Shown in pieces: positions 1 to 64,000 of a stretch of 64,000 bases of DNA. The DNA comes from a virus: the IMG/VR virus record IMGVR_UViG_3300021092_000008. One strand, written 5' to 3'. Position 1 is the first letter of the stretch; every line of letters starts with the position of its first letter. The notes below the pieces were generated by a model. That model was not told the origin of the DNA, searched no databases, and saw only the letters and a list, made by a program, of their open reading frames with translations. Position numbers and translations under genes: made by a program.

Positions 1-1
1 T

Positions 2-829
2 ATCAAGAAGAATTTCTTTCCTGCTATAGAATATTTTTCTGGTGCTGCTGATCGTTGCTATTTCTTTACTGCCACTCCTAAGCATTCCAACACTATGTCT
101 AAACCAGGCATGAATGATATTGATGTATACGGTAAGGTTATCTGTGATGTTCCTGCTACCGATATGGTCAAGCAAGGTTATATTCTTCCTCCTACCGTTG
201 TTCCTTACGTTGTTGATTACGAACGTTTGAAAGGTGATCTTGCTGCTAGCAGCGATCATGTTACTCTCGTTAATATTATCGACGAACTGGATGAGGATGC
301 TGCTTCTAAAATTCTGGTGGCAGTTCCTAGCAGCAAAGTGATGTGGAATCTGCTGTCTCAAACTACTATTCTCAATGACCTTGAAGATCGTGGTTATGAT
401 GTGCTTCATATCACTAGCAAGTATGGTGCTTGGGTTAACAAAACCAAAGTCAACCGTGAGGTATTCTTTGATACGTTCAATGCTTGGGGCAAAGATCCCA
501 ACCGTAAATTTGTAATTTTCCATTATAGCATTCTTGCTGAGGGTATCAACGTTCATGGTCTGACTCACACCATTCTGCTCCGTACTCTTGATGTCATCGA
601 GATGGCACAGACTATCGGTAGGGTTATCCGTCTCAATAAAGACGATGCTGCTGACCTTTCTAGTGGTAGAATTGCTGTTGGTGACTATGCTATGTACCGT
701 AAACCCACTGGTTTTGTGACTGTTCCTGTGTTCAAGAACTATGGTGATCGTACTATCAAACGTCTTCAGAACCTTGTCGATACTATTTTCGTTCAAGGCA
801 AACCCGCTGTTTCTGTGGTCAACCGATGA
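2..829 (+). CDS. SF2 (DEAD-like / type III restriction Res-like) helicase, 5'-truncated
   Basis: The frame is open from position 2 (IKKNFFPAIEYFSGAADRCYFFTATPK), which contains motif III TAT. Also motif V ILAEGINV and motif VI QTIGRVIR. The track start at 95 is internal. Confidence 0.85.
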   Translation: MKKNFFPAIEYFSGAADRCYFFTATPKHSNTMSKPGMNDIDVYGKVICDVPATDMVKQGYILPPTVVPYVVDYERLKGDLAASSDHVTLVNIIDELDEDAASKILVAVPSSKVMWNLLSQTTILNDLEDRGYDVLHITSKYGAWVNKTKVNREVFFDTFNAWGKDPNRKFVIFHYSILAEGINVHGLTHTILLRTLDVIEMAQTIGRVIRLNKDDAADLSSGRIAVGDYAMYRKPTGFVTVPVFKNYGDRTIKRLQNLVDTIFVQGKPAVSVVNR

Positions 830-1824
830 CTAAACTTACTAAACTTACCCGTAAAATCGATTACAAAGACCAGTTGCTGACATACAAGCAACTGGAAGGT
901 GTGGTTGCTCGTAAGCATATTCTTACTGGATCAGCTGCTGAGATTATCAACAATTCAAAAATCAACGATTTTGGATGGGAATCAGCAGCACTGGCATATT
1001 CTACCTTCACAACAGATGAGCGAGCAGATATTCGTAAATCTGGGCAGCAACTCGCTAAAGGTTACTACAATCCTACAACTGAGACAATTGATTCTCCTAA
1101 TGTTCAACCTACGAATGATAGGGGTATTCTTGTAACTCAAATGTATCTCAATCAGGATCGTTGCTGTGCTTACAGTGGTGATGGTCCTTACCATATTCTA
1201 GATTTTCAGGTAGAACATATTAATCCTAGTGGTGGCGACCACCCAGACAACATTGTACTTGTTCTCGCTAATGTAAATGAGAATAAAAAGCAATCTGTAG
1301 AGAGCTTCCTTGAACGTTGTGAACAGCGTTATAACATGGGAGAACTTGAATATGCCAAATGGTATAAGGATATGAAAGATGCTGTCAAACGTGGGCAGAA
1401 AAAGAAATCTGAAATTCTCTCCATGAATGAGGATGAGTTACGAACATACTGGTTGACACGTACAACACCAAAGTATGACAAATATGTGTGGCGTAATATT
1501 GGTATGTCATCTCTCAGTGAGTTTCGTATCCTGAAAAAAACAGGAGAGGAACGTAAAGGTGGTAGTCAAGGTAACTATGTGGACATTCTAAGCACTATTG
1601 CTGCTGAATATCTGTTTGGCGATCCTGATCTGGCACGAGAAATTTATAAATCTGCTAGGTTATTTCGTAGTACTTATTTGAATGGAAAGATTCAAAACGA
1701 TGTCTATGCTATTCTTACCACAGAAATCATAGAGTTGTCAAATCACATCTATCCAAGTTATAATAGAGACAAATTTATTGCTAACATCATCCGAAACAAT
1801 TATACATGGCAACATCTAAACTGA
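826..1824 (+). CDS. HNH endonuclease domain protein (332 aa)
   Basis: CCAYSG...FQVEHINPSGGDHPDNIVLVLANVNENK is an HNH (bba-Me) core. ATGA overlap with the helicase stop. Confidence 0.75.
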   Translation: MTKLTKLTRKIDYKDQLLTYKQLEGVVARKHILTGSAAEIINNSKINDFGWESAALAYSTFTTDERADIRKSGQQLAKGYYNPTTETIDSPNVQPTNDRGILVTQMYLNQDRCCAYSGDGPYHILDFQVEHINPSGGDHPDNIVLVLANVNENKKQSVESFLERCEQRYNMGELEYAKWYKDMKDAVKRGQKKKSEILSMNEDELRTYWLTRTTPKYDKYVWRNIGMSSLSEFRILKKTGEERKGGSQGNYVDILSTIAAEYLFGDPDLAREIYKSARLFRSTYLNGKIQNDVYAILTTEIIELSNHIYPSYNRDKFIANIIRNNYTWQHLN

Positions 1825-2645
1825 CTAACCATTCCCTGTATCGTTACGCTGGTGGTAAGAACAGGATGAAAAAAGATTTGATTCAGATTATCAAGGATGT
1901 AAATCCTGGTTTGACCAAGATTGTAGCGCCATTTATGGGTGGAGGATCAACTGAGATTCTGATGGCAGCACAAGGTATCAAGGTGCAATCGTATGATATT
2001 TTTCGACCGCTAGCAGACTTCTGGGAGATCGTCACGGCAGGTGGCGGCGGGCGAATCGCTGATGAAGTGACCAAGCATTACCCATTAATTGATAGCAATC
2101 ACTATAAATCCTTCCTTCCGTTGTTGGATAGTGAGGATAAGTTCATCAGAGCGTGGGCATTTTACATTGCAATCAAGGGTTCGTACTCAGGTAAGATCGG
2201 ATGTTCTACCGTTAAGTCTAGAGCAGAGTTCAGACTTGTGGGAATTGATAAACTTAGGAATTTTTATAACCCGAACCTGTCGTTTGCCTACGGTAGTTGC
2301 TTCGACACGATTCCAAAGCACAAAAATGACTTCTTGTATCTGGATCCACCATATTACGAGACTGTTAGCCACTATTATGGTAAAGATGGTGCCCTTCACA
2401 AATCATTTGATCACGAAGCATTCTGTGATACTTTGAAGCAACACAAAGGTGGGTTCGTGATGTCTTATGACAACAGTGATGCTGTTCGTGAACTCTATCA
2501 AGGGTGGACAGAATTCAGGTATCTTACATTCCCTTATCAAATGTCGGGCACCAAACGTTACGATAAAACTGAATTGGTGATTGTCAAGCATCCAGAGCAC
2601 TCTATACAAAAACCACAAACTGTGCTAGAATCTTTCATGGTATAA
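1806..2645 (+). CDS. dam: D12-class N6-adenine DNA methyltransferase (Dam-like)
   Basis: N-terminal RYAGGK, motif I PFMGGGS, motif IV YLDPPY, FDHE, MSYDN and C-terminal TELVI. Target specificity cannot be read from the sequence. Confidence 0.88.
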   Translation: MATSKLTNHSLYRYAGGKNRMKKDLIQIIKDVNPGLTKIVAPFMGGGSTEILMAAQGIKVQSYDIFRPLADFWEIVTAGGGGRIADEVTKHYPLIDSNHYKSFLPLLDSEDKFIRAWAFYIAIKGSYSGKIGCSTVKSRAEFRLVGIDKLRNFYNPNLSFAYGSCFDTIPKHKNDFLYLDPPYYETVSHYYGKDGALHKSFDHEAFCDTLKQHKGGFVMSYDNSDAVRELYQGWTEFRYLTFPYQMSGTKRYDKTELVIVKHPEHSIQKPQTVLESFMV

Positions 2646-2646
2646 T
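2638..2646 (+). promoter_or_regulatory. Extended -10 promoter (TGgTATAAT)
   Basis: TGGTATAAT overlaps the dam stop, about 30 nt upstream of the next ORF. Confidence 0.5.
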
Positions 2647-2677
2647 TCTCATATATAACGTGTAACGGAAAATAATT

Positions 2678-2938
2678 ATGCTTAATATTTACTACTATAT
2701 TATCTTTACTATATTTGCTGTAATAGCATATATGATGATTGTAGATGAAAATGTAGTTAGATATATTGAGATTATGTTTCAACTCTTCGTTATCAACTTG
2801 AAAAGATTATATTATATGGTTGTTTTTCATCCAGATAATAAACTTACCACCTGGAGTATGAATTATAAATTCAATCGAATGACTCGTAAACTACAAAAAG
2901 AAATGGAACAAAATGACTCATCACGACCTATTGATTGA
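2678..2938 (+). CDS. Hypothetical membrane protein
   Basis: ORF with a hydrophobic N-terminal segment. Confidence 0.65.
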   Translation: MLNIYYYIIFTIFAVIAYMMIVDENVVRYIEIMFQLFVINLKRLYYMVVFHPDNKLTTWSMNYKFNRMTRKLQKEMEQNDSSRPID

Positions 2939-3141
2939 TGATTAACATGACGCATTACGATAAATTAATTGACACGCTCATTATGCATCTCTATGATGCA
3001 TGGGAGCACAAATATTGGGATGAGCAGCTAGCAAAAAGAAAAGCACATGAGATTCTAACAACTGTGGAAGCATTTCAACAAAACCGTGTCTTAACAACTA
3101 CAGACACATCTGTATATGCACAATGGAGGGCAAGTGACTAA
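2935..3141 (+). CDS. Hypothetical protein
   Basis: ORF in a tightly packed operon; exact start uncertain. Confidence 0.6.
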   Translation: MMINMTHYDKLIDTLIMHLYDAWEHKYWDEQLAKRKAHEILTTVEAFQQNRVLTTTDTSVYAQWRASD

Positions 3142-3352
3142 TTCTAAATTTCCATATGAAACGTTTCCATATCGTTTAGATATTAAAAAAGAAAATAGAG
3201 TTTGCTGGTTTATTCACGAAGAACATTTAAATAAACTTATTGAACGAGAAAAATTAAATCCTAAAAATTATGAAGTATCCACGAATGGTGTGGCGTTGGT
3301 GGGCAAAGTCACTGGGTCAAAAAGCAAGCGACAACGACAACGAAGCAGATAA
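3134..3352 (+). CDS. Hypothetical phage protein
   Basis: GTG start after GGAGG; FPYETFPYRL...CWF. Confidence 0.6.
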   Translation: MTNSKFPYETFPYRLDIKKENRVCWFIHEEHLNKLIEREKLNPKNYEVSTNGVALVGKVTGSKSKRQRQRSR

Positions 3353-3599
3353 GGTTGCTATCATTCGCACTCTTATGTTTGCTACATATCTTGTCACAAA
3401 TGCTTTTATTATAGCAGGTGTGGTGAGACACTGGAATGACAATCAAATTAATGTTGAGGTAGAAGTCTATGAAAATTCAAACTATTCTGAAAAGTTACAC
3501 TCAGAAAGACGGCACAACTTGGGAGTGGATGGAAACACCAGAATTGAGGGCGTATATCGCTCAGGAGCAATCAAAAATCGCACTGGGGAATTTGAATGA
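3270..3599 (+). CDS. Hypothetical membrane protein
   Basis: WRWWAKSLG...ADKVAIIRT followed by a TM segment; start may be 3285. Confidence 0.6.
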   Translation: MKYPRMVWRWWAKSLGQKASDNDNEADKVAIIRTLMFATYLVTNAFIIAGVVRHWNDNQINVEVEVYENSNYSEKLHSERRHNLGVDGNTRIEGVYRSGAIKNRTGEFE

Positions 3600-3621
3600 G
3601 CGCCCAAAACGAGTATCCTAA
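3469..3621 (+). CDS. Small hypothetical protein (50 aa, not in ORF track)
   Basis: GAGGT SD, then MKIQTILKSYTQKDGTTWEWMETPELRAY...; overlaps the 3' part of the previous ORF. Confidence 0.4.
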   Translation: MKIQTILKSYTQKDGTTWEWMETPELRAYIAQEQSKIALGNLNERPKRVS

Positions 3622-3644
3622 AATTATGGAATAGGAGAGAATAG

Positions 3645-4295
3645 TTGTATAAAGTATTTTATTCACCTATAAAACCACCAAATGCTGATGGACATGATAT
3701 TTTATCCGAAAGAGATTTAGAACCATCTGAACATCATCATTATCACAACTGTCCTGTTTGGAAACATAAACATAATAGAACGTTTGTGGCTGTATCACCA
3801 ATAGATTTTGAAATAAAAATAAATGGTGAATATTTAGATTATGAGATGAATCCTCTTTATGGCAAAATGATTACGGATGCTGATGAATTAGATTCACAGC
3901 ATCCTGTTTTACAATTATCATTTCCATTATATTATTTTTGGACCGAAGAAAAAAATCTTTGGGTTGAAATGTTAGATCATCCAATGACTTCTTATAACAA
4001 TAATATGATTGTTATTGGTGGATGGTGGAATCTTTTTAATCATCCGAGGTCAGTAAGCACAGCGGTCAAATATGTCAATAAAGATAATTCTATCATCATT
4101 AAAAAGGGAGATCCTTTATATAGAATCAGATTCTATGGAGAAGATCTAAATTCAGGAGTGAAATTACTTCATTCTAAAGATGTCCCTAAACATATTATAG
4201 ATCAACGTATCGTATCAAAACCATCAAATTCTAATAGATCAACGTTACACAGACGGTTATTTTCCAAGCAATGTCCTTTTAAGAATTTTTTATGA
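3645..4295 (+). CDS. Hypothetical phage protein (216 aa)
   Basis: TTG start after AGGAG; contains CPVW and IIIKKGDPLYRIRF. Confidence 0.7.
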   Translation: MYKVFYSPIKPPNADGHDILSERDLEPSEHHHYHNCPVWKHKHNRTFVAVSPIDFEIKINGEYLDYEMNPLYGKMITDADELDSQHPVLQLSFPLYYFWTEEKNLWVEMLDHPMTSYNNNMIVIGGWWNLFNHPRSVSTAVKYVNKDNSIIIKKGDPLYRIRFYGEDLNSGVKLLHSKDVPKHIIDQRIVSKPSNSNRSTLHRRLFSKQCPFKNFL

Positions 4296-4645
4296 AAACT
4301 AAACTCAGCTGGTTTGAGTATTATATTGGTCATTGTTGGATGACTGGTTGGCAATCAATTCGTGGGTCGTTCCGTATCTGGGCAGACTTGATGACGGGAA
4401 ACTATAAGGACTATGCCCTGATGTGGTATGATGATCCTTATGAAGAATGTGTAGATTGGTTCTGGGGTTCTTTAGGTGATGATGATACCTTACCTAAAGA
4501 ATTCCTTGAGCATTTACTGGAAATGTGTGATAGAATAGATAAAGGTCAAGAAGAACTCATTCCTGCAGATGAAGATTTTTTTGATAGAATGAAAGACCTC
4601 CTAAAAGATGTAGAGCTAGAAAAATATGAAACTGATACAATTTAA
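4292..4645 (+). CDS. Hypothetical protein
   Basis: ATGA-coupled ORF, acidic and Trp-rich. Confidence 0.7.
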   Translation: MKTKLSWFEYYIGHCWMTGWQSIRGSFRIWADLMTGNYKDYALMWYDDPYEECVDWFWGSLGDDDTLPKEFLEHLLEMCDRIDKGQEELIPADEDFFDRMKDLLKDVELEKYETDTI

Positions 4646-4910
4646 ACACTGGTATGATTATGGGCATGAATGGTGTGTCCAAATTTTCAATACATCTAAG
4701 CATTATCCAAAAAATTTAAAATTATTATCATTACTACAGCTTTCTGTAGGATGGTGTGATTTTCCTTCTGGACCATATTTACAAATACATATGGGTCAGG
4801 GAAGATTGTTTGGTATGATATTTTTTGCCTATAAATTTACATTTGATATTGACATCTTAGCACCAACATGGCATAGAAGCTATGACTCTTTCTTTGAGGA
4901 TGAGAAATGA
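4626..4910 (+). CDS. Hypothetical protein
   Basis: ORF in operon. Confidence 0.6.
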   Translation: MKLIQFKHWYDYGHEWCVQIFNTSKHYPKNLKLLSLLQLSVGWCDFPSGPYLQIHMGQGRLFGMIFFAYKFTFDIDILAPTWHRSYDSFFEDEK

Positions 4911-5353
4911 CAGATAAAATAACATCTGTTTTTTACAGATACAAATTACAAGGAAGTAATTCATATGATTGTTTCTTTGTGCCAGGAGAACAAATTGATG
5001 ATTTGATTGGTGGTGTGGCATCTGAAATTATAAATGGAGAAGTTGTTTTTCACATTTATGATCTTTCCGATGAGACTATGTTAAATCATCCGTGGGTAAC
5101 ATGGTGGGATAAAAAAATTATTGAGAAAGAAGTTGTATTAACAAAACTCCCCACCAAAAAGGGTAACAAAATCAATTGGAAATCACGTAATCGTGGTGGT
5201 GGTGTCAAGCATAAAAATTTTGACAAAACTGATGCCAAGCTGTACTATAAAGAAACGGAAAGGGTAATCAATCCTAAAAGCAAACCACCTAAAAAAGTTG
5301 AAGAACCCCCCATGGGTATCATAAACATCATCAAAAAAGAGGAGGATTCCTAA
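4907..5353 (+). CDS. Hypothetical protein
   Basis: ATGA-coupled ORF with a basic C-terminus. Confidence 0.6.
   Translation: MTDKITSVFYRYKLQGSNSYDCFFVPGEQIDDLIGGVASEIINGEVVFHIYDLSDETMLNHPWVTWWDKKIIEKEVVLTKLPTKKGNKINWKSRNRGGGVKHKNFDKTDAKLYYKETERVINPKSKPPKKVEEPPMGIINIIKKEEDS
5220..5248 (+). promoter_or_regulatory. sigma70-type promoter TTGACA-N17-TACTAT (intragenic)
   Basis: Consensus -35, 17-bp spacer and near-consensus -10. Confidence 0.45.
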
Positions 5354-5583
5354 TGACTCAACTTATTAACCCTTCCGACCCACGCTTTTTTCGACAAACA
5401 TCTAACGAACCCTACCTTCGTCACGATTATAAATTAGTATCGAGCACTGGCGAATTTGTTATCTTTGATAATTATGAAGATGTACAGCGTAGATGGTTTG
5501 AGCGTAGTGGTCATTTTTTAAGTCACATTGAGGTTCTAGATCATAAAGAACCGAAGAAAAGTAAAAAAACAAAGGGGTTTTGA
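5353..5583 (+). CDS. Hypothetical phage protein
   Basis: GGAGG SD; TAATG coupling; ends KGF. Confidence 0.7.
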   Translation: MTQLINPSDPRFFRQTSNEPYLRHDYKLVSSTGEFVIFDNYEDVQRRWFERSGHFLSHIEVLDHKEPKKSKKTKGF

Positions 5584-5811
5584 ATGATTAAACTGACACC
5601 AACCTCCCTTAGAATTACGGGTAGTATTCTTCTTGTAATTGGCTATTTTATACTTCTTTATGGTGATATGAAAACTGGTTGCTGGTTTCGTTTAATCGGT
5701 GGATTAGTCATGGTTCCCTTCTCTATTCAAATCAAAACCTGGGATGTTCTAGTGCTACAAGCGTTTTTTTCTGTTATAGATATTTCAAAAATTATACAAT
5801 TATCATCATGA
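5584..5811 (+). CDS. Small membrane protein
   Basis: Two to three hydrophobic segments. Confidence 0.65.
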   Translation: MIKLTPTSLRITGSILLVIGYFILLYGDMKTGCWFRLIGGLVMVPFSIQIKTWDVLVLQAFFSVIDISKIIQLSS

Positions 5812-5817
5812 CTATCG

Positions 5818-5871
5818 ATAAGCAATGCTTATGAAACACCGCTTGACACCACCGTTGAGCGGTGCTATATT
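5818..5871 (+). promoter_or_regulatory. Early promoter TTGACA-N17-TATATT with upstream palindrome ATAAGCA-A-TGCTTAT
   Basis: -35 at 5843-5848, -10 at 5866-5871, palindrome at 5818-5832, and a CACCGCT/AGCGGTG inverted repeat around the -35. Confidence 0.7.
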
Positions 5872-5891
5872 GTATTCAAATACATAAAACA

Positions 5892-6092
5892 ATGAGACGA
5901 GTCACTGTAAGACCTAAATCTAGCAAGGCGAAGAATCGTCTTGCTAACTCTATGGATGGTAATCCTATCTGTGTTGTTGAGCAGGACAAAGGAGATGGTA
6001 TGCTGTTTCTCGCTAGTGAGAACCAGAAATACTTCTTCTGGGTCAATGTAAGTGAAGATTGCCACTGGGAAACTGAATGGGAGGTTCTATGA
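5892..6092 (+). CDS. Hypothetical protein
   Basis: MRRVTVRPKSSKAKNRLANSM; start placed downstream of the promoter. Confidence 0.7.
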   Translation: MRRVTVRPKSSKAKNRLANSMDGNPICVVEQDKGDGMLFLASENQKYFFWVNVSEDCHWETEWEVL

Positions 6093-6274
6093 GCTACACT
6101 ATCACCAAACACATCCAAATTCAACACGAAGAAGATGATTGGAGTTTTGATTTTACTGCTGATGAGCATGGGACTGTGAGTGTAGAGGATGGTAATGGAC
6201 AAGGATTTGAAACCATTCACATTCCCAAAGATTGTATTCAACACTTTATTGACGTTCTGGAGCAATACAAATGA
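6089..6274 (+). CDS. Hypothetical protein
   Basis: GGAGG SD; ATGA coupling. Confidence 0.65.
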   Translation: MSYTITKHIQIQHEEDDWSFDFTADEHGTVSVEDGNGQGFETIHIPKDCIQHFIDVLEQYK

Positions 6275-6453
6275 AACCTAAAATGTATCACATTCTCAGT
6301 CTTGCTGTAGAGCAAGGTGTACGTGATGGATGGCGTCGTGCTTATAAACATACTGATAACCCACACGAAGATAGTGTCCAAGAATATATTGAAGAAGCTG
6401 TAATGTCTTCCATTCACGATTATTTTGTATTTGATGAGGATGAATACCAATGA
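6271..6453 (+). CDS. Hypothetical protein
   Basis: ATGA coupling. Confidence 0.65.
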   Translation: MKPKMYHILSLAVEQGVRDGWRRAYKHTDNPHEDSVQEYIEEAVMSSIHDYFVFDEDEYQ

Positions 6454-6683
6454 ATAACACTATGTATTTTGATGATATGGAACTGATGCAACTTCAGTTC
6501 TGTATGGAACAAACAAAAAAACAAATGTCGATGGGTGGAGAAATCCGTCGCCACGCTTCTATTACACAAAAGATTGAAGAAGAAATGGAGCGTCGTAAGC
6601 AAGAAACTGGTGCTTATACTACAGAAGGTTTGCTTCGTCGTCTAGAAGAAGAAATGGAACGTCTTGCAAATGATTACCAATGA
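6450..6683 (+). CDS. Hypothetical protein
   Basis: ATGA coupling; helical and charged. Confidence 0.65.
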   Translation: MNNTMYFDDMELMQLQFCMEQTKKQMSMGGEIRRHASITQKIEEEMERRKQETGAYTTEGLLRRLEEEMERLANDYQ

Positions 6684-6985
6684 AAAAGTATAAAGAAGAG
6701 TATTTTTCAGTTCTTGATAAAAAGACTGGAAAAAAACTATTAGATTGTGGTGATGAACTTGATGCTTTAGCGATGGTTGCTATGGATTCACAGAACCGTA
6801 CCTATATTAGCAATCAGTTTCTGATGGGTCGAGTGGTGGATGTTCAGATGCCCAAAGTACTACCAACCAATGAGATTGTTGTGAATATGAACGGTGGAGT
6901 TGGTGGGTCTTGGGAAGTTCGTGAACCACAACCACTTCCACAAATCAAACTTCCAGAAAGACAAGCAGAACCTGTAAGAGTATAA
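6680..6985 (+). CDS. Hypothetical protein
   Basis: ATGA coupling. Confidence 0.65.
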   Translation: MKKYKEEYFSVLDKKTGKKLLDCGDELDALAMVAMDSQNRTYISNQFLMGRVVDVQMPKVLPTNEIVVNMNGGVGGSWEVREPQPLPQIKLPERQAEPVRV

Positions 6986-6987
6986 CT

Positions 6988-7119
6988 ATGACTAACGAAC
7001 AAATTAAAAAACTAAAACTTATTGCTAAAGAAAATACTATTGAGGAACGACTTACTCGTATTGAAGATAAAGTTGATTTACTCATTACTCAACTCAAAAT
7101 AGAATTTTATAAGAAATAA
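6988..7119 (+). CDS. Small coiled-coil hypothetical protein (43 aa, not in track)
   Basis: MTNEQIKKLKLIAKENTIEERLTRIEDKVDLLITQLKIEFYKK. Confidence 0.5.
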   Translation: MTNEQIKKLKLIAKENTIEERLTRIEDKVDLLITQLKIEFYKK

Positions 7120-7171
7120 TCTAAGTCAAAATTCAACACAAACCATAGAATTTTTCATATAAGGTGGTAAA

Positions 7172-7411
7172 ATGAATCTCTATATTATCAGCAATGTTCT
7201 TTGGGATGCTACTCGTGGAATGTGTGTAATTGCTGCCGAATCTATGTCTCATTGTGAAGAGATTTATGTTAAAAAGTTTGAGCATTATGAGATGTGGTCA
7301 GGTGGTGAGATTATTGACGCACAAACAGATTTTAAGGATGGAACATTTCAGGTGATTGAAAATATCAATCATCCCGCAGGTGTTATTAATTATGTTTTTG
7401 GAGGAGGTTGA
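7172..7411 (+). CDS. Hypothetical protein
   Basis: AAGGTGG SD; MNLYII...YVFGGG. Confidence 0.65.
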   Translation: MNLYIISNVLWDATRGMCVIAAESMSHCEEIYVKKFEHYEMWSGGEIIDAQTDFKDGTFQVIENINHPAGVINYVFGGG

Positions 7412-7412
7412 A

Positions 7413-7565
7413 ATGACTGACGAACAAATTGAGATGCTGCGGCGTCTCATTCAAGATGAGATTGAAGTTGCTGGTGTTGATGGTATGGAACACGGTGTAT
7501 GGGGCTGGATGGATAGTCAATTAGACAAACGATGGAAACAGTTTCAGGAGAGTTTCAATGATTGA
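7413..7565 (+). CDS. Hypothetical protein
   Basis: GGAGG SD before MTDEQIEMLRRLI. Confidence 0.6.
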   Translation: MTDEQIEMLRRLIQDEIEVAGVDGMEHGVWGWMDSQLDKRWKQFQESFND

Positions 7566-7607
7566 ATATATAGAGATACGTGGCCAAATTTAGGGTGGGC
7601 AAAGCGT

Positions 7608-7838
7608 ATGAATATAAGAGCAGGCGATACAGTAAAGTTTGTAGGATGCTCACCAGAGCAGGTTAAATGGGGCAACAGCGATGATCCAACTGGTATTTTA
7701 ATTGTAGGTGACAAATACTATGTAGAGCATGTAGAAGTGCATTCACAGCACACTAAGATTGAATTACGTGGTATACTAAAACAAAAGTTTAACTCAGTAT
7801 GTTTTGAGGTAATCCGTGACAGACAAAGAACTTTATAA
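7608..7838 (+). CDS. Hypothetical phage protein
   Basis: GDTVKFVG...QVKWG...FNSVCFE. Confidence 0.65.
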   Translation: MNIRAGDTVKFVGCSPEQVKWGNSDDPTGILIVGDKYYVEHVEVHSQHTKIELRGILKQKFNSVCFEVIRDRQRTL

Positions 7839-8010
7839 TCCTGATGAATTTGTCCTAGATGACATCAAAATGTATCACTATGAAGTGATGGAGGAAGGTC
7901 GTCATGTATGGATGGCATTCTACTTGGAAAATGGTAGTGTAGGGCATTTGAATATTTTTCTAAATGATGGTAGAATTCAAACACGCTATGAAGAATGGAA
8001 TGAGGTTTAA
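7816..8010 (+). CDS. Hypothetical protein
   Basis: GAGGT SD with GTG start. Confidence 0.6.
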   Translation: MTDKELYNPDEFVLDDIKMYHYEVMEEGRHVWMAFYLENGSVGHLNIFLNDGRIQTRYEEWNEV

Positions 8011-8012
8011 TA

Positions 8013-8417
8013 ATGGGAATGTTTGATTATTTCCGCTCATCGTATGATTTGGGTGAGCAATTTACAAATACAGTGTGTCAAACCAAAGACATTGAAGAAT
8101 ATGGACTAGGTGGCACAATGACTGACTACTGGTTAGATCCCAGTGGTCAGTTGTGGTATCCAAGTTATCTTGGAACACATGACTTCTGTGAAATCACAGA
8201 GGATGATGACCGATATGATGAGAAGCGTAAGTTTCTCAATTATGAATGGATTTCTACTGGTGTTCATGGTAAGTATCAACCACATCTAATCACAAAGTAT
8301 ATTGAAATCTACCCTGCTGAATGGAAAGGAAAGTGGGAAGATTGGCCCCGTTGTCGATTACATTTCAGGTGTGGTATACTACAAGACTACATGGACATTA
8401 CTGGAAGATTTTTATGA
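8013..8417 (+). CDS. Hypothetical phage protein
   Basis: MGMFDY...QTKD N-terminus, typical of a common phage ORF family. Confidence 0.7.
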   Translation: MGMFDYFRSSYDLGEQFTNTVCQTKDIEEYGLGGTMTDYWLDPSGQLWYPSYLGTHDFCEITEDDDRYDEKRKFLNYEWISTGVHGKYQPHLITKYIEIYPAEWKGKWEDWPRCRLHFRCGILQDYMDITGRFL

Positions 8418-8923
8418 ATATATTCGTTACATCTCCATGGCCAGCAGAATCAGCGATTGTACTGCCTGATAAACATATTGTCAAGATGCCACTAGAGTGT
8501 TGTCAGATGTTATCTATCATTGCTTCTAAATGGTATCACAATTACGGCAAAATCAATAAAGTAAATGGTGTTCCCTATCGTACAGAAAAGGGAGCCTTTC
8601 GTAACCATCCATGTACACAGTGGGCAGCATCAACTATTGACAATGCTTATTGGTTAATTAAGCATGGCATGAACTTATGTGATGAGTATGCCATTCGTTA
8701 CAATAAAATCCATTCTTGTTATAATACTTTACTTGAAGCATATTATTTGTTTCCCAAAGGTAGAATAACTAATGTTACACCATTCGCTAGAGCAATGCCA
8801 AATGAATATAAATTTGACACAAGCATTGACACTTTTACTGCTTACAAAATGTATATTTCGTCCAAACCTTGGGTTGCATCTAATTATCTTCGTATGCCAG
8901 AAAGGAAACCAGAATGGGTATGA
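8414..8923 (+). CDS. denV: Pyrimidine-dimer DNA glycosylase / endonuclease V-like protein
   Basis: MNIFVT...LPDKHIVKMPLECCQML, NHPCTQW and TPFARAMP motifs. Start at 8414 (ATGA coupling) rather than the track's 8321. Confidence 0.75.
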   Translation: MNIFVTSPWPAESAIVLPDKHIVKMPLECCQMLSIIASKWYHNYGKINKVNGVPYRTEKGAFRNHPCTQWAASTIDNAYWLIKHGMNLCDEYAIRYNKIHSCYNTLLEAYYLFPKGRITNVTPFARAMPNEYKFDTSIDTFTAYKMYISSKPWVASNYLRMPERKPEWV

Positions 8924-9489
8924 ATCAAGAGTTAATTGATAATAATTATATTATATTACCAAATTTTTTACATGCCGATCAAACAGTTAAATTGGCAAAT
9001 GAATTTAAAAGTTTTTGCCAAGAGAAAAATCTAATAGGAGATTGGTTGGTAAAAGATTCATCTAGTTATCGTAATTATCTACCATTTCTAGAAATTTTAT
9101 TAGATAAAACCCACGAAATATCTAGTATAGTCGGAGAACCTTTGTTGCCAACGTTTTCTTACTCTAGAATATATCATAATAAAAGTAATTTACCATTACA
9201 CAGAGATCAACAAAATTGTGAAATAGCAGTTACTATTAATCTTGATTGTGATTTGCTTTGGGATATATGGATTCGTACTCCAAAACCAGATAGTAAAAGT
9301 GTATCAATTACTATGAATAAAGGTGATGCTATGTTGTATTTGGGAACAGAAGCATTACATTGGAGAGAAGAATATCAAGGAACATATTATTGTGGATTAT
9401 TTCTCTGTTATGTTAGAACTAGAGGAAATCTGTATGTGCCTATTTACGATCAAATGTACACTCATGGACCAGGAGTATTTTATACATGA
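8920..9489 (+). CDS. 2OG-Fe(II) oxygenase
   Basis: LLPTFSYSRIY...HRD...CEIAVT...GDAMLYLG...HWR (HxD...H triad). Confidence 0.8.
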   Translation: MNQELIDNNYIILPNFLHADQTVKLANEFKSFCQEKNLIGDWLVKDSSSYRNYLPFLEILLDKTHEISSIVGEPLLPTFSYSRIYHNKSNLPLHRDQQNCEIAVTINLDCDLLWDIWIRTPKPDSKSVSITMNKGDAMLYLGTEALHWREEYQGTYYCGLFLCYVRTRGNLYVPIYDQMYTHGPGVFYT

Positions 9490-9695
9490 CAACTACACAT
9501 TCATATGATAAATGGGGATATGATGATCCAACACCATATGATATATTAGTTCAAAAAATTGAAGAGCTAGATAAAAGAATTAAATATTTGGAGCAAGAAA
9601 ACATAGAAACTACTAATGTGTTGTATGAGATCATGAATAGCCTTGACAACCATCGAGAAGACCTGTACAATATGAAGACTCAATTTGGAGATTGA
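9486..9695 (+). CDS. Hypothetical coiled-coil protein
   Basis: ATGA coupling; RIKYLEQENIETTNVLYE. Confidence 0.65.
   Translation: MTTTHSYDKWGYDDPTPYDILVQKIEELDKRIKYLEQENIETTNVLYEIMNSLDNHREDLYNMKTQFGD
9643..9671 (+). promoter_or_regulatory. sigma70-type promoter TTGACA-N17-TACAAT
   Basis: Consensus spacing, 26 nt upstream of the ATG at 9698. Confidence 0.65.
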
Positions 9696-9697
9696 TC

Positions 9698-10234
9698 ATG
9701 GCGGTTAATTATCAAAAAGCATGGGATGCCATGAATGAACTTGAGATTTGTATCACTAAAGTTAATTCTGCTCGTGAAATTCTTGATGTAGCATCAGAAA
9801 CTCTTGCTACACATAAATTTGATAAAACAGAGCATTTGATTGATGCTGCTTATGAATTTCTTGGATTTTTTGTTGCTGAATTTGATTCTAAGTTCAGCAA
9901 AGCATGGCAGGCAACTGTAGTTGCTGCTCATGAAGATTACGAAGAACCTAAAACAATTAAGTATACTGATGAAGAACTTAATGCCATGTGTGATGCTGCT
10001 GAAGAAAAACACTCAGCATATTATTATGATTACACACGTAATGATCCAAACAAACCTAACCCTTTTACTGCTGATTTAACAATTGGTGGTGACGGTACAC
10101 TTGTTCTTCCTGATGAAGTAATGAGTAAATTGAATATCAATCTTGGTGATTACATTCAGTGGACACCACTGGATGATAATACAATTCGTTTAGATAAAGT
10201 TGACAACGTTTCTATTGTACAAAAAATAGAATGA
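9698..10234 (+). CDS. Helical protein with a C-terminal AbrB/MazE-like DNA-binding domain
   Basis: C-terminal TIGGDGTLVLPDEVMSKLNINLGDYIQW...IRLDK fits the AbrB swapped-hairpin pattern; GGAG SD. Confidence 0.6.
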   Translation: MAVNYQKAWDAMNELEICITKVNSAREILDVASETLATHKFDKTEHLIDAAYEFLGFFVAEFDSKFSKAWQATVVAAHEDYEEPKTIKYTDEELNAMCDAAEEKHSAYYYDYTRNDPNKPNPFTADLTIGGDGTLVLPDEVMSKLNINLGDYIQWTPLDDNTIRLDKVDNVSIVQKIE

Positions 10235-10755
10235 TTGAAAATTATGCTATCGATATGTTTACTATACCACTTTTACATTTAAAAGTAAAAAACTGGAATA
10301 GTAAAAAAATACTCTTGCTTGATATGATGAGTAATGGTATGGATTATTTCACACAAAAAGATAGCATTGATCTTCATTTAAGTAATAATAAAATTCAATC
10401 AATATTAGAAGAAGAGCTTAATTTATTTGCTGATCATTTTGGATTTACTGAATATAGAATATTAATATCTTGGTTTGCTACAGCAAAACGTGGAGATTAT
10501 CATAGCGTACATAGTCATTCAAGTATAGGTTATAGTTCTGTGTGTTATGTCGATTATGATATAAATCATCACAAACCAACAGAATTTATTGCTCCTTTCA
10601 ATAATTTTTTGACAGGTAACAATCTGTTTTACATTCCAGAAGTTGAAGAAGGATCTATTATATTTTTTCCATCATCTATTTTACATTATGCTAATCCAAA
10701 TCAATCTGAAAAAGAAAGAAGTATATTAGCTTTTAATCTTGATGTTAAAAACTAG
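10231..10755 (+). CDS. 2OG-Fe(II) oxygenase (TIGR02466-like)
   Basis: SWF...HSVHSH...YSSVCYV...EGSIIFFPSSILH...RSILAFN. Confidence 0.8.
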   Translation: MIENYAIDMFTIPLLHLKVKNWNSKKILLLDMMSNGMDYFTQKDSIDLHLSNNKIQSILEEELNLFADHFGFTEYRILISWFATAKRGDYHSVHSHSSIGYSSVCYVDYDINHHKPTEFIAPFNNFLTGNNLFYIPEVEEGSIIFFPSSILHYANPNQSEKERSILAFNLDVKN

Positions 10756-10764
10756 ACAGAATGA

Positions 10765-10771
10765 ATAAATA
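10765..10771 (+). promoter_or_regulatory. T4-type late promoter-like ATAAATA
   Basis: Intergenic, 27 nt before the ATG at 10799. Confidence 0.55.
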
Positions 10772-10798
10772 GTGACACAGGTATTGTACACATAAAAG

Positions 10799-11215
10799 AT
10801 GGCAGTCTTAACATCAACATCAGTAACTGGTGTGTCAGATTTAAATATAGCTGGTAATTTTGATGGTTATCTTAGAGATTATACTGAAAAACTAAATAAT
10901 TTGGGTAATACTAGTGCTACAACAAATATTAATCTAGCACTTGGAACATTTGTTTCAGCAACATTAGCAACAAACACCACATTTACTTTTACTTTAGGAA
11001 CTAAAACTACTACTTCTGCTACTTCTTTTACTCTTATTCTTAGAAATGATGGTACTTCTGGTAGATCAGTTACCTGGCCAGGTACTGTAAGATGGCCAGG
11101 CGGAACCGTTCCTACAAGAACAACAACAGCTAATAGAGCTGATGTTTTTACTTTTTTTACTTTTGACGGTGGTGCTATTTGGTATGGTTCTTTATCATTA
11201 ATTAATTACGCTTGA
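10799..11215 (+). CDS. Virion / tail-fibre-associated beta-rich protein (138 aa)
   Basis: Thr-rich; SFTLIL..DGT.GRSVTWP.TV.WPGG..PT.T....DVFTFFT.DGG..WYG resembles phage fibre C-terminal modules. Confidence 0.6.
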   Translation: MAVLTSTSVTGVSDLNIAGNFDGYLRDYTEKLNNLGNTSATTNINLALGTFVSATLATNTTFTFTLGTKTTTSATSFTLILRNDGTSGRSVTWPGTVRWPGGTVPTRTTTANRADVFTFFTFDGGAIWYGSLSLINYA

Positions 11216-11218
11216 TTT

Positions 11219-11806
11219 ATGTCGGAAACTTATACTGATTTTATTGGAATGTACACTGATGTGTATGAGGATGGTTATTGCTCTCATATGATCAATGAAT
11301 TTGAGAGACTACATGACTCTAGAATAGTAAGAAATAGAAGGGAATCTGAAAATGCTAAACAAATAGAAAAGAATGACTTTCATATTTCAGTTAATGTAAA
11401 AGCAACATCTTTTACTGAATTTAATGAAAGATGTGTTAATCAAATATTTGCTGAAGGATTACAATGTTGTTTCGACATGTATTGTGATCAATATGACGTT
11501 CTTAGAACCATAGATATAGTTGGTTCTGATTTTAAAATGCAAAAAACTCCACCTGGGGGTGGTTACCATGTTTGGCACGCTGAACAAGGAAACAATGATA
11601 TGGCTAGTAGAGCTTTAGTTTATATGTTATATTTGAATGATATAAAACAAGCAGGAGAGACAGAATTTTTATATCAACAATTAAGAATTCCTCCTAAAGA
11701 AAATTGTATGGTTATATGGCCAGCATCATTTACTCATACTCATAGGGGCAACACAGTACATGGTAATACGTCTAAATATGTTATAACAGGCTGGTTTAAC
11801 GTATAG
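11219..11806 (+). CDS. 2OG-Fe(II) oxygenase, prolyl 4-hydroxylase-like
   Basis: MQKT..GGGYHVWHAE...RALVYMLYLND...GETEF...IWPA.FTH.HRG....KYVITGW. Confidence 0.82.
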   Translation: MSETYTDFIGMYTDVYEDGYCSHMINEFERLHDSRIVRNRRESENAKQIEKNDFHISVNVKATSFTEFNERCVNQIFAEGLQCCFDMYCDQYDVLRTIDIVGSDFKMQKTPPGGGYHVWHAEQGNNDMASRALVYMLYLNDIKQAGETEFLYQQLRIPPKENCMVIWPASFTHTHRGNTVHGNTSKYVITGWFNV

Positions 11807-11816
11807 GTATAGAGAT

Positions 11817-12869
11817 ATGGCTGTATCAAGAGCAGTATATAGAGGAGGAATAACACCAGGGGGCAGTCAGGTATTTAATTCTCCTGGTACTTGGGTTGCT
11901 CCGCCTAAAATTGTAAATGTCTCTGCTTCTGGTAGGGGCGCAGTTGGTCAGCCTGGCGGCACAGGTAATGGTGGCAACCCTGGATTCAGAGGGCAGAGGG
12001 GCAATGGTGGTGTTGGTACAGCAGGAAATGCCAGTCATGGTGGCGGTGGCGGCGGTGGTGGAAATGCTGTGCCATTTCCTGTTAGAGCAAACCCTGGAAA
12101 CAATGGGGGCGTCAGCGGTGGTGGCGGCGGGGCTCGAGGAAATCGCCCAGGGTTCCCTGGGCAAAGGGGCGGAAGTGGAAGTGCTGGTTCTGCTGGAACT
12201 AAAGGATCAGCCCCGCCTGGAAATAACGCCATCGCGCCAGGGGGAGGTGGTGGTGGTAACACAGGAGGGCAAGGACAGACGGGAGCAGCATCAATATTTG
12301 CTGGGTTAAATTTCCCTGGTGGTCCTGGCGGTAATGGTGGAAAAGGAAATAATGGAGCAGCTGGAAATCCTGGAAATCCTGGTACTGCTGGTACTGCTGG
12401 TAATGGTAATCCTGGTGGAAACGGTGGAGGTGGTGGCACTGGTGGTAGCAACAGTGGCGGATTAAGACCTGGCGGTGGTGGCGGACAGCAAGGTGGCAAT
12501 AATGGCCAGGCTGCTGCTGGTTCTGGAGGCGGCGGTGGCGGGTCTGGTGGAACTGGCGGCGCGCCAGGTAGAAATGGTGGTAATGGAGGATCTGGTGGTA
12601 ATGCTAACCCTCCAAATCGCCCAGGTAGCCGAAGAGGTGGCGGCGGCGGTGGCGGCGGCGGGCGTGGAAATCCTGGAAACCAAGGAGCTACTGGAGGACA
12701 GGGAAATAATGGTAATCCTGGAGCTGCTGGAAATCCTGTTGCTGGTAATCCTGGAAACCCAGCAAATACAACAATATACAATTCAATAACAGTTACCCCA
12801 GGGCAATCATATCCCGTAACTGTCAATAACCCTGGCGGATCTGTAACTGTTTCTTGGAATCCACAATAA
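11817..12869 (+). CDS. Gly/Pro/Asn-rich protein (interrupted Gly-X-Y and polyGly; fibre/adhesin-like)
   Basis: Beta-type ends (VFNSPGTWVAP; ITVTPGQSYPVTV...VTVSW) flank G-X-Y runs and G5-G9 tracts; about 22 X-Pro-Gly; no Asp, Glu or Cys. Confidence 0.8.
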   Translation: MAVSRAVYRGGITPGGSQVFNSPGTWVAPPKIVNVSASGRGAVGQPGGTGNGGNPGFRGQRGNGGVGTAGNASHGGGGGGGGNAVPFPVRANPGNNGGVSGGGGGARGNRPGFPGQRGGSGSAGSAGTKGSAPPGNNAIAPGGGGGGNTGGQGQTGAASIFAGLNFPGGPGGNGGKGNNGAAGNPGNPGTAGTAGNGNPGGNGGGGGTGGSNSGGLRPGGGGGQQGGNNGQAAAGSGGGGGGSGGTGGAPGRNGGNGGSGGNANPPNRPGSRRGGGGGGGGGRGNPGNQGATGGQGNNGNPGAAGNPVAGNPGNPANTTIYNSITVTPGQSYPVTVNNPGGSVTVSWNPQ

Positions 12870-12896
12870 ATAAATTTGAAGTTATAATTTCATACA

Positions 12897-13319
12897 ATGG
12901 CTAAAAGAGAAATTTCTGAAACAAGAAAAAAAATTCGAGAAATATATGAACAAAATGAACTAGATGGTCTTGAAGCAAATAAAACTAGAGCAAGAGCTTT
13001 TAGTGTTGGTACGTGTGGTGGTGGATTAATTGAAGTTACTTTACGAGGAGATATTGGATTTTTATGGTATCAATTAGATGCCGTAGAAACTGTTGAGATT
13101 ATACAACAGTTAGCTGCTGGTTGTGGTTTAGATATAGCTTTGAGACCTAAAAATGATTTTGCTACTTGGAGATCTTGGGACGAAACATTACCAGGAGCTA
13201 TTCATTGGGTTGGTGCAGCACCATGGCAAATGTCTGATGAGCAGAGAGAAGAAATAGCTGCTTTAAGAGCAAAAAATTTAAAATTGCTAAAACAACAAGA
13301 AGAACCAGCGGGCGAATAA
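12897..13319 (+). CDS. Hypothetical protein
   Basis: 140-aa ORF preceded by ATAAATA at 12866-12872. Confidence 0.75.
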   Translation: MAKREISETRKKIREIYEQNELDGLEANKTRARAFSVGTCGGGLIEVTLRGDIGFLWYQLDAVETVEIIQQLAAGCGLDIALRPKNDFATWRSWDETLPGAIHWVGAAPWQMSDEQREEIAALRAKNLKLLKQQEEPAGE

Positions 13320-13365
13320 CCACAAATGTGGTATAATTGAGAATAAAACCTAATCATTGTTTACG

Positions 13366-14016
13366 ATGTCTTTTAAGTATTTTACAAATAAAAATTCTTT
13401 TGATTCTATAGTAGATCCTTTGGAAACAAATTGGGCTGACTATTGGTATCTTCAAACAGAAGAATATTATCATGTTGCTTGGTCTTATGATATTTTTACA
13501 GATGCTGAACTAGATGATATTGTAACCACTGGTAGAAGAATGACTAGAGAACGAGCAGAAACTGGTGATCAGGGGTCAGAATGTTTAGATATCAGACGTT
13601 CTCATATATCATGGATTAATATTAATGAACATACAAAAAAAATGTATTCTAAATTATCACAAGCAATATGTGACACAAATGAAAAATATTTTAAATATGA
13701 TTTGACAATGATGGAGAAACTACAGTTTACTGAATATTCGGCAGATGAACTTGGATGTTACCATCAGCATATAGATCCTTTGGTGTGGAATAACCCACAT
13801 AATAGAAAATTGAGTTTTGTATTACAACTGTCAGATCCAGATGATTATGAAGGTGGCGAGCTAAAATTATATACTTCAAAGGAACCACAGGTAATAACAA
13901 GACAAAAAGGATTAACAGTGTTTTTTCCTTCTTATACATTACATGAAGTTACTCCAGTTACTAAAGGAATTAGAAATACTTTAGTTGGATGGGTTCATGG
14001 TCCATCTTTTAAATGA
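13366..14016 (+). CDS. 2OG-Fe(II) oxygenase (PKHD / P4H-like)
   Basis: LQFTEY...HID...RKLSFVLQLS...YEGGEL...FPSYTLHEVTPVTKG.R..LVGW; extended -10 TGGTATAAT at 13329-13337; alternative TTG start at 13357. Confidence 0.85.
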   Translation: MSFKYFTNKNSFDSIVDPLETNWADYWYLQTEEYYHVAWSYDIFTDAELDDIVTTGRRMTRERAETGDQGSECLDIRRSHISWININEHTKKMYSKLSQAICDTNEKYFKYDLTMMEKLQFTEYSADELGCYHQHIDPLVWNNPHNRKLSFVLQLSDPDDYEGGELKLYTSKEPQVITRQKGLTVFFPSYTLHEVTPVTKGIRNTLVGWVHGPSFK

Positions 14017-14023
14017 GGTTGTT

Positions 14024-14626
14024 ATGAGTTTTAAACAAGACGGTTATTTTGTCATTAGAGAATTTTTAAATCAAGATTTTGTTGAGTTTATCCAACAATA
14101 TTTCTTTTTAAGAATACAATCTGGTGAAAAAGTTGACTATGGATCTCCTCAAGCTGCTAAGGCATTTGAAATATATAGTGATCCTTTAGTTGAAACTATT
14201 TTGAATTCTTCGTGTGATTATTTTAGTGAAGTAACTGGAATTAATTTACTACCAACATATACTTACTCCAGATTATATCAAAAAGATGATGAATTAAAAT
14301 CACATATAGATAGAGAAGCATGTGAAGTCTCAGTTACATTAGCATTAGGACTTCCCGAAGGTGAAGAAATAAACCCAATTTGTTTTAGTAAAACTAAAGA
14401 TATGAAAAATGCTATTGAGATTATGTTAAATCCTGGTGATGTCTGCATATATAAAGGATGTGATCTGTGGCATTGGAGACCACCATTTACACAAAAATGG
14501 TATTTACAAGCATTTCTACATTATGTAAATGCTAATGGTCCACATAAAAATTGTAAATATGATGAAAGAACTAATTTAAACATGGCTCCTGCACGTACAG
14601 CACGATCAGGACTGCTTTCACTTTAA
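14024..14626 (+). CDS. 2OG-Fe(II) oxygenase
   Basis: LLPTYTYSRLY...HIDREACEVSVT...GDVCIYKG...HWR...QAFLHYV; GAGGT SD. Confidence 0.82.
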   Translation: MSFKQDGYFVIREFLNQDFVEFIQQYFFLRIQSGEKVDYGSPQAAKAFEIYSDPLVETILNSSCDYFSEVTGINLLPTYTYSRLYQKDDELKSHIDREACEVSVTLALGLPEGEEINPICFSKTKDMKNAIEIMLNPGDVCIYKGCDLWHWRPPFTQKWYLQAFLHYVNANGPHKNCKYDERTNLNMAPARTARSGLLSL

Positions 14627-14643
14627 AAGTATAAAATAATTAT

Positions 14644-15051
14644 ATGGAAGAACAAATACAAGAACAAGAGCCTGAATTTAGATCTGTTGTTATCCTTGAT
14701 AAAAAGAATATGGTTGTTGGTATCATGCCATGGCCACTCGATCAGCCCAAACAACAATTACTAGATGAATACTATAGTGATCTATATTATGTTTTAGACT
14801 ATGAGAAGTTAGAAACTAAAACTGATGCTGCTCCTGGATGTTTTTGGGATGCTGAATTAAATGGTTTTGTAGAAAGAAGACCATTAAATGAACCAACATA
14901 TGTGTTTAATAAAAATACTTTACGATGGGAACCAGATCCAAATTTAGAATATGATATTGATGGGGATGGTACATTAGACAAATGGGATCCTGAGACCGCA
15001 ACATTTTATAGTGTATACACACCACCAGAACTTGACACTTCTGAAGAATAA
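14644..15051 (+). CDS. Acidic hypothetical protein, possibly a fibre assembly/accessory protein
   Basis: VVILDKKNMVV...APGCFWDAELNGFVERRP...FNKNTLRWEP resembles small proteins that follow Gly-rich phage fibre genes (from recall). Confidence 0.55.
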   Translation: MEEQIQEQEPEFRSVVILDKKNMVVGIMPWPLDQPKQQLLDEYYSDLYYVLDYEKLETKTDAAPGCFWDAELNGFVERRPLNEPTYVFNKNTLRWEPDPNLEYDIDGDGTLDKWDPETATFYSVYTPPELDTSEE

Positions 15052-15060
15052 TGTTATATT
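15032..15060 (+). promoter_or_regulatory. sigma70-type promoter TTGACA-N17-TATATT
   Basis: Consensus spacing, upstream of ORF 15088. Confidence 0.65.
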
Positions 15061-15087
15061 GTGACAGTTATTAAATAAATTGAAAAA

Positions 15088-15291
15088 ATGGCATTGTCAC
15101 AATCTGTAGATCAATCACTCGATGAAGCAGCAGCATCACTTCGTAATGCTTTAGCGTATGCTGCTCGTCAAGAACGTCCGATTGTTTGTAATAGTATTTC
15201 AGAATTGTTGTGCCGTATCGAACAGATGAAATCATTTGATGGTCTCTTGGATAAGCTAGATGAGTTCAAAATCAATTTTGGTGATAAATAG
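15088..15291 (+). CDS. Hypothetical cyanophage protein
   Basis: MALSQSV..SLDEA...LRNALAYAARQERP. Confidence 0.7.
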   Translation: MALSQSVDQSLDEAAASLRNALAYAARQERPIVCNSISELLCRIEQMKSFDGLLDKLDEFKINFGDK

Positions 15292-15364
15292 TTAAGATAT
15301 ATTACAGAAAATCACAGTTTTCAGTGAATACTGTTAGAATATCAACACAATATTGGAGCCAAGC

Positions 15365-15574
15365 ATGTCACAAACGAGATCTCAACAAACAGATCTTACC
15401 GAAGAAGAATGGAAAGAATTAGTCGCCCTTAAAAATCAAATAAATCAAAATCCAGCAGCAGTACATCCAGAAAAAATGGAGTTATTTACTGAATTGTTAG
15501 TTAGATCTTGGAATGCCAAATGTGATCCGCCTGATACTTCTACATGGAGAACTGGTCATCCGCTGGATGAATGA
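15365..15574 (+). CDS. Hypothetical cyanophage protein
   Basis: GGAG SD; EEWKELVALK..I..NPAAVHPEKMELFTELLVRS. Confidence 0.65.
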   Translation: MSQTRSQQTDLTEEEWKELVALKNQINQNPAAVHPEKMELFTELLVRSWNAKCDPPDTSTWRTGHPLDE

Positions 15575-15599
15575 AACAGTTTAACAACTGGCACACACT

Positions 15600-15620
15600 A
15601 CCGCCACATGGCGGTTTTTT
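15600..15620 (+). terminator. Intrinsic terminator
   Basis: ACCGCCA-ca-TGGCGGT followed by a T-run. Confidence 0.6.
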
Positions 15621-15652
15621 AATCTATACTAAATGAGTTCAAGAGATTTCCT

Positions 15653-15829
15653 ATGAAACTTTACCCGCTTGGTCTTGACAACCCCTATGTGATCCGTGGT
15701 ATGATTGGATCAAGTCGGTGGGGGTTGTATCGTCGAGACCCATTTGAAAAGGTAGCAGAATTTGCTACTCAGTTCCAAGCATATGATGCTCGCCGTGCTA
15801 TTCTTAAATTTGAAGGTTACTCAGCATGA
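15653..15829 (+). CDS. Small hypothetical protein (58 aa, not in track)
   Basis: MKLYPLGLDNPYVIRGMIGSSRWGLY..., directly downstream of a module promoter. Confidence 0.6.
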   Translation: MKLYPLGLDNPYVIRGMIGSSRWGLYRRDPFEKVAEFATQFQAYDARRAILKFEGYSA

Positions 15830-16110
15830 AAACTTCCACTGTTATTGAATTTGGTCCCTATTCACAATATAAACCAGTTAAACCACCAAAAACTCCACGA
15901 TACAGATATCCATATTTGGATATTAAACAAACTGGTCAAGATTATGGATTTTTTGTTGGTAGAAAGAAAAGACCTGAGATTCCAAAAACTATTAAAAATC
16001 GTGTTTGGGCAGTTCTTCCCGCCGAAAGAGAAGGACAAAAGGGGTATTACATTTATGTTAAAAATTTCACCAATGGGTTTAATCCTTTTGCAGAAAATAA
16101 TTATGACTGA
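15826..16110 (+). CDS. Hypothetical protein
   Basis: ATGA coupling. Confidence 0.6.
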   Translation: MKTSTVIEFGPYSQYKPVKPPKTPRYRYPYLDIKQTGQDYGFFVGRKKRPEIPKTIKNRVWAVLPAEREGQKGYYIYVKNFTNGFNPFAENNYD

Positions 16111-16306
16111 AGATTCTGTACGTCTAAATGTCCATGAGATTGGTATTCTTCTCTCAGCACTACAACAAGTAGATCTGAGAGAGGAAGTTCAAATTGCCAG
16201 ACAATATGGCAGTGTGGCAGCACTGTATAACAAACTATACAGTGTTTGGGAACAGATGGACACTTCCCAAACTGTCCTACAGAACGACGTAGTGCCGTCC
16301 TTCTGA
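16103..16306 (+). CDS. Hypothetical protein
   Basis: MTEDSVRLNVHEIGILLSALQ; the track start at 15845 overlaps another gene. Confidence 0.6.
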   Translation: MTEDSVRLNVHEIGILLSALQQVDLREEVQIARQYGSVAALYNKLYSVWEQMDTSQTVLQNDVVPSF

Positions 16307-16339
16307 CCCTATAATATCAAAGTATTCAACAGAACTCCA

Positions 16340-16753
16340 ATGGCAACCCGCTCCCGTATCGGTATTCAACTCGCAGACGATTCTGTGCTCTCAGTGTATT
16401 GCCACTGGGATGGTTATCCTGCCTTCAATGGTGTCAAACTTCAACAACATTTCAACACTCGTGAGAAGGTTGCTGAGTTGATTGATGGTGGTGACATCAG
16501 TGCTCTCCACACCAACGTCGGTTGGGATAATGAGACGCTACCTGAAACTGGTCCTCTCTACTATTCTTCTCGTGGTGAGGAGAATCGTGGTCCTCGTCAT
16601 GACTGGCGCATCAGTGACTATCTCACTCAAGATGCAGAAGAGTATGCCTATCTCTTTACCACCGATGGAGAGTGGTTGTGCTACGATACTTGTAAGTGGC
16701 ACGATGTAACTTATCTTGAACTTCAAGAAATTCCTCAACAGGTAGCAGCATGA
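16340..16753 (+). CDS. Conserved phage hypothetical protein
   Basis: MATRSRIG...SVYCHWDGYP...EEYAYLF, a widespread phage early-gene family pattern. Confidence 0.8.
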   Translation: MATRSRIGIQLADDSVLSVYCHWDGYPAFNGVKLQQHFNTREKVAELIDGGDISALHTNVGWDNETLPETGPLYYSSRGEENRGPRHDWRISDYLTQDAEEYAYLFTTDGEWLCYDTCKWHDVTYLELQEIPQQVAA

Positions 16754-16911
16754 AATACTATCTCTTCTTTACCATTCTCTTTGGTTTGATAATCGGGTGG
16801 CAAGCATTCCTTGTCACCAGAGATAATAAAATGTTTGAAGGTTACAAGAACCGTCAACAACAAATTTGTGAACAAGTCAAAGAATTCCACCCTGATTGCC
16901 ACATCGAATGA
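16750..16911 (+). CDS. Small membrane protein (53 aa, not in track)
   Basis: MKYYLFFTILFGLIIGWQAFLV...; ATGA coupling. Confidence 0.55.
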   Translation: MKYYLFFTILFGLIIGWQAFLVTRDNKMFEGYKNRQQQICEQVKEFHPDCHIE

Positions 16912-17054
16912 TTAACGATATCCGTATTGACAAATCATGGCGTTCTACTGATCCTGATGATCTCAACATTGATGATCTAATGCTCATGGCATTTGAAGAA
17001 AAAGCAGCAGAACTTGAAATCACTGTAGATTATTATATGGCAGAGTTTATCTGA
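16908..17054 (+). CDS. Small hypothetical protein (48 aa, not in track)
   Basis: Ends EEKAAELEITVDYYMAEFI; ATGA coupling. Confidence 0.55.
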   Translation: MINDIRIDKSWRSTDPDDLNIDDLMLMAFEEKAAELEITVDYYMAEFI

Positions 17055-17257
17055 TGAGATACAAAGATATTACAAAACTGAAGAATTGCCCAAAGTGTAA
17101 CACAAATTGGGTAGCAGGTGAAATTCCCGAAGAATATCGGGAAAATTATTCTGCTCCGTATTTTTACAGTCGTGTGATTGGTGTTGAATTTCTTGGTGAA
17201 GATCGTATCCATCATTGGATGTGCCCAGATTGTAAATACGAATTCCCACGAGGATAA
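17054..17257 (+). CDS. Zinc-ribbon protein
   Basis: CPKC ... CPDC. Confidence 0.7.
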   Translation: MRYKDITKLKNCPKCNTNWVAGEIPEEYRENYSAPYFYSRVIGVEFLGEDRIHHWMCPDCKYEFPRG

Positions 17258-17260
17258 TAA

Positions 17261-17545
17261 ATGCCTATTACAATTAGTAAAGCGGAAATTCTACGGAACT
17301 TTCCGCATACACCACCGACAGGATACTCTTATGATGTCGAAGATCACAATACTCGTACTGTTCGTATTATTATGTGGCATCATTACGTCTACGACTTCAA
17401 TCTCGGGAAACCAGTCAAAACCATCTGGGGTTTCTATAATCCGAAAAAGAAATTATATTATGCTCCGATCAACTATGATCGTGTAGGTGAACAAGTAGAT
17501 ATTAAAAATACTACTAAATATACAGCGATGCCATTGTTGGTATAA
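17261..17545 (+). CDS. Hypothetical cyanophage protein
   Basis: FPHTPPTGYSY...TIWGFY...TTKYTAMP. Confidence 0.7.
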   Translation: MPITISKAEILRNFPHTPPTGYSYDVEDHNTRTVRIIMWHHYVYDFNLGKPVKTIWGFYNPKKKLYYAPINYDRVGEQVDIKNTTKYTAMPLLV

Positions 17546-17549
17546 TTTT

Positions 17550-17717
17550 ATGACACCTGATCAATCAAATGCTCTATTGAAAGAATATGCTGACCTAATT
17601 AAAGATCTTCAAAATGAAAATGCTGATCTCTGTGATAAGGTACAGATGCTAGAGAATTATATTCAAGAGCTAGAGTTTCAATTTAACACATCACACGATA
17701 AATCTTATGACTGCTGA
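17550..17717 (+). CDS. Small coiled-coil protein (55 aa, not in track)
   Basis: MTPDQSNALLKEYADLIKDLQNENADL... Confidence 0.5.
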   Translation: MTPDQSNALLKEYADLIKDLQNENADLCDKVQMLENYIQELEFQFNTSHDKSYDC

Positions 17718-17970
17718 TATAATCGTAGATTTCGATACACATCTTCATAACGGTAGAGTTTATCTAGTAGAACTAGAATTACCTTATCAAGATGAGAATG
17801 AAGAAGAATCATCTGTAATGAAAGTTGATTACTATGTCATCTCAAATAATTCCATTCAAGCAATGTATTTTGCTAATACTGACTATCCTGATGCTGTAGG
17901 AGTTTTTGTTCATGAAGATCCAATTACACCCGAACAATATGCTACCAGAGGGAACAGAGGTATATTATAG
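17707..17970 (+). CDS. Hypothetical protein
   Basis: ORF in operon. Confidence 0.6.
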   Translation: MTADIIVDFDTHLHNGRVYLVELELPYQDENEEESSVMKVDYYVISNNSIQAMYFANTDYPDAVGVFVHEDPITPEQYATRGNRGIL

Positions 17971-18130
17971 AGGCATGTTTGGTGTAGTCAAATTCACATG
18001 TGATGAATATATGACTGTATGTGTCCGCCATTTCCCTGATGATCCACGGCGAGATGTTTGTATGCTCGTCTATAAAAACCAATTAAATGAACTTGAACTT
18101 GTACGAGGTAACCATTCACACGAATCATGA
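17939..18130 (+). CDS. Hypothetical protein
   Basis: MLPEGTEVYYRGMFGVVKFTCDEYMTVCV. Confidence 0.6.
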   Translation: MLPEGTEVYYRGMFGVVKFTCDEYMTVCVRHFPDDPRRDVCMLVYKNQLNELELVRGNHSHES

Positions 18131-18303
18131 TGTTAAACGATAAATTTGATAATATGAATAATTTTGTCCTTGATCAAGTTGATAATCTCATGGATTGCTA
18201 TGATAATCCTGTAGTCCGTGAGCGTATCCTACGTGAGGCGGAAGATCAATTGTTTGAGGACAGTTTTGAAACTGTCCCCTGGGACCTCCTAGAGGACTTC
18301 TAA
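18127..18303 (+). CDS. Small acidic protein (58 aa, not in track)
   Basis: ATGA coupling; its C-terminal codons contain a module palindrome. Confidence 0.55.
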   Translation: MMLNDKFDNMNNFVLDQVDNLMDCYDNPVVRERILREAEDQLFEDSFETVPWDLLEDF

Positions 18304-18339
18304 ACCTCTATACTAACTACATACCAAACAACCCCACCA

Positions 18340-18693
18340 ATGACTGCTACCTTCGCCCAGTTTCAAGCAGAACAAGACGCTCGTAACACCATCCATCTCA
18401 ACATCGTCAAGTACGGTATGATGTTGTGTGATGCTCTCCAACAGACTGCTCCCGATGGTTATTTCTTCGCCCTTGAGTCTTCTGGTCGTAAGTATCATAA
18501 AGTCTTCATGTATATCGATGGTCGTCGTGACAGCATCCATGCTTTCATTGACAAGAAGACTGGTGATGTGTTCAAACCTGCTAGCATCAAAGCTCCTGCT
18601 AAGCATGTTCGTTTCAATGTGCTCTCTATTCCTTCCCGTGAAGAGATGTTCCGTCGTGCTAACTGGGCGGGTGGTTATCTTTACCTTCGCTGA
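18340..18693 (+). CDS. Conserved phage hypothetical protein
   Basis: GRKYHKV...SIHAFIDKKTGDVFKPAS.KAPAKHVRFN...WAGGYLY. Confidence 0.8.
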   Translation: MTATFAQFQAEQDARNTIHLNIVKYGMMLCDALQQTAPDGYFFALESSGRKYHKVFMYIDGRRDSIHAFIDKKTGDVFKPASIKAPAKHVRFNVLSIPSREEMFRRANWAGGYLYLR

Positions 18694-18732
18694 TTTCTGT
18701 GCTACAATCTTACTAAACACACAAGGAGAATC

Positions 18733-18972
18733 ATGTCCTACAACTTGATGTATGTTGTTATTCAAGATAAAGCACTCAGTATTGATGACTTCGGTCAACC
18801 TATTATCTGTAATCTTGTTCGTGATGAGCATGATTCTATGATTGAATGGGTTGATTGGGATTCTGCTGATGTCATTGATTGGTTAGATCTTTCCCCTACT
18901 ACAAATAAAATCTATCGTCAATGTATTGATCTCCTTCAAACTACAGAAACTAAAGCGTACTACGTCAAATGA
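18733..18972 (+). CDS. Hypothetical protein
   Basis: AAGGAG SD; extended -10 TGcTACAAT at about 18700. Confidence 0.65.
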   Translation: MSYNLMYVVIQDKALSIDDFGQPIICNLVRDEHDSMIEWVDWDSADVIDWLDLSPTTNKIYRQCIDLLQTTETKAYYVK

Positions 18973-19226
18973 CTAAACTCTCTAACCTCACAGTGTCTCA
19001 TATTCAGACACTCATGGAATCATTTCCACAACTCCAACCAGGAACACATACACTCCGTGTATTCCCACATACTCAAATTTCAGAAGCAGAATTAGCACTG
19101 TTCTGGAAATATCATGGTAACTTCCCACAAGAATTTACACAAGCAATTATTAATATCTTACCTAATAATGCTGAATTTATTTCCTATGATCATCTCCTGA
19201 ATAATGTTACTGTTATTCAAAAATGA
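18969..19226 (+). CDS. Hypothetical protein
   Basis: ATGA coupling. Confidence 0.6.
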   Translation: MTKLSNLTVSHIQTLMESFPQLQPGTHTLRVFPHTQISEAELALFWKYHGNFPQEFTQAIINILPNNAEFISYDHLLNNVTVIQK

Positions 19227-19420
19227 TACCAGCAGCTCTTACTATTCTTCAACTCTGCTTCAATCAATATTATATCTGTGAATCACCAGATCCTCCTCCA
19301 ATTGCATACTATCAAGAAGGCTATGCCTGTTATATCAATGGCACCTTTCATCAATCCTGTCCTAAACCAGATTACTTGACAAAACCTACCACAAAATCCT
19401 ATAATAGGAACAACTACTAA
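19223..19420 (+). CDS. Hypothetical Cys-containing protein
   Basis: ATGA coupling. Confidence 0.5.
   Translation: MIPAALTILQLCFNQYYICESPDPPPIAYYQEGYACYINGTFHQSCPKPDYLTKPTTKSYNRNNY
19376..19405 (+). promoter_or_regulatory. sigma70-type promoter TTGACA-N18-TATAAT
   Basis: Perfect hexamers just upstream of ORF 19420. Confidence 0.65.
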
Positions 19421-19650
19421 TGTACACCATGACCGAAGAGCAATCAGTATCAAAACAAGTGGATCATATCCTAGAAACTTATTTTGAACAGTTCTCTCAT
19501 CTCGTATCTAAAAATCGTAATGATGATGCTATTGCTATCGGTGATGAGGTACGTGAGTGGATGCGTAGTATTGAAACAGAAACTATTCTATACTTTAATA
19601 TTAAAGAACTACGCCAACAATATAGACAATTAAAAAAAGAAAATGGCTGA
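19420..19650 (+). CDS. Hypothetical protein
   Basis: ORF downstream of the promoter. Confidence 0.65.
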   Translation: MYTMTEEQSVSKQVDHILETYFEQFSHLVSKNRNDDAIAIGDEVREWMRSIETETILYFNIKELRQQYRQLKKENG

Positions 19651-20263
19651 TCCAGCAGCATTATACAATACTAAATTACCAAAAGATATTACTGACCTTA
19701 TCTCTATTCATTGTCAGTCATATCATAATCAATTAGAAGCATCAACAATTAAATCTAGTGGTGTAGTACATTCAAAAAGAGATTCTCTTAATGCTTGGAT
19801 TCCAGATGAAGATTGGATAGCAGGTTTTCTTTGGTATTATATCCAAAAAGCAAATTTTGCTAATTGGAGATTTGATATTACATCTATTGATAATTCCTCC
19901 TTACAATATACAGTCTATAATCCTGGTCAATTCTATCATTGGCATACTGATTCAGGATTACGTCGATTGTATCAATCAGAAAGATATCCTACTTCTCAAT
20001 CAGTTCATCTAAAAGATTACGTTATGCCATTAGCAGAATATACTCGTAAATTATCTTTCTCTCTTCAACTATCAGACTCAGATGAATATACAGGAGGACA
20101 ATTACAACTCATTGCTAATGATGATCTAAACCTTAATATAGCACCAGTAGAAAGAGGTACATTAATTATCTTTGATTCTCATCTACGTCATCGTGTTACT
20201 AAAGTTAAATCAGGTCAACGTAAATCTTTAGTCGGTTGGGTAGTAGGTCCAAGATGGAAATAG
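19643..20263 (+). CDS. 2OG-Fe(II) oxygenase (PKHD-type)
   Basis: LQYTVY..GQFYHWHTD...RKLSFSLQLS....YTGGQL...FDS...HRVTKVKSGQRKSLVGWVVGPRWK. Confidence 0.85.
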   Translation: MADPAALYNTKLPKDITDLISIHCQSYHNQLEASTIKSSGVVHSKRDSLNAWIPDEDWIAGFLWYYIQKANFANWRFDITSIDNSSLQYTVYNPGQFYHWHTDSGLRRLYQSERYPTSQSVHLKDYVMPLAEYTRKLSFSLQLSDSDEYTGGQLQLIANDDLNLNIAPVERGTLIIFDSHLRHRVTKVKSGQRKSLVGWVVGPRWK

Positions 20264-20330
20264 TTTTCCACAATTTCCACAGTTTCCGCAATTTCCACAG
20301 GTATTTAAAAATATATTAAAAAATATAGGT
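20264..20330. repeat. Four tandem 9-mers resembling DnaA boxes, plus an AT-rich tract
   Basis: TTTTCCACA ATTTCCACA GTTTCCGCA ATTTCCACA (20264-20299), then TATTTAAAAATATATTAAAAAATATA. Confidence 0.7.
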
Positions 20331-20379
20331 AGTGTGATCTATTGTACGGTAGAGTATGTAAATGGGCGGAGGTCTTGTT

Positions 20380-20408
20380 GTCTTAGCGCCCAACCCATCG
20401 AAAGTCAA
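20380..20408 (-). promoter_or_regulatory. Minus-strand promoter TTGACT-N17-TAAGAC
   Basis: Reverse complement of 20380-20408; the -10 lies 31 bp from the palindrome at 20417-20438. Confidence 0.5.
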
Positions 20409-20456
20409 GGAAGTATATGACAGTCCTCAAAGTGGCACAGAGACCCTCCGAGACCC

Positions 20457-20485
20457 TTGACAGATGCCTCTAAATGCCCTATACT
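20457..20485 (+). promoter_or_regulatory. sigma70-type promoter TTGACA-N17-TATACT
   Basis: Consensus hexamers and spacing. Confidence 0.7.
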
Positions 20486-20666
20486 GTATTTGTGATTGGT
20501 CATCACGAAATTAAATGGAAGCGAGATTGAGAGATTTCGAGGTTTTCCAAAATCTTCGAAATCTCAAAAATCTCAAAATCTCAAAAACTTAAAAAACTTA
20601 CTTTTTTAGTTTTTTAAGATTTTCAAAAAACTCAATTTTTAAATTTTAATGATTTTACTGAATTCA

Positions 20667-20921
20667 ATGATTACTAAAGAAGATCAAGGAGTAGTATATC
20701 AAGGATTTAATAGTACTGCTATTAAATCAGTTGGTATTATTGAGAATACTTGTACTGTAGTATTTAATTCTAGTGATAAAGAATATAATTACACAGTAAT
20801 TGATAATAATTTTGAAGAAAACCTTCAAAATACTATCAAAAATGGTGAAAGTGTTGGTAAATTTATCACTTCAGCAATCAAAAGTGAAAATATCCAACAA
20901 ATAAATACGATTGTACAGTAA
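20667..20921 (+). CDS. KTSC-like domain protein
   Basis: NSTAIKSVG....CTVVFNS...YNY...ESVGKFI resembles the KTSC pattern; alternative start at 20649. Confidence 0.55.
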   Translation: MITKEDQGVVYQGFNSTAIKSVGIIENTCTVVFNSSDKEYNYTVIDNNFEENLQNTIKNGESVGKFITSAIKSENIQQINTIVQ

Positions 20922-20953
20922 TTCTTAACAATTATCACTGTTTTATTCAAACA

Positions 20954-21118
20954 ATGACAAAAAACAACCGAAAGTATACCGAATCCTTCAAAGAAGTGAG
21001 CTTTGAAGATGAATATGAAGATTATGGTTATGAAGTTCAGAATGCCAAACGTTACTCAAGTCGAAGTAAACGTCAAGCAAAATTCAAAGACCACGATGAT
21101 ACATACGTAGACTATTGA
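20954..21118 (+). CDS. Small charged protein (54 aa, not in track)
   Basis: MTKNNRKYTESFKEVSFEDEYEDYGYEV...; followed by a terminator. Confidence 0.55.
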   Translation: MTKNNRKYTESFKEVSFEDEYEDYGYEVQNAKRYSSRSKRQAKFKDHDDTYVDY

Positions 21119-21132
21119 ATGTAAACTTTACC

Positions 21133-21155
21133 ACCCATCTTCGGATGGGTTTTTT
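21133..21155 (+). terminator. Intrinsic terminator with a UUCG tetraloop
   Basis: ACCCATC-TTCG-GATGGGT-TTTTT. Confidence 0.85.
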
Positions 21156-21270
21156 CATAGCATCAAATATCCCCTCGGTGGTATCACCCTAGGACAGTTT
21201 AAGAAGTGGCACAGAAGACCTCCCAGGGGTGTCTGGTGGTGATATATTACATGAGTCGTCAGGAATTCCA

Positions 21271-21447
21271 ATGAAGGACATTCGAATCGAGGTTCAAACT
21301 TACGATGGTTGTATCACCATCTGGTACGAACGTTCTAAGTTAAAGAATGCCTGTGATGTTATCTCCAAACGTGTATACAATCAGCTGTGTGGTTTGAATA
21401 TTAAAGAGATCGACGTGAGCGTTATCGGTGATCCTGTGACAGTCTGA
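21271..21447 (+). CDS. Small early protein (58 aa)
   Basis: MKDIRIEVQTYDG..., downstream of the module -10 at 21243. Confidence 0.65.
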   Translation: MKDIRIEVQTYDGCITIWYERSKLKNACDVISKRVYNQLCGLNIKEIDVSVIGDPVTV

Positions 21448-21519
21448 CAAGTGTCCACAGGGCATTGACTTCGCCCCCAACCCATGCCATACTATGTACA
21501 TCACTGAGGGATTCACCCC

Positions 21520-21846
21520 ATGAGAAAGATCGAACGTCTGATGAACGCTGCCATCACCGAGCAACGTGACTGGAAACTTGATAACACTGAAGTTGTCACT
21601 ATTGATGGTGTCAGTTCTGTATTTCTTCACGGCAATTGTATTGCTGAGGTTGGTGATACTTTTGTCCGACTGTTTGATGGTGGTTGGCAATCCAATACCA
21701 CCAAATCTCGTCTCAATGCTATCCTTCGGGAGCATGGTCGTGATGGTGAGTGTGTGTTTCAAAAGCAGTGGCATTGGTTCATTAATCTGAACACTGACCG
21801 AGGTATTGAAACTGTGCCTTTCCGTTCTTCTATGAAACTTGCTTGA
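21520..21846 (+). CDS. Conserved phage hypothetical protein
   Basis: MRKIE..MNAAI...LHGNCIA...DGGWQSNTTKSRLNAIL. Confidence 0.8.
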   Translation: MRKIERLMNAAITEQRDWKLDNTEVVTIDGVSSVFLHGNCIAEVGDTFVRLFDGGWQSNTTKSRLNAILREHGRDGECVFQKQWHWFINLNTDRGIETVPFRSSMKLA

Positions 21847-21961
21847 GTATGTCACATTACTCAACTCCTTACATTCCCAGTTTTATTGAATATTCAAATT
21901 TTACAAAAATATGGATTTTTTGGATTTTCAAAATTTTAAAAACTATTAAATCTCAATAATT

Positions 21962-22078
21962 ATGACTTTTACTGATTATCTAATTGAAGAGATTAACGAT
22001 GAAGAATTCTATGAAGATATAGAATTCGATGATAGTAGTGCTAACTACTATGATATAGATTATACTACTCAAGAGTAG
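21962..22078 (+). CDS. Very acidic peptide (38 aa, not in track)
   Basis: MTFTDYLIEEINDEEFYEDIEFDDSSANYYDIDYTTQE. Confidence 0.4.
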   Translation: MTFTDYLIEEINDEEFYEDIEFDDSSANYYDIDYTTQE

Positions 22079-22116
22079 TATATACAAACCCCACTGTTCT
22101 TTTGCTTTCTTTTACT

Positions 22117-22293
22117 ATGTCTACTTCACTGATGATTAAACTGCTGGATCGTACCGCTAATGGTAACGAACTGTTGAAAGTTCTTGATAGTTTTGTCGAG
22201 CAAGATCCTGTCGATCAGCATATGGAACTGATGACTGAAATGTATGACAAAATGAAGTCTAATCAGCCTACACTAGAAACCATCGATTTCTGA
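22117..22293 (+). CDS. Small hypothetical protein
   Basis: MSTSLMIKLLDRTANGNELLKVLDS. Confidence 0.6.
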   Translation: MSTSLMIKLLDRTANGNELLKVLDSFVEQDPVDQHMELMTEMYDKMKSNQPTLETIDF

Positions 22294-22379
22294 TATTAAT
22301 GTGCCAGATCAACAAGTGTCCACTGATTCCCCCATTGGTCACTTGTTGATGCCATACTACATCTGTTCCAAACGAAATC

Positions 22380-22505
22380 ATGCCTGACTTCTACACATTC
22401 ACTGGTGACGGTATTACCATTCTTGGTTTGGTTGGTATTATCTCAACTGGTATCATTGTTGCCACAGCGTTCACTCGTTATTTCAATTCACCCCTGAGAA
22501 AGTGA
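22380..22505 (+). CDS. Single-TM peptide (41 aa, not in track)
   Basis: MPDFYTFTGDGITILGLVGIISTGIIVATAFTRYFNSPLRK, after a module promoter. Confidence 0.6.
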   Translation: MPDFYTFTGDGITILGLVGIISTGIIVATAFTRYFNSPLRK

Positions 22506-22681
22506 TGACGTACAACGAACTCCTGCAACAGTTGCAACAACTCAACGAAGATCAACTCAATTCTGATGTTGCCGTCTACGATGAAGGCACCGATGAGTAT
22601 TATCAACTCAAAGTTGAGTTAGTGTTTGCAACTGATGAATGTCAGGTGCTTGATGTAGACCACCCTATCATTCGTTTCTGA
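22505..22681 (+). CDS. Small acidic protein (58 aa, not in track)
   Basis: MTYNELLQQLQQLNEDQLNSDVAVYD...; TGATG coupling at both ends. Confidence 0.65.
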   Translation: MTYNELLQQLQQLNEDQLNSDVAVYDEGTDEYYQLKVELVFATDECQVLDVDHPIIRF

Positions 22682-22881
22682 TGCAATTCCAAGTTACTTC
22701 CATTGAGTATGATTTCACTGGATCTGAGGATGAGATTACAGATGCTGAGATGAATGACATCATCGACGATACAGTAGGACACATCTGGGAGGCAGATGAT
22801 GAAGATGATCTCATTGAAGAGATCACTTCGTGGACAGGTTGGTGCATCAAATCCATTGATTATCGTCACATTCTGAACTGA
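22681..22881 (+). CDS. Small acidic protein
   Basis: FQVTSIEYDF...WEADDEDDLIEEIT..TGWCIKSIDY. Confidence 0.7.
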   Translation: MQFQVTSIEYDFTGSEDEITDAEMNDIIDDTVGHIWEADDEDDLIEEITSWTGWCIKSIDYRHILN

Positions 22882-22885
22882 AACC

Positions 22886-23134
22886 ATGACCAACAACGCT
22901 TACACTTGGACTGACAACTTCTCCGAACTTTGTGAGAAGTATGCTGAACATGTGATGGACAGCATGGACATGAAGACGATGGAACAATTCGTCTTCGATA
23001 CACTTTACGAGTGCTATTCTGCCTATGATGAAGAACAGTTGATCAATGAGATTCGTGAGTTGTATGGTGACGAAGTGCTGGAAGATTTTGGCATTGAACT
23101 TAAAGAAGGTCCAGATGATGTGACAGTTGACTAA
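22886..23134 (+). CDS. Small acidic protein
   Basis: YAEHVMDSMDMKTMEQFVFD; the stop falls inside a module palindrome. Confidence 0.7.
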   Translation: MTNNAYTWTDNFSELCEKYAEHVMDSMDMKTMEQFVFDTLYECYSAYDEEQLINEIRELYGDEVLEDFGIELKEGPDDVTVD

Positions 23135-23201
23135 GTGGTACACAGGGGGTTGAAATGCCCCCTGATCGATGCCATACTAACCACATCAACCACAAACACA
23201 G

Positions 23202-23375
23202 ATGTACTACAACCGCTACGACATGCTGACCGCCTTTACCACTGACGAGATGGCAGTGCTCTATGATCTGGTCTGCTCCCATCAGGGCTGCCAGATCCTC
23301 CCCGACTGGATGGATCAAAAGGTCTTCGACAGTGTACAGGAAAAAGTCAGCGACGCCTACCATGAGACCACATGA
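23202..23375 (+). CDS. Small early protein (57 aa, not in track)
   Basis: MYYNRYDMLTAFTTDEMAVLYDLV..., after a C/A-rich leader. Confidence 0.65.
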   Translation: MYYNRYDMLTAFTTDEMAVLYDLVCSHQGCQILPDWMDQKVFDSVQEKVSDAYHETT

Positions 23376-23482
23376 ATCACTACCTTGCCGCCGCTCTCCT
23401 GATGATCGTCGCCATCGGTTTCCCCATGATGTGTGCCGCCTTGGGCATGAAGGTCAACACCCGCAACGGATGGTGGGACTGA
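23372..23482 (+). CDS. Single-TM peptide (36 aa, not in track)
   Basis: MNHYLAAALLMIVAIGFPMMCAALGMKVNTRNGWWD; ATGA coupling. Confidence 0.55.
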   Translation: MNHYLAAALLMIVAIGFPMMCAALGMKVNTRNGWWD

Positions 23483-23544
23483 CCACCTGACTAAGTGGCA
23501 CATAGGGGGTTGAAATGCCCCCCGATCCATGCCATACTAACAGC

Positions 23545-23733
23545 ATGAACAACCTTAACCCCTCACTGATGGAACGCCGCTTCACCGTCTACGTTCCGTC
23601 TGACCCCTGGGAATCTATCGACTGCCAGACCTGGGCAGAGGCGCAGCGCCTGCTCGCCATCAAAGCAGACGAGTTCGTCTACGCTGAGATTCGGAAGGAT
23701 GGGGTGATCCTTGACGATCTCCAGATCCTGTGA
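23545..23733 (+). CDS. Small early protein, probably leaderless (62 aa)
   Basis: The ATG lies 6 nt after the -10 CATACT (23533-23538). Confidence 0.6.
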   Translation: MNNLNPSLMERRFTVYVPSDPWESIDCQTWAEAQRLLAIKADEFVYAEIRKDGVILDDLQIL

Positions 23734-23815
23734 CAGTGGAGGCACTGTCCACCAACTACCCCAAACCCCATCAGGGGCTGCCATACTAAGAGCATCAACC
23801 AAACGAACCAAACCT

Positions 23816-24013
23816 ATGTGGGATGAGATCCAAGACATGCCTGGCGAGATCTACGACGTGAACCCCTACGTCGCTCAGATCCTCTCCCAAGGCAAAGAGC
23901 CCAGCAAGGCACCCGCCCCCACGGCGACCTACCCTCGGGAAATCCACGGTCGAGTCTACCAGACCGAGGCAGAATACCGTGAGGACCTCCATGACTTTCT
24001 GAACGGTATGTGA
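23816..24013 (+). CDS. Small early protein (65 aa)
   Basis: MWDEIQDMPGEIYD..., after the leader CATCAACCAAACGAACCAAACCT. Confidence 0.7.
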   Translation: MWDEIQDMPGEIYDVNPYVAQILSQGKEPSKAPAPTATYPREIHGRVYQTEAEYREDLHDFLNGM

Positions 24014-24091
24014 CAGTGTAGGGGGTGTCCACAGATGCCCCCAAACCCCACCAGGGGCTGCCATACTATCAGCATCAACCAAACCAAACCA

Positions 24092-24265
24092 ATGAAGATC
24101 GAAGTTCGTTACCAGACCCCCTACAGCAGCCAGGAGTGGCGGTCACAGTGGTTCCCCACGCTGGCAGAGGCTGAGCGGATGGTGGACTTCTACCGCTCCT
24201 GTGGATCACCCGCCCATGTGGCACCTAGCAGTCTGGCACAGTTCGAGCACCTCGGGCGCTCCTGA
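24092..24265 (+). CDS. Small early protein (57 aa)
   Basis: MKIEVRYQTPY...EWRSQWFPTLAEAERMVDFYRSCGSPA. Confidence 0.7.
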   Translation: MKIEVRYQTPYSSQEWRSQWFPTLAEAERMVDFYRSCGSPAHVAPSSLAQFEHLGRS

Positions 24266-24303
24266 CCCTGTAGACTAACCACATCAACCAAACGACTCAA
24301 ACC

Positions 24304-24525
24304 ATGACGACCTACAACGGATGGGCAAACTGGGAGACCTGGAACGTCGCCCTGTGGATTCAGAACGATGAGCGGACCTACAACCTCGCTCAAAAGTTCA
24401 CCCGCTACAACGCTCTCATTCCCCACCTTGAGATGCTGTGGGGGCAGATGACCCCAGACGGTGCCCGTTGGATGGACGCTAAGATCGACACCGACGAACT
24501 GGACGAGATGCTGGACGATTTCTGA
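24304..24525 (+). CDS. Conserved phage hypothetical protein
   Basis: TYNGWANWETWNVALWIQNDE...TPDG. Confidence 0.75.
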   Translation: MTTYNGWANWETWNVALWIQNDERTYNLAQKFTRYNALIPHLEMLWGQMTPDGARWMDAKIDTDELDEMLDDF

Positions 24526-24597
24526 ACTGTCCACAGGGGGGCGCCTTCCCCCCTCCCCCGCCTCTATACTAAACACATCAACCAAACGAACCAGACC

Positions 24598-24774
24598 ATG
24601 CTCAAGACTCTCGCCATCCTCGCCCTCGGCGCCGCCTTCTATGCCCCCATCGCTACCGTGGGTGCTGCTGCCATCGACTTCGCTGCTGACACCGTTCAGG
24701 CAGTCAACCAACAGACCGCCGCCCGCTGTGCCACCTACAACAGTGTCCTCCCTGGCGCCTGTGAGATGCCCTGA
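24598..24774 (+). CDS. Small secreted or membrane protein (58 aa, not in track)
   Basis: Signal-like N-terminus MLKTLAILALGAAFYAPIA; Cys pair near the C-terminus. Confidence 0.65.
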   Translation: MLKTLAILALGAAFYAPIATVGAAAIDFAADTVQAVNQQTAARCATYNSVLPGACEMP

Positions 24775-24812
24775 GCGTCTAGACTAACCACATCAACCAA
24801 ACGACTTCAACC

Positions 24813-24968
24813 ATGGCAACCACTTCCTTCGCTTACGGCAACTCCTACTCCCAGTCCGACCGCTTCTATGAGGACTGTGAGCACGACGACCTGATGGACG
24901 CCGACGATTACGATGCCCGCCGCTTCCAGCGTGACGGTTGGGAAAGCGCCTGCTGGGATGGTCGCTGA
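24813..24968 (+). CDS. Small acidic protein (51 aa, not in track)
   Basis: MATTSFAYGNSYSQSDRFYEDCEHDDLMDADDYDARRFQRDGWESACWDGR. Confidence 0.65.
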   Translation: MATTSFAYGNSYSQSDRFYEDCEHDDLMDADDYDARRFQRDGWESACWDGR

Positions 24969-25010
24969 CCCCCTGACCCTGTAGACTAACCACACACACA
25001 CAGACACCAC

Positions 25011-25211
25011 ATGAATTTCGCAACCGCCACCCCCGAGCAACTCACCGCCGCTGGGTTCAAGTTCAAGACCGTCCGCCCCCGCCGCCCACGTAAGGGTGAG
25101 TTGATCTGTGAGATGGTCAAGTTCAGCACCAAGCGAGGCAGTCAGCAGTGGCGAGATCGTGCTCACATCGCCTCTCCCAGCGCCTACGCTGTTGTGATGG
25201 GCAACGGTTGA
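25011..25211 (+). CDS. Small basic protein (66 aa)
   Basis: Last module ORF; follows a CA-repeat leader. Confidence 0.65.
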   Translation: MNFATATPEQLTAAGFKFKTVRPRRPRKGELICEMVKFSTKRGSQQWRDRAHIASPSAYAVVMGNG

Positions 25212-25393
25212 TCCTAGCACACCCCCAGGGGGGGCAGTGGTTTGCCCCCGCCCCCTAGGTGGGCGGCGCGCCGAGCGGGTCCCATATTTGACCCTCTCTA
25301 ACCTACAAAAGTATCCAGACGACCGAAATAAATAACGATAGGATCCCTAATCCAAAAAATTTCCGCCACAAAAAAATCACCCCAAAAGTCGCC

Positions 25394-25642
25394 ATGAAAC
25401 AGAAAGTAACTTATAAGACTTCAGATGGTACTCTAAAGGAACAATTCTTTGATAACTTCAATGAGTTTGCCGATAGCATGGAGTCCATTGCTGATCAATA
25501 TTATACTGGGTTAAACGCCCCTCAAGTCAATGTAGACACCATCTACGATGATGGTCTCATTAAAAAGGAGAATGTAACAAATGTGGAATTACGAGATGGA
25601 GGAGCGCCTGAACTCCTTAACGAGATTGGTCAACAGTTTTAA
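25394..25642 (+). CDS. Hypothetical protein
   Basis: First ORF of the late block; ATAAATA at 25328-25334. Confidence 0.6.
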   Translation: MKQKVTYKTSDGTLKEQFFDNFNEFADSMESIADQYYTGLNAPQVNVDTIYDDGLIKKENVTNVELRDGGAPELLNEIGQQF

Positions 25643-25784
25643 AGAAAAACTCGACCAAATACCAATGCCTTTTAAATTTATGTACAAACCACCTAATCGA
25701 GAAGAGCATATAAATCTTGTAGAATATTTAAACGAAATTGATAAACGATTAAAAGAGGTAGAAGATAAATGCCGCTCCTTGTAG
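25581..25784 (+). CDS. Hypothetical coiled-coil protein
   Basis: MYKPP..E.HINLVEYLNEIDKRL; start uncertain. Confidence 0.55.
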   Translation: MWNYEMEERLNSLTRLVNSFKEKLDQIPMPFKFMYKPPNREEHINLVEYLNEIDKRLKEVEDKCRSL

Positions 25785-26143
25785 GTCCAACCACTCCAGA
25801 TACAACATCAATCAATGGACCGTGTACATATCCAGCAAAACCTGTAACGTCACCTTACCAATCACCAAATGTGTATATTAACAAAACACAGGTAAAGTTT
25901 ATACATGCAGCGTTACCACCAGATACTGTTAATGGAACACCAAACAATCCATTAATTCCCTGTGTGGTGCCTGTAGCAGGCAGGAAGGTAGTTACGACTG
26001 TTAATACGAATGTATACATCAATAAACTTTTACCAGCGGTACAAGGCGATGCTACAGAATTAACATCATTTCCAGGTACTAAGAGATTATTTGTTGCTCC
26101 TTTTCAGTACCCTACCGTAATTATTGCTAATCAAAAAAAATAG
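25769..26143 (+). CDS. PAAR-like baseplate spike-tip protein (gp5.4-like)
   Basis: Repeated SPNVYIN / TNVYINKLLPAVQGD motifs with Cys/His; lies upstream of gp25. Confidence 0.55.
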   Translation: MPLLVGPTTPDTTSINGPCTYPAKPVTSPYQSPNVYINKTQVKFIHAALPPDTVNGTPNNPLIPCVVPVAGRKVVTTVNTNVYINKLLPAVQGDATELTSFPGTKRLFVAPFQYPTVIIANQKK

Positions 26144-26176
26144 TGGTATAATTAGAAAGTCTTAACGAGGTAAATA

Positions 26177-26320
26177 ATGGCAAAGCGTCCGTCATTCACA
26201 ACTAAGGTTGTTATCGAATCCAAACCCAAGTGTACTCGTCAGGGTATGGGGAAACATACGAAATATGCTGCTACGTCCCGTAATGGCGCTAGAAAGAGGT
26301 ATCGTGGGCAGGGTCGCTGA
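26177..26320 (+). CDS. Small basic T4-like phage protein (47 aa, not in track)
   Basis: GAGGT SD; MAKRPS...KPKCTRQG.GKHTKYAATSRNGARKRYRGQGR. Confidence 0.7.
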   Translation: MAKRPSFTTKVVIESKPKCTRQGMGKHTKYAATSRNGARKRYRGQGR

Positions 26321-26732
26321 AGATATTAATGAATGGATAAATAACGTTACAAGACCACAGGAGGCGCTTGGAGGGTTTCCTGTATGTCCATATGCTGCTA
26401 AAGCGACTTATTGTATTAAAGAATGTACTTTGAGCGATGTCGGTCCTGTTGAAGGGGTTGATATCGCTATTTTTGTAGTTGGGGATTGTGAAGTTTGTCA
26501 GATGATGCAGCGTTGCTCTGAACTCAACATGATTTATAGAGACTATATATTTTTAGACGACCATAGCTCTGAACCATCCTACATTAATGGGGTTCAGACA
26601 AACTGTGCAAAGCATAACGTAATTATAGTTCAGCGACGTGATGACCTTTTGGATGCTAGAAGTCATTTAAGCAAAACAGAATATTATCAGTATTGGTCAA
26701 AAGAGATGTATAATAGAATAGTCAAGGGATAG
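26304..26732 (+). CDS. Hypothetical protein (CPY-motif family)
   Basis: EDINEWI..VTRPQEALGGFPVCPYA...L.KTEYYQYW; start uncertain, since the track start 26208 overlaps the previous gene. Confidence 0.6.
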   Translation: MGRVAEDINEWINNVTRPQEALGGFPVCPYAAKATYCIKECTLSDVGPVEGVDIAIFVVGDCEVCQMMQRCSELNMIYRDYIFLDDHSSEPSYINGVQTNCAKHNVIIVQRRDDLLDARSHLSKTEYYQYWSKEMYNRIVKG

Positions 26733-26773
26733 TAACCCCTTTAAAAGTTCTGTTTACTTTACGGAGAAAACAG

Positions 26774-26953
26774 ATGGCAAAGTATCAAGTAGATCGTGAT
26801 GTTGAGTTTATGAAACAAAATTGGGGTACAAATCGGTTAATTACCGATTATGTGTTAGATTCAAAGGTCAACACACCTCCAACTGATAGGTATTCTAGAC
26901 CTTGTGGAGGTAGAGGCGGATTTGATGATTATGTGGAAAGATGGCATCAATGA
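26774..26953 (+). CDS. Small hypothetical protein (59 aa, not in track)
   Basis: MAKYQVDRDVEFMKQNWGTNRLITDY...; its SD sits in a hairpin. Confidence 0.6.
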   Translation: MAKYQVDRDVEFMKQNWGTNRLITDYVLDSKVNTPPTDRYSRPCGGRGGFDDYVERWHQ

Positions 26954-26979
26954 CCATAAATAAATAAAAAACTCCCATA

Positions 26980-27375
26980 ATGCCTGAGTTCCAGACTTTT
27001 AAAGATCTGAATATCACATTTAAGCCCCATCCTGTAACTGGTGATCTCACCATTAAAAAGGATGAGGCTGATATTAAGCAGGCAATTACAAATTTGTTAT
27101 TGACAATTAGGGGAGAAAGAGTTTTCAATCCAGATATAGGATCGGACTTATCTAGATTATTATTTGAACCATTAGATGCAGCAACAATAACATCAGTTCA
27201 AACTGAGATTGCTAGTACGATTAGTAATTTTGAACCTAGAGTACAAATTGACGAAATCACTGCAGATATTGATTATGATAATGATGGGTATAATATAGAT
27301 CTTATTATGAGTATTATTGGCAGAGAAGATGATCCCCCAATTCAAATACAATTTTTCTTAGAGAGAAGTCGATAA
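26980..27375 (+). CDS. gp25: Baseplate wedge subunit gp25
   Basis: FKDLNITFKPHPVTGDL...AITNLLLT..GERVFNP.IGS...LLFEP...FEPRV; late-promoter-like ATAAATA at about 26956. Confidence 0.92.
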   Translation: MPEFQTFKDLNITFKPHPVTGDLTIKKDEADIKQAITNLLLTIRGERVFNPDIGSDLSRLLFEPLDAATITSVQTEIASTISNFEPRVQIDEITADIDYDNDGYNIDLIMSIIGREDDPPIQIQFFLERSR

Positions 27376-29175
27376 ATGCCATACACTCAGGTTTCTAATC
27401 TAGACTTTAATGATATTAAAGTAGCGTTAAAAGATTATTTAAAGACACAATCTGATTTTACTGGTTATGATTTTGAGGGTTCTGTATGGAACACTCTTCT
27501 TGATGTGTTGGCATATAACACATACTACACGGCATTCAATACCAACATGGTAGTGAATGAACTATTTTTAGATTCTGCCACATTAAGAGATAATGTTGTA
27601 GCAATTGCTAAGCAGTTAGGATACACACCAAAGTCTGCTATTGCTCCAGAAGCAAGAGTTAATTTCCAGATTAATTTTACAGGTACAATTCCAACTACAA
27701 TCACCTTAAAGAAAGGAACTGGATTTACAACCATTTATGATGGTGATTTATATGAGTATGTTACCGTTGATAATATAACCGCTCCAGTTGTAGCTGGGGT
27801 TGCCAATTTTACAAATGTTCCAATTTACGAAGGAACTATTGTCACAAATTCATATACTATTAACACATCACTAAAAAGTCAAAGATTTATTATTCAGAAT
27901 GTGGGATTAGATGTATCATCTATTCGTGTCAAAGTTTTCGATACAGTTTCTTCGACAGCATATAAAACTTTTGAATATTCAAATAATATCCTTGATGTCA
28001 ATTCACAATCACTTGTTTTCTTTGTAGAAGAAATTGAAGACGAGAATTATGAAATTTTCTTTGGTGATGGTGTAATTGGAAAGAAATTACTTAATGGTAA
28101 TTTTGTTGAGGTTACATATTTACTCACAAATGGTTCCGCCACAAATGGTTCTAGACAATTTACATTTGCTGGCGTGTTACAAGATATTGATGGACTAACT
28201 AATTATCCATTTACAGTGACAAATGTAACTACAGCATCGATTGCTTCTGGCGGAGAAGAAGTTGAAAGTATTTCTAAAATCAAATTTAATGCTCCAAAAT
28301 ATTTTGGTACACAAGATAGAGCAGTTACGGCACAAGATTATGCTGCTATTGTAAGAAATATATACCCATCTATTTCTGATATTATCACTTATGGCGGAGA
28401 AAACGAAGTACCACCAGAATATGGAAAAGTTAAAATTGTTATTAAACCAAAAAATACCGCTTCACTATCGGTTCTAACAAAAAGAGATCTTACAGAAAAA
28501 TTAAAATCTTACATGGTAGGATCTGTGATTCCAGAAATTGTAGACCCATCTATTCTTTATCTAGAATTAATCAGTGATATATCTTTCAGTAAATCAAGAA
28601 CAACTCTTTCTGCAGCAGAAATTAAGAAAAAAGTTATTCAAACTATAGAAAAATATCTTGCTCAATCTGAAGTAGAAAAATTCAATGGTAAATTTAGATT
28701 AAGTAAAATTATTGGAACGATTGATAATACTGACCAATCAATTAATTCTAATAATACTAGAGTCATAATGAGGAAGGATTTTTATCCTGCTCTCAATTCA
28801 ACATTTTATTATGAGTTATGCTATCAGAATGAATTTGATTATGATTGTGATAGTCCTGCTGTACAATCAACTGGATTTGTTGTTAGTGAGTATCCCAACT
28901 TCACTTGCTATGTTGAAGATATGGATGGTGTGATTGTCCTATATAGATTGGATTCTCTAACTGGCGAAAAGATTGTTTTGAATGATTCTTTAGGTAAAGT
29001 TGATTATATTAAAGGTGAGGTGATGATGTACAATTTAACTATCATTAAAGGGTCTTTTGATGACAATAGAATTGAATTGAGAGTTAGACCAAAAAATGGT
29101 GATATTAATGTTTTAAGAGAAGCTTATATTGATGTAGATATTGCTCAAAGTAAATTTACGGTATATCCAGAATAA
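27376..29175 (+). CDS. gp6: Baseplate wedge subunit gp6
   Basis: LDFNDIK..LK.YL....FTGYDFEGS...LLDVLAYNTYY; QDRAVTAQDY; PPEYGKV. Confidence 0.93.
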   Translation: MPYTQVSNLDFNDIKVALKDYLKTQSDFTGYDFEGSVWNTLLDVLAYNTYYTAFNTNMVVNELFLDSATLRDNVVAIAKQLGYTPKSAIAPEARVNFQINFTGTIPTTITLKKGTGFTTIYDGDLYEYVTVDNITAPVVAGVANFTNVPIYEGTIVTNSYTINTSLKSQRFIIQNVGLDVSSIRVKVFDTVSSTAYKTFEYSNNILDVNSQSLVFFVEEIEDENYEIFFGDGVIGKKLLNGNFVEVTYLLTNGSATNGSRQFTFAGVLQDIDGLTNYPFTVTNVTTASIASGGEEVESISKIKFNAPKYFGTQDRAVTAQDYAAIVRNIYPSISDIITYGGENEVPPEYGKVKIVIKPKNTASLSVLTKRDLTEKLKSYMVGSVIPEIVDPSILYLELISDISFSKSRTTLSAAEIKKKVIQTIEKYLAQSEVEKFNGKFRLSKIIGTIDNTDQSINSNNTRVIMRKDFYPALNSTFYYELCYQNEFDYDCDSPAVQSTGFVVSEYPNFTCYVEDMDGVIVLYRLDSLTGEKIVLNDSLGKVDYIKGEVMMYNLTIIKGSFDDNRIELRVRPKNGDINVLREAYIDVDIAQSKFTVYPE

Positions 29176-29180
29176 ACTAG

Positions 29181-32100
29181 ATGTCTGCTAGAACAAGAAC
29201 AATCTCGACTCTAGTTGAGTCACAGTTACCATCATTTATAGCAAATGATTACACACAATTTTCTAAGATCGTAGAAAAATACTACGAGCAGTTAGAAATA
29301 AAAGGTCAGCCTTTAGATATTATAAACAATATCACTAAGTATCGTGATATTAATTCTTACGAGAACGACTTACTACAGCAAAATACTACTCTTCTATCCA
29401 GTATTGTAAGTACGGATACAACTATTAATGTTGTTTCAACCAAATCTTTTCCCGATAAGAATGGTTATATTCAAATTGCTGGAGAAATTTGTTTCTACAA
29501 AGAAAAAACTGATACTGCCTTTTTAGAAGTCTCTAGAGGTGTTAGTGGAAATACTACTTTAGGTGATCTGTATAGAGAATCAGAATTTGTAACTACACAA
29601 GCTGCTCCCCACTATCAAGGAGATGTAGTACATAACATTAGTAATTTATTTTTATATGCTTTAGTAAAAAGTTTTGAAAGTCAATATCTAGGAGCATTTC
29701 CAGAAAAATATTTAAAGCAAGAAGTAGATAAAAGAACTTTAATAAAGAATATTGGTAAATTTTATAAGTCTAAAGGCACAGAAAAATCTATAAAATTTAT
29801 TTTTAATTCAATTATATCTCATGATATAAACGAAAAGGTTTCTGTTTATAACCCAAAAGATTTTACTCTCAAGGGATCTACATCAGATTGGACTTCAGTA
29901 TACTCAATTAAAGTAAAAGTATTATCTGGGGATATTCAAAAATTAATTGGCAATAAGATTAATCAATTACTAGATGATTTTGATAAATCCATTTCATATG
30001 CTTCTGCTGTTGTAGATAATGTGATTTATGCTGGTAAATCTGACAATGATGATATATACGAATTAATTTTACAACCATTATCAGTAAATGGAAATTTCAA
30101 TGTATTTTCTAAAACTACATTAAGATCTAATCTAAGTGCTTCTTCTACAACTGGAGATAGAGTCGATGTATACTCAACAAGGGGTTGGGGCAAGCAAGGA
30201 AAATTATTAATTGGATCTGAAGTCATCACATTTACACAAAAAAATGTAAATCAATTTGTTATTAACAGTAGAATTAATCCACAAAATCATAATATTAATA
30301 AAGTAGTTTATAATTATTCGACGTTAGTTGGTACACATGATTCTGGTATTGTAAATTTAATTTCAGTTGGTATTGTATATAATTTACTACCAAAAGAAGG
30401 ATATCCATATTCTGAAACTGGAGATCAGTTACAAATTTCTGATCCTGGATTTACAACAAGAGATACTGTTATTTTTGATGCTCTACAAAATTCTATTAGG
30501 TGGAAAGTAAATGATACTGCTACGAAATTTATATCTGCTTACCCATCTATCAATTCTCAAGTCAATGATTTAATTTCTGATGTTTCTGCTGTTTATGAAG
30601 ATGATCAGTATTATTACATATGCTCATCTAGTTTTCCATCTTACACAAACATCTTAAGGAACGATTTAAATCTTGTTTTAGAAGATCAAAAATTATTAAA
30701 ATTAATTAGAAAACGTCCTATTATAACAACAGAAGTATATTCAACTGGAAATAGAGATGTTGGTATTCTTATTGATGGTACACCAGCGTTTGGATATAGA
30801 GATGAGGAGTTTATCAAATATGGAAAAATTGTCAATGTTAATCTAGATTTCAAGGGTAATGCTTATAAGGCAGCACCATTTGTTTTAGTAAATGGATTGC
30901 CAAATAAAGCAAGATCAGTTTTGTCTGGCGAAACAGTTGATTCTATCATTATTGATACCGAAGAAAATTTTACCAAAGATCCTGTAATTACTATTACTTC
31001 AGGTAGAAAAGCAAAATTATCTGCTGTTGTCACCAACGGAAAAATTACTAGTATTAATATTGATGATCCTGGTGAATATTATTCTTCTCCACCAATTATA
31101 AAAATATCTGACGATCTAGGTAAAGGAAACTTTGCCGAATATGAAGCTATATTATCTCCTGATGGCAAAATTGAATCTTGTAAGTCAATTAATAATGGAA
31201 GATTTTATACAAGAGAAAATACTAGGGTAACAGTTGAACCTGTTGGTACTGGAGCTCAAGCAACAGCTTTAATCAAAAAATGGGTTAAAAATAGATATAA
31301 AAAAATTTATGATTCTTTGGATGTTAACAATGGATACGCTTTTATAAATTATGATCCAACAAAAAATTATGGATATGGATCTATTGCTAATCCCAAATTA
31401 TTGAGATATAGAGTTAATGATAATATAACTGCTGGATTTGATCAAACAAATACTCTAGTACATTCACCTATTTTAGGATATGCTTATGACGGGAATCCAA
31501 TATATGGACCATACGGATATTCAAATCCAACTGATTCTGGATCATCTGTAACACGTTTATCTAGCGGATATCAATTAATTGCTAGTAGAGAAAATGGTCC
31601 TAGCATTACAGATTATGAAATGGGAACATTTATTGATGATTATGTTTGGTTTCCTAGTGTAAATTCTGGAAAAACAGAATTAGATCAAAATAATGGAAGA
31701 TTTTGTGTCACACCAGAATATCCAAAAGGTGTTTATGCTTACTTTATCACAATCGATTCACAAAATACTCCAGTTTTTCCTTATATTTTAGGTGATAATT
31801 TTTACTCATTACCTGTAGATTCTAACTACAATTCAAAGATTTTACAAGATGATTTACCATTAAATGTCAAGAGATTAAAAACAAATTATTTTGAGAGCAA
31901 TGGAGAAAATTTATATACTTTTATACAAGATGTAAAAAGTGGAAATATTTCTTCTGTTCTTATAGAAAATTCTATTCCAAATTTTTCCGTCAACAATTCT
32001 TTGATTATTGACAATAATTTTACTGAAGGATTTGGTGCCACTGCTAGTGTTTCTTCTGTAAAGGGAAAAAATGTTTTATCTATAGAATCAACCGAAACTA

Positions 32101-35100
32101 AAGCGGTACAAATAAACATTAAAGGAAATGCTTATTTGTTTAATGGTGATACTATAGAGCAAAGAGATAGCACTGGTGAAGTTTTAGCAGCAGGAACTTT
32201 AATTGGAGATGTATTCAATGATAAAGCTTTTGTATTAAGAGACTGTGAATTTGCTGTCACTAATACTTTAAAATCATTTAATACTACAAACAAACTATTT
32301 TCTGAAACTAAAGTCATTAATATAATCTTAGATAAAAATGCTAGTTTTACTAAGGGTTCTATAATTACATTAACAGATGGCGAAGATAAAGAAGATTCTA
32401 ATATTGCTACTGGAGAAGTTTTAGAAGGAACAAATAGACAAAACTCATTAAAAATTAAAGTAATTCCTTTACAAGGATATACAACAGATTTTATTGTAGA
32501 TGATGATTACTTTTTAAAAAGTAGTAATTTAAATGACACTCCTAAAGCTAAAATTTTAAATATCTTTTCCTTAAGCGAAAACTTAGAGATTTTTAGTGTA
32601 GACGATAAAATAGCAATCGTCAATACAGATCAACCACACCAATTAGCAGTAAATGATAGAATTAATATTGATATAACTCCAGATGATAATTTAACTGAGA
32701 CTGTTTATTATGTCAGAAAAAGATTATATCAATCAGCAATTTTAAATGAAGTTTCACATTCTTCTATTATTAAAGATACTGGGATAGGAAATTTCACTTA
32801 TTTAAATACAGGATTAGATTATCTATCAGACACTTATACTGATGTAGAATTAATTTTCCAAGATCAAACATTATCTAGAAAAAATATTGGAAAACCAGGA
32901 GATCCATATAACGCTAAAGCAACAGTAGTTGTTACGCCAGGTGGTTATGGTGGTATCCAAAGTATTACATTCACAAACAAAGGAAAAAACTATAGAAGAG
33001 GTGATCGTCTAACTATTCCAGATGACATTTTATTCAGATCGAATGGTTCTATTAATAATCAAAGAATTTTAATAGAAGTTGATCATGTTGGTTTAGGATA
33101 TGATAACACATCATTACAGTTAGATAATGTTTTAAATCTTTCAAATGATGATTACTTACTCATAGGTGAAGAGATTGTAAAAATTACTTCGGTAGACACA
33201 AATAATAAAAAAGTATCTATTCTAAGAGCACAGTTAGGAACTACCCCAGTCAATCATTATGATGGCAAAGAAGTTAGTTTATATAAAGGCAATTACAGAT
33301 TCAACGCTGGATATAGACCATTTGGTGATGATCAAAGTAAACCATTTTATATTTCATATAACAATACAGATAAAGAAATTTTTGTTTCTTATCAATATGG
33401 TATTGAATCACCAATTATTTTATTATTAAGTTCTACTTTTTATGATAATAGTATTCCAGCAAAATTAGTTACTTTAAAAACTACTTCAAGCCCAGAATAT
33501 CAATTAGAATTTTCTAGAGATAATATATCGTTTGTAACAAATCCTATTATTGATGTACAAAAGTATTACAAATATAAATTTGATACCAGTCATTACTCTA
33601 TGCTTGGTACATATTTAGATTTTTCTGCTAGCGCCAATTATAATATTTTTACTGAAGAGAAATATACAAATAATATTTCACCAGGAAATGCTGGATCTTT
33701 TCTTTCGGTAAAATTTGGATTTGGTCCAAGTATTTCTTTAAATTCGTATGAAGATAAAGTGCCTTTGAATTATAGTGCTTTCTTTTATTTTATTAAAGCT
33801 TCAAATAATGTAAATACCAAAAATTCTTATTTAAGAATAATAAATGATCCTTTAATTGGCGAAAAAATTATAACATACACTACGGATAATAGATTTGTAT
33901 ATTCATTGTCAAATATTCCAGCTTATGATGGAAGTGGAAATATTCGATATACTACATCATCTGAATATGCCATAGGAAAAATTAATAGCATCAAAATTTT
34001 AGATACTGGTTCCAACTATAAAAAAATTCCTTCTGTTGTTGGAGTTGTCCCAACTAGTTCAAAAAAAGCAGAAGTTGAAATTTCTTATGACTCAATCAAA
34101 AAACAAATTTCTGGTGTAATAATTAATAATCAAGGACAAAATTATTCAAAACCACAATTAGTTATTACTAATGGTGATGGTACTGGTGCTAAATTTGATA
34201 TTATCACATTAAACGGCAAAATTAAAAATGTTAAAGTAACTGATAGAGGATTAAATTATTCTTACAAACCAACAGCAGAAATTATTGAAACAGATGTAAA
34301 AATTTACTTGAGCTCAAATAATATTGGCATTCCACAAAATGTAAAAATTATCCAGAATGGAGTATCATTTAATAATGACAAATCAACGTTACCATCCTTC
34401 AAATCAAATACAACATTAGTTTTAAAAAATATTGGTGACAAAGAATTTAGTGAAGGGGAAATTATATACCAACCATCAACAAAATCTAGAGCTAGGGTAT
34501 CTAAAAATGGGTGGAGGTCAAGAACAAATTTATTAAAAGTTGATAGAATAGATGGCATATTTGTTTCTGGCGAATCAATACAAGGTCTTTCTAGTAAAAA
34601 TACAGCTGTAATTGAAAATCAAATTTACACTGAGTTTGTTCCACAAATTCAGACATCATATGATAACTTAGGATATTATGCTTCTGACAGAGGAAAATTA
34701 AGTACAAACTCCCAAAAATTAACTGATTCTTATTTTTATCAAGATTATTCTTATGTAATTAAATCTAGAACTCCTGTTGATGTTTGGCGAGATTTAATTA
34801 AACAAACTACCCATCCAGCTGGATTCCAATTATTTGGTGAAGTTTTAATTGAGTCTGCGGCTTCTACTAGAATGCCCACCAATCAAAAAGTAATAGAATC
34901 ATATAGTTGTATATCTTTACCACCAATTTCTTTAACTGTAGTAACAACTAAAAAGCAAATCACAACATCAACTTTATCTGTCGATAGTTTAATTGTTGAG
35001 AGAGGTATTGGATCTATATCCGTAGATACGTTTGATTCTTCTGAATTATTTGCTAGAGAAATAGGATTGCTTACTCCATTTAATGGTGACTTTAGTAATG

Positions 35101-37766
35101 ACACTTCTAAAGCAGATGGTGATAGAGTTTTCACAATGTATGATAAAAAAACTAATTTACCAATCAGTGTCAGTAATTCAGAAAATTTAATTATTTCTTT
35201 GGACGGTATAGTTCAACATCCAGAAGAAGCATTTACTGTTTCTGGCACTCAAATTTCTTTTTCAGAACCTCCTCTTGGTGATAGAATTATAGAGGGTCAA
35301 TTAGTAGAAAGTCAAAATTTTTATGGAAGATTAATCAAGTTTAAAAATAGCGGTTTAAATGATAGATATTTTAAACCACTCAAAGATATCACGCCATTGT
35401 TTGATGGGGTAGATACAGTTTTTAATTTGTACTATTCTGATAATACTATAGTAAAGACAGATAAAAACGAAAATTTATTGGTATTTTTAAATGGAGTATT
35501 ACAAAAATCAAAAATAGATTCTAATACTCCTTATGGCAATTCTTATTATATTGATAGATCAGAAGATCCAAACGAAACTGATAAGATTGTATTTTCTCAA
35601 CCACCATTAAATCCAGTAACTACTGAAGATTTACCAGAAAAGTGCTTTATTTACACTGTAGGTAGTTATGAACGATTAACTATTGATACTGAGGTTATTC
35701 AATATAGAGGAGCAGGTCCATATTTAATTAAAGATGAAGTTAGTGGTAGAGTAAGAAAAATAGATGACTCATACTTTGCTTTAGTTTTTATTGATGGTGT
35801 TTTACAACAAGAAAATAAATCATATGAAATTGTAGGTCCTAATATTACTTTTACATCTCCTATACAAAAATATATTGCCAAAGATGGATTTGAAACTTAT
35901 CAAGATGTTTCTGTTATCTTGCTATATGGTAGAGATTTACCAAAAACATTAACAGTGTATGATTTTGAAGCAGATACTTTTTATAATAAAATATCATTAA
36001 CACTATCTGGTGTAAATCTTATTCCAAATTTTGATAGTTTAACAAATCTTTATAGTAATCATTCACCAGAATTTTATTCTCAAAATGTAAAAGTACTACA
36101 AAATAATATTTTATTAGGAGAATTGAAAAAAGTTGATAAAATTGCTAACGATCTTAGATTAATTTTATTAACACCAATAAATCTTTTAGATTCAATTATT
36201 ACTTCTAATAATTTAGTGTTTAGAGTTAATGACAAGTATGATTATACTTTGTCTGGATCATACACTATAAATTCATCTTATGCTGTAAATTCAGACGGAG
36301 AAAGAATATTAGTTAAAGGTAAAAAACAACCATTATGGTTATATGGTTATTCTCTCGGAGATCAAATTGAATCTTACAGAAAAACAAAACATTTCAATTC
36401 TTTAGTTGAAGGTGATTTAATTCAGATTGATGGAGAAAAATCTTACAGAGAAATCATAAATGTTCCTGATATAGTAAAACCAAAAAATTATAATGATGAT
36501 GAAATCATTACTAATGATTTTTATTCTAAAATTACAGTAACAAATTATAATGAAATAACTAGAGGTGAAGGTTTAAGTATTAATGCTGTTATTGACAACG
36601 ATGGTTCTGTTATAGATTTAATTTGGAATAAGAGAGATTTACAATTATTCTTTAGTCAAAATGTTTTACTACAACCAACAGCATATCAGTATTACACAAC
36701 ACCTATAATTGAATTTGTTCCTCAAACAGAAAAAGGTGGTGGCGCTAGAGCAGAAGTTATATCGTATGGTGGAGATATTTTAGATATTGTTTTACTTGAT
36801 GGTGGATCTGGATATACAGAAGCTCCAAAGGTGGTTGTTGCCAGAGGTTATAATAGAATTAAATCTAATCAAAGAAAAATTGATAGTGTAACTAGTTTTG
36901 AACTTATACCAAAAATATATCTACAAGGTTTAATTTCTTCTTCTAGAATTAGTATAATAGCAAACGGAACATTAGGTGTATCTAATCAGATTGTTTCTGT
37001 GGGACAATCTCTTGGTGAAATTAATACTGATATCCAAATAAATGAGATTATTACACCGAAACCACAACAATCAATGGTTTCTTATGCTTTTGCTGCTGTA
37101 TCAAATATTATTTCTACTGATATTATTAAGAAATCCTCTACAACTATATCACCAGCAATTTTACCAAATATCACAACCACAATAAGACCAGAATTACAAT
37201 CTACTACTATTGTAGATACTTCTAGAGAAATTGACCGTTATATTGATGTTGGATTGTTTGATTATAAATCATCAGAATCTTTTGATGGTAGATATGGATT
37301 AACAAATGCTGGATGGAATATAGGATTATATGAAAACAATGCTTTTACTGGCAGTGGTTCTTCCAATGTATCAGGAATGACCTTAGAAGAATTTGAATAT
37401 TATTATCCTAATCTGACTATTGAACAATTTGAAACGAGAAACCTTTCTCATTATCTGGAAGATGGCAGAATTTTTGATTTAGTTCCAGCGTCTGTACAAG
37501 AATTTGGAGCATATTTGGATGCCCCATTATCACCATCAACTACTGTTGTATATGTTACAAGCACAAAAGGATTTCCATCATCTGGATTGTTATTAATTAA
37601 CAAAGAAATAGTTAGATACTCTGGAAAACAAAATGATCGATTTACTGGATTAGATAGAGGTTATTTAGATACTGGAGGTCAAACACATCCTCCTGGCGAC
37701 TATATTAGATCTATCGAAATTGCTGATTTGCCATTGGATTATCCATTAGATCCAGGTCCTGGATAA
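29181..37766 (+). CDS. gp7: Baseplate wedge initiator gp7-like giant protein (2861 aa)
   Basis: Lies between gp6 and gp8. N-terminal LVESQLP.FI..., LIKNIGKFYKSKGT; DSYFYQDYSYVIKS...HPAG; YHYH-like segment HSPILGYAYDGNPIYGPYG. Confidence 0.82.
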   Translation: MSARTRTISTLVESQLPSFIANDYTQFSKIVEKYYEQLEIKGQPLDIINNITKYRDINSYENDLLQQNTTLLSSIVSTDTTINVVSTKSFPDKNGYIQIAGEICFYKEKTDTAFLEVSRGVSGNTTLGDLYRESEFVTTQAAPHYQGDVVHNISNLFLYALVKSFESQYLGAFPEKYLKQEVDKRTLIKNIGKFYKSKGTEKSIKFIFNSIISHDINEKVSVYNPKDFTLKGSTSDWTSVYSIKVKVLSGDIQKLIGNKINQLLDDFDKSISYASAVVDNVIYAGKSDNDDIYELILQPLSVNGNFNVFSKTTLRSNLSASSTTGDRVDVYSTRGWGKQGKLLIGSEVITFTQKNVNQFVINSRINPQNHNINKVVYNYSTLVGTHDSGIVNLISVGIVYNLLPKEGYPYSETGDQLQISDPGFTTRDTVIFDALQNSIRWKVNDTATKFISAYPSINSQVNDLISDVSAVYEDDQYYYICSSSFPSYTNILRNDLNLVLEDQKLLKLIRKRPIITTEVYSTGNRDVGILIDGTPAFGYRDEEFIKYGKIVNVNLDFKGNAYKAAPFVLVNGLPNKARSVLSGETVDSIIIDTEENFTKDPVITITSGRKAKLSAVVTNGKITSINIDDPGEYYSSPPIIKISDDLGKGNFAEYEAILSPDGKIESCKSINNGRFYTRENTRVTVEPVGTGAQATALIKKWVKNRYKKIYDSLDVNNGYAFINYDPTKNYGYGSIANPKLLRYRVNDNITAGFDQTNTLVHSPILGYAYDGNPIYGPYGYSNPTDSGSSVTRLSSGYQLIASRENGPSITDYEMGTFIDDYVWFPSVNSGKTELDQNNGRFCVTPEYPKGVYAYFITIDSQNTPVFPYILGDNFYSLPVDSNYNSKILQDDLPLNVKRLKTNYFESNGENLYTFIQDVKSGNISSVLIENSIPNFSVNNSLIIDNNFTEGFGATASVSSVKGKNVLSIESTETKAVQINIKGNAYLFNGDTIEQRDSTGEVLAAGTLIGDVFNDKAFVLRDCEFAVTNTLKSFNTTNKLFSETKVINIILDKNASFTKGSIITLTDGEDKEDSNIATGEVLEGTNRQNSLKIKVIPLQGYTTDFIVDDDYFLKSSNLNDTPKAKILNIFSLSENLEIFSVDDKIAIVNTDQPHQLAVNDRINIDITPDDNLTETVYYVRKRLYQSAILNEVSHSSIIKDTGIGNFTYLNTGLDYLSDTYTDVELIFQDQTLSRKNIGKPGDPYNAKATVVVTPGGYGGIQSITFTNKGKNYRRGDRLTIPDDILFRSNGSINNQRILIEVDHVGLGYDNTSLQLDNVLNLSNDDYLLIGEEIVKITSVDTNNKKVSILRAQLGTTPVNHYDGKEVSLYKGNYRFNAGYRPFGDDQSKPFYISYNNTDKEIFVSYQYGIESPIILLLSSTFYDNSIPAKLVTLKTTSSPEYQLEFSRDNISFVTNPIIDVQKYYKYKFDTSHYSMLGTYLDFSASANYNIFTEEKYTNNISPGNAGSFLSVKFGFGPSISLNSYEDKVPLNYSAFFYFIKASNNVNTKNSYLRIINDPLIGEKIITYTTDNRFVYSLSNIPAYDGSGNIRYTTSSEYAIGKINSIKILDTGSNYKKIPSVVGVVPTSSKKAEVEISYDSIKKQISGVIINNQGQNYSKPQLVITNGDGTGAKFDIITLNGKIKNVKVTDRGLNYSYKPTAEIIETDVKIYLSSNNIGIPQNVKIIQNGVSFNNDKSTLPSFKSNTTLVLKNIGDKEFSEGEIIYQPSTKSRARVSKNGWRSRTNLLKVDRIDGIFVSGESIQGLSSKNTAVIENQIYTEFVPQIQTSYDNLGYYASDRGKLSTNSQKLTDSYFYQDYSYVIKSRTPVDVWRDLIKQTTHPAGFQLFGEVLIESAASTRMPTNQKVIESYSCISLPPISLTVVTTKKQITTSTLSVDSLIVERGIGSISVDTFDSSELFAREIGLLTPFNGDFSNDTSKADGDRVFTMYDKKTNLPISVSNSENLIISLDGIVQHPEEAFTVSGTQISFSEPPLGDRIIEGQLVESQNFYGRLIKFKNSGLNDRYFKPLKDITPLFDGVDTVFNLYYSDNTIVKTDKNENLLVFLNGVLQKSKIDSNTPYGNSYYIDRSEDPNETDKIVFSQPPLNPVTTEDLPEKCFIYTVGSYERLTIDTEVIQYRGAGPYLIKDEVSGRVRKIDDSYFALVFIDGVLQQENKSYEIVGPNITFTSPIQKYIAKDGFETYQDVSVILLYGRDLPKTLTVYDFEADTFYNKISLTLSGVNLIPNFDSLTNLYSNHSPEFYSQNVKVLQNNILLGELKKVDKIANDLRLILLTPINLLDSIITSNNLVFRVNDKYDYTLSGSYTINSSYAVNSDGERILVKGKKQPLWLYGYSLGDQIESYRKTKHFNSLVEGDLIQIDGEKSYREIINVPDIVKPKNYNDDEIITNDFYSKITVTNYNEITRGEGLSINAVIDNDGSVIDLIWNKRDLQLFFSQNVLLQPTAYQYYTTPIIEFVPQTEKGGGARAEVISYGGDILDIVLLDGGSGYTEAPKVVVARGYNRIKSNQRKIDSVTSFELIPKIYLQGLISSSRISIIANGTLGVSNQIVSVGQSLGEINTDIQINEIITPKPQQSMVSYAFAAVSNIISTDIIKKSSTTISPAILPNITTTIRPELQSTTIVDTSREIDRYIDVGLFDYKSSESFDGRYGLTNAGWNIGLYENNAFTGSGSSNVSGMTLEEFEYYYPNLTIEQFETRNLSHYLEDGRIFDLVPASVQEFGAYLDAPLSPSTTVVYVTSTKGFPSSGLLLINKEIVRYSGKQNDRFTGLDRGYLDTGGQTHPPGDYIRSIEIADLPLDYPLDPGPG

Positions 37767-37770
37767 ACAG

Positions 37771-37784
37771 TATAAATATAAATA
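37771..37784 (+). promoter_or_regulatory. T4 late promoter TATAAATA (two overlapping copies)
   Basis: tataaatataaata in the gp7-gp8 intergenic region. Confidence 0.75.
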
Positions 37785-37820
37785 ACTTAGAAAAACCTGT
37801 CCCGTCATAGAGAAAATTAA

Positions 37821-39647
37821 ATGCCTGCTATTATCTCCGATAAATTTAGAATTTTTAATGCTCAGCAATTTCTAGAATCCCTTTCGGAAGGTTCTAGTGA
37901 TGTTGGCGAAGAGCGTACAAGAATGTATTTCTTTGTTGGGCGTCCTCAAAGATGGGATGCTTTTTTAGAAATTTATAACAGAAATTCAACTGCTTTTGCT
38001 GTAGGGCAAACAGTATTTGTTGGTAACAACTATGCTAGTGCTACTTTCAAAGGAGTAATTAGAGAAGTTCGTGAAGATAGTCTTCTCCTCTATTCTATTG
38101 GTCCTACTGTTAGTTCTGCTCCTACATTAGGTTCCACTCTTAAATGTTGGGACGGCACAGCAGAAACTGGGGCTCGAGCATTAACAGGTGTATACAGATA
38201 TGCTACAGAAGATGTACCACCACTTCCTTTAGATAATTTAAAGGAAAAGTTTGAATTATATGATGATATCATTGCTGCCAAAAGAATTACTTCAGACTTT
38301 GCTAGAACTGTAATTAGAAGATACAATTGGGATTTAACAGCAAATCCAAAATATGATATGTGGAGACCAGATTATTTTGCCACAGCGAATGGTATCATCG
38401 GAAATCAAAGTGCTACGGGAGCTGCATCAATTGCTGATGCTAAATTCTATGTAATTAATTCTCAATACGAAGTATTTAAATGCTTATATAATGGTACTAC
38501 ACCATTATATCAATCTGGTCAAAATGCTACTAGTGAACCAAAAACAACTCCATCACCAGGATCAGGCACATATGCTGCTGGACTTTATAAGGAAGAAGCA
38601 GGAACAGCTGGATATGTTTGGAAGTATATGTATACTATTCCAACTGATGATGTAATTAGATTCCTATCTACAGATTTTATTCCTATTGTTCAAAAAACTA
38701 ACGCTTCTAGAGCTGCTGTAGAAGCTGCTGCCGTTGCTGGTGCTGTTGATGTTGTTCTTGTTAGAGATCCTGGTGCTAATTTACCAAATGGTACTTTCTA
38801 TGCTCCAATTGTTGGTGACGGATCTGGCGGCAAAGTAACTGTTGTTATTGCTGGTGGATCTGTTACTTCATCAACTGTTACTGATAAAGGAAGTGGATAT
38901 ACTTATGCTTCGGTTCCTTTGGCAACTGGTACTGGTGCTGGAGCTGCTGCTTATGGTTTATTCACAGATTCTGCTTTAACTGCTTCACAAACTGTTGGAG
39001 GAACTGCTACTGGTTCTTTATTTGTGATTCTGCCTCCTCAAGGTGGTCATGGTGGCGCCAATATGGAACAAGAACTTAATGGCAAACGTGTCATGACAAA
39101 TATTCGTCTTACATATGCTGAAGGTTCTGGTGATTTCCCAGTTGACAATGATTTCCGTAGAATTGGAATTATGAGAGATCCATATACCTACGGAACAACA
39201 ACTTATGCTACTATCGATACTTTAAATAATTTATACGCTGTAAAAATTACTGGGGCAACAGCGGGATATCAAGCAGATGAAATTATTACACAAACAGTTA
39301 GCGGTGTGGATGCTTATGGCACTGTAGTTTCTTGGACCCTAGATAGCGGTTCAACAACTTCTGGTGTTCTTAAATATATTCAAACTCCAGATCTACATGC
39401 TTATCAAGGTATTGTTAGAGGTTTTATATCATCAGGTGCTAATCCAATTGTAGGAGGATCATCTGGTGCTTCAGGAACTGTTGATGCTACCACCAATGGA
39501 ACTATTTTGGGAGTTACATTCTTAAATGGTCAAGCTTCACCAGAAATTGAAGCAAACAGTGGCGAAGTAATCTATGTTGAAAACAGAAGATTAATTACAA
39601 GAGCTGCTGATCAGATTGAAGATATTAAATTAGTAATTGAATTTTAA
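37821..39647 (+). CDS. gp8: Baseplate wedge subunit gp8
   Basis: MPAIISDKFRIFNA..F; VFKCLYNG; GYVWKYMYTI; NDFRRIG; SGEVIYVENR..ITRA.DQ.EDIKLVIEF. Confidence 0.92.
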   Translation: MPAIISDKFRIFNAQQFLESLSEGSSDVGEERTRMYFFVGRPQRWDAFLEIYNRNSTAFAVGQTVFVGNNYASATFKGVIREVREDSLLLYSIGPTVSSAPTLGSTLKCWDGTAETGARALTGVYRYATEDVPPLPLDNLKEKFELYDDIIAAKRITSDFARTVIRRYNWDLTANPKYDMWRPDYFATANGIIGNQSATGAASIADAKFYVINSQYEVFKCLYNGTTPLYQSGQNATSEPKTTPSPGSGTYAAGLYKEEAGTAGYVWKYMYTIPTDDVIRFLSTDFIPIVQKTNASRAAVEAAAVAGAVDVVLVRDPGANLPNGTFYAPIVGDGSGGKVTVVIAGGSVTSSTVTDKGSGYTYASVPLATGTGAGAAAYGLFTDSALTASQTVGGTATGSLFVILPPQGGHGGANMEQELNGKRVMTNIRLTYAEGSGDFPVDNDFRRIGIMRDPYTYGTTTYATIDTLNNLYAVKITGATAGYQADEIITQTVSGVDAYGTVVSWTLDSGSTTSGVLKYIQTPDLHAYQGIVRGFISSGANPIVGGSSGASGTVDATTNGTILGVTFLNGQASPEIEANSGEVIYVENRRLITRAADQIEDIKLVIEF

Positions 39648-39686
39648 TTATAAATTTCTCGTTAATTTTATAGAGAATAATTTACA

Positions 39687-42600
39687 ATGCCACAGAAGAC
39701 ACCACTTAACGTAGTTCCATATTTTGACGATTTTGATCAGTCAAAAAATTTTTATAAGGTTCTTTTTAGACCTGGATATGCTGTTCAAACTAGAGAATTA
39801 ACAACTTTACAATCAATTCTTCAATCACAGATTGAAAGTTATGGTAAATTTAATTTTAAGCAGGGAGAACAAGTAGTTCCTGGTGAAGTTGGGTTAAATA
39901 CAAAAATAAACTACGTTAAGTTGTCTTCTGTATCTGAAGTAGCTGTTAGTGAAGGAGAAAATATTGTATACAAAAAATATGATATTAAGACTCTTATTGG
40001 ATTAAAATTAAGAGGAATTAATTCTAATGTTATTGCTAATGTAATTGATTCTCAATATGCTACGGAAACAGACTCCGATACATTGTATGTAACATATTTG
40101 ACAAGTGGTGATTCCAATAATGAATCTACTTTTAGACAAGGTGAAACGTTAGAAGTTGTTGATGGAATTAATACACCATTACTTGTAGTAGGTACTGATG
40201 GAAGTGTTTTACCAACAAGCATTACAGTTATTGATCCAATTACAGAAGACACTCTTAATCTAAATAACCCAGCGATGGGATTTGCTTCTGCTGTAAAGGT
40301 ACAGGAAGGAATCTATTTTGTAAATGGATATTTTGTAAGGAACGATTCCCAATTATTAATTATTGACAAATATTACGATAAACCATCAGCAAAAATTGGG
40401 TTTACGATTGTAGAAGATATTGTTACTCCAGAAGAAGATCCTTCTTTATATGATATTGCTAGAGGTTATTCAAACTATTCTTCTCCTGGTGCTCATAGAT
40501 TAAAAATTTCTTTAGAATTAAAGAGATTTGATTATAATGCTGTAACTGATAAGAATTTTATTCAATTACTACAGATCAGATCTGGTTCTATCGAATCACT
40601 AATTAAACCAGCTGATTATACTTTATTAGAAGAAACTTTAGCACGAAGAACATACGACGAATCTGGCGATTATGTTGTTAATGATTTTTCATTAGATATT
40701 AGAGAATATTATCAAAGAAATGGCAACGATGGATTTTATCAATATAATCCATCAACTAAATTAGTAAATGGTCTTTCTGAAACGGAAGCAAGCACTAAAA
40801 TGGTCCTTGGAGTTGGACCAGGAAAAGCTTATGTGAGAGGATATGAAATTGTAAATAAGCAAACAAAATATCTAACAGTAAATAAAGCTAGAGATACTTT
40901 AACAAAAGATAACGTAACACTAAAATCTAAAGGTTTATCAAACTTTAAAATTACTAATGTTTATGGAAGCGTTCCTTTAAATACAGTTGGTGATGAATTA
41001 ACTGCTTATCCCAATGTTTTTCTAAATGGTTTATTTAACGATGGCACCATTGGTTTAAATAACACCGAAACTGATACTTATTTTAAACAAACCGTAGATA
41101 GAAGATCACAAAAATTTAGTTTATCTGATGCTACTAAAACTATTTACGTCCAAATACAAGGCGATTTGCCAACACTGGCATCTCAATATCCAACAAAACT
41201 TTGGTTTATCAAAACAAGATCAGGAAGTGTTCCATCTAGTGTAGATTATGTTGACGTAATTGGTCACTCTTTAGTAAATAGACCCCAAGTTTCACCTTCT
41301 CCAGACCAATATTTCGTAGAGTTAACTATTCTTGGTAAAAAGTCTTACTTAGATACTTACTTTAAAGAATATGATGATGCTGGAGCAGCTAAATTAAGAT
41401 ATCTTTACCTCACAGAGCAAAATGCCCTTGCCGCTGGGACGGCTTATTATGGGTGGATTGTCGATTATAATCCAACTATTACCCCTATTATTGGAATAGC
41501 AAAACCAAAAGATTTTTCTTTTAATAAGAGAGCAAACGGATTTAATGAAGATACTGATATTATACTTTCAAGAGGAAAGGTAGGATCTGGTACGGACATA
41601 AACAACCCGTTGACTCCTTATACAGCATCATTCAATTTTTCATATTTTAATCCAGTATTCTTTACCAAGATTATTACAGAATCTGTAATTGATACAGGAT
41701 TTTCTACAGGAAAATACATTACAGGAAAAACTAGTAGAGCTTATGGTGTAATTGAAAACGACACAACAGAAAATTACACTTTTGGAAATACTTTATTTGT
41801 ATCAACTTTATCTGGAACATTTTTACCAGGAGAAACAATTTTTGATGAGGATGGTAATTCTGTTAAAATTGCTACAGAAAATACTATCTCCCATTTTATT
41901 GTTAACTACGGCGGTAATAGTTATAATAATGATGGCACAAAATTAATTATTAATGGATCTACAATAGATGCTGCTAATATAAGAGTTGACGCGTTCGGTG
42001 GTAGAATTTACAGGGCAGTTATTTTAAATAGAACTGTATTATCGGAAACATATGCGGCGCCTCCTGTTGTTACTGCTTTCCCAACGCCAACAGTTCCAGC
42101 AAATGTAGCTAATATTACTCCAGTATTATTTAAAAATACTGTATTAACTTACACACCTCAAAATATTAAATCATTTGCTTCAGATTATAATCAGTATAAA
42201 TTTACATCTGACGTTGATTTAACAGATACTTCATATTCTTCCTATTTACAAATTACTAATTTTACTTTTTCTGGATTGAAGGGAGAAAAATATCTTGAAT
42301 GTAGCGGATTTGGTGCTAGTTTGTCAAGAGATCTTATACAAGGCGACATCATACAATTCAATGATTCCAATAATAATGTAGTAAAGACTATAGTACAATA
42401 TGTAACGGATCCACAAGGAACTACAAAATCTAGAATCTATTTGGATTATGCTTTACAAACAAACATTACTAACAGTAGTATAATACGTGTACGTCCAAAT
42501 GTAGAAAATGTTTCTACTTCTTCATTAATTTATCCAACTGGCAGCAAGCAATTAAAATCTTTAATTAATGACAACAGCGACACAAAATTTAAATATTATA

Positions 42601-45600
42601 TCAGAAAAGATTTTACTACTGATTTATCATCAAGTGGTGGAACAATCACATTCTCCGCTCAATTACCTGTAGGAACACAAAGATTTGTTACTCCGACAGA
42701 AAATAATTATATTTTAACAGTATTAGATAAAGGATCATCAACTATTGTTGATAATGGAGATATTGTTTACATCGATTTTACAGATCCTTCTGTAGTACAG
42801 GTTATTCAATCAACTAATACAAATTCTCAAGTTACAGCTGGTTCTTTTGTCATCAATTTACCAAATACGTATTTCGGTATTATTAATCAAGGTGGAACAT
42901 ATCCAAAATTAAAACTTACCGCCACAGTAGAAGTTAACAAAGCAAAAGCAAGATTAAAAACTTCAATAAGCAACAAAAGAATTATAATTGTATCTTCTGG
43001 AGATAAAGTTATTCCACTAAGGGGGAAAGATTATGATACAGATACAATTGAAGTATTCTCATATTCTGATGTCTATAAACTAAGATACGTTTATGAGGGT
43101 ACATCTACTAATCCACCTAAAGTTGATGCTAACGGTAATTTAATTAGTGGCACGGATATTACTTATAAATTTACTTTTGATGATGGTCAAAGAGATACTT
43201 TCTACGATATTTCCAGAATTGTTCTTAAACCAGGATTTGATGCTCCTTCTGGTCAATTAGTTGTAGCATTTGATTACTTTGAGCATTCTTTAGGAGATTT
43301 TTGTACCGTAGATTCATACTTACATGAAGCGGGAGTTTCTTCGGAGTTAATTCCTACTTTTAATTCTACAGTACATGGAGTTGTTTCATTAAAAGACGTT
43401 ATTGATTTCAGACCAAAAGTAGATTCTAATACTACAATAACTGGATTCCAAGATATATCTATTCTTTCAAATCCAAACAATTTTGATTATGTCAATTTTG
43501 TTGGCGCTGGTGGTGTAGTTTCACTTACACCAGCATCTGATTCTAATTTAGAGTATACAATGTCATTTAGTGAAACACAGTATCTAGACAGAATTGATGG
43601 TGTTTTCTTAACGAAGAAAGGAGATTTTCTAATTAAAGAAGGTAATTCTTCATTAAATCCTTCAAAACCAGAAGCAGTTGATGATGCTATTAGTTTGTGT
43701 TACATACACATCCCATCATTTACTAACACTAGTAAAGATATTAGAATTCTTCCCGTTGATAACAAACGTTATACAATGAGAGATATTGGCAAATTAGAAA
43801 AAAGAATTGAGCGTTTAGAATATTATACTACACTAAGCATCTTAGAACAACAAGCATTAAACATGCAAGTCAAAGATGAAATTGGAATGGACAGATTTAA
43901 ATCTGGTTTTATTGTAGATAATTTCGAAGCTCATAAAATTGGTAATTTACAATCAGTTGATTATAAATGTGCTATTGATACTCAGCAATCTGTGTTGAGA
44001 CCTCAATCAAAAGAAGATAGCATTGGATTAAAAGAAGTTAATATAAGAGAAGATCAACGTATTGTTTCTGGTTATGTCAATAATAATGGAATTATTACTC
44101 TTCCATATAAAGAAGTTAAATTATTAGGAAATAGTAATGCCACCAAAACAATCAATCCAAACGAATTTGTTGTCCTACAATACGTAGGAGATTGTGCTAT
44201 CTTTCCTACTGTAGATCAGTGGTATGATACAAAAACTGCTCCTTTGGTAGTAGATAGTAATACAAAATTAAATACTATATTTTTAGCTAAAAGTGATGTA
44301 AAAGAATCATTTTCTAGTTTACACAACTCATTTATTATTAATTGGGTTGGAACTAATAAATCATTTTTCAATATAGAATCTTTAGCAAACATTAATAGTG
44401 AAGATATTAAATCTTCTGTAAGTTCTGCTTCTGTGTCGAGTAGTTCAAATGTTAGCCCTCAAAATAATGAATTAGCAAAAGGTGTTGGATCTAAAGTTGT
44501 TAATAACACCAAAGTGTCAACTGGATTACAATTTTTCGTAAGATCTATTCCTGTTAGATTTATTGTTCGTAGATTAAAACCCAACACTAAAATTTCTGTT
44601 TTCATGGAAGGTAGAAATATTAATCGTTGGGTTGTTCCTGATACTAAATTTACTGGTATTGCAGAAAATTCACTTTCTACATTTAATTCTTCTTTGATTA
44701 CAGACGATAATGGAAATTTAAGTGGTATTATTTTAATTCCTAATGGTCTTGCTCCAGTAGAAAACAGTAAGTGGACTGGAGATATTAACACTGTTTCTTA
44801 TGATGATTCTTCTGAAGAAATTAAATTTACTACTGGCACAAAAACAATTATATTGACTTCAGGATCTTCTGGATCAATTACTGACAATGTTGATACTTTT
44901 GCTGAAGTCAAGTTTTATGCTACTGGCATTTTGCCAGAAAATCCTTCTAGTATTGTATCAACAGCACCATCATTCTTCAAAGCTAATGAAGGTGTACAGT
45001 TGATTAATAACAACACCCAATCAAAAATTAAACCAAATCCTTTGGCACAAACTTTTAAAGTAGAAAATTATGATGGTGGGGTATTTACTACTGGTTTAGA
45101 TTTGTTCTTCTCAGCAAAAAGTTCTAAGATTCCTATTAGAGTTTATATTTCAAATATAGATACAGATAAACCAGGAAAATATATTGTACCTGGAACTGAA
45201 TCAACTTTATATCCAGATACTTATTTAAAGGTATATTTAACTGGTGATGTAGAAACAATCAAAATTAAAAAATCAGAAGTAGTAGTTGGCAAAAATTCTA
45301 ATGCTAGTGGTCCTATTTCTAAAGTGTACGACAAAAACAATATTTTAGTTGGGGACGAAAATAGCACAGAATTTGAATTAAATAAAGAACAAGTATATAC
45401 GTTAGTTTTAAGTAATCATAATGGCAAATCTTTCGTAGGTGGCAGTACAGGTGAGCCATTGACGATTCCATCAGTTACAACATATAATGCTACTAATAAT
45501 AAATCAGCATTAATTTCTATCACTAAAGATTCTGGTAGAGTTGTTGATTTAAAAGTTACTAATTTAGGAGAAAATTACGAAAGTGCTTCTATTGTTATAG

Positions 45601-47798
45601 AAAGTCCTCAGTTACCTGGAGGCAGCACAGCAACTGGATCTGTTGATGTATCTAATGGAACTATTTACAATGCCAACATTTCCTTATCAGGAAGAGGGTA
45701 TACAGAACCACCTTCAGTTGTTATTAAAGGAATAGGAACAGGTTCTGGAGGAGCCACAATAGAATCACTAATTGAAATTGATACTCCATCTGTACGAATG
45801 GGAATTGCTGTAGATTCTGACGGAGCTATAGTATCAACAACTCCGACAAGATTTGCTTTTGAATATCCAGTTTATTTACAAAATGATGTTAAGTATGCCT
45901 TAAACATTGAAACTGATTCGATTGATTATTTGTTATGGGCATCTAAGTTAGGAGAAGTTGAAAAAGCAACTAGTGCTGTTGTAACCACCCAACCTTTGCT
46001 TGGATCTGTTTACAAATCTCAAAATACGGATAATTGGACTGAAGATCTTTCGGAAGATATTAAATTTACTATGTACAGAGCAGAATTTAATATTTCAAAA
46101 TCTGGTGAATTATTATTATCTAATAAACCATTAGGTTACGAATTATTAGACAAAGATCCTTTTGAAACTAGTGTACGTTCAAATACAAATGCTACTTCAC
46201 CATTATTTAAGAACAACAATTATATTGTAAAACTTTTCCACAGAGATCATGGGTTTGAAGATAAAGGAAACTCATATGCTTTTTACAGAAATGTAGAAGA
46301 TGTTGGCGGTATATCATCTGTTTTATTAAATGCCGAACTATTCAAAGTTTCAAATTCTGGTATTGATACTTACAATATTCTAGGTCCAAATAGAGCAGGA
46401 TCTAGTACATTTGGTGGAGGAAATAAAGTACTAGCAACTTATAACAGAAAGTATGAAAAACTTTATGCTCAAGTTGCTTATCTTCAAGTAAATTCTACAA
46501 AAATTGATAGTTATGTAAAAACTACAAACATAGTACCAGTAGATTCAAATACTACTAATTATATTTCATATTCACAATCAGAATACGAAAAAACATTTAT
46601 CAACGACGAACATTTCTTCACTAATCAAAAAGTTATTGCCTCAAGAGTTAATGAAACAATGAACGAAATTGGCAATTCACTGACGTATAAATTTTTACTT
46701 TCTTCAAAATCAACTAATCTTTCTCCAGTAATTGATTTAAGAACTTCTTCTATCAAAACAATAAGCAATAGAGTAGAAAATTCAGCAGGTAAAGAGAATA
46801 GATATGGTAAGAGAAATCAAGTTTTATCTTTCTTACCAATTTATAATTTATCCATTGCTGTTTTAGGCGCAGCAAATTCTATTGAAGCTAACCAAACTTT
46901 TATTGGAAATAGTTCAAAAGCAGAAGGTTCGGTAATTTCTTTAAGTGGGTCCACAGCACAAGTAAAATTAAAAACTAAAACACCATTTATTAAAAATGAA
47001 ACTGTTACGGTAAAACTAACGAATGGCACCACACTCACGAGTGTTACTGTAACAATTACTGATATTTCTGAATTGACTTATACATTTGATGAAAATTCAA
47101 ATATAGTTTCTTATTTCCCCCAAAATACTTCTATATCTTATCCTAATAAGATTAATGGAAAAGTTGTATCATGGGATTCAGAAGATAAAGAATTGATAGT
47201 TGAAAATTCATATGTTCCAATTAATAATAACTATACTAGTGAGATAACTACTAATAGTCCATACACAAGAGCAGAAAATTATGATTCACAAATACCTGAT
47301 ATTTTTAGAGCAGGCGATGTAATTAAATCTGCTGATGGTAAATATGTTGAAGTTGATCAAATGACATTTACATATGGTGTTGATTATGTAGAAGAGACTA
47401 ATTCAAAAAATAGTTCTTCTCTAGCAAAATATGTAACCAAAGAAGTTTCTATTAATAATCCAGGAACTTCAATTGATTTTAGAATGACGGCAAATATCAA
47501 AGATACTGAAAATATTAAAGTTCTGTATAAAATTAAATTATCATCAGTTCAATCTAATTTTGAAGATATTAATTGGGAATATTTTAATGTAGATGGATCT
47601 CCAAATAATAAAGATCTTGCTAAACCAGCGAACTCTATATCAGGTCAATTTGAAAAACAAGATTTTTATCAGGAATTGAAATATAGTGCTTCTAATTTAC
47701 CAGAATTTGCATCATTTGCTATTAAAATTATTATGAAAACAGATGATCCAGCATATGTTCCCAAGATTCAAGATATAAGAGCTGTAGCTAGTTATTAA
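39687..47798 (+). CDS. VrlC-like (DUF4815-type) virion structural protein (2703 aa)
   Basis: LNV.PYFDDFD..KNFYKVLFRPG..VQ.RELT.LQSILQ.Q; PGAHRLKI; LARRTYDESGDY; RYTMRDIGKLEKRIERLEYYT; PLAQTF. Confidence 0.85.
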   Translation: MPQKTPLNVVPYFDDFDQSKNFYKVLFRPGYAVQTRELTTLQSILQSQIESYGKFNFKQGEQVVPGEVGLNTKINYVKLSSVSEVAVSEGENIVYKKYDIKTLIGLKLRGINSNVIANVIDSQYATETDSDTLYVTYLTSGDSNNESTFRQGETLEVVDGINTPLLVVGTDGSVLPTSITVIDPITEDTLNLNNPAMGFASAVKVQEGIYFVNGYFVRNDSQLLIIDKYYDKPSAKIGFTIVEDIVTPEEDPSLYDIARGYSNYSSPGAHRLKISLELKRFDYNAVTDKNFIQLLQIRSGSIESLIKPADYTLLEETLARRTYDESGDYVVNDFSLDIREYYQRNGNDGFYQYNPSTKLVNGLSETEASTKMVLGVGPGKAYVRGYEIVNKQTKYLTVNKARDTLTKDNVTLKSKGLSNFKITNVYGSVPLNTVGDELTAYPNVFLNGLFNDGTIGLNNTETDTYFKQTVDRRSQKFSLSDATKTIYVQIQGDLPTLASQYPTKLWFIKTRSGSVPSSVDYVDVIGHSLVNRPQVSPSPDQYFVELTILGKKSYLDTYFKEYDDAGAAKLRYLYLTEQNALAAGTAYYGWIVDYNPTITPIIGIAKPKDFSFNKRANGFNEDTDIILSRGKVGSGTDINNPLTPYTASFNFSYFNPVFFTKIITESVIDTGFSTGKYITGKTSRAYGVIENDTTENYTFGNTLFVSTLSGTFLPGETIFDEDGNSVKIATENTISHFIVNYGGNSYNNDGTKLIINGSTIDAANIRVDAFGGRIYRAVILNRTVLSETYAAPPVVTAFPTPTVPANVANITPVLFKNTVLTYTPQNIKSFASDYNQYKFTSDVDLTDTSYSSYLQITNFTFSGLKGEKYLECSGFGASLSRDLIQGDIIQFNDSNNNVVKTIVQYVTDPQGTTKSRIYLDYALQTNITNSSIIRVRPNVENVSTSSLIYPTGSKQLKSLINDNSDTKFKYYIRKDFTTDLSSSGGTITFSAQLPVGTQRFVTPTENNYILTVLDKGSSTIVDNGDIVYIDFTDPSVVQVIQSTNTNSQVTAGSFVINLPNTYFGIINQGGTYPKLKLTATVEVNKAKARLKTSISNKRIIIVSSGDKVIPLRGKDYDTDTIEVFSYSDVYKLRYVYEGTSTNPPKVDANGNLISGTDITYKFTFDDGQRDTFYDISRIVLKPGFDAPSGQLVVAFDYFEHSLGDFCTVDSYLHEAGVSSELIPTFNSTVHGVVSLKDVIDFRPKVDSNTTITGFQDISILSNPNNFDYVNFVGAGGVVSLTPASDSNLEYTMSFSETQYLDRIDGVFLTKKGDFLIKEGNSSLNPSKPEAVDDAISLCYIHIPSFTNTSKDIRILPVDNKRYTMRDIGKLEKRIERLEYYTTLSILEQQALNMQVKDEIGMDRFKSGFIVDNFEAHKIGNLQSVDYKCAIDTQQSVLRPQSKEDSIGLKEVNIREDQRIVSGYVNNNGIITLPYKEVKLLGNSNATKTINPNEFVVLQYVGDCAIFPTVDQWYDTKTAPLVVDSNTKLNTIFLAKSDVKESFSSLHNSFIINWVGTNKSFFNIESLANINSEDIKSSVSSASVSSSSNVSPQNNELAKGVGSKVVNNTKVSTGLQFFVRSIPVRFIVRRLKPNTKISVFMEGRNINRWVVPDTKFTGIAENSLSTFNSSLITDDNGNLSGIILIPNGLAPVENSKWTGDINTVSYDDSSEEIKFTTGTKTIILTSGSSGSITDNVDTFAEVKFYATGILPENPSSIVSTAPSFFKANEGVQLINNNTQSKIKPNPLAQTFKVENYDGGVFTTGLDLFFSAKSSKIPIRVYISNIDTDKPGKYIVPGTESTLYPDTYLKVYLTGDVETIKIKKSEVVVGKNSNASGPISKVYDKNNILVGDENSTEFELNKEQVYTLVLSNHNGKSFVGGSTGEPLTIPSVTTYNATNNKSALISITKDSGRVVDLKVTNLGENYESASIVIESPQLPGGSTATGSVDVSNGTIYNANISLSGRGYTEPPSVVIKGIGTGSGGATIESLIEIDTPSVRMGIAVDSDGAIVSTTPTRFAFEYPVYLQNDVKYALNIETDSIDYLLWASKLGEVEKATSAVVTTQPLLGSVYKSQNTDNWTEDLSEDIKFTMYRAEFNISKSGELLLSNKPLGYELLDKDPFETSVRSNTNATSPLFKNNNYIVKLFHRDHGFEDKGNSYAFYRNVEDVGGISSVLLNAELFKVSNSGIDTYNILGPNRAGSSTFGGGNKVLATYNRKYEKLYAQVAYLQVNSTKIDSYVKTTNIVPVDSNTTNYISYSQSEYEKTFINDEHFFTNQKVIASRVNETMNEIGNSLTYKFLLSSKSTNLSPVIDLRTSSIKTISNRVENSAGKENRYGKRNQVLSFLPIYNLSIAVLGAANSIEANQTFIGNSSKAEGSVISLSGSTAQVKLKTKTPFIKNETVTVKLTNGTTLTSVTVTITDISELTYTFDENSNIVSYFPQNTSISYPNKINGKVVSWDSEDKELIVENSYVPINNNYTSEITTNSPYTRAENYDSQIPDIFRAGDVIKSADGKYVEVDQMTFTYGVDYVEETNSKNSSSLAKYVTKEVSINNPGTSIDFRMTANIKDTENIKVLYKIKLSSVQSNFEDINWEYFNVDGSPNNKDLAKPANSISGQFEKQDFYQELKYSASNLPEFASFAIKIIMKTDDPAYVPKIQDIRAVASY

Positions 47799-47805
47799 TT
47801 TGTAA

Positions 47806-48021
47806 ATGGATTATTTAAAAGTAAGCGGGCACGATGGTCTCGTAAGGGATAATCGTACTGGAGCGATTATAAATACTGATAAAAGTGCCTTCGAAGATGC
47901 GAGAAAAACTCGCTTATCTGCTTCATCATTCAATCAAATACAACAAGACGTTCAACTTCTTAAAGAAGAACTTTCTGATATCAAAAATCTTTTACGAGAG
48001 TTATTAAAAAATGGCAGTTAG
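47806..48021 (+). CDS. Conserved cyanophage hypothetical protein
   Basis: KVSGHDGLVRD..TGAIIN.D with a C-terminal coiled coil. Confidence 0.75.
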   Translation: MDYLKVSGHDGLVRDNRTGAIINTDKSAFEDARKTRLSASSFNQIQQDVQLLKEELSDIKNLLRELLKNGS

Positions 48022-51000
48022 AAATGTAGCTAAAACCTTCACTCTAGAGCAGCAGAGACAGCAGCTCAATTTGATTGGAGCAGATTTAGGAGATGTATCT
48101 ACTTTAAATACTCCACTGCCTAATACTCTTGCTAGAGCAATTAATTATCTTGATGGTACAGTCTCTTCATATGAAGGGACTGTTTGGTATGTAACTACCA
48201 ACGGCGTGGATTCTGTGGATGTTGATCCTGAATCTCCAGGATATAGAAAAAATCCAGGTAGAACTAGAAATGTTGCTCTTAGAACAGTAAAGTATGCTCT
48301 TGCTCTAGCAAGTTCTGGAGACACAATTCATATTGGTCCTGGAACATTTGAAGAGATTTTCCCTTTAACAATACCTGCTGGCGTAGTTGTCAAAGGTACA
48401 GCAATTAGATCTACAAAAATTGTACCTACTACAGCAACAAGAACTAAAGATTGTTTCTTACTTAATGGCGATACTGGTGTAGAAGATCTTACCATTGGTG
48501 GTATGCTATTTGATCCCCTTCTCAATACAGGATGGGCATTCAGATTTGCGCAAGATAGTATCACATTAGAAAGAAGTCCTTATTTACAAAGAGTTACTGT
48601 TCTCAACAAAGGATCAGTAACTTCTGCTACTGATCCATATGGTTACGATGCTAATGATGCTGGTGGTGGTATCTTAGTTGATGGTGCTGTTGTACAATAC
48701 AATACGCTAGAACCAGCTATTCTTTGTAATGAAATTACACTCATCTGTGCCAATGCTATAGCACTTAAGATTACAAATGGAGCAAGAGTTGAATGGATCA
48801 ACTGTTTCTCTTATTTTGCTGAGTATGGTATTCTTGCCGAGTCTGGCGATCTTGGATTATCAGGTCAAGGTAGAACTCGTCTAAGATTATCTGGTGTTAC
48901 TGGAACTATTTCTCCTAATGATATTGTAAAATATTTTGATGCTTCTGGTAATTTAGTTGCTTCTGGCGTTATAGAATCGACAGCAGTAGGAAATTATTTA
49001 ATTTTAACTAACAAAGGGACTGGTTTTTTTGCTAATGCAGCAGATAGGACAGCAAAAGTTGCTACTCTAGTTGGATCTACCGCTATATCTACCAGTCAAT
49101 TCAAATTTGGTAATGCATCTTTATTCTTTCCAGAAACAACCAGTTACTTAACTTACGCTTCTGATCCTGATTTTGATTTGGGTACTGGTGATTTTACTGT
49201 AGATTTTTGGGTTAGAAGAACAGCATCTAATACTCAAGTTTTATATGATCAAAGAACTCTTGCTGGAGACACCCTCCCAGTCATTTATATTTCTGGTGGT
49301 GTTTTAAGATATTACACAGCAGGTTCTGATAGAATTGTTGGTGCCACTACAATGGCAACAAATACTTGGTATCATGTTGCTCTTTCTAGAAAAACTGGAG
49401 TAACAAGATTATTCTTAAATGGAAATCTTCAAGGATCTCCATATACTGATACTAATGTTTATCCCCAAAGCACCATTAGAATTGGTGCTAATTACAATGG
49501 TACTAGTGGATTAACAGGTTATATTGATGAATTTAGATTAAGTAAAGGTATTGGTAGATATGATACTACTTTCACTCCAGCGTCTTTTGCTTACGCTAAT
49601 GATGATTTTAATACTTTACTTCTCCATCTAGATGGAACAAATAATTCAACAATTATTGTTGATGATTCTGTAGTTATACAAGATATTAGAATTAGAAATG
49701 CTGAAGACACAGCAACTGTAGCAACTGCTGCTAGAATTATTTTGGCAGATTATCAGCAGTTTGGTGCTGAGCTGAGATCTATTTCATCTGCCGCAGAATT
49801 CGGAGATTATGGAGTAAAGGCAGATGGAACTGGATGTAAATTACGTCTCATTTCATTCAACTTAAATTTTGTTGGATCTGGAAAAGATTTTACTGCTGAT
49901 GAAACTAAGGCTATAGAAGGAAACGAAATTGTTGAAGCTAATGGTGGCGATGTTTCATATGTTACGATTGACCAAAGAGGAAATGTAAAAATTGGTGATG
50001 TATTTGAAGTAGATCAAAGACAAGGAACATTAAATTTCGGTTCACAAGCTTTTAGTGTATCAAGTCTTTCTAACATAACAGTTACTGATAACGTAGACTC
50101 AGTAGTTATTACTCCAACAAATATTACTGTTGGTAATCTAGATTTTACTGGAAACACTATTGAAACAACAACAGGTGATATTACTATTGCTCCTGCTGGT
50201 GCTGGAAGTACAACAATTGATAGCAATTTATTTGTAACAGGAACATTTGATATAACTGGAGACATTTCTACAAATGCTGATGTTAACTTTGGTGCTATTA
50301 GTGATCCTTCAACCGTAACTATTGTCGGTCAGTTAAATGCCGATAATCTAAGGATTGATGGCAATACTCTATCATCAACAAATACAAATGGTAATATTAC
50401 TTTAAGTGCTAATGGCACTGGAGTAATTGAAACTGTTAATGATGTTAATCTTGGTACATCTGGAGATTCATCTACACTAACAGTTGTTGGTCAATTCAAT
50501 GCTGATAATTTGAGAATTGATGGGAATACTCTATCATCAACAAACACAAATGGTGATATTATTTTAGATGCTAATGGAACTGGAGATGTAGTTCTTACTG
50601 GTGGAGCATCACAAGATTTTATTATTAATGATGGCACCACACCAACACCAGTAAATAAATTTGTAGTAAATTCAACTACTGGTGATGTTACAACGGAAGG
50701 TGACATAACAATTAAAGGTGGTGATATTACTGTTTCTGCTGTTGCTACTAACGTTGCTATCATTGATAATAACGCTTCTTCGTTTACAATTAAAGAAGGA
50801 ACGAATTCTTATGTAACTTTAAACACTACTAATGGTGGTGAATCAATTACTCTTCACAAAAATACAAACATTGGTGGTAATTTAATTGTAGATGGTGATA
50901 TTACATTTAGAGCAGGTCAAGGATCTAATGGATCAATAACTTTAGGTGATGTATCTACCGACTCAATTGCTTTCAATGCTCAAGTCAGTTCAAATGTATT

Positions 51001-54000
51001 ACCATTAACAAGTAATACATATGATTTTGGTAACACAACATTTAGATGGAAAGATATTTGGACACAATCAAATCTATATGCTGCTAATTTAAGAATCAAC
51101 ACTAATACACTTTCTTCAACAGATACAAACGGAAATATTATTTTTGATCCAAATGGTACTGGTAGTGTTGTAATTACTGGTGGAGCATCACAAAATTTTG
51201 AAATTAACGATGGCGCTACAACTAAATTTAGTGTTGCTTCTACAACTGGCAATACAGTATCTGAAGGAAATCTTACAGTAAAAGGTGGAACTGTTACTGT
51301 TTCTGCTGTTGCTACTAATGTTGCCATCATCGATAATAATGCTGCTTCGTTTACAATTAAAGAAGGAGCAAATTCTTATGTAACATTAAATACTACCGAT
51401 GGTTCTGAGTCCATCACATTACATAAAAATACAACTGTTAATGGCAATTTAACTGTAGATGGAGATATTACTTTTAGAGCTGGTAGTGGATCTGCTGGTA
51501 CTATTACATTAGGTGATATCAATACTGATAATATTGTATTTAATGCTGACATCAACTCAAGCTTCATTCCAGATACAAATGGCACCTACGATTTAGGTTC
51601 TACTTCCCAGAAGTGGAGAACTGTCTATGCTGGCACTGGTGGATATTTTGCCAACCTGTTACTAGATACCAACGTCATTTCATCTACTAATGCTGATGGT
51701 AATATTACCGTTGATCCTAACGGCACAGGAGACTTCATTTTTAAAGGTGGTACTTCCCAAGACTTCTTGATTAATGATGGTGCTGGAACGCCTGTAACTA
51801 AGTTTTCCGTTGCTTCTACAACTGGTGACGTAGTTGCTGAGGGAGACTTAACTGTAAAAGGTGGTGATATTACTGTATCAGCTGTTGCTACTAACGTTGC
51901 TATCATTGACAATAATGCTGCTTCATTTACGATCAAGGAGGGAACAAACTCTTACGTCACTTTAAATACCACAGATACTACAGAATCGATTACTTTACAT
52001 AAAGATACTACGTTCAGTACTAATGTAACTATCACTAGTAATCTTACCGTTAATGGTAACACTACTATCGGTGATTCTGCTATTAATGATACGGTTACAG
52101 TAACTGCTAGAGTTGCTAGTGATTTTGTTCCTTCTACAACAGGAACCAGAGACTTTGGTACATCATCACTGAGGTGGAAAGATCTTTATCTTTCTCGTGG
52201 AGCCTATATTGGTAACTTGAATGTTGATGTGGATGACAACACAATTTCCTCAACAAATACAAACGGAAATATTATTTTTGATCCAAACGGTACTGGTAAT
52301 TTACAATTTACTGGTGGAGCATCACAAAGTTTTGTTATCAATGACGGGTCGGTAAACAAATTTAGTGTTGTATCAACAAGCGGAGATACTACTACAGAAG
52401 GCAATCTAACAGTAAAAGGCGGAACAATTACTGTTTCAAATGCTGCTACTAATATTGCTATTATTGATAATAATGCCAATGCTTTAACAATTAAAGAAGG
52501 CACCAATTCTTATATTACATTAGCATCCACAGACGGTGCCGAATTAATTACTCTACATAGAAATGTATCTGCTAGTGGAACAGTAACTGTAACTGGTAAC
52601 ACCACGCTAAATGGTAGTGTGATACTAGGCGATGCTGCTGCTGATACTTTGGCAGTTAATGCTCAAATTACAACTTCAGTAAATCCAAATTCTTCTGCTG
52701 CTTTTGATTTAGGAACCAGCTCACTAAAATGGCGTGACTTACAATTAAGTCAAAAAGCATATATCGGAAATGTAGGTATTACTGCTAATACAATTGGAAC
52801 AGAAAATGCTAACGGCGATTTAACTATTGATCCTAACGGCACTGGAGATTTCATTTTCAGAGGTGGAACTTCTCAAGACTTCTTGATCAATGATGGTGCT
52901 GCTACCCCAGCAACTAAATTTAGTGTTGCCACCACATCTGGTGATATTGTAACTGAAGGAGATTTAACTGTCAAAGGTGGAGATATTACAGTATCAGCAG
53001 TTGCTACTAATGTTTCTATTATTGACAATAGTGCTTCTGCTTTTACAATTAGCGAAGCATCTAATCCATATATCACACTAGCAACAACAAATGGTTCTGA
53101 GTCCATCACATTACATAAAAATACAACTGTTAATGGCAATTTAACAGTTGATGGCGATATTACATTTAGAGCTGGTAGCAGCACTCCAGGTACAATTACT
53201 CTCGGAGATTTAAATACAGATAATATTGTATTTAATGCTGACATCAACTCAAGCTTCATTCCAGATACAACTGGCACCTACGATTTAGGTTCTACTTCCC
53301 AGAAGTGGAGAGATATTTATATTAGTCAAAAAGCTTATGTCGGTAATTTAGGATTAAGTGTAAATACAATTTCAAGTGAAGATACTGATGGTAATATTTT
53401 ACTGGCTCCTAATGGAAATGGATATGTTGAAGTTATTGGAACAAACGCGTTTATATTACCATTAGGATCAACAGAAGAGCAACCAACTGGCATTGCTGGT
53501 ATGGTTAGATTTAATAGCACAGGAACTTATTTTGAAGGGTATAATGGAACTGCTTGGGGTTCTCTTGGTGGCGTAAGATCTGTAGACAACCAGACATTTA
53601 TTCTTCCAGAAAAAAATCCTGGAGAAGCAAATAATACTTTAGAATTTCATACAGGTGGTGTTTCAAGATTAACACTTGGCAGAACGCTTCCAACGGATCC
53701 TGCTAGTGCTTTATCAATGGAGTTGAGTTCGACTATTCCTACATTCAGAATAAATGCTACTACACAATCAACGAGTATCACAACAGGAGCACTTGTTATC
53801 GCTGGCGGCGTTGGTATTGAAAAAGATCTTTTCATTGGTGGTAATATTAATGTTGCTGGAACAACATTATTTACTGGTACAACAACTAATACAGGAACAA
53901 CTAATTTTGGCATATTAAATGCCACAACAACAGCAGATAGTGTCGGTGAAACTATAACTTCTACAGGAACTGTCGGAACTGATTTCTTATTAGCAACGAC

Positions 54001-57000
54001 TATTAGTACTGTTGCTGTTGGTCATAGAATAACATTTGCTGGAAATTTTTATGCTGATGTAACAGCAATAACTCCTGGATATATCGCCACAGTAAATACT
54101 TCATCAGCTGATCCAACCAGAACTGCTGGAACATATACGGTTGGTCCAGTTTCTGGATCTTTGGCGGGAACTGTTGCTTCTTTCTCTATTACTATTGATG
54201 AAAATGGAGCAGCATCAAATGTTACAATTATTGATGGCGGTGCTGGATTTGCTGTAGCAGAAACTATTACCATACCAGCATCTGATATTGGAGGAACTGG
54301 AGATGATTTAACTTTAACCGTTGCTTCTATTAATGTAAAAATTACTGCTGGTAGTAATTGGGGAACAACTTTAACAGGAGCATTCTTTATCTATGATCCA
54401 TTAAAAATTACAGTTACTAGTGCTGTAGGTATTTCTGCTGGTCAAGATGTTATTACTTTCTTATCAACAAACATAGCATCAGGAACTACAGTTGATTCTA
54501 TAACAGCAACTACTATAACATTAAGTCAAAATGTAAGTTCTCCTTTATCTTCTACTGAAGTTGTATTTGCTAATATAGGTGATGTTATTTTAACTGGTAC
54601 TTTTACAGCAGATTATATTAGATTATATGGCAACGTATTGAGCACCACAAGAGTAAATACAGATTTAATTTTGAAACCAAATGGTATTGGAAAAGTTACT
54701 ACAACTAATGATGTCAATTTTGGAATTGCATCAGACGAATCTATACTCACTATAATTGGTCAAACTAACTTAGATAATATTAGAATTGACGGAAATGTAA
54801 TTAGTTCTAGTGATACTAATGGAAATATTACCTTAACTCCTAATGGCACGGGGGTAGTAGAAACGGTAAATGATGTAAACATAGGTAGACCATTTAATAT
54901 TTTTACAGAAGTTCCTGCCGACGAAGCTATACTTACAGTAATTGGTCAGACTAATATAGATAATATTAGGATTGATGGTAATACAATTAGTGTTACTGAT
55001 TACAATGGAAACTTAGTATTATCACCTAGTGGAGATGGTTTTGTACAAACATTAAGCGATGTATTTTTTGGTGTTAGTGGAAATGAGTCTAAACTTACAA
55101 TTGTTGGTGAGTTAGTAGTAGATACATTCAGTTTGAATGGTTCTACTTTATCTACGTCAGGAAATTTAACTATTCAAGGTGGTCCAACACATACAGTTAC
55201 AATTCAAACACCAACACAAGTCAATAAAAATACAACTTTTGGAAATACAACCACACCATTAGATGTAACAGTAACTGTAAATGGTGATTTACAAGTAGAT
55301 AATATTAACATTAATGGCAATACAATTAGCACAACCAACGACAATGCTGATTTAATTATTACTGGTAATGGCACTGGCGGTGCTTACATTGAACAGATTA
55401 GAATAGTAGATAATATTATTTCAACACCAACTAATACAACTTTAATTTTAGATCCAAAAGTTGTTGGTGATGAAACAGGAGATGTTATAGTAAATGCTAA
55501 TCTTGCTGTATTGGGAACTACTTCATTAGAAAGTGTTTCGGTTGAGCAAACCCAATCAGGTAATATTAAAATAGAAAATAATAATATTATCGCTACCAAT
55601 ACCAACGGTAGTATAATTTTAGAGGCTAATGGTGCTGGTACAATACAAACTATTAACGATGTTAACTTTGGTACTATTGGAGATTTATCAACATTTACTG
55701 TTGTTGGTGAAACACAAATTGACAATATTAATATTAATGGTAATACAATAACATCTACAAACAGTGGTGGTCTTATTTTAGAAACATTATCGATAACAAA
55801 TAATGTATTAGGATCAAGCATTGTAAACTCTAATATTGTTATCACTCCTAATGGAGCAGGAAAGACAGTCACTAGTAAAGATGTAGATATCACTGCTACA
55901 TTAACTGTAGTTGGGCAACTCAATGCTGATAATTTAAGGTTAGATGGTAATGTAATTAGTTCTACAAATACTAACGGCAATATTACTTTAACGCCTAATG
56001 GATCTGGTGTAGTAGAAACTGTAAATGATGTTAACTTTGGTACATTAGCAGATTTTTCAACGCTGACAGTAAAAGGTCAGTTTAATATTGACAACGTAAG
56101 AATTGATGATAGTACTATTTCTTCTATTGACACAACAGGTGTTATTGTAGAAACATTAAAAGTGACGGGCAATGTTCTTTCCTCAATCGGTTCAAATGCT
56201 AGTATTGTATTAACTCCAAATGGGGCTGGAAAAGTTACTACAGTTAATGATGTTGATTTTGGTACTTCTACTGATTTATCAACCTTAACAGTATTAGGTC
56301 AATTTAATATTGACAATATTCGTGTTGATGGCAATGTAATTAGTTCCACAAATACTAATGGTAATATTACTTTAACGCCTGATGGCACAGGTGTAGTAGA
56401 AACTGTAAATGATGTAAACATAGGTAGATTAGAAGATCTTTCTACATTAACAGTATTAGGTCAATTTAATATTGATAATATTCGTGTTGATGCTAGCACT
56501 ATTTCTTCTATCGACACAACAGGTGTTATTGTAGAAACTTTACAGATTACTGGCAATACACTTTCATCTGTTGCTACAAATGGAGATATCAATATTACTC
56601 CAGATGGAACTGGCAGAATTGTTACTACCAAACAAGTAAATATCACGAACACGTTAAATGTAGTTGGTCAATTTAATATTGATAATATTCGTGTTGATGG
56701 CAATGTAATTAGCTCCACAAATACTGATGGTAATATCACTTTAACTCCTAATGGATTTGGTGTAGTAGAAACTGTAAATGACGTTAATTTTGGTACAGTA
56801 GCAGACAATTCTACTTTGACAATAGTTGGACAGTTTAATGCTGATAATATTAGAATTGACACTAGCACTATTTCTTCTATCGACACAACAGGTGTTATTG
56901 TAGAAACTTTAAAAATCACTGGAAATATTTTATCTTCAATAGATGGAAATGCTGATATTGTATTAACACCTAATGGAAGTGGTAAAACAACTACAAGTAA

Positions 57001-59281
57001 AGATGTAGATATCACTTCTACCTTAACTGTAGTTGGTGAAGTCAATGCTGATAATTTAAGATTAGATGGTAATGTAATTAGCTCGACAAACGCCGATGGT
57101 AATATTACGTTAACTCCTAACGGCACTGGTGTAGTAGAAACTGTAAATAATGTTAACTTTGGTACAGTTTCTGATTTATCTATACTTACTGTAGTTGGCG
57201 AAGTTCAAATTGATGATATCAATATCAACGGCAGTACCATTACAAATACACAAGTTATTAATGGAGATATTACCATTACAGCGAATGGTAATGGTGGTGT
57301 GGTAATTGAAGAAATTAGAATTGTATCAAATGAAATTACTTCCTCAAATACTTTAATTGTCATCGATCCTGGAGTAGTAGGAAATAATAGCGGTGATGTA
57401 CAGATTAGAGGTAATTTAATTGTAGACGGAGTTACAACTACCGTAAACTCATCCACAATTTCTATTGATGATAAAAATATTGAATTAGGTGCCATAGATA
57501 CACCATCAGATCCTGCTGCTAATGGTGGTGGTATTACACTACACGCGACTCAAGATAAGACTATTACTTGGAATGCTTCTAGCAATTATTGGACTACTAA
57601 TGTAGGTCTAGAAGTTCAAGGCGATTTATATGTTGATGGTGGTGCTGTATATCATAATTCATTAACCGATAAATTAACCGTCAACAACTTAGAATTTACT
57701 ACTAATGCTATTAAATCAAATAGTGGTGATCTTAATTTTGATGTAAGTAACTCAACAAACGATTTTGTATTTAATGGTCAGTTAACTGGTTCAAATGCTA
57801 TCGTAGCTAGAACTGTTAATTATACTCAGACATTAGGAATTGATATTCCTACAGGCAGTTTAACAACCATAGGAGATTTAACTTCAAGAAATATAGTTAC
57901 TAGAAATGGATTAATTCTTTCTGGAAATCAACTAATTCAAAATATTTCTTATAATACAAAATCTTTTGGTGTTATCTGTAGATTAAGTACTTTTGATCCT
58001 GATGTTCCTTTAATTAGTAATGGTTCTTATTCCAACATAGTATTATCTGGCGGATCTGGATCTGGTGCTGTAATTTCTGTATTGGTTGAAAGCCAAAATA
58101 TTCTACCAGAAAATATTGCTTTTGTAAGTGGTGGATTTGGTTATTTAATAAATGATTCATTAACTGGTAATATTGGTGGTTATACTATAACTTTCTCAGT
58201 TACTGATGTTTCTGGATCTGGTATTAATATCAAACCATCAACAAATGGTATTGTACAAATTGATACTACTACTGGATTAAGAGTTCCTGTTGGTAATTTC
58301 GCTCAAAGACCAACAACAGAAGCTGTTAGGGGATTAATTAGATTCAATACCGAACAGTGGGGATTTGAAGGTTATGATGGAAACCAATGGGGATCTGTAG
58401 GTGGAGTAAGAGATGTTGATGGTAATACTTATTTAATTGCCGAATCTGCTCCAGCAGCAAATGAAAACATCTTCTATTTCTATAATAATTCTGTAAATTC
58501 TACTAGATTATCTATTTCAAAATTAGAATTTGATACAGTAAGAACTATTTCTACAATATTCAATGCCAGCAAAAAATATGATTTAGTATTCAGTGAATCT
58601 GCTGGTGTGAGCAAGTTAGAATTACAAGGCGATGTTCTTGAATTAACTTCAACAGTATCATCTGGTAATTTGCTAACTGTTAAAAAATCTAGTGGTGTTG
58701 ATCCAGAAATTTTAGAACTAAGAAATACAAATCTATCATTAAATAATGACATTTTAAATATCAATTTTAATAATGCTCCTATTATTTCAACAAACAAAGA
58801 TACTCTAACTTTAAATATTAATGGAACTGATTTTATTAGATTCTCAAATCAAGGATCAGGAACTGCTGCTATTGAAATAGATTATGATGATCAGGGAACA
58901 TTTGAAACGTTTGTAGATAACACAGGCAAATTTGTAAATCTAGATGATTTTACAATTAAAGGTATTTCTGGGGTATCATTTACTCAAGACATTATTATTG
59001 GTACATGTGATACTAACATTTATAGATCTGGTAAAGTATTAGTACAAACTTCTTCTGCCGCTTCGGAATATGAAATAACAGAGCTTACATTTGTTGTAGA
59101 TGATTCCAATAATGTTTATTTCTCCGAAAGTAGTGATGTATTTACTGGACAAAAATTAGTTGAATATTCATTAGGCGTAATAAATGGTGTGCTAAATATT
59201 ACAGTAAATAAAATCCCTGGATATGATGATCCTAATGTTGAATTTACATCAAAATTCACAAGTACTTTAATTAAAAAATAA
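48011..59281 (+). CDS. Giant tail-fibre-like structural protein (3756 aa) with a LamG-like domain and tandem repeats
   Basis: MAVRNVAKTFTLEQQRQ N-terminus; pectin-lyase-like start (WYVTTNG.D...TVKYAL); LamG-like DFTVDFW...WYHVALSR...GYIDEFRLSKG; many NGNITLTPNGTG repeats; GMVRFN...FEGY.G..WGSLGGV modules. Confidence 0.82.
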   Translation: MAVRNVAKTFTLEQQRQQLNLIGADLGDVSTLNTPLPNTLARAINYLDGTVSSYEGTVWYVTTNGVDSVDVDPESPGYRKNPGRTRNVALRTVKYALALASSGDTIHIGPGTFEEIFPLTIPAGVVVKGTAIRSTKIVPTTATRTKDCFLLNGDTGVEDLTIGGMLFDPLLNTGWAFRFAQDSITLERSPYLQRVTVLNKGSVTSATDPYGYDANDAGGGILVDGAVVQYNTLEPAILCNEITLICANAIALKITNGARVEWINCFSYFAEYGILAESGDLGLSGQGRTRLRLSGVTGTISPNDIVKYFDASGNLVASGVIESTAVGNYLILTNKGTGFFANAADRTAKVATLVGSTAISTSQFKFGNASLFFPETTSYLTYASDPDFDLGTGDFTVDFWVRRTASNTQVLYDQRTLAGDTLPVIYISGGVLRYYTAGSDRIVGATTMATNTWYHVALSRKTGVTRLFLNGNLQGSPYTDTNVYPQSTIRIGANYNGTSGLTGYIDEFRLSKGIGRYDTTFTPASFAYANDDFNTLLLHLDGTNNSTIIVDDSVVIQDIRIRNAEDTATVATAARIILADYQQFGAELRSISSAAEFGDYGVKADGTGCKLRLISFNLNFVGSGKDFTADETKAIEGNEIVEANGGDVSYVTIDQRGNVKIGDVFEVDQRQGTLNFGSQAFSVSSLSNITVTDNVDSVVITPTNITVGNLDFTGNTIETTTGDITIAPAGAGSTTIDSNLFVTGTFDITGDISTNADVNFGAISDPSTVTIVGQLNADNLRIDGNTLSSTNTNGNITLSANGTGVIETVNDVNLGTSGDSSTLTVVGQFNADNLRIDGNTLSSTNTNGDIILDANGTGDVVLTGGASQDFIINDGTTPTPVNKFVVNSTTGDVTTEGDITIKGGDITVSAVATNVAIIDNNASSFTIKEGTNSYVTLNTTNGGESITLHKNTNIGGNLIVDGDITFRAGQGSNGSITLGDVSTDSIAFNAQVSSNVLPLTSNTYDFGNTTFRWKDIWTQSNLYAANLRINTNTLSSTDTNGNIIFDPNGTGSVVITGGASQNFEINDGATTKFSVASTTGNTVSEGNLTVKGGTVTVSAVATNVAIIDNNAASFTIKEGANSYVTLNTTDGSESITLHKNTTVNGNLTVDGDITFRAGSGSAGTITLGDINTDNIVFNADINSSFIPDTNGTYDLGSTSQKWRTVYAGTGGYFANLLLDTNVISSTNADGNITVDPNGTGDFIFKGGTSQDFLINDGAGTPVTKFSVASTTGDVVAEGDLTVKGGDITVSAVATNVAIIDNNAASFTIKEGTNSYVTLNTTDTTESITLHKDTTFSTNVTITSNLTVNGNTTIGDSAINDTVTVTARVASDFVPSTTGTRDFGTSSLRWKDLYLSRGAYIGNLNVDVDDNTISSTNTNGNIIFDPNGTGNLQFTGGASQSFVINDGSVNKFSVVSTSGDTTTEGNLTVKGGTITVSNAATNIAIIDNNANALTIKEGTNSYITLASTDGAELITLHRNVSASGTVTVTGNTTLNGSVILGDAAADTLAVNAQITTSVNPNSSAAFDLGTSSLKWRDLQLSQKAYIGNVGITANTIGTENANGDLTIDPNGTGDFIFRGGTSQDFLINDGAATPATKFSVATTSGDIVTEGDLTVKGGDITVSAVATNVSIIDNSASAFTISEASNPYITLATTNGSESITLHKNTTVNGNLTVDGDITFRAGSSTPGTITLGDLNTDNIVFNADINSSFIPDTTGTYDLGSTSQKWRDIYISQKAYVGNLGLSVNTISSEDTDGNILLAPNGNGYVEVIGTNAFILPLGSTEEQPTGIAGMVRFNSTGTYFEGYNGTAWGSLGGVRSVDNQTFILPEKNPGEANNTLEFHTGGVSRLTLGRTLPTDPASALSMELSSTIPTFRINATTQSTSITTGALVIAGGVGIEKDLFIGGNINVAGTTLFTGTTTNTGTTNFGILNATTTADSVGETITSTGTVGTDFLLATTISTVAVGHRITFAGNFYADVTAITPGYIATVNTSSADPTRTAGTYTVGPVSGSLAGTVASFSITIDENGAASNVTIIDGGAGFAVAETITIPASDIGGTGDDLTLTVASINVKITAGSNWGTTLTGAFFIYDPLKITVTSAVGISAGQDVITFLSTNIASGTTVDSITATTITLSQNVSSPLSSTEVVFANIGDVILTGTFTADYIRLYGNVLSTTRVNTDLILKPNGIGKVTTTNDVNFGIASDESILTIIGQTNLDNIRIDGNVISSSDTNGNITLTPNGTGVVETVNDVNIGRPFNIFTEVPADEAILTVIGQTNIDNIRIDGNTISVTDYNGNLVLSPSGDGFVQTLSDVFFGVSGNESKLTIVGELVVDTFSLNGSTLSTSGNLTIQGGPTHTVTIQTPTQVNKNTTFGNTTTPLDVTVTVNGDLQVDNININGNTISTTNDNADLIITGNGTGGAYIEQIRIVDNIISTPTNTTLILDPKVVGDETGDVIVNANLAVLGTTSLESVSVEQTQSGNIKIENNNIIATNTNGSIILEANGAGTIQTINDVNFGTIGDLSTFTVVGETQIDNININGNTITSTNSGGLILETLSITNNVLGSSIVNSNIVITPNGAGKTVTSKDVDITATLTVVGQLNADNLRLDGNVISSTNTNGNITLTPNGSGVVETVNDVNFGTLADFSTLTVKGQFNIDNVRIDDSTISSIDTTGVIVETLKVTGNVLSSIGSNASIVLTPNGAGKVTTVNDVDFGTSTDLSTLTVLGQFNIDNIRVDGNVISSTNTNGNITLTPDGTGVVETVNDVNIGRLEDLSTLTVLGQFNIDNIRVDASTISSIDTTGVIVETLQITGNTLSSVATNGDINITPDGTGRIVTTKQVNITNTLNVVGQFNIDNIRVDGNVISSTNTDGNITLTPNGFGVVETVNDVNFGTVADNSTLTIVGQFNADNIRIDTSTISSIDTTGVIVETLKITGNILSSIDGNADIVLTPNGSGKTTTSKDVDITSTLTVVGEVNADNLRLDGNVISSTNADGNITLTPNGTGVVETVNNVNFGTVSDLSILTVVGEVQIDDININGSTITNTQVINGDITITANGNGGVVIEEIRIVSNEITSSNTLIVIDPGVVGNNSGDVQIRGNLIVDGVTTTVNSSTISIDDKNIELGAIDTPSDPAANGGGITLHATQDKTITWNASSNYWTTNVGLEVQGDLYVDGGAVYHNSLTDKLTVNNLEFTTNAIKSNSGDLNFDVSNSTNDFVFNGQLTGSNAIVARTVNYTQTLGIDIPTGSLTTIGDLTSRNIVTRNGLILSGNQLIQNISYNTKSFGVICRLSTFDPDVPLISNGSYSNIVLSGGSGSGAVISVLVESQNILPENIAFVSGGFGYLINDSLTGNIGGYTITFSVTDVSGSGINIKPSTNGIVQIDTTTGLRVPVGNFAQRPTTEAVRGLIRFNTEQWGFEGYDGNQWGSVGGVRDVDGNTYLIAESAPAANENIFYFYNNSVNSTRLSISKLEFDTVRTISTIFNASKKYDLVFSESAGVSKLELQGDVLELTSTVSSGNLLTVKKSSGVDPEILELRNTNLSLNNDILNINFNNAPIISTNKDTLTLNINGTDFIRFSNQGSGTAAIEIDYDDQGTFETFVDNTGKFVNLDDFTIKGISGVSFTQDIIIGTCDTNIYRSGKVLVQTSSAASEYEITELTFVVDDSNNVYFSESSDVFTGQKLVEYSLGVINGVLNITVNKIPGYDDPNVEFTSKFTSTLIKK
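50270..57300 (+). repeat. Intragenic repeats in the fibre gene
   Basis: About five units of roughly 190 aa (50.5-53.4 kb) and a dozen or more units of roughly 45-55 aa (VNDVNFG..DLSTLTVVGQFN.DN.R.DGNVISSTNTNGNITLTPNG.GVVET), mostly 54.6-57.3 kb. Confidence 0.85.
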
Positions 59282-59283
59282 TA

Positions 59284-59847
59284 ATGTCTAAGCAAAATTT
59301 TATTGCTGGTAAAGGATTCAGTGTAGAAGATAATGATGGTGTAGTAACTTCTTTTATAGAAGTAGCTTCTGGTCATAATATTGAACTAAAAAACTTAACG
59401 ACGCTTAATCAAAATCATACTTTTTTGGGTGACCTGTCCCAAAAAAATGATTATATTTTAGTTGCTAGAACTACTTTTAATCAGGCTACTCAAACTTTTA
59501 CATTGGGTGATTATACACAGACATTAGGTGTTTATCCACAACTTCCCAATAACTCGTTGAACATAATAAAAAGTAGTATTGTTGCTACAAATGCTTCCGA
59601 TAGTTCTTACAGACTATCTTTAAATTATGATCTGTCTGTTTTATGTACTAATAATACTATTACACAAATTAGTGATATTGAAACATCTTTTGCCGAAGAT
59701 TTTCCAACAGGATTTATTTGGTCTGTAGTACCATATATACAAAATAGATTTTTATCATTTACTGCTACTGGTAATCCAGGAACTGCTAATCAGCAAGTTT
59801 TGTGGATGTGTTATCTACAAATCATCTCATCAACATTTTTAACATAA
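59284..59847 (+). CDS. Hypothetical virion-associated protein
   Basis: In the structural operon; MSKQNFIAGKGFSVED. Confidence 0.7.
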   Translation: MSKQNFIAGKGFSVEDNDGVVTSFIEVASGHNIELKNLTTLNQNHTFLGDLSQKNDYILVARTTFNQATQTFTLGDYTQTLGVYPQLPNNSLNIIKSSIVATNASDSSYRLSLNYDLSVLCTNNTITQISDIETSFAEDFPTGFIWSVVPYIQNRFLSFTATGNPGTANQQVLWMCYLQIISSTFLT

Positions 59848-59903
59848 ATACCTTTATATAAAAGGTTTTTCACTTTTAACAGCAAATACGGGGCTATTGA
59901 AAA

Positions 59904-62900
59904 ATGAGCTTAAAGTTCAATCCTAACAAGCAAATTATTGAATCAACTGAGCTTAATATAAACGGTAAATCTTTCGTAACTATAAGTTCGGGAGAAGGAC
60001 TTGAAAGTAAGGAAATTATTAGAGTAGTTAGAAAAAATGGTGCTTCTAGAGTAGGTCTTAATAGGACTGGCGAAAGGATAGCAAAAGTAAATATTACTAA
60101 TCCTGGAGTTGGATATTTAATTACTCCAACTATTACAGTATCACAACCAGATATTATTAGCCGAAATTCAAAAGTAGCTGTTCTAAGTGCTGTAAGAGAT
60201 CCAGATACTGGAAGTATTATTTCAGTTATTATTACAGATCCTGGTAGAGGATATTCTCAACCACCAACAATAGTATTTGCAGAAGCTCCTTTAGGTGGAG
60301 TTACCGCTCAGGGTACGTGTGAATTAGACACTATTGACTTTGAATTAGATGTTCTTGGTGCTATTAGAACATCTGCTTCTATTGTTAGCGATAGTGCTAC
60401 GGTTACTAATTTAAACGTACAAAATTTTGTAACTCCTGGTATTTTACTTAGAGCTCCACGTCTAGGTTCATACACAAATTTAACAAATGCGAATCTACCT
60501 TTTTACGGTCAAACTGTTTATCCAGAGTTAACTGCTACTCCTCCTCTACAAGATCAAAGTAGAAGAATTGCCACCACAGAATTTGTTTACAATGTTGCCA
60601 CAAATGACGTAGGTGGTCGTATCTATGTTTCTTCTGAAATTGGTAGTGATACAAATAATGGTAGATCTCCTGCCAAACCAGTTAGGACAATCAAAAAAGC
60701 TGCTCAATTAGCAGCTGCTACTCCAAGTAGAGAAACTTTAATTGTTGCTGGTGGCGAATATTACGAAGATAACCCAATTTCAATTCCACCATTGTGTTCG
60801 GTTATTGGTGATAACTTACGTTTAGTAATCGTTAGACCAGTAAATCCAGGGCGCCATATGTTCAAGGCGTCCAACCAAAACTATATGAATGGTCTTACCT
60901 TCCGTGATGCTTTGGATTCGGAAGGTAACCCAGTATATACTCATAACTTTGCTTTTGTATTTGATGATAAGCAAAGATTTTACTTTGATGATGAGATTGG
61001 TGGAAATGATACTAGAATTGATGGGACAGAATCTTTCAGAAGAAGGTTCCCAATCGGTCACAAAATGTTCGGGCAAAAAAGTGCCATTCTTAACATTAAA
61101 GAACATACTGGTGACGTTGCTAAATTAAATGCTTTAATTACAGCAGGAACTAATATTGTTGGGCAACAAACGTCGTGTTCAGCAACTTTAACGTCTATTA
61201 TTTCTGCTACTCCTGCTCCTGATTATGTGTGGGAAGCTGAGCAAGAATATTTAGTTGGGGATATTGTAAGAGTAAGCAATTCAATTTATAAAGTAACCAC
61301 CTCAGGAAGTAGTGGAACTATTGCTTATAGTGGTGTATTAGCTACACCAAAAAATGCTGTAAACGGATCATCTGCATATATCTATTTGGGTGATAGAAGA
61401 GAAGCATCTTTAAATATTACAGTAAATGATAATTCTCCATCACAGTCTTTTGCTGATGATGAAGTTATTTCATACGTAATAAATTCTGTTACTTATCTAG
61501 CTAACGTAGCATTATTTAAATCAACTAGAGCAGAAGGTGAAGTTGTAAAATATGGCGAGACAGAATTAAGAGAATACATTGTAGAAGAAATTGATGCTAG
61601 TAAATGGTCTACTCACCCAACGCCAGGTGATAATGGTCAATTAACTCCTGGTAGTGGTGGTATAATTTTTAAATTTGCTGGTCTTCATGAATTTAAAGAA
61701 TTCGATATTGTTTTTATATCAAAACCAAATAATGCCCCAGTTGCTTTAAATTCATTCTTTGGTTTTCAAAGAGTTGATCAAGTTTTATATGATGCTGACG
61801 GTTTTTCTAGAAGAATTGTCGTTAAGAAACAAATTCAACCAAGTTACACCTCAGTATATTTACCACCAATTGGACAGTGTAAAGCAAAAGCAAAAACAAA
61901 GTATGTCGAGATTTCGCTATTAAACTCTCCATATGGATTTACTGATTCTACATTTACATCATATAGATTTATAGATGCTGTAACATTTATTAGAAATAAT
62001 AGAGATTTTATCGCTGAAGAAATTACTGGAGCAATTAGTTCTCGTTATCCAGATTTTGTCTATCCTGGTACAAATGCTAGTAGATTAAGATTTAAAGATG
62101 CTAGAAATTTAATCTACAAAAATTTAGATTTTATTGCCGATGAAGCTATTGGATGGTTGTGGAATGAATCAAACTTTGCTACTTGGGGAGCAGCAAACTT
62201 AGCATTAAAAAGTAAATGCCGTAGAGATGTCAAGATCTTTTTAAGAGGTCTGGCAAATGATTTATATGACGGATCAAATAAGAGTACAATTGTTGTAACC
62301 AGATCTTATTTTAATGCCATTACTGGAGTGCCAATTCCTAATGGTCTTGTTGGTGTTGAACCTCAATCTATTGCTGTTTTCACCAAAGCTGCTGAATATG
62401 CAAAATTAGCTGTTAACAATTCATTGCCTATAACTCCAACTTATTCGCCGTTAAAAGCATATAGAGATCTTTCAATAACTCATGATCCAACAACATACTT
62501 AACTGTTGGGGAAAATAATTGTGCTAACGTTAAAACCGCTATTACTACTTTAACAACCATTTTAACTAGTGCTATTAGTGCTGGCAATTTGACTGGATTA
62601 CCACCAGTTAGTTCTGACGATGGTGCTTCAGATGGAGAAAATCTTTGTAAGAGAGATCTTAAACATATTTTAAATGCTGTTATTGCCGATCTCCCATATG
62701 GTGGCAACGCTACTTCAATCGAAGCGGCAAAATCATATAGAAATAATTCTACTCAATCAGTTGAATATATTGATAACCAGCATAGACAATCTCGTTTTGC
62801 TTTCCAATTAGCAAGAGATTATGCTATTCTTGCCATGAGAAATTGGCAAACAAAAATTAGTCTGAAGTTTAAAAAAGATAGTGATATTGTTGAAGTTGTT

Positions 62901-64000
62901 TCAGCAGCAGGAACAATTGGTCTTGTTCCCAAAATGAGATTATATTCTTATAATAATCTAGAACAACAAGTAGAAACAGATTACTTCATTAAAGAAGTTG
63001 TATCTCCAACTCAAATAAGAATCTGGAAATTTAATACAGGTCTTTCTGGAGCAGATCACACTTTTGCTGATGGTGAAATAACAGGCTTTAAAACAAGAAA
63101 TATTAATTTAAAACTTAGTGAAGGTGAAACATCATTTACACCAATTTGGACAGATGATTTAGTTCCAAGAACTACCAACTATCCAGAATTTCCAGAATGT
63201 ACTAACGTTGCTGTTACATTAACAAACTTATTTACTTTAATTGATGATATTGTAGTAAACAATACGGATGATCGTTACTTTGACGCTACAAATCAGATAG
63301 AATTTAATAAAGATTTTATTGCTGAGGAAGTTAATGGTTGGTTAAAAGAGACATATGATGGATTTGCTTATCCATTACCAACTTTTACCAAAACAGTTAT
63401 TGATACTTCAAACGCTGATGCTTATCCATCTTTTATTCAAATAACTAATACTGCAAAAGTAAAGGTAGGGCAATTAGTAACTAGCGGTGACGCTATTCAA
63501 GATAATACATACATTACTTCTATTGATGTAGAAAATAAAATTTTATATCTAAGTAAATCATTAGAAAGTGAGATGGATAGTGTTACTATTCATCCTGATG
63601 TATATCTTGATGAGTCGATGAGATATAAGGACGCTTCTAACCTTATTCTCAAAAACAAAAACGAAATTACTGACAAAGCACTTGCTCAGATTGCTGTAGA
63701 ATTTCCAGACTTCGTTTTCCCTGGAAATTCAGTTACTGACGAATTCAGTAGATTTGCTGATGGATACCGTTTAATTACTCAAAATATCAAAGAAATTGTT
63801 GATCGTTCTTCAGCAGAAGTTGCTGTACAACATCCAGATTTTTATTTCCCTGCCGATGCTCAAACTACAAAGAGATCAAGATTTAAAGATGCTTATCGAT
63901 TAATCCAATTAAACAAACAGGAAATTATTGATACTGCTTATGCTACTATGGAAGCAAATGGTCTTCCATCCCCAGCTCCAACTGATCTAGAATCTAAGTG
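59904..64000 (+). CDS. Giant virion structural / fibre protein, 3'-truncated (>1360 aa, absent from ORF track)
   Basis: ATG at 59904 (MSLKFNPNKQIIES...). RIATTEFV; IYVSSEIGSDTNNGRSPAKPVRTIKKA; repeated DA..LI..N..FIA.E and KC.RD motifs. The frame appears open to the window end. ATAAATA at 59844. Confidence 0.8.
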   Translation, partial: MSLKFNPNKQIIESTELNINGKSFVTISSGEGLESKEIIRVVRKNGASRVGLNRTGERIAKVNITNPGVGYLITPTITVSQPDIISRNSKVAVLSAVRDPDTGSIISVIITDPGRGYSQPPTIVFAEAPLGGVTAQGTCELDTIDFELDVLGAIRTSASIVSDSATVTNLNVQNFVTPGILLRAPRLGSYTNLTNANLPFYGQTVYPELTATPPLQDQSRRIATTEFVYNVATNDVGGRIYVSSEIGSDTNNGRSPAKPVRTIKKAAQLAAATPSRETLIVAGGEYYEDNPISIPPLCSVIGDNLRLVIVRPVNPGRHMFKASNQNYMNGLTFRDALDSEGNPVYTHNFAFVFDDKQRFYFDDEIGGNDTRIDGTESFRRRFPIGHKMFGQKSAILNIKEHTGDVAKLNALITAGTNIVGQQTSCSATLTSIISATPAPDYVWEAEQEYLVGDIVRVSNSIYKVTTSGSSGTIAYSGVLATPKNAVNGSSAYIYLGDRREASLNITVNDNSPSQSFADDEVISYVINSVTYLANVALFKSTRAEGEVVKYGETELREYIVEEIDASKWSTHPTPGDNGQLTPGSGGIIFKFAGLHEFKEFDIVFISKPNNAPVALNSFFGFQRVDQVLYDADGFSRRIVVKKQIQPSYTSVYLPPIGQCKAKAKTKYVEISLLNSPYGFTDSTFTSYRFIDAVTFIRNNRDFIAEEITGAISSRYPDFVYPGTNASRLRFKDARNLIYKNLDFIADEAIGWLWNESNFATWGAANLALKSKCRRDVKIFLRGLANDLYDGSNKSTIVVTRSYFNAITGVPIPNGLVGVEPQSIAVFTKAAEYAKLAVNNSLPITPTYSPLKAYRDLSITHDPTTYLTVGENNCANVKTAITTLTTILTSAISAGNLTGLPPVSSDDGASDGENLCKRDLKHILNAVIADLPYGGNATSIEAAKSYRNNSTQSVEYIDNQHRQSRFAFQLARDYAILAMRNWQTKISLKFKKDSDIVEVVSAAGTIGLVPKMRLYSYNNLEQQVETDYFIKEVVSPTQIRIWKFNTGLSGADHTFADGEITGFKTRNINLKLSEGETSFTPIWTDDLVPRTTNYPEFPECTNVAVTLTNLFTLIDDIVVNNTDDRYFDATNQIEFNKDFIAEEVNGWLKETYDGFAYPLPTFTKTVIDTSNADAYPSFIQITNTAKVKVGQLVTSGDAIQDNTYITSIDVENKILYLSKSLESEMDSVTIHPDVYLDESMRYKDASNLILKNKNEITDKALAQIAVEFPDFVFPGNSVTDEFSRFADGYRLITQNIKEIVDRSSAEVAVQHPDFYFPADAQTTKRSRFKDAYRLIQLNKQEIIDTAYATMEANGLPSPAPTDLESK

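Follow-up and report, generated by a model that had tools for sequence, protein, structure and literature searches.

Much of the mortality of picocyanobacteria in oceans and lakes is caused by T4-like cyanophages. In 2016, Doron et al. reportedly described a 'novel regulatory element' of the early genes of such phages (Syn9 and P-TIM40), and since then the question has been what triggers the first genes, given that there is no MotA/AsiA and no -35. The middle promoters of T4 are likewise phage promoters with an upstream box in place of the -35, and they depend on MotA and AsiA, two phage proteins that T4-like cyanophages do not possess, a statement of the original prediction for the present DNA that is borne out by the literature. 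Similarly, the promoter-early stem-loop cassettes (PeSLs) of T4-type coliphages and vibriophages are repeated composite promoter units among tiny variable genes, some of them with a stem-loop, and near-identical units occur beside unrelated genes (Arbiol et al. 2010; Comeau et al. 2014, PMC4122927); few PeSLs were reported in a study of the cyanophage S-PM2 (PMC4503421). PeSLs are, however, ordinary sigma-70 early promoters combined with a terminator and have no upstream dyad.

On the side of the host, the closest described system involves PlmA, a regulator with links to thioredoxin and to the PII-PipX nitrogen/energy sensor. PlmA is a dimer and occurs in all cyanobacteria but in no other organisms (PMC7344720). 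Using pull-down assays, EMSA that included an R50A control, and a GFP reporter, Lambrecht et al. 2018 (PMC6191309) showed that PMM1637, the GntR-family PlmA of Prochlorococcus, binds to CGRE1, a palindromic element in the promoters of the yfr2 small RNAs of marine picocyanobacteria, and increases expression, with binding and activation shown solely for MED4 yfr2 and yfr4. The yfr5 promoter, which has retained one half of the element, was unbound in EMSA (Lambrecht et al. 2018, PMC6191309), and binding of PMM1637 thus depends on the pair of half-sites.

The 22-bp dyad and its promoters

The window analyzed here, the whole 64,000-nt stretch of IMG/VR record IMGVR_UViG_3300021092_000008, is assigned to a freshwater T4-like cyanophage of the family Kyanoviridae, a divergent, uncultured lake-water phage for which no close relative was found in the phage collection. 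According to ORF lists and the box scan, its early-type region (15573..25211, + strand) comprises about 45 small ORFs and 15 promoters consisting of a box and a -10; Pfam matches in this region are solely to cyanophage DUFs, 2OG oxygenases and similar families. The box is a 22-bp dyad in which two 9-bp half-sites, GTG(A/C)CAGTT and AACTG(T/G)CAC, are separated by 4 bp. All 14 copies originally listed are present at their positions, and the hand-counted gaps between box end and -10 turned out to be exact: 30 bp for the boxes starting at 15573, 18257, 21191, 21436, 22301, 23730, 24010 and 24728, 31 bp for those at 16257, 23120, 23480, 24218 and 24512, and 29 bp solely for a weak copy (9.7 bits) at 24931. 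When the entire window was scanned with a weight matrix, the scan recovered the 13 good copies and a 15th one at 20417, which had escaped the earlier inspection and is, with a gap of 41 bp, the single exception to the 29-31 bp found in 14 of the 15 copies. Leave-one-out scores of the boxes range from 13 to 24 bits, and 14 matches of at least 17 bits were observed in the window, compared to 0.05 on average in 100 sequences of 64 kb simulated with a first-order Markov model; no box match above 12 bits occurs in the window outside 15.5-25 kb. Assuming a transcription start 7 nt after the -10, the dyad extends from about -64 to -43 with its center at -53.5, in contrast to the MotA box at -30, and it precedes genes of the predicted first wave.

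All promoters are located on the + strand, with the -10 on this side of every box, and no consistent leftward -10 was found at the boxes. Promoter 1 (15573..15630; box 15573-15594, -10 TATACT at 15625) precedes ORF 15653-15829, and its spacer (fold z = -4.2) contains a terminator hairpin, CCGCCACATGGCGG, followed by T6. The box of promoter 2 (16257..16315; box 16257-16278, -10 TATAAT at 16310, ORF 16340-16753) resides within the 3' end of the upstream ORF, and that of promoter 3 (18257..18314; box 18257-18278, -10 TATACT at 18309, ORF 18340-18693) is the best palindrome of the set with seven of eight arm pairs. Promoter 4 (20417..20485; box 20417-20438, -10 at 20480) has a perfect TTGACA-17-TATACT and is followed by roughly 170 nt without a convincing ORF, in which no Rfam family was found, before ORF 20649-20921.

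The next seven promoters possess a TGn-extended -10, a feature that the original prediction did not mention and that coincides with the only TATATT and all six CATACT hexamers. The TATATT belongs to promoter 5 (21191..21248; box 21191-21212, -10 at 21243, ORF 21271-21447). CATACT is found in promoter 6 (21436..21493; box 21436-21457, overlapping the upstream stop codon, -35 TTGACT at 21465, -10 at 21488, ORF 21520-21846), promoter 7 (22301..22358; box 22301-22322, -10 at 22353, ORF run 22380-23134), promoter 8 (23120..23178; box 23120-23141, TTGAAA at 23150, a GGGGG/CCCCC spacer hairpin, -10 at 23173, ORF 23202-23375), promoter 9 (23480..23538; box 23480-23501, TTGAAA at 23510, -10 at 23533, ORF from the ATG at 23545 to 23733), promoter 10 (23730..23787; box 23730-23751, including the upstream TGA stop, -10 at 23782, ORF 23816-24013) and promoter 11 (24010..24067; box 24010-24031, -10 at 24062, ORF from the ATG at 24092 to 24265). 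The -10 is TAGACT in promoter 12 (24218..24276; box 24218-24239, -10 at 24271, ORF 24304-24525), TATACT in promoter 13 (24512..24570; box 24512-24533, a GGGGGG/CCCCCC spacer hairpin, -10 at 24565, ORF 24598-24774), and again TAGACT in promoter 14 (24728..24785; box 24728-24749, -10 at 24780, ORF 24813-24968) and promoter 15 (24931..24987; -10 at 24982, ORF 25011-25211). The right half of the weak promoter 15 box, AGCGCC, resembles the 'type B' yfr2 box of the host.

The three -35-like hexamers named in the original prediction (21465, 23150 and 23510) are present, 17 bp from the -10; in total, such a hexamer occurs in four promoters and is absent in 11 of the 15, and in eight promoters both the TGn and a -35 are missing. 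The spacers form GC hairpins with a fold z of -2 or below in 8/15 copies, and only one of these hairpins carries a U-tract. Most boxes overlap the stop codon or the 3' end of the preceding ORF, and three pairs of modules are 75-82% identical (23120/23480 with 80%, 23730/24010 with 82%, and 24218/24728), while the genes downstream of them are unrelated.

The same box is found in Syn9 with a gap of 29-30 bp at 43114, 44775, 47205, 48559, 49079, 51001 and 52997, in front of the tiny genes gp55-gp90, and further copies are located elsewhere in that genome at 127493 and 148743. In the window and in Syn9, the box thus lies at a fixed distance from the -10, with a typical gap of 29-31 bp. In addition, the box occurs on at least 119 IMG/VR contigs; in 115 unique promoter segments from these contigs, a -10-like hexamer is present at a gap of 28-32 bp in 90%, compared to 19-29% at control offsets, and the best -10 lies at a gap of 29-32 bp in 88 of them. 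Since the same box and spacing precede the Syn9 tiny-gene cluster and recur on these contigs, the box with its -10 is, judged by sequence, a promoter type common to T4-like cyanophages. Given the Syn9 scan, the box is very probably the early-gene element reported by Doron et al. 2016, with which it shares a conserved upstream element, a fixed distance to a sigma-70-type -10 and an absent or weak -35; the published members are reportedly from Syn9 and P-TIM40, whereas the present phage is a divergent one from lake water whose DNA turned up in no RNA run. The promoters of the window are accordingly very probably members of the known cyanophage early class, and the caution about novelty that accompanied the original prediction was well placed, as this class had apparently been reported in 2016.

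Comparison with the yfr2 promoters of the hosts

To compare the box with CGRE1, 39 yfr2 (Rfam RF01701) promoters from Cyanobiaceae genomes and 351 control windows were scored. The phage half-site matrix reached a median of 10.9 bits in the yfr2 promoters and 4.0 in the controls, and the 22-bp phage matrix scored at least 10 bits in 44% of the former versus 0.6% of the latter. The best match to the 22-bp matrix in the yfr2 promoters begins 63-69 nt before GTGAGG, and a half-site occupies this position in 23 of the 39; in 18 of these 23, the best -10 follows 29-31 bp after the nominal 22-bp box, which places the start of the half-site about 52 bp upstream of the -10 in these host promoters, as in the phage. 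Base preferences of phage and host match column by column, including flanks that were not used in picking the sites, with t-GTG(A/C)CAGTT as the common half-site consensus.

The phage box and CGRE1 thus have in common the 9-bp half-site, its base preferences and its distance to the -10, and both are fixed sites upstream of a promoter without a -35, the host CGRE1 being an activator site (PMC6191309). They differ in the arrangement of the two arms. In the host layout, AACTGKCAC-1 bp-GTGMCAGTT, the CAC/GTG ends meet and the second arm lies upstream, whereas in the everted dyad of the phage, the second arm follows downstream after a spacer of 4 bp, which shifts the dyad center by about 11 bp; the phage box does not conform to the pattern that defines CGRE1, a palindrome CAAC-N13/14-GTTG of 21-22 nt with arms 1-2 bp apart. 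The host geometry is itself not uniform, as in several marine Synechococcus the CGRE1 palindrome occupies about -40 to -20 and thus adjoins the -10. A search of 61 host genomes revealed no enrichment of the phage-type dyad (9 sites versus 15 for a reversed-pattern control). Furthermore, the phage element precedes protein-coding microgenes and the host element precedes Yfr2.

Proposed reading of the dyad and its possible consequences

The original prediction envisaged a dimeric factor that binds near -53 and substitutes for the -35. The fixed spacing of 29-31 bp in the window, in Syn9 and in the 115 segments fits this proposal, as do arms that do not covary and the parallel in half-site and geometry with the host yfr2 promoters, while binding, activation, start sites and early timing stand as predictions; the box is likely to act as an activator site. 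The palindrome might alternatively work in RNA or in recombination, either by ending the upstream gene with a 3' hairpin or terminator or as the boundary of a PeSL-like gene-shuffling cassette. The overlap of most boxes with upstream stop codons or ORF ends, the three similar module pairs beside unrelated genes, the GC hairpins in 8/15 spacers with one true terminator among them, and the composite terminator/promoter nature of PeSLs (PMC4122927) would agree with such a role. However, the arms of the boxes can pair at only 3-7 of 8 positions and no compensatory changes are seen, the fold z of the box is near zero in 9/15 copies, and no T-run or U-tract directly follows the box. An RNA hairpin or intrinsic terminator was rejected on these grounds, and because the arms do not covary, the box is taken to be a DNA site. 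What is conserved across phages and host promoters is specific bases and not pairing, and gene shuffling may simply follow from the presence of repeated promoters without being their function, so that a role in RNA or recombination appears very improbable. A further possibility is a shut-off operator, at which a phage or host repressor would turn off the early genes when the early phase gives way to the middle phase, initiation being driven by the extended -10 alone. Repressors typically use palindromic operators, and with a TGn-extended -10 in seven promoters and a -35-like hexamer in four, some could fire unaided. Yet eight promoters lack both features, the box ends 30 bp upstream of the -10 and hence outside the polymerase footprint, unlike usual operators, the phasing is tight across hundreds of diverged copies, as protein-polymerase contact predicts, and the host counterpart is an activator site. 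We therefore regard an operator as improbable.

The promoters are composed of the 22-bp dyad, a spacer of 29-31 bp that lacks a conserved -35 and often includes a GC hairpin, and a sigma-70-type -10. If the box is an activator site, host RNA polymerase with the housekeeping sigma would read the -10, and a dimeric activator that pre-exists in the cell would occupy the dyad and provide the contact normally made from the -35, so that tiny host-takeover genes could fire straight after DNA entry with no need for a phage protein. The best candidate for this activator would be the host GntR-family regulator PlmA (PMM1637), because the phage half-site and its distance to the -10 equal those of the yfr2 element activated by PMM1637; by this analogy, PlmA is a possible, if tentative, reader of the phage box. 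Syn9 is reported to follow the same program in each of three hosts, which a regulator present throughout the cyanobacteria would fit. Another protein might read the box instead, be it another host factor or a phage protein that arrives with the virion or is translated from the first transcripts, in which case the likeness to yfr2 would reflect promoter ancestry or coincidence. The everted order of half-sites is essentially phage-specific and not enriched in host genomes, the PMM1637 assays covered the host arrangement only, and a regulator may be encoded outside the 64 kb of phage genome that are visible. On the other hand, Pfam searches revealed no HTH or GntR family in the ORFs of the early-type region and no clear DNA-binding family in the 80 ORFs on the + strand between 1 and 27.4 kb, apart from one weak MazE/AbrB-like match (E = 0.005); an early promoter that requires a phage-made protein would face a bootstrap problem, and half-site and -10 distance match the host element far above the control windows. 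A different reader is thus rather unlikely in our view. The explanation as a whole, i.e., cyanophage early promoters made of a -10 and an activator dyad with host PlmA as the best candidate reader, is the one we cautiously favor.

With its 15 copies, the window extends a promoter class that is itself known, and has probably already been reported, by a freshwater example; what is new is the proposed link to PlmA. Should this link fail, the element would be an ordinary member of the described class. The comparison with yfr2 names a concrete candidate reader for which published assays exist, namely EMSA with the R50A control and an E. coli GFP reporter. It might thus be speculated that T4-like cyanophages begin infection by copying the architecture of the host Yfr2 promoter, with PlmA on the dyad activating the host-takeover genes. 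If so, early phage expression would rely on a regulator of the host that is connected with the sensing of nitrogen, light and redox conditions, and the nutritional and redox state of the cell would influence the first wave of phage transcription. Hosts in which PlmA is lost or altered would then have a route to intracellular resistance, and the same dependence would bear on host range and on nutrient-dependent infection success.

Boxed promoters of the window phage

The window phage, Syn9 and many uncultured relatives have in common a conserved dyad of defined half-sites, set at a fixed distance from the -10 hexamer. Within the window, each of the 14 boxes named by the original prediction was found at its coordinate when the sequence was printed per position, and locating the -10 by rule reproduced the gaps, which are 30 bp at 15573, 18257, 21191, 21436, 22301, 23730, 24010 and 24728, 31 bp at 16257, 23120, 23480, 24218 and 24512, and 29 bp at the weak copy 24931. 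The 17-bp spacing between three -35-like hexamers and their -10 was likewise correct. The 13 good copies served to build a symmetrised weight matrix, which, run over all 64 kb, recovered them together with one extra copy at 20417 (ATGACAGTCCTCAAAGTGGCAC) and no other site above 12 bits; the boxes seen in the original prediction are confirmed, and their count rises to 15. Leave-one-out scores of the boxes range from 13 to 24 bits, and 14 matches of at least 17 bits occur in the window, whereas 100 first-order Markov simulations of it gave 0.05 on average.

Copy 20417 lies 41 bp upstream of the -10 at 20480 of a perfect TTGACA-17-TATACT promoter. This gap prompted the idea of an alternative spacing, longer by one turn of the helix, which was seen in only two of 115 metagenomic promoters and is, thus, unsupported as a rule. 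A TGn stands before all six CATACT boxes and one TATATT, which marks these seven as extended -10 promoters. For leftward (divergent) promoters reading from the boxes, no consistent -10 was found.

The boxes overlap the stop codon or final codons of the preceding gene and the ATG of the next gene follows about 27-35 nt downstream of the -10. Promoters and microgenes are thus packed as units into a tight array. In 8 of the 15 copies, a GC hairpin (z <= -2) can form in the spacer that separates the box from the -10, and the spacer of copy 15573 (15595-15624) makes up a complete intrinsic terminator (CCGCCACATGGCGG, then T6), indicating that a promoter sometimes contains the signal that ends the transcript upstream of it. 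Near-duplicate promoter modules with 75-82% identity adjoin unrelated genes, suggesting that the promoter repeats may also foster cassette shuffling as a by-product, similarly to what has been proposed for the PeSLs of other T4-type phages (PMC4122927).

Base composition varies along the array. While G+C is about 33% overall and 27-42% in most of the window, it reaches 54-59% at 23-25 kb, in a sharp island (23000-25300) that spans the last eight promoter-microgene units and in which six leaders have AACCACATCAACCAAAC-like text after the -10 in common. This suggests a block that either came from a high-GC background of Cyanobium type or adapted to it.

Two further stretches were observed. The segment 20264-20650 is non-coding and carries tandem short repeats, TTTCCACAG-like units and then AAATCTCAAAA-like units; the 20417 promoter feeds about 170 nt without a convincing ORF, and a leftward TTGACT-17-TAAGAC lies 31 bp from that box. 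No Rfam family reached its gathering score in the window, only chance-level matches being obtained in 20.2-22.2 kb; a small RNA and an origin-like region are both possible readings of the segment. At 27800-27858, within a 599-aa ORF (27376-29175), TATACT and a leader resembling those of the early units (ATTAACACATCAC) come 31 bp after a weakly matching box (TTGCCAATTTTACAAATGTTCC, 11.7 bits), which may represent an internal promoter or chance.

The promoter class among T4-like cyanophages

The window belongs to a T4-like cyanophage, its Pfam content including Kyano_Gp96, gp25, several 2OG oxygenases and cyanophage DUFs. DNA matches were short stretches in Synechococcus and Prochlorococcus myoviruses, and no close relative was found among the cultured phages of the collection searched. 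Words sampled from 20300-25300 were present in 24 lake-water metagenome runs of 2018, at least half of them in 22 of the 24 runs, and the phage is, therefore, a freshwater member of a mostly marine family. No RNA run was among those containing the stretch.

Scanning the Syn9 genome (NC_008296) with the box matrix revealed boxes of 14-22 bits at a gap of 29-30 bp to TATATT, CATACT, TATTCT or TATACT. They precede the tiny genes gp55-gp90 and the helicase gene gp75 (43114, 44775, 47205, 48559, 49079, 51001 and 52997), and further copies were located at 127493 and 148743. In addition, at least 119 IMG/VR contigs carry the box by an exact-pattern scan. Among the 115 unique promoter segments listed from these matches, which were chosen by the box alone, a -10-like hexamer occurs at a gap of 28-32 bp in 90%, compared to 19-29% at control offsets, and the best -10 in a searched range of 56 positions falls at 29-32 bp in 88. 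The fixed spacing of the original prediction also holds in Syn9 and in these segments. Positions 9 (T) and 14 (A) are enriched in the 115 segments, though free in the search pattern, which indicates a half-site of 9 bp, GTGACAGTT. The presence of the box in Syn9 and in uncultured relatives marks a promoter class common to T4-like cyanophages.

The abstract of Doron et al. 2016 reportedly describes a novel regulatory element governing the transcription of early genes in both Syn9 and P-TIM40, and the element is said to be abundant and conserved among T4-like cyanophages. From this description and the Syn9 scan we infer, on good grounds, that the box is very probably the same early element, and the window element would very probably be a freshwater member of a promoter class already described. 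Our literature search retrieved no text quoting the letters of that motif. It did confirm that T4-like cyanophages lack MotA/AsiA, as originally stated, and they also lack T4-type middle promoters.

A half-site shared with host yfr2 promoters

CGRE1, a palindrome of 21-22 nt with GTTG or GTTA on its flanks, occurs in the promoters of the yfr2 small RNAs (Lambrecht et al. 2018, PMC6191309). The host GntR-family regulator PlmA (PMM1637 in Prochlorococcus) was enriched 28-fold in a pull-down on CGRE1, which is shifted by the wild-type protein and not by R50A, and PMM1637 raised the GFP output of the yfr2 and yfr4 promoters; the yfr5 promoter, with only one intact half, was not shifted (PMC6191309). 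An activator thus exists for the host element. PlmA is found in all cyanobacteria and only there, is dimeric and is tied to PII-PipX and thioredoxin (PMC7344720).

We compared the box with three marine Synechococcus genomes, reached via psbA, and 58 further Cyanobiaceae genomes. Yfr2 genes were located with Rfam RF01701 (Cyano-1), which we take to be the Yfr2 family and whose matches carry the GTGAGGAG motif, and 39 upstream regions were read. Two forms were recognized, a palindrome AACTG(T/G)CAC-W-GTG(A/C)CAGTT(G), referred to as form A, and (A/T)GGACAGTT(G/A)-N4/5-AGCGCC as form B; in both, the GTGAGG motif of the RNA follows the start of the half-site (GTG(A/C)CAGTT or GGACAGTT) by 63-69 nt. 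The median score of the phage half-site matrix is 10.9 bits in the 39 host regions and 4.0 bits in 351 windows taken as controls from these loci, and 12 bits or more are attained in 26% and 0%, respectively. With the 22-bp phage matrix, 44% of the host regions versus 0.6% of the controls score 10 bits or more. The best -10 lies 29-31 bp past the nominal 22-bp box in 18 of the 23 host promoters with the half-site at this place before GTGAGG, which is the phage geometry. In each column, the base preferences of phage and host coincide (A exceeds C at 4, and G exceeds C at 7). This extends to a flanking T and to position 9 (T), neither of which was used for picking the sites, and the weak phage copy 24931 (GTGACGGTTGGGAAAGCGCCTG) resembles host form B. 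Host yfr2 promoters, thus, carry the same half-site at the same distance.

The parallel has limits in the arrangement of the arms. The second arm of host form A is placed upstream of the half-site common to both, at a spacing of 1 bp, and the dyad is centred near -65, whereas the second arm of the phage dyad comes downstream of it after 4 bp, which puts the centre near -53.5, a shift of about 11 bp. The phage-type dyad is not enriched in the 61 host genomes (9 sites versus 15 for a reversed-pattern control), and three of the nine are a conserved coding motif of a LysR-type gene. Two everted dyads of phage type in a single Cyanobiaceae genome (loci L221 and L218 of G036) have a -10-like hexamer (TATAGT, TAAATT) at a distance of 30-31 bp. 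One of the two dyads comes immediately after a Yfr2-like gene, and the pair may represent either phage-type promoters of the host or DNA of phage origin. In six marine Synechococcus yfr2 promoters (host loci L206, L207, L208, L210, L229 and L248), the CGRE1 palindrome ACTGGCAC-A-GTGCCAGT adjoins the -10 at about -40 to -20, in contrast to the upstream position described for Prochlorococcus, and several of them also retain a single half-site near -65.

Candidate readers of the box

Between the arms of a box, pairing is possible at no more than 3-7 of 8 positions, the fold z-score is around zero in 9 of the 15 copies, and no T-run follows the box; an RNA hairpin is accordingly rejected. The variable positions (G/C at 7 and 16, A/C at 4, T/G at 19) change independently; what is conserved is particular bases rather than pairing, indicating that the box is read as double-stranded DNA. 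A role in RNA or in recombination appears highly improbable, and it is also rather unlikely, if less so, that the box serves as a shut-off operator. Somewhat greater weight, although still well short of even, is given to recognition by another protein, either delivered by the phage or a different one of the host. As only a quarter to a third of the genome falls in the window, a phage-encoded reader might lie outside it; among 80 + strand ORFs of 1-27.4 kb, however, Pfam revealed no GntR or HTH regulator, so that such a reader is not evident there.

Separately, one small ORF in 1-27400 has a weak match to a MazE/AbrB-type family (SpoVT-AbrB fold, E = 0.005); no other small gene hinted at a DNA-binding fold. 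Consensus sequences of NtcA, CRP, LexA, CIRCE, sigma-54 and the Pho-box, compared by eye, did not fit the box.

The winged-helix domains of GntR proteins are joined by flexible linkers, and for this reason a PlmA dimer might plausibly accept the everted pair of phage half-sites. The boxes would mark first-wave promoters at which a pre-existing host dimer, putatively PlmA, binds at about -53.5 and recruits RNA polymerase in spite of the missing -35. The original reading of a dimeric activator standing in for the -35 is partly supported. The literature search returned no published link between CGRE1 or PlmA and cyanophages. The proposed mimicry of host yfr2 promoters by these phages, for which we likewise found no description, is backed by independent host data and open to direct testing.
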